In this document: one piece after another, positions 1 to 27,639 of the stretch | Layout of the letters: each line of letters opens with the position of its first letter | Numbering within the stretch: position 1 is the first letter of the stretch | Assembly (NCBI GenBank): GCA_964525635.1 | Contig: CAZGJX010000054.1 | Location: 1-27,639 of the forward strand | DNA: 27,639 nt | DNA from: an uncultured archaeon | GTDB taxonomy: Archaea; Asgardarchaeota; Lokiarchaeia; Sigyniarchaeales; SOKP01 | Direction of reading: 5' to 3' | Program-made: the position numbers and the translations under genes | The notes under the pieces: generated by a model | What the model saw: only the letters and a program-made list of their open reading frames with translations | What the model was told of the DNA's origin: nothing | Database searches by the model: none

Positions 1-86
1 TCTTTAAATATATGTAAGATATATGTTATTATAATTAACATATAATAAAAAACAATTCCTATAAAAATTAAAAAAAAAGTGGAGGA

Positions 87-308
87 ATGATTAAAATGGC
101 AGGAGAATATATTAGTTGGAGCCCAATTAGAAGATTAATGAAACATAATGGTGCTGAAATTGTAGCTAGAGATGCTGTAGACGAATTAGTTAATTTTTTA
201 GAAAAGAGTGCTGAAAAACTTACAAAAACATCACTCAGATTAACAAAACACGCTAATCGAAAGAAAGTAACTCGAGATGACATCCTTTTAGCAATTAAGT
301 ATTTATAA
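87..308 (+). CDS. Archaeal histone (HMf/histone-fold family); the true start may be ATG at 96
   Basis: PIRRLMK...ARDAVDEL...HANRKKVTRDDILLA matches the histone-fold signature (A-x-R-K-T/K-V-x-x-x-D-I). Confidence 0.93.
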   Translation: MIKMAGEYISWSPIRRLMKHNGAEIVARDAVDELVNFLEKSAEKLTKTSLRLTKHANRKKVTRDDILLAIKYL

Positions 309-641
309 ACTTCTTAAATTGGCTTAAAATAGGGAATTTTTTAATTATTATAATAAATATTTTTTTTTTATTTTTTCAATATCCAACATATACTATAACA
401 TTTCATCGAATTAATTAAATCGTTTATTATATAAACTTAAATTTTAAATAAAGAATAATACATTAAGATTTTTCAAGATATCACGATAGAAATTTCTATT
501 TTTGATATCCTATCTTAAATATTATAAAAAATATGAAATATAAGCTTATATTCAAATAATCTTAAACATATTCGGATATAGAGTGATAACCTTATTAACG
601 ATTGTAATAATTAGGATTTAATATAATTTTAATGATGAAAA

Positions 642-1550
642 ATGACAGTTGAAGATCAATTCCACCCTAAATTAGGTATTTTATATGGTATTGATCCAAA
701 AATTGAACAATTAGCAAAGAAATTTGTTGGACATCTAAATAATAATGGTTTTTGTAATGCCTGTGAAGAATTGGAACAAAAAGTAATATGTAGTAATTGT
801 AGAGAAAACTTAGAGAGTTTTGCTAATAATATATATTTCTATAAAGGGATTACAGATAATATCCCACAATATATTGATAATCCTGAAATATACTTTCCTA
901 AAGATTTTCCATCATTAGACTATTTAGTTATTTTTGGTATTCATCGAGATTTATTAGTAGGTCTTCCTGAATATTTAAGAGATAAAAATATAAAAGCAGT
1001 TATTATTCCTATAGAAGATCCAAGATGGGTTCCTCCAGGATTACAAAAACAAGTATTAGATGGATTTGAGAGATGGGGAATCCAAGCCGTTTTTCCAAAA
1101 CCCTTTTGTACTTTAAATATACAAGAAGATGAACATAATAAAATTGGATTCAACATAACAAAAAGATTCAATCATATCATAGGTTTCATTAATTATTTTA
1201 AAATTGGACGTCCAAAAATTTCTTTAAAATTAAGTGAGAATGGAAGAGCTATAGAGGAATCATCTATTATTAGGAGTGCTCCTTGTGGATCTACTTATTA
1301 TATCATTCAGCAATTAAAAAGAAAATATATTAAGAATGGAGGGTTAGATCTATCATTATTATATGAAAATATTAGTAAAGCACATAGTTCTTATCCATGT
1401 GTGGCATCAATGCAAAAAGATCATATATTAAATGATTCAATATTCTGTATAGGGGATAATTTGATTAAAAGTGAAATTTTAAATGCTTTAGATCATGAAA
1501 GAGTTAATAAATATAAATCAAGTTGTTTAGTTAATCCTCATTTTTCTTAA
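642..1550 (+). CDS. DUF166-like archaeal protein
   Basis: Motifs PKPFCTL, RSAPCGSTYY and HSSYPCVASM recalled from DUF166 proteins. Confidence 0.7.
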   Translation: MTVEDQFHPKLGILYGIDPKIEQLAKKFVGHLNNNGFCNACEELEQKVICSNCRENLESFANNIYFYKGITDNIPQYIDNPEIYFPKDFPSLDYLVIFGIHRDLLVGLPEYLRDKNIKAVIIPIEDPRWVPPGLQKQVLDGFERWGIQAVFPKPFCTLNIQEDEHNKIGFNITKRFNHIIGFINYFKIGRPKISLKLSENGRAIEESSIIRSAPCGSTYYIIQQLKRKYIKNGGLDLSLLYENISKAHSSYPCVASMQKDHILNDSIFCIGDNLIKSEILNALDHERVNKYKSSCLVNPHFS

Positions 1551-1712
1551 TTTGACCAAAATCAGACATTTACTTTACATAGATATTTATTTATCTACTC
1601 TTCATTACTTTTATTGTTAGATTTTAGTATAAAATTAAAATTATTTCAGATGACTAAAAAATTTTAGAATTAATACTACAGATCTTTATGATGATAAATT
1701 TTAATAAAGATA

Positions 1713-2708
1713 TTACCAAATAATTTGTTCTAGAGTGCAATTTTGACATTTAACTGCATTTCCTTGTTCTGGAAATCTAGGTAAAACAGTTCCACAAGCT
1801 TTACATTCAAGATTATAAAGGTCATCAATAGAATCAATGATACTCATTCTAAGTAAAAAATCAGTAAATTCTGAAGATAACATAATTAAAAGAGATATAA
1901 TTACATTCATATTATTACAAGAGATTATCCATTCTATTTTATTCTCCTTTATCTGACCAACAACTAAAAGATCACTGTTTGTTTCTAAATCAGTACCAAA
2001 ATACCACATTATTCTCTTTTTATTGTCCTTAGTTATATATTGGAGATTATTAGCTCTCAAAATCGCCTCAAGATTATTAAAAATATGATTATAATCCAAA
2101 TTTTTTTTGATTCCAATACCATAACTTCTTATCGCTTTTTTAATTTCAGGATTTTTTATAAATTCAGCTATTTCAGAACTTGGAATAATTTTTGGTTGTA
2201 ATGAAAGCTTATTTATTTTTATTTGTAAAGGTTCTGAATCAATAACTCTTATATATCCATTTAGATTAACAAATACTGAAAAAGTTTTGATTTCTCCTTT
2301 ATTTAATATATTTATATGTGGAGTAAAAAATAATACAATCTCCTTTCTATTATGGCCTTTTATATTTTCAAATTCTATTTTAATTTTATCAATATTCGCG
2401 ACATCATCAGACTCTACTTTTGTTATAGTTGGTGGCATCGATCTTGTAAGATCTAAGAAATTTGGATATTCTATCTTAATTTTAATATCATTAATAGGTG
2501 CAGCACTTTCATTAATTAATATGCTTGTATATTTATATTTACCTAGGTAAGTTGTGAGTTCTGTAGATAGTTTAATTTTATATTCTTGATCAATTTCTTC
2601 AGAGATTTTAGGTTTTTCTTCAATATCTTTTGTATCTAATTCGACATCATTAAAGAACACCAAATCTTTGACTTTATTATCTTCATAATTCTCTTTTTTA
2701 TAGTCCAT
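1713..2708 (-). CDS. Hypothetical protein with C-terminal Zn-ribbon
   Basis: Long ORF with CKAC...CQNC near the C-terminus. Start moved to ATG 2708 (MDYKKE), which has GGAG upstream. Confidence 0.75.
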   Translation of the reverse strand: MDYKKENYEDNKVKDLVFFNDVELDTKDIEEKPKISEEIDQEYKIKLSTELTTYLGKYKYTSILINESAAPINDIKIKIEYPNFLDLTRSMPPTITKVESDDVANIDKIKIEFENIKGHNRKEIVLFFTPHINILNKGEIKTFSVFVNLNGYIRVIDSEPLQIKINKLSLQPKIIPSSEIAEFIKNPEIKKAIRSYGIGIKKNLDYNHIFNNLEAILRANNLQYITKDNKKRIMWYFGTDLETNSDLLVVGQIKENKIEWIISCNNMNVIISLLIMLSSEFTDFLLRMSIIDSIDDLYNLECKACGTVLPRFPEQGNAVKCQNCTLEQIIW

Positions 2709-2864
2709 ATGATTTATCTCCGCGTGAAGATCGCCAATATAGGTTAAAATGCAATTTGATAATACTTTTATCAATAATTGTAGGAATATTTATTAAATCT
2801 TTTCATATAAATATTTCTTTTTTATGTAATTTTTTATTAAAAAATAATGATTATACATAATTGA

Positions 2865-3533
2865 ATGTTAGATAGACTAAACGAATTATTTGAAAGTAAT
2901 ACTATAAAACCTACATTTGATTATGTTCATATAATCTTAGCTTTAATTATTTTTGGGAAAAATCCCGAGGGAATTGGTCGTTATAGATTACAAAAGGATT
3001 TAATGATTGGTTCTGGCACAGCACGCTCATTAATTAGAAAATTGAATGAGGTTGGTAAATATATTACTGTCTTAGATCAAAATAAACGTAGGGGTCATGT
3101 ATTAACAATTAAGGGATTAGAATTTTTAAAGCAAATTAAAAAACACATACCATTATTGGAAAAAGGAGATTTGACTATTTTAAAGGGTATTATTATAGAG
3201 TATAAAAACATATATGCATATTATTGTTTGATTAAAAAAGCTAAAAAAAATCTAAAGAGTGGAATAGAACAAAGAGATGCTGCAATGAAGATAAATGGTT
3301 CAGGAGCTACATGTCTATTATATGATGGAAAAAATTTAAAACTTCCTGCCAGTCCTTTCTTAGAAAGGGTTGAAGATTTGAATTTAAATGAAAAGATTCA
3401 AAATTATTTTAAAATAAGAATAAGTGATAATAACGCAGAATTGGAAGAAGGTGATGTAATAATCATAGGATTAGGTGTTTCTGATGAAAAAGCTAGATTA
3501 GCTGCATTAAATTCTGCATTAACCCTAATTTAA
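2865..3533 (+). CDS. Winged-HTH / DUF4443-like protein
   Basis: IGRYRLQKDLMIGSGTARSLIRKL (wHTH) and SGIEQRDAAMKINGSGAT. Confidence 0.7.
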   Translation: MLDRLNELFESNTIKPTFDYVHIILALIIFGKNPEGIGRYRLQKDLMIGSGTARSLIRKLNEVGKYITVLDQNKRRGHVLTIKGLEFLKQIKKHIPLLEKGDLTILKGIIIEYKNIYAYYCLIKKAKKNLKSGIEQRDAAMKINGSGATCLLYDGKNLKLPASPFLERVEDLNLNEKIQNYFKIRISDNNAELEEGDVIIIGLGVSDEKARLAALNSALTLI

Positions 3534-3578
3534 TCTACTCCTATTAAAGTAGTAGAGAAAAAAAGAAGAGAAATCATC

Positions 3579-4064
3579 ATGAAATTTGAAAAAGATATTT
3601 ATTTAGTATTCTCAAACCATATAATTGAGCAAATGATTCAATGTGTTAATAAAGCTTATCCAAATGAAGCATGTGGATTGTTATTTGGAGAAAAACAAGA
3701 AAAAATAAAAAAAGAAGAAGTTGATTATTATTATGAATATATTGGAAAAAAATTTATATGTATTGAGTCAGATGAAAAAAGTCCAATAGGTTTTCTAATA
3801 AAAAATGAAGAAAATTTAAACAAAATATTCATTGAATCATATAAAGAACTTAATATGAAATTAATTAGCATTTTTCATTCCCATCCATCTGGAAATCATC
3901 CAAGTCGAATAGATTTAAAAAATATGAAAATATTGGACAAGAGCAATTTAAAATCATTTAAGTATACCATTTGGTCCATTATGGATGGAAAAGATAAATC
4001 AATGAATGCTTTTATGTATTGTAATAATGAACTAGTTCAAATAAATACTGAAGAGTTAATTTAA
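3579..4064 (+). CDS. JAMM/MPN+ (Mov34) metalloprotease
   Basis: PNEACGLL plus FHSHPSGNHPSRIDL, i.e. the JAMM motif E...HxH...SxxD. Confidence 0.9.
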   Translation: MKFEKDIYLVFSNHIIEQMIQCVNKAYPNEACGLLFGEKQEKIKKEEVDYYYEYIGKKFICIESDEKSPIGFLIKNEENLNKIFIESYKELNMKLISIFHSHPSGNHPSRIDLKNMKILDKSNLKSFKYTIWSIMDGKDKSMNAFMYCNNELVQINTEELI

Positions 4065-4101
4065 GAATAAAATATCCAAATTAAGAATAAAAAATTAGTT
4101 A

Positions 4102-4740
4102 TTATTCAATTTTTTGAAATCCATCTTTATCAATAACACATATTTGAAGTTTAAAGCCAGAAGCTGCATCTCTTTCACGAGAACTTGAAATAGCTGTCTT
4201 TATTAGATTAACTGCTGCCTCTTTAGACATGTTAGGTTTCCAATCCGCTTCTAAAACACCTAAAGAAAAAGGAGATCCAGAACCAAATGAGATAAATTTT
4301 TCTTCTTCAAATAATGTTCCTAACAAGTCAATTCCATATAATTTTCCCTTAGCCTCTTTTTCTGAATATCCTCCAACAATTATCATTGAAAGAAAATAAG
4401 ACCTACCAGAGAATAGGATATTTCTAGTAATGTTAGCCATATATTTAGGTTCAGGAATCTTACCATTTTTTACTTCTCTCAATCTTGATAATGCTGTAAT
4501 TTGATCTACAACATATTGGCAGTCAGCAACACCTCCACTTATAGTGGCACATGTAAAATTATTTATTTTAAATAACTTTTTAGCTTGCTTAGTAGCGACC
4601 ATATAACCCGCTGTTGCCTGAGATTCTGTACCTATAACGACCCCATTTTTATACATAGCAGCAACTGTTGTAGTTCCAGTTTTTATTGCTTCATTTAATG
4701 TTTTTTCATCTAAATTATGTAAATTAGTATAATCTTCCAT
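4102..4740 (-). CDS. psmB: Proteasome beta subunit
   Basis: Propeptide followed by KTG|TTTV autocleavage site; GGVADCQ, GSGSPF and RDAASG. Confidence 0.95.
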   Translation of the reverse strand: MEDYTNLHNLDEKTLNEAIKTGTTTVAAMYKNGVVIGTESQATAGYMVATKQAKKLFKINNFTCATISGGVADCQYVVDQITALSRLREVKNGKIPEPKYMANITRNILFSGRSYFLSMIIVGGYSEKEAKGKLYGIDLLGTLFEEEKFISFGSGSPFSLGVLEADWKPNMSKEAAVNLIKTAISSSRERDAASGFKLQICVIDKDGFQKIE

Positions 4741-4852
4741 TATCCTTTCCTATTAAAAATAATTTTCATTAATAGTTATTATGATAATATATTATAAATT
4801 AAATATACATCTTTAATTAGTTTTTTCACTACATAATAAAAATACATTATTA

Positions 4853-4972
4853 ATGAATGAATCTCAAGTAAATGATTATATTGTATTAAAATTAGAGGAA
4901 ACAAATTATATATATTATCTCAATATCCAAGGTTATTTTAAATTCCCTCCATGGAAATCTCCTCAATCCTAA
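4853..4972 (+). pseudogene. 5' remnant of an FWGHCSN-family LRR gene
   Basis: Translates MNESQVNDYIVLKLEETNYIY..., matching the N-termini at 8323 (EFRVNDYITLKLE) and 26541 (MNEFKVNEYLTLKLE). Similarity stops after about 20 codons. Confidence 0.65.
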
Positions 4973-4984
4973 TGATACCTCTTC

Positions 4985-5131
4985 TTAGCAGATGACAATA
5001 GAATATAGATGTAACCCTACACCCTCTATCCCATCAACCTGAAAGGTATTTGGGACTGCTTTTCTTACAATATTATATCCGGCATGCACATCAGCATTAA
5101 ATATGATATTAGAAACTGTTTTAAATAGCCC
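4985..5131 (-). mobile_element. tnpB: Relic 3' end of an IS200/IS605-family tnpB
   Basis: Minus strand reads GLFKTVSNIIFNADVHAGYNIVRKAVPNTFQVDGIEGVGLHLYSIVIC*, matching the TnpB RuvC-III NADxNxAxNI motif and the DGIEGVGLHP tail. Confidence 0.8.
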
Positions 5132-5252
5132 ATATATAGTAATTTTTAATAAAGTGAAGGAAATTTAAAAAAAAATCATTTGCAATAAAAAAACTTTAAA
5201 GAAATTCTGTATTATTTACAATACTAGAAAAAATATTAGTAAGTTTTCCATC

Positions 5253-5630
5253 ATGGCTCGTAGTCAAGCTCGAAGTAAAAGAAAATACACAGGTAAAAAA
5301 TATAAAAGTTTTAGAAAAAAAAGAAAGAGAGAACTTGAAAGACCACCAATAGAAACTGAAATAGGTAAAGTAAAAAAGAAAAAACAGAGAACTATGGGTG
5401 GGAATTTTAAAATTAAATTATTCAAAAGTTCTTTTGTTAACGTAACAAATCTAAAAACAAATGAAACAAAAAAAGTAAAAATATTAAAATTTGAAGAAAA
5501 TAAAGCATCTAAAGATTTAAACAGACGTCATATTATAACAAAAGGAGCAGTTGTAGAAACAGAATTAGGTAAAGCAAGAGTAACTAGTCGTCCAGGTCAA
5601 CATGGTGTTTTAAATGCTATTCTAATTTAA
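5253..5630 (+). CDS. rps8e: 30S ribosomal protein S8e
   Basis: RKKRKRELERPP, RTMGGN, IITKGAVVETELGKARVTSRPGQHGVLNA. Confidence 0.97.
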   Translation: MARSQARSKRKYTGKKYKSFRKKRKRELERPPIETEIGKVKKKKQRTMGGNFKIKLFKSSFVNVTNLKTNETKKVKILKFEENKASKDLNRRHIITKGAVVETELGKARVTSRPGQHGVLNAILI

Positions 5631-5893
5631 TATTTATATTCTTAATTTTAATACTTGTTTTTTGAATTCCTTATTAATTAAATTGATTTTATTTCCGAAG
5701 GAAAGATTTGATTAATTCGAATAAATGAATAACTATTTAGCAATCCTCAATATTCTAATCAGAGTGTTTTTTTAACTTTTTAAGAATTTCGTTAGCATAT
5801 TTCCATCCATTATTTGGTTATGATTGTAAGAGTTTCTCATTATATCCATCCTTTATCAAGTTTTCACTACTAATTAAGACATAAAGAAATGAA

Positions 5894-6265
5894 TCATTCT
5901 TGAATTCTGATATTTTTAATATTTACTTTTTTTCCTTCTATAATTCTAGTATTCATACTATTGCATTTCTCACATTGAAATAATTGTAATCCTGTCAATT
6001 GAGATTCTTTAGTTATTTTTACATTAGAAATACTATCACAATCCATACATCTTATTTGACCAGGTATGATTTCAATATCTAATAATGCTTCTTCAACAAT
6101 GGAACCTATTGTTACTATTTTGAATGATTCCTTTAATAACTCAGGAACGATTAGGGTTAAAGCGCCAATTTCCAAAAAAACAGTAGATACTTTCTTAGCT
6201 TTATATTTATAGGCTGTTTTCTTAACTATTTCGAATATATCAGAAGCAAAAGCAAATTCGTGCAT
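5894..6265 (-). CDS. hypA: Hydrogenase nickel metallochaperone HypA
   Basis: N-terminal MHE motif and two CxxC pairs (CMDC, CEKC). Confidence 0.95.
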   Translation of the reverse strand: MHEFAFASDIFEIVKKTAYKYKAKKVSTVFLEIGALTLIVPELLKESFKIVTIGSIVEEALLDIEIIPGQIRCMDCDSISNVKITKESQLTGLQLFQCEKCNSMNTRIIEGKKVNIKNIRIQE

Positions 6266-6271
6266 CTTGAT

Positions 6272-6580
6272 TTAATTTTTACCCCGATTTTTACGTATTT
6301 GTTTTGCTAATTCTTTTATTACTTTCGATTTCTTTTTTCCCTTAGTATTAACCAAAACTCTACCAGGTTCATCCCACCAAGTTCTAGGATAATTCAGTTT
6401 TTCCTCAATTTGTACATCATAATTCAGATTTTTCGCAGCTTTAGCAATCTCTTGAATATTTATTTTTTCTAATGCTATATTCTTAGGAAGTCTTCTTCCT
6501 TCACCTCTAGATCGTTTGGCGTCAAAATATTGAGGCCAGAATATCAAAAATGGTTTTCTTGAGCGCATAAAATAGATCAA
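6272..6580 (-). CDS. srp19: Signal recognition particle 19 kDa protein (start possibly 6568)
   Basis: WPQYFDAKRSRGEGRRLPK, YPRTWW and GRVLV. Confidence 0.93.
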   Translation of the reverse strand: MIYFMRSRKPFLIFWPQYFDAKRSRGEGRRLPKNIALEKINIQEIAKAAKNLNYDVQIEEKLNYPRTWWDEPGRVLVNTKGKKKSKVIKELAKQIRKNRGKN

Positions 6581-6744
6581 TTTTATTTAATATATAATAA
6601 AAAAAGCAATACTAAATTTAAAAATTATTAAGATAAAATCAAAAAACTCATTCATTCATATTTTATAATAAATCATCTCTAAAATAATCCTACTTTCATT
6701 AATAACTAAATAATTATATTTAACAAAATCATTATGATAATCAT

Positions 6745-7988
6745 ATGAAAATCAATAAGAAATTAATAGTAGTAGCCTTATTTTTGATAATAACTATATT
6801 TAGTATATTTGGAACAGTAATAGTCTTCAAAATTCTTAAAAGTCCTAGAGAGAATATATTATTTCCGGATTTCTTTCCGTAAGTGAAAATAAAATAGTAG
6901 ACAATAATAATAAAGAGGTTATATTAAGAGGGATACAATTTGATTTTGTTTCTATAAGAGGAGATGTAAATTATAATGAAAGTGATGAAGAATTAAATGA
7001 TTTTTTTGATAATATGTTAGAATATATTGTTACTGAAGAAAATTTTATTGATGTAAAATCTATGGGAATAAATTCCATTAGATTGTCTTTAAATACATAC
7101 AAAGATTTTGAAAATAATTCACATAATTTTGGAAAATTAGATAATATAATTGAATTTGCTGAAAAAAAAAATATATATCTGATAATTAGTATGAGACAAT
7201 CACCTGGAGGACATAATCCTAGTAATCATTCAGGAAATGATGGAAAAAATGAATTATTGGATAATTATGAAGATCAACAAAGAATTATTACTTTATGGAG
7301 GACTATTGCTGATAGATATGTTAATAAATCAATTATAGCAGGATATGATTTGTTAAATGAACCATTGGCTCCTAATAGCACCATATTAAATAAGGTTTAT
7401 GGAGATATTTCCCAAGCTATAAGAGATGTGGATAAAAATCATATTTTATTTTTAGAAGGTAATAATTGGACAAAAAGTATGGATTGGGTAGATAATCCAA
7501 CAGATAATAAAACCGTATTAAGTTTCCATTTTTATGACCCCGGATCTTATGCTGTAGATGGTCAAGGCATATATCCCTCAATAATACAGGGCCAAGTATT
7601 TAATAAAGATGCTCTAAGAGAAAGATTATTAGAGAGATTAAAGTATATAAGAAATATAAATAAACCAATATTTGTTGGAGAGTTTGGCGCTGTGACCAGT
7701 GCTGAAAATTATTGAGATTATGATGAAGATGTAATTAAATTATTAGAAGAACAAAATTTGAATTGGATATATTGGAATTATAAGAACATCAAGGGGAGAA
7801 ATGATAGTCAAGCTATTTATTACACAGATTCAACAAATGAATTTCTTAAATTAATATCTGAAATAGATAATGGAAAATCAATTTCTAACTTTACTGATAA
7901 TGAAATAAACCAAGCGTTAGAATCATTAAGAACATCATATTTTAATCAAAAAGATAATCTTAGAGATCTATTAATTAGTAGTCTATAA
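6745..7988 (+). pseudogene. Membrane-anchored glycoside hydrolase family 5, disrupted
   Basis: Hydrophobic N-terminus from ATG 6745, then a frameshift near 6855 into FLSVSENKIVDNNNKEVILRGI. Catalytic LLNEP and VGEFG are present. An in-frame TGA at 7713-7715 is followed by same-frame DYDEDVIKLLEEQNLNWIYW. Confidence 0.85.
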
Positions 7989-8322
7989 TGATAATATTTT
8001 TTAAGTATATCTTTATCAGTTTTTTAATATGTAAATGTTCTATGTTGAATTATCCAATTAAATTATTTTGTTTCATGGAATATAAAGCTTTTAATGGAAG
8101 ATTATTTTAAGAGAAATATTATTATATTCAAAGACTCTAAGAAATGATCGAAATCTATTATTTAAGGATTGTATTATAGGTTTGGGACATAAAAATACTA
8201 AAGAATATAAAAAAAATCTTAAAATTCTCACGAATTGTTCGATAGAACAAATAAAAAAAATATCGATAAGATTTTATTATAAGACATTTATTAGTGATCT
8301 ACAAAGTTTTAGTTAGCCAAAT

Positions 8323-11178
8323 ATGAAAGATATCAGAGATATGAAAGAATTTAGAGTTAACGATTACATCACTTTAAAACTTGAGAATGATATAACAAAT
8401 ATTTATATTGCTGGTAAGAAATTTCTTCAATGCACTACCCTACTTCTTAATATATCTCCTGATAATATATACCTAGTTAATGAGATCAAATCTATAGATG
8501 AAGCTGCTGAAAAATTAAAAATAAGTTTAGAAACGAGTCAAAATAATGATATTCCTCCTGAAACCGAATTTTGGGGTCATTGTTCAAATATGGAAGCATG
8601 GGTAGAACACGATTATGATACTTGCGTTCTCCACAGCAATATTTCATTTCCACTATTGAAAGAATTAAATAAAGTGGGAGATCCAATAGCAAATAAAGTG
8701 TTAAAAGAAGAGATAGCCAAAAGAATTCAAGCTAACTATAAACCTGTCATAGATTTTCTTATAGAAGAAAAATATTTAGATATTTTTACTCCTGATGAAT
8801 TAAGATCCTTATTTGATTGTGTGGAGGTAAATGGTGAATTTATTCCAATAATACATAATGAATTAGATCTAAGGAAATTAAACATAAAGGAAATTGATCA
8901 GATTGAATATTTAGAGAATAATGTTGATCTAATAAAATTAGATCTATCTCAAAATCATATTACTGATATTAAAGGATTAGAATGTCTAACCCAATTAAGA
9001 TCATTAGATCTATCAGGAAACCAAATTTCTGAAATAAAAAATTTAGAATATTTAAAAGAATTAGAGGAATTAAACCTATTTAACAATTTTTTGATGGAAA
9101 TTAATGGATTAGAACAATTAAAAAATTTAAGAACATTAGATCTTTCTAGAAATCAAATCTCTGAAATTAAAAATTTAGCAAATCTGAAGAAATTAGAAAA
9201 TCTATTTCTCTCAAAAAATAAAATAAGCGAAATTAATAATCTTGAACAATTAAAAAATCTAAGAAAATTATATATTTCAGAAAATCAAATTTTTGAAATT
9301 AAGGGTTTAAAAAATCTTATTAATTTAGAGATATTAATTCTTTCGGAAAATAAAATTAATAAAATTAAAGGTTTACAAAATCTCATCAATATAAAACAAT
9401 TAAATCTCTCTCAAAATCAATTATCAAATTTAGATGGATTGGTTGGACTATTAAATTTAAAGGAATTATACCTTTATAATAACAAGATTGCCGAATTAAA
9501 AGGTTTAGAGAATCTTATTAGTATAGAGAAGTTAGATCTAAATAGGAACCAAATTTGTGAAATTAACAGATTAGACAATCTAAAAAATATAAAGTGGTTA
9601 TATCTAAGGAATAATAAAATTACTAATATAAAGGGTTTAAAAAATCTTATTAATTTAGAGTATCTGGACCTTGCTAATAACCAAATAACTCTATTTAAGG
9701 GTATTGATAGTTTATCAAATCTTTTATGGATTTCATTAAGAGATAACAACATTAATAAAATAAAAAAAATTAATCACCCAATTAAATTAAAAGAATTATA
9801 TCTTGAGTACAATGAAATTACAGAAATTAATAATTTAAATAATTATATTAATTTAGAGAGATTAATTCTTAGTGGAAATAAAATTAATAGAATTCATGGA
9901 ATAAACCAATTAAACAATTTAGAGTTTTTATATTTAAATGATAATAAATTAAAAACAACAGAGGGTTTTGAGAATCTTAATAATTTACAGGAATTATATC
10001 TTCATAATAACCAAATATCACAAATTAATCCTCTGGAAAATCTTATTTCATTAAAAAAATTATACCTAAACAATAATCAAATTAGCGAAATTAAGGGATT
10101 AGATCATCTAATTAATCTGGAGGAATTAGACCTATCTGATAATCTCATTAATAAAATAAAAAATATTAAGAGATTAAAAAACCTACAATGGATATATTTA
10201 AGAAATAATAAATTAATTGAAATCAAGGATGTTGAATATCCTGAGAATCTAAGAGGATTATCTCTTGATTTAAATCAGATTAAAAAAATATACTTTATTA
10301 ATAATCTTAATAAATTAGAAGCACTCGAACTTTCAAAAAATAATATTACTGAAATTGATTTTTTAGATAAAATTACTAATCTATTATGGTTACATTTAAA
10401 AGATAATCAAATTAAAAAAATAAGTGGTCTTGATAAACTTTTAAAATTAAAAGGATTAAATCTTAACAATAATGATATTAACGAAATTAATGGATTAGAA
10501 CAATTAAAAAATTTATTATCTTTAGATCTTTCCAAAAATCATATTTCTGAAATTAAAGGTTTAGACAATCTACTCAATTTAGAAAAATTATTTCTATCAC
10601 AAAATAAAATTCGCAATATTAAAAATATAAACCATCTTCATAAATTACAGCGTATTTCATTATTCCAGAATGAAATCATTGAAGTGAAAAGTGATTATTT
10701 TCCACCTAATCTCGAAAGTTTATATCTCGATAATAATCATATTAATACATTGAAGGGTTTTAGAGATTTTGATAAATTAATAAGTTTAAAACTTAATTCT
10801 AATGATATAAAAGAGATTGAAAGTTTAAATAATCTTAAAAATTTAGAAGTTTTAGAACTTTCAAGAAATCAGATTAAAGAAATTAAGAATTTAGAGGAAT
10901 TATTTAAATTAAGAAGTTTAATTCTATCAAAAAATCAAATTACTGAAATTAAGGATTTAGACAGTCTTCTTAACTTAGAAAAATTAGATTTATCTAATAA
11001 CCCTATTTCGGATTTAAAGGGATTAGGGAATTTAGTAAAGTTAAATATATTAAGAATTTATGGTAATTTAATATCTAAAACTCTTTTAAGAAAGTTTGGC
11101 GGAATAACTGATTTTGGATTTGTTAAAGAAATAAAGAATCTTATTATTTATTGCAAAAAAGAAATAAAAAAAGACTAA
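8323..11178 (+). CDS. LRR protein: FWGHCSN N-terminal domain plus roughly 34 SDS22-like 22-aa repeats
   Basis: Repeats of LxxLxLxxNxIxxIxGLxxLxx; N-domain shared with the genes at 20912-24715 and 26541. Confidence 0.93.
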   Translation: MKDIRDMKEFRVNDYITLKLENDITNIYIAGKKFLQCTTLLLNISPDNIYLVNEIKSIDEAAEKLKISLETSQNNDIPPETEFWGHCSNMEAWVEHDYDTCVLHSNISFPLLKELNKVGDPIANKVLKEEIAKRIQANYKPVIDFLIEEKYLDIFTPDELRSLFDCVEVNGEFIPIIHNELDLRKLNIKEIDQIEYLENNVDLIKLDLSQNHITDIKGLECLTQLRSLDLSGNQISEIKNLEYLKELEELNLFNNFLMEINGLEQLKNLRTLDLSRNQISEIKNLANLKKLENLFLSKNKISEINNLEQLKNLRKLYISENQIFEIKGLKNLINLEILILSENKINKIKGLQNLINIKQLNLSQNQLSNLDGLVGLLNLKELYLYNNKIAELKGLENLISIEKLDLNRNQICEINRLDNLKNIKWLYLRNNKITNIKGLKNLINLEYLDLANNQITLFKGIDSLSNLLWISLRDNNINKIKKINHPIKLKELYLEYNEITEINNLNNYINLERLILSGNKINRIHGINQLNNLEFLYLNDNKLKTTEGFENLNNLQELYLHNNQISQINPLENLISLKKLYLNNNQISEIKGLDHLINLEELDLSDNLINKIKNIKRLKNLQWIYLRNNKLIEIKDVEYPENLRGLSLDLNQIKKIYFINNLNKLEALELSKNNITEIDFLDKITNLLWLHLKDNQIKKISGLDKLLKLKGLNLNNNDINEINGLEQLKNLLSLDLSKNHISEIKGLDNLLNLEKLFLSQNKIRNIKNINHLHKLQRISLFQNEIIEVKSDYFPPNLESLYLDNNHINTLKGFRDFDKLISLKLNSNDIKEIESLNNLKNLEVLELSRNQIKEIKNLEELFKLRSLILSKNQITEIKDLDSLLNLEKLDLSNNPISDLKGLGNLVKLNILRIYGNLISKTLLRKFGGITDFGFVKEIKNLIIYCKKEIKKD

Positions 11179-11224
11179 GGATATATAATACTTTAAATTA
11201 GCTTGATTTTTTAGGATATCATAA

Positions 11225-11932
11225 TTAAGATGAAAATCCAAAAACAATCCTCACATCATTTTTAGTTATGTATTTTTCTTCTTCAGCATGTAGATCAATA
11301 ACATTATTGAACAATCTCATAAGATCACTATAATAAGAATTCTCAACTGCTTGTATATATGTAATTTCCCATTCAATTTCTGTTAAATATTTTATATTTT
11401 TCTCAATATCCATTTTACCATTTATTAAATTATTCATCTCATCATTTGAAATCCTTTTTATTTCCCATTTCCCCGATTTTTCTATTAATTTCCATTTTCC
11501 ATTTTCTCCCTTAACTCTAGCACGACCAATACCAGAATATGTTATAGGCTTTCCAATTAATAAAAATTCCTTATATTGTTGGGGATTAACATAATCCTTC
11601 CTTTTTAATTTTCTATTCCAATCGAAATCCTCGATTTCTTTTATCGTTAACCAAGAAAATGTATGTTCTCCAGTTAGGATATTACCTGTATATTCATTAT
11701 ATTCCTTTAATAAAACAGGATCGATATCTTTAGGCAATCCCCTTGGTTTAGTTATTGGTATAATTCCAAAATGATTTCTTACGCCTGCTATAATAGAGAA
11801 AAATTCATAAGATCTATAAATTATGATTGGAAAATAATTGTTTTTGTTGATGAAATTTGGCAAATATTTTCCAATCCAATTCCATTTTCCATCAATTCTT
11901 ACTTCAATTTGGAGATATAAATCTGTTCCCAT
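11225..11932 (-). CDS. Phage/bacterial-type conserved hypothetical protein
   Basis: MGTD...YxxFSIIAGVRN...PRGLPKD...HTFSWLTIKEI...VRIVFGF resembles an uncharacterised phage-associated family (recalled, not searched). Confidence 0.6.
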   Translation of the reverse strand: MGTDLYLQIEVRIDGKWNWIGKYLPNFINKNNYFPIIIYRSYEFFSIIAGVRNHFGIIPITKPRGLPKDIDPVLLKEYNEYTGNILTGEHTFSWLTIKEIEDFDWNRKLKRKDYVNPQQYKEFLLIGKPITYSGIGRARVKGENGKWKLIEKSGKWEIKRISNDEMNNLINGKMDIEKNIKYLTEIEWEITYIQAVENSYYSDLMRLFNNVIDLHAEEEKYITKNDVRIVFGFSS

Positions 11933-12019
11933 ATAATAATCAAATTATTTTATAATTCTCTATATTTTTTTAGTGATCAAAAGTTAAAATATATTAATAA
12001 ATAAAAGAGATATATCAAT

Positions 12020-12928
12020 ATGAAAACCTTAGAAAATGAGAAAATACCTTATCACTGGAAAGCATTATTTTATATATTAATTGTTGGTTGCTTAACTTCA
12101 TTACCTTGGATTTTAAGAGAAATATCAGGTACTGAAGATCCTAAAATATGGAAACTTATTCCATTTGATAAAGGAGGAGTTCAACAATTTGTTCTTCAAG
12201 GATTATTTCCTATTTATTTAATTCCAATAGGTCTTCTATCTGGTTATGGATTAGTAAATCTTTTAATATCCTTTCATTCAATAATAAATAAAAAACCTCT
12301 CTATACCTTATTTCCTCAAGAACGTTTAGATAAAAAAATAAGATTTAAAAAAGTATATTTTAGAGGTCTTTTGCTATCAGCATTTGCATTTGCATTGAGT
12401 ATTTCTCTTTCTGATAATGAAATTGTACAAGAATATGTTATGGTTAGCCCTCTTGATGACTTTAATACTTTCTTTTTTACTTTTAACTTCTTAATGTATT
12501 TTTTCATTCTTTTAGGTTCATTAATATTTACACCTCTTTGGCTTCTTGAAGATTGTCCTATCTTTTACTATAAATCAGAGGAAAATATATTAAATTTTGA
12601 AGTATCTTCTGTAAATAAATCTTTTAATAAATAACTCAAAGGATTTCTTGGTTTTGAATTAATTTATTCATATATTCGATATATGATTTACACAATCGAA
12701 TATAATTTAGGATCTACGTTAGATTTTGAAAGAATCGCTATGATGATTACATATCCACTTCTTATCTTCCTTTTCATTTTTTGGATATTTCCATTTTTAT
12801 ATATATTAGAAAAAATTAAACTTCATAGACAAAATTACGTTATGAAGAAAGTTAGGAAGAGAAAAAACTATAATGAACAATTATATCTTGAATTAAAAGA
12901 TTTGGAAGAATTGAAAAGAAAAAAATAA
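12020..12928 (+). pseudogene. Multi-pass membrane protein split by one in-frame TAA
   Basis: ORFs 12020-12634 and 12683-12928 are in the same frame and read SFNK*LKGFLGFELIYSYIRYMIY across the stop. Confidence 0.75.
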
Positions 12929-12946
12929 AAATTTTTTTTTTTATAG

Positions 12947-13819
12947 TTATATTTTGAATATTTTTCGAAATTCATTATGGTCAACGACATTAGCGACTAA
13001 TATATTAGCCATACTATTTATTCCTTCAAAATGACCTTGATCAGTAAATCCAGCACAAAAATCTCCACAAACAGAAACATTTCCATAATTATGAATTACC
13101 ATTAACTCAAAAGCTAGTAGAAAAATCTTTACATTTGTTATAACTCCAAAAATGCCAATATTTACCTCATTTTTAGAGTTACCTGAATTCTTAATAATGG
13201 TATTTAAGACAGATTCAAGCTCTGTTTCTGCAAATGAACTAAGACTGTTAGAATTTATGATAATATTAAATTCAGGATGTTCTTTAATAAGATCATCCAA
13301 AGGAGAGATAAATTTAGCACCATATGTTCCTTTCATACAGTGTGGACCAAAATTATCTAATTCTCCCTTCTGAAGCATATCTGTTGGGTCATGCCAATCT
13401 CTAAGATGAATACATTGATATTCTTCTGTGCTATTTTCACTATATAGAGCCTTTGATCCTTTTACCATCAAATCTTTTAAGAATTGGTTTAATTTTCCTC
13501 CCTGCCATATTCTCTGTGATTCATCGTAATCTACATGAACTCTATGCTTATATTTTTCTAAAATCTTATGGTAGGAAAGAGATATCTTGCCATTTTGAGT
13601 TTCTGCATTTTTTTTTAACCAAGTCATAAAATTATCTATGGTTGCTTGATTTACATTTCTATCTTGACTATTGAAATATTGAATCCACATCTCTTGACTC
13701 TTTAAATAATCAAGTTTTAATTTGTCATCTGATTGACTTAAATCATCTAAAGGTTCAATAAAATCATTTTGCATAGAACATGTCATTATTATATTTAATC
13801 TTTTTTTTACTTTTGACAT
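12947..13819 (-). CDS. Isochorismatase/nicotinamidase-fold protein with altered active site
   Basis: SMQNDF, RDWHD, PHCMKGTYGAKF and GVITNVKI align to PncA motifs DxQNDF, DxH, HCxxGTxGA and GxxTxxCV. Confidence 0.75.
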   Translation of the reverse strand: MSKVKKRLNIIMTCSMQNDFIEPLDDLSQSDDKLKLDYLKSQEMWIQYFNSQDRNVNQATIDNFMTWLKKNAETQNGKISLSYHKILEKYKHRVHVDYDESQRIWQGGKLNQFLKDLMVKGSKALYSENSTEEYQCIHLRDWHDPTDMLQKGELDNFGPHCMKGTYGAKFISPLDDLIKEHPEFNIIINSNSLSSFAETELESVLNTIIKNSGNSKNEVNIGIFGVITNVKIFLLAFELMVIHNYGNVSVCGDFCAGFTDQGHFEGINSMANILVANVVDHNEFRKIFKI

Positions 13820-13849
13820 TTTTTTTAACCTCTTTTATATTTGGATTGA

Positions 13850-16225
13850 TTAGAGTTTATTTTTTATCATGAATAGGGTGATTATTCCAATTAGCGCAAG
13901 TGCAAATACATTTATATAAAAAGATATAGAATCTAAAATATCTCCTGGTGTCAATACTGCTTCCAAAAAGCCCCATGTACTAAATATGAATTCAATAATT
14001 ATGATTTTTGCGAAATAATCATCTATTATTTTTCCCATAGTAGATGCAACTCCTTTTCCTACTTGAATATTAATTTTGGGAATTATTGGATATTGAAAGT
14101 TATTTCTAAAGGCATTAAATAATTTACAGTTTTCTTCATCTTCTTCTTCAGATTCTAAAGGATTTAGTTTTTCAATAAACTCAACAGATATTTTTCTTAT
14201 AACAATATTAATTGAATTTTCAGTAGCATATCCACCATCTATTTGAAACATACAATCAGAATAATAGATATTTTCAGGTTCTTTTAAAATTTCATATTTA
14301 TTAAGCGTCTTTTTCGGATTGTCTAATAATTTAATAAAATTCTTTGAGTATATAAAATCAGAAAATACAAGATTATCTTTATCACCATGATCATCTTCTA
14401 TATCTATATTAATATTACTAATTAGAGGTGTGAATGCTGGTTCAATATTTTTTAAAATCATTAAGAACTTAATTTGGGTTTGACCTCGATCCTTCATTAT
14501 TGTAAAAACAGAATCTAGTATCTGAGTATCAGTTACTTCAATAAAATTCGATTCCTCAATATCATCTTCAATATTAGTAGTAGCAAACAATCTAAAACTC
14601 CAAGGAGCGTCTGGTAATCTAAAGAGAATGTTTTTTACACTATACCAATAAGCATCATAATGATCTTTAATCCCTGAAAGATATTCTTTTTGGTTTTTTA
14701 TGCAAATTTGATCTTTTTCACATTTATTTTCCATTTCGAAACTTATAAATGATGGGATAAATAAAGAACCTAAATCTCGCATATTATATCTAATAAAATC
14801 ACTTGTATCAATATTCTTTAGAGATAATTTTAATTCAGTTGCATTCTCTATTCTTTTTTTGATAATCCAATAAATTTTTTTTAATGATTCAATATTTTCA
14901 GGACTTTGTTCAGCAATCTGTTGAAGATTTTCACCATATATTTTCTCATATAATTCTTTATCATTTTTTTTAATGAATTTCAATTGTTCATTGAAATGCC
15001 ACAGAATTCCAAAATCTCTTAAAATTATAATTTTATTATGTCTTGAAGTGAAAATATGTCGATTGTCTCCAGAAATTTTTAATTTCTTGAGAAAAATCAT
15101 ACCTTTTTCAATAATTTTATCATCTCTATCAAATCTTTCCATGAAATAATTAACATCTACATTTCTAATCCAAATACCTTTCTCTAAATCCCAAATTTTC
15201 ATTGTATTATCTTTTGAAATCGAATAAAGGAATTGATCATTTCTTTGGATATCAATATAAACTACTGCATCTGTATGGCCTATTAATTCATTTATTAAAT
15301 TTGGTTTACCAGTGTTATTATTATCCCAGATTCTAATTGAATTGTCCAAACTACTGGAGATTATTTGATTACCTTTTTTAAAAATTTTTACACAAGTAAT
15401 TGAGTCTGGATGATTTCCAATTGAAATAGGTTTTGCATCATCATTTTTGTTCAGGGACCATTTTTTTATTGTCCCATTTCTGGATCCTGAAATTAAATAG
15501 TTTTTTTCATAGTGAGTATCAATACTTACAATCCATTCATCCTGAGTTCCGATTATTTGACTTTTTTCATCAATTCTAAGATCATTATGATCAATAGTTA
15601 TTTCCAGTTCATTTATAGTATTATCATTTGTCTTTGTTTTATTTATTGCATGGATGTTATTGAGTACATAAAAAAGTCTGAAAGAATTATTTTTCTGAGA
15701 ATTGTGTAAAACATCCATATCAAAAACAGCTTTTGGATATATATCTTGTGTTTCAGATTCATATAATACTCTTTTCGATTTTATATTTTCAAAAATCCAT
15801 TTTTCTGTATGGTCATCTATATTACCAGTCCATATATATAAATCTCCATTAATACTTCCAGCGCAGATAACCCAATGTTTCTTATCATTTATATTCAGCA
15901 CTATCGAATCAATACATAAGAGCCAATTGTCAATTTTCACATTTTCATTCTTGGTTATTTCTCCTTCTAAAATGCATTCAGGATTATTCTCATTTTCAAG
16001 TAATTCTTCTATGTTCCAAATTAACACTCTAGGTTTTTCATTCTCTAAATTTTCTGAACAGGAAAGAAGGTACTTTCCATCAGGAGTTAGTTCCATCCCT
16101 CTAACATCAAGATTATGCTTTTCTATGACATTGATAATAATATCATTTAGCTTTTCTGAAAAAATCTCTTTTGTTTGAGGAATGTCCTTATTCTTTTCTT
16201 CATTATTATTTGATTGAATTCCCAT
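13850..16225 (-). CDS. WD40-repeat protein with unknown middle domain and two C-terminal TM helices
   Basis: ISGSRNGTIKKW, SSSLDNSIRIWD, GHTDAV...SKDNTMKIWD; hydrophobic C-terminal hairpin. Confidence 0.85.
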   Translation of the reverse strand: MGIQSNNNEEKNKDIPQTKEIFSEKLNDIIINVIEKHNLDVRGMELTPDGKYLLSCSENLENEKPRVLIWNIEELLENENNPECILEGEITKNENVKIDNWLLCIDSIVLNINDKKHWVICAGSINGDLYIWTGNIDDHTEKWIFENIKSKRVLYESETQDIYPKAVFDMDVLHNSQKNNSFRLFYVLNNIHAINKTKTNDNTINELEITIDHNDLRIDEKSQIIGTQDEWIVSIDTHYEKNYLISGSRNGTIKKWSLNKNDDAKPISIGNHPDSITCVKIFKKGNQIISSSLDNSIRIWDNNNTGKPNLINELIGHTDAVVYIDIQRNDQFLYSISKDNTMKIWDLEKGIWIRNVDVNYFMERFDRDDKIIEKGMIFLKKLKISGDNRHIFTSRHNKIIILRDFGILWHFNEQLKFIKKNDKELYEKIYGENLQQIAEQSPENIESLKKIYWIIKKRIENATELKLSLKNIDTSDFIRYNMRDLGSLFIPSFISFEMENKCEKDQICIKNQKEYLSGIKDHYDAYWYSVKNILFRLPDAPWSFRLFATTNIEDDIEESNFIEVTDTQILDSVFTIMKDRGQTQIKFLMILKNIEPAFTPLISNINIDIEDDHGDKDNLVFSDFIYSKNFIKLLDNPKKTLNKYEILKEPENIYYSDCMFQIDGGYATENSINIVIRKISVEFIEKLNPLESEEEDEENCKLFNAFRNNFQYPIIPKINIQVGKGVASTMGKIIDDYFAKIIIIEFIFSTWGFLEAVLTPGDILDSISFYINVFALALIGIITLFMIKNKL

Positions 16226-16405
16226 ATGATCACTCGTATAAGATAGTTATATTGATCATTGATTTTTATTATAAGAATCTTTTGATTTCTTTTATTCTAG
16301 TTGATCAATCAAAATAGAAGAGAAATAATACAAAATTATCTTTATAATTAAATAATATAGATGTAATAAAAAAAAAAGAAATATTAATTTAATACTTTTA
16401 ATGAA

Positions 16406-18880
16406 TTAATCCATCTTTTCAAGGAGTTTTGCAATTTTAAGGAAATATTCCTTTAAAGATATTTTTTTATAACTTACTTCATCAAAGGTTTTCTCAAATT
16501 CAGTAAAATTTTCCTTTAGAAGATTAGTGAACTCTTCAGATTCAACTAAACTTTCTACAGAATTTTTAAGAGCAAATTTTTGTCGATCATATTTTGCACC
16601 TTCAGCCTCAAATAAATCAACCGTTTCTTTGAATTTCTTGATATAATCATATAGTTTAATCTTAAAGCCATTAAAATCATTTTCATCATATTCAAATCCC
16701 AATTGTCGACTTAAACCTATTTCGCCTAAATCACCCCATCCTACATTGGCCCCCTTAACGGGAATAATTTGAATATTATATTGTCTTGCCAAGTCAAGTT
16801 CATGAGCACAATCTACTGAATTGTGAACAGATTTTTGAGAGGCAAAAAATAGTAAGAGTTGACTGTCAGGGACTTTATCATTCATAAAATCATCAATATT
16901 TCCAGTAAGATCCTCTTCACAATAATATGCCTTATCTATTACGTTCTGTCGTTCAAAAAAATCAGAGAGTTCTGCAATCTTAAAGTAATCATAATCAACA
17001 ACTGCATGACTCAGAAAGACATTCATAGCAGCATGTTTTCTACAATATTTAAGTATTTCAGGGATTCCTTTGGCAATAACCTCTTTAGATTCATCATCCC
17101 ATGGATTATCTGTAAGATTTAATTCTTCTAATTTCTTTAGAGACCATATTTGAATTGGAATTTTTGAGAATTGGTTATAAACAAGATAAAGATGTGTTAT
17201 ATTTTTCAAATTTCCAATACTATCAGGAAGAGAGGATAAATTATTACGCATTAAATTCAATACTTTAAGCTTTTCTAGATCTCCTATCCATTCAGGAATG
17301 ACCCCCAAATTGTTATGATTTAATGCCAAATACGTAATATTGACAAGATTTTTAAGAGTATCTGGTAATTTTGTTAGTTTATTTTGCGATAAATCGAGTT
17401 CTCTTAGGTTTATTAAATTACCAATAGAGTCTGGAATAGATTCTAATTTATAAGAACCACTGAGAGATAATGATTCTAGAGATATAATATTTCCTATAGA
17501 TTCTGGAACTTTCATTATCTCATGACCCCGGAGTATTAATTTCTTAAGGGAGGTGATATTTCCTATAGATTCAGGAAGGTTTGTTACTTTACTACCGCCC
17601 AAATCTAGTATTTGAAGATTTTTCATTTGACCTATTGATTCGGGAAGAGATTCTACGTAATTATTTTCCATATGTATTTCTTTAAGGGATGAAAGCTTTC
17701 CAAGGGATTCTGGGAAATTTCTAAATTTATTTTTCTCTAAACGGAGGATTTCAAGAGATTGAATATTGCCTATTGCTTCATTTAGTGTTTCTAATCTATT
17801 ACTGTTTAAATTTAACTCTTTAAGTGATCTAAACGTACCTATTGAATCTGGTAAAGAGTTTAAACCACAACTTTCTATATCCAATTTTTCTAGATTAGGA
17901 AGTTGCATTAAAACATTAGGGATGGTTTCAAACCTAATACCAGTCAAATCCAATTCTATAAGAGATTCAAGATTCCTAAAAGAATCAGGTAATTCTTTAA
18001 ATTTAGCTCCTGATAAATCCAATATTTCAAGTGACTTAAGTTCTGGTATCCAATCTGGAATAGTTAAACTTTGTCTATTATTTTTAAAGGATAATTTTTT
18101 AAGATTAATAAGGTTTTTAATTCCGTTTGGAATTATTGAAAAATTACATTCACCTAAATCTAGGTTTGTTAACGAAATTAGTTTAGCTATAGAAACAGGG
18201 AGAGACTCTAGCATAACACCTCTTAAATTTAACTCTCTTAACGATCTAAGTTGGGTAATTTGCTCAGGTAATTCTGATAATTTGTATGCCTCTCTATTTA
18301 GTTTTACAAGAGCAGTTAACCGAGTAAATGAATCTGGAAGTTGATTAATAGGATTTCTACCAATATTTAACTCTTTTAGTAAGGTAAGATTTCCAATTGA
18401 TTCTGGAAGTGTTTTCAAAACCTCATTACCATATAAATTTAGTTCTTTAATTGAAGTTAAATTACCTATTGATTCAGGTATAGAGGGAATATAATTTTTT
18501 TGTAAATCTAAAACCTCAAGATTTTTAAGGGTTGTTATTATTTCTGGAAAATCCTTTAATTTATTATGACTTATAATTAAAGTTTTAAGTGATCTAAGAT
18601 TTTTAATTGATTCTGGTAGATTGATATTCTGGTTTCCTGCTAGGTCTAGGGTTCTAAGTGCAGAAAGATTACCTATTGCCTCGGGAAGATTTGTTATTCG
18701 AGCATCTCTTAGATTAAGTGTTACAATCTCATTGTTCTCTAGTTCATAAAAATAATACTCCGCATCTGTTTTAGTTTTATTTGGAATTGCATCTTTAAAT
18801 TGACTTAGCCGGTCTAATTCCTCAAGAAGAGCTAAATCTTCTTCTTTTAATATGTTATTTGTCGCCATTTTTAACATCAA
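16406..18880 (-). CDS. LRR-TIR protein (roughly 24 LPESIGNL-type 23-aa repeats plus C-terminal TIR-like domain)
   Basis: LRRs followed by VFLSHA...LLLFFASQKSVHNSVDCAHELDLA...IIPV, matching TIR betaA and the alphaC CxxEL motif. Confidence 0.85.
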   Translation of the reverse strand: MMLKMATNNILKEEDLALLEELDRLSQFKDAIPNKTKTDAEYYFYELENNEIVTLNLRDARITNLPEAIGNLSALRTLDLAGNQNINLPESIKNLRSLKTLIISHNKLKDFPEIITTLKNLEVLDLQKNYIPSIPESIGNLTSIKELNLYGNEVLKTLPESIGNLTLLKELNIGRNPINQLPDSFTRLTALVKLNREAYKLSELPEQITQLRSLRELNLRGVMLESLPVSIAKLISLTNLDLGECNFSIIPNGIKNLINLKKLSFKNNRQSLTIPDWIPELKSLEILDLSGAKFKELPDSFRNLESLIELDLTGIRFETIPNVLMQLPNLEKLDIESCGLNSLPDSIGTFRSLKELNLNSNRLETLNEAIGNIQSLEILRLEKNKFRNFPESLGKLSSLKEIHMENNYVESLPESIGQMKNLQILDLGGSKVTNLPESIGNITSLKKLILRGHEIMKVPESIGNIISLESLSLSGSYKLESIPDSIGNLINLRELDLSQNKLTKLPDTLKNLVNITYLALNHNNLGVIPEWIGDLEKLKVLNLMRNNLSSLPDSIGNLKNITHLYLVYNQFSKIPIQIWSLKKLEELNLTDNPWDDESKEVIAKGIPEILKYCRKHAAMNVFLSHAVVDYDYFKIAELSDFFERQNVIDKAYYCEEDLTGNIDDFMNDKVPDSQLLLFFASQKSVHNSVDCAHELDLARQYNIQIIPVKGANVGWGDLGEIGLSRQLGFEYDENDFNGFKIKLYDYIKKFKETVDLFEAEGAKYDRQKFALKNSVESLVESEEFTNLLKENFTEFEKTFDEVSYKKISLKEYFLKIAKLLEKMD

Positions 18881-19097
18881 ATTTTATATTATTATTCATT
18901 GGAGTTTTTTTTTTAAATATCTATGTTTGTTAATAGAATATTAATTATTATTGAAGCATAAATATATATTTTTTATGAAATAGGACAATTTATAATATTC
19001 ATTCAAAAGCTGGTTTGAAAAGGAGTGAATTTATACATTATAAACTTTTATTATAATAATAGAAAGAGAAGACCTAACTATTAATTGGAGTGATTAG

Positions 19098-19172
19098 TGG
19101 TGGGAGTGGAAGGATTTGAACCTTCGTAACGAACTTCCAAAGCTCGGATGATGAACACTACATTACACCCCC
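19098..19172 (-). tRNA. tRNA-Pro(TGG), CCA encoded
   Basis: GGGGGTG/CACTCCC acceptor; CGAGC-TTTGGAA-GTTCG; GAAGG-TTCAAAT-CCTTC. Confidence 0.85.
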
Positions 19173-26195: not shown

Positions 26196-26273
26196 GGGGG
26201 TGTAGATTAGCCTGGTTAGATCACCGTTCTTATAAAGCGGAGGCCGTGAGTTAAAATCTCACCATCCCTACCA
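26196..26273 (+). tRNA. tRNA-Ile(TAT), CCA encoded
   Basis: CCGTT-CTTATAA-AGCGG; body is a close paralog of Ile(GAT) at 25483; T loop TTAAAAT. Confidence 0.82.
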
Positions 26274-26540
26274 AAAATATTAAGTATTATTAAGAGAAGT
26301 GAAGAATCGTGAATAAAAGAGATAAAACTATTCATGAGAAAAATCAATAATAAATAATTATGTCTAAGGATATTATCAAAATAATCTTAAACTTGCTTTT
26401 ATGTTAAATTTTAATCTTTAAAATCCTATATTTCATTTTTCTTATAACTTTTTTTTAAAAATTTGGTTAAAATAATAAAAACCTTTATTAAATCTAGTTA
26501 ATGTAGATATTGAGAACGACAAATCAGTTTGAGTAGTATC

Positions 26541-27639
26541 ATGAACGAGTTTAAGGTAAATGAGTATTTAACACTGAAGTTAGAAAATGATGAAACAATA
26601 ATTTATGTGAAAGGTAAGCAATTTAACCAATGTAAGTTCCTGCTCTTAGAAATTCCTATTAATGAAATAACTTTATTAGAAGATCTTAAATCAATAGACG
26701 AGGCTGCAGAACGATTAACTAATATATTAGAACTTATTAAGGGTAAGAGAATTGATAAAATTCCACCTAAAACTGAATTTTGGGGACATTGTTCCAATCT
26801 TCAGGTATGGTTTGAATATAATTATGATACTCGATTATTACATTCCAATCTTTCATTTTCTTTACTTAGAAAACTATCTGAATTAGGAGATCCTCTTGCA
26901 AATAAAGTATTCAAAGAAGAAATTGTTAAACGGTTTCATTCTGGATATATTCCCTCTATTTATTATTTGATTAAAGAAGGATATCTTAACTATCTTAATA
27001 ATGATGAGATTAAGCTTATTTTTTTTGAAAATAATATAAAACTAAAACAACAACTTGAAAATATTGATAAGAATTTGGTAGATGAATCTTTCTATATTTT
27101 AAAAAAATTAATTAAAATAGGAGATCCTCATACAAATAAAGTATTAAAAAAAGCAATAGGAAACTTAACTTCAATTAAAAAACTTGATTTAAGTGGTAAT
27201 AAATTAACAGAACTTCCAGAAACTATAGGAAACTTGAATTCACTTCATAACCTTAATTTATTTTGGAATATATTAACAAAACTTCCAGAGACAATAGGAT
27301 TTTTGACTTTACTTAAAGAACTTAAATTAGGAAACAATAAATTAAAAGAACTTCCTGAAGCTATAGGAAACTTAAGGTTACTTCAAAAACTTGATTTAAA
27401 TAATAATCAAATAACTGGACTTCCCGAATCTATAGGAAACTTAACTTTACTTCAATCACTTGGTTTAACTAATAATCAAATAACTGGACTTCCCGAATCT
27501 ATAGGAAACTTAACATCACTTCAAAAACTTGATTTAAGTAATAATCAAGTAACTGAACTTCCAGAATCTACAGGAGAATTAAGATCACTTCAAAAACTTG
27601 ATTTAAGAGATAATCGAGTAATTAAACTTCCAGAATCTA
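26541..27639 (+). CDS. LRR protein with FWGHCSN N-domain and 23-aa LPESIGNL-type repeats (runs off the window)
   Basis: Open frame from ATG 26541: MNEFKVNEYLTLKLE...PKTEFWGHCSNLQVW...IGNLTSIKKLDLSGNKLTELPETIGNL. Missing from the ORF track because it has no stop in the window. Confidence 0.92.
   Translation, partial: MNEFKVNEYLTLKLENDETIIYVKGKQFNQCKFLLLEIPINEITLLEDLKSIDEAAERLTNILELIKGKRIDKIPPKTEFWGHCSNLQVWFEYNYDTRLLHSNLSFSLLRKLSELGDPLANKVFKEEIVKRFHSGYIPSIYYLIKEGYLNYLNNDEIKLIFFENNIKLKQQLENIDKNLVDESFYILKKLIKIGDPHTNKVLKKAIGNLTSIKKLDLSGNKLTELPETIGNLNSLHNLNLFWNILTKLPETIGFLTLLKELKLGNNKLKELPEAIGNLRLLQKLDLNNNQITGLPESIGNLTLLQSLGLTNNQITGLPESIGNLTSLQKLDLSNNQVTELPESTGELRSLQKLDLRDNRVIKLPES

Follow-up and report, generated by a model that had tools for sequence, protein, structure and literature searches.

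AUA stands alone among the sense codons in that most bacteria and archaea need a dedicated modification of cytidine to read it; eukaryotes employ a tRNA with a UAU anticodon in its place. In eukaryotic tRNA-Ile(UAU), an intron adjacent to the anticodon is needed for pseudouridine at positions 34 and 36. Outside the eukaryotes, a tRNA-Ile(UAU) takes the place of the modified-CAU system in Nanoarchaeum equitans, in Ca. Korarchaeum cryptofilum and in bacteria without TilS such as Mycoplasma mobile, and for M. mobile the avoidance of AUG misreading has been studied by experiment (PMC3575796). We found no searchable paper that links the loss of TiaS or of agmatidine to Asgard archaea. Anticodon shifts, in which a tRNA of one anticodon is derived from a tRNA of another, have been described in eukaryotes and organelles (PMC3923123, PMC4783518). 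tRNA array units, or L-arrays, are known from bacteria (Tran et al., 2016, PMC4758250; the Anabaena trn operon, PMC8421152), and a study of archaeal tRNA gene clusters found them only in Euryarchaeota (PMC6333295).

The DNA analysed here, referred to as the window, is 27,639 nucleotides long and is the whole of contig C54 of a Promethearchaeota (Loki-type Asgard) archaeon, the genome of which comprises 4.45 Mb with 26.8% G+C and is rated 100% complete. A gene at 26196-26273 on the forward strand was identified as tRNA-Ile(tat) by ARAGORN and matched the Rfam model RF00005 with 61.2 bits, against a gathering score of 29. Its anticodon, TAT, lies at 26231-26233, and this is carried on an isoleucine-type body, with A73 and A37 present and 85% identity to the tRNA-Ile(GAU) of the same locus. 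The gene encodes a terminal ACCA and is colinear with the tRNA model, with no insert and in particular no intron at 37/38 of the kind found in eukaryotic tRNA-Ile(UAU). Its thermodynamic folding was unremarkable (z = -1.2), a measure that is uninformative for tRNAs as AT-rich as these. An assembly or sequencing error at base 34 was also considered, and was rejected because the syntenic genes of the congeneric genomes G001 and G003 likewise have TAT. We conclude that this is a genuine and probably functional second tRNA-Ile(UAU).

The first-pass annotation had proposed that AUA is decoded independently of TiaS in a genome where ATA codons are abundant, and had recommended a search for tiaS. The presence of TiaS was judged by the TiaS-specific domain PF08489. 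No match to this domain was found in the genome itself, in any of 41 genomes of its order or in any of 137 genomes of its class (at least 80% complete); across the phylum it was found in 156 of 332 genomes of the same completeness, and it was present in all four archaeal control genomes. The demand for AUA reading is high, as ATA makes up 44.3 per 1000 codons and 38% of isoleucine codons, is the seventh commonest codon and occurs more than twice as often as ATG. As TiaS is missing across the class, AUA must be read by UAU tRNAs. We noticed two CAU tRNA genes, one in the tRNA array described below and one partial at the edge of contig C61, although this census is incomplete since many native tRNA genes are hidden by introns; without TiaS, a CAU tRNA would read AUG. 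The single CAU tRNA of the array in the window (26018-26095) has an A1-U72 pair. Reading of a heavily used AUA codon without TiaS thus does take place here, but as an old trait shared by the entire class.

It might be supposed from these findings that the gene at 26196-26273 is the only AUA decoder of the cell and a fresh, lineage-specific replacement of TiaS and tRNA-Ile2(CAU), as TiaS is absent and standard tRNA finders show no further tRNA-Ile(UAU) in the genome. However, the array-less relatives G012 and G030 carry intron-split tRNA-Ile(UAU) genes, and when exons of the intron-split tRNA-Ile genes of such relatives were used as queries, native isoleucine genes were located here also. The native tRNA-Ile(UAU) lies on the reverse strand of contig C50 (12414-12594; L132:3415-3595), where Rfam gives a weak match of 33.5 bits, and its three inserts lie in the D region, adjacent to the anticodon (37/38) and in the T loop. 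After splicing it was called Ile(tat) by ARAGORN and the cloverleaf was its minimum-energy fold. With its introns it is kept at 88-91% in all three congeners, and 59 of the 77 family genomes, array bearers among them, have a match to it. Within the family, the intron beside the anticodon is likewise conserved, at 73-85%. This conserved native gene speaks against a sole decoder, as does the absence of TiaS from the whole class, which makes the loss old and not tied to the gene in the window, and we regard that explanation as highly improbable. The absence of TiaS and the abundance of AUA thus stand as first proposed, whereas the array gene is not the sole solution to them. The vertically inherited AUA reader would be the three-intron gene on C50, to which the array gene would add a second.

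The native tRNA-Ile(GAU), found by the same exon search, is also intron-bearing; it lies at C92:6055-6158 (L133) and over 54 nt shares 98% identity with its counterpart in the array-less relative G012. It has an insert of about 30 nt in the T loop, which apparently starts with A and not with the usual T54. Both native isoleucine genes were missed by ARAGORN, which, when introns are allowed, mistakes long variable arms for introns. When the genome was searched by BLAST with the tRNAs of the array-less relatives G010 and G012, many queries had no match. Native copies of Gln, Trp, Cys, Arg, Phe and Leu genes, and of others, were found elsewhere in the genome; neither this search nor ARAGORN found native Pro, Glu, Asp, Tyr, His or Asn genes in a genome where introns hide many native tRNAs. 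Standard tRNA finders miss the native isoleucine genes here, and censuses of Asgard tRNAs made with them will mislead.

The gene at 26196-26273 belongs to an extra set of tRNA genes, of which the window contains 20 according to ARAGORN and 22 according to Rfam, arranged in two divergent blocks. The right-hand half (25170-26273, forward strand; ARAGORN and Rfam) consists of Asn, Phe (with an intron), Ile(GAU), Lys(CUU), Lys(UUU), Val, Arg(UCU, with an intron), Trp, Met, Arg(UCG) and Ile(UAU), and its spacers of 5-130 nt suggest that it is probably a single transcript. The tRNA-Ile(UAU) occupies slot 10, at the end of this half and 5 nt past tRNA-Arg(UCG). The left-hand half (19098-20390, reverse strand) holds His, Ala, Ala, Gln, Tyr, Asp, Gly, Thr, Cys, Glu and Pro, and the two halves are separated by a leucine-rich-repeat gene of 1267 amino acids (20912-24715, reverse strand); in genus g5 they are only about 0.6 kb apart. 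Tran et al. (2016) define a tRNA array unit as at least 20 tRNA genes at a density of at least two per kb, and the window has 22 genes in 7.2 kb, or about three per kb, despite the 3.8-kb inserted gene. A further five array tRNA genes lie on contig C146, and the most complete relatives hold 26-27. One arm reads in the order Asn-Phe-Ile-Lys-Val-Arg-Trp-Met-Arg-Ile-Lys-Leu-Leu-Leu-Ser-Ser and the divergent arm His-Ala-Gln-Tyr-Asp-Gly-Thr-Cys-Glu-Pro. The array is mostly intron-less; in the window two of its genes (Phe and Arg(UCU)) bear introns. Two tandem tRNA-Ala(UGC) genes that are 73% identical are present at 20147-20308, where other arrays have one. In G070 a gene for a LAGLIDADG homing endonuclease (L070:8245-9120) adjoins the end of the array, and on C146 (5990-6813) two ORF fragments of a LAGLIDADG homologue lie between Ser tRNA genes, in the portion of the array that holds Ser and Leu.

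Of 161 genomes of the class, eight, from three genera, were found to contain the array, as were six metagenome contigs; its bearers are G001, G003 and, in part, G002 in the same genus as our archaeon, G064, G067, G070 and G073 in g5, and G060 in g6. In other genera the tRNA genes are scattered. The genes that flank the array are of ordinary host type, conserved within the genus and different between genera. One explanation would be that the array, with its tRNA-Ile(UAU), is not a host invention but the captured foreign cargo of a virus or mobile element, where the gene served the element or countered a tRNA-targeting attack, and the patchy occurrence, the changing flanks, the endonuclease gene beside the G070 array with its remnants on C146, and the fast evolution of array tRNAs that are unlike the native ones all fit with this. 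However, the G+C content of the array equals that of the genome, its flanks are those of a host (the array of G064 sits on a contig of 281 kb) and two of its genes in the window have tRNA introns. The patchy distribution may instead reflect the loss of short array contigs during binning. A pattern scan of IMG/VR with the anticodon-arm motif returned only unrelated tRNA-Ile genes of giant viruses and phages, and the sole match in a phage BLAST search was to tRNA-Asn in Staphylococcus phages; a viral origin was rejected on these grounds. Taken as a whole, foreign cargo is very unlikely to be the explanation.

The array isoleucine genes share 51-66% identity with the native isoleucine genes of family f1, and up to 76% with the tRNA-Ile(UAU) of G030 (family f2), with the native genes falling into a clade of their own. 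Between congeners the array tRNAs are 84-86% identical, compared with 88-91% for the native gene even with its introns included, and this faster evolution could point to relaxed constraint. Among 14 array isoleucine genes 99.3% of cells nevertheless fit the cloverleaf, and compensatory substitutions occur at 12 of the 21 pairs, a degree of covariation that was reached by none of 500 shuffles. We conclude that the array genes are under selection as tRNAs. The first acceptor pair of the array tRNA-Ile genes in seven genomes is G-U or A-U and never G-C; the native isoleucine genes have G1-C72.

The first-pass annotation had also suggested that the tRNA-Ile(UAU) arose from a tRNA-Ile(GAU) by duplication and an anticodon switch, on the basis of sequence shared with the gene at 25483-25560. 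That gene, on the forward strand in slot 3 of the same array, was identified as tRNA-Ile(gat) by ARAGORN and scored 62.2 bits with RF00005, and it is a paralogue with the same type of body. We found that the two genes are identical at 66 of 78 positions. They have in common the first 15 nt from the 5' end, the GTGAG/CTCAC T stem and the terminal ACCA, confirming the similarity that had been noted, and the anticodon arm is identical except at base 34. With 85.5% identity they are the closest of 190 pairs of array tRNAs, for which the median is 56% and the next-best value 73%, and their likeness is therefore not due to chance.

We compared this pair across arrays, in 14 of which the order of slots is kept. 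In all arrays outside the genus but one (G070), GAU occupies slot 3 and UAU slot 10, on clearly different bodies, and the slot-3 GAT and slot-10 TAT bodies are also distinct on the six metagenome contigs; this is the ancestral layout. Two of the slot-10 genes (L071:7776-7850 and L126:8372-8446) are labelled tRNA-Tyr(ata) by ARAGORN, but their loop, CTTATAA, identifies them as tRNA-Ile(UAU) genes whose anticodon stem has a single mismatch. In the genus of our archaeon, by contrast with the ancestral layout, the slot-10 TAT genes fall into one clade with the slot-3 GAT genes of g1 and g6, with support of 97/99, and the tRNA-Ile(UAU) of the window is 86% identical to the slot-3 GAT gene of G060 and only 62% identical to its slot-10 TAT gene. 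It is thus nearer to a tRNA of the other anticodon than to its positional orthologues, which is the mark of tRNA remolding by an isoacceptor anticodon shift. As the slot-10 UAU genes of the genus group with slot-3 GAU genes, we conclude that the slot-10 body has been replaced by the slot-3 body. The proposed duplication and switch is accordingly upheld by the GAU-type body, the changed wobble base and the 97/99 clade, and the donor was the array's own Ile(GAU) and not the native one. In the genus, the original slot-10 UAU gene would have been overwritten by the slot-3 Ile(GAU), via duplication or gene conversion. The U at base 34 would most simply come from a G-to-T change, although a mosaic gene conversion in which base 34 was left untouched would yield an identical sequence with no point mutation.

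The reverse swap was seen in G070, where slot 10 has the anticodon GAT and yet is 88% identical to the slot-10 TAT gene of G073, and slot 3 carries TAT. The two genes (L070:7015-7089 and 7605-7679) thus have GAU and UAU in exchanged slots relative to the close relative G073 (L071) and to all other arrays. Each complete array has exactly one GAU and one UAU gene, which speaks for a need for both anticodons in the array itself, and selection would retain one gene of each kind irrespective of its body.

A different origin for the gene, from the native intron-bearing tRNA-Ile(UAU) by loss of the introns and with the encoded CCA as the mark of a retro-copy, was rejected. The stems are unrelated (GGTCCAG as against GGGGGTG) and the two genes share 56-60% identity. 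Moreover, only about six of the 22 array genes encode CCA, and slot-10 genes elsewhere end in ATCA or ATTA, both of which count against CCA as a retro-copy mark.

One feature of the gene had been read as a possible sign of decay. Its T loop is TTAAAAT, with an A at position 56 (26253 of the window), where all 21 other array tRNAs of the window and every orthologue have C. This change disrupts the near-universal G19-C56 tertiary pair, and it is private to this genome, as G001 and G003 have C. Since a native AUA reader exists and array tRNAs evolve fast, a redundant gene could be at the onset of pseudogenisation. To judge this we turned to the region downstream. Directly 3' of the gene is a leucine-rich-repeat gene (26529-27639, forward strand) that runs off the contig, and the last 55 nt of the window (27585-27639) match the end of contig C164 (L134) without a mismatch in reverse complement, such that the two contigs abut. 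The leucine-rich-repeat gene extends into C164, where it is followed by a dispersed repeat of 120-150 nt, with copies of 94-98% identity on at least eight contigs, and then by a degenerate copy of the tRNA-Ile(UAU) (C164:5982-6056, reverse strand). Beyond this copy are the genes that adjoin the array directly in G001 and G002. This arrangement, which spans the end of the window and C164:5982-6604, looks like a gene cassette that was inserted at the tRNA with duplication of the target.

The degenerate copy also has A56, and the substitution is therefore older than the duplication. Eleven of the 12 differences between the copies fall on the degenerate one, in which G10 and G18/G19 are lost and the T stem is broken, and a single change falls on the intact gene. 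That the intact gene stayed nearly unchanged as a neutral copy decayed speaks against ongoing decay, as do its 21 unbroken stem pairs out of 21 and a score equal to that of its GAU paralogue. We conclude that A56 does not serve as the sign of decay it was suspected to be, and a gene in the course of decay is an unlikely reading.

The explanation that we favour, and consider likely, is that the gene is a functional, intron-less and supernumerary tRNA-Ile(UAU) of an extra array, rebuilt on a GAU body, in a class that lacks TiaS. The array would sit beside scattered and intron-rich native tRNA genes, and U34 tRNAs would read AUA directly. Only one ileS gene (C23:32088-34676) is present in the genome; we infer that the tRNA is transcribed with the array, charged by this one IleRS and used in translation. 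These findings describe a whole class of Asgard archaea in which TiaS is lacking and UAU tRNAs are relied upon, some of its genomes having two such genes that are very unlike each other. Both the origin of the UAU solution seen in eukaryotes and the function of the intron beside the anticodon can thereby be tested in the archaea most closely related to eukaryotes. The exchange of GAU and UAU bodies in both directions is also a clear natural instance of isoacceptor anticodon switching among archaea, and suggests that one tRNA body and one IleRS can serve both anticodons.

A more far-reaching proposal, which we put forward only tentatively and hold to be doubtful, is that the array is a self-contained second decoding system, in which selection restores the GAU and UAU pair after homogenisation and the UAU tRNA works without the intron of the native Asgard and eukaryotic genes. 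If this were true, a single cell would have two AUA readers unlike each other in wobble modification and in discrimination between AUA and AUG, and they would provide a natural experiment on the rise of the eukaryote-style UAU solution and on the purpose of the intron.

UAU decoding without TiaS is already known as a principle. Like the systems of Nanoarchaeum, Korarchaeum and M. mobile, this archaeon has a UAU anticodon, U34 of which would read AUA, in a genome without a C34-modifying enzyme. It differs from them in its Asgard lineage and in having two UAU genes, the native multi-intron gene and the intron-less copy in the array. The array itself resembles bacterial arrays and euryarchaeal clusters, in that at least 20 densely packed tRNA genes for most or all amino acids, which may be additional to a scattered house-keeping set, evolve faster; it is unlike them in its Asgard host, its two divergent halves and the few genes with tRNA introns. 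As in the anticodon shifts described previously, a syntenic tRNA is nearer to tRNAs of another anticodon, which implies copying followed by a change of anticodon; here, however, the shift has taken place in an archaeal tRNA array, between the GAU and UAU isoacceptors of isoleucine, and in both directions (in the genus of our archaeon and in G070). With eukaryotic tRNA-Ile(UAU) the array gene shares the anticodon and the putative role of a dedicated AUA reader beside an AUU/AUC reader, but it is intron-less, and it is the native Asgard gene on C50 that has the anticodon-adjacent intron. What is new is that this is seen in an Asgard archaeon, that the gene coexists with a native one bearing several introns, and that anticodons have been swapped reciprocally.
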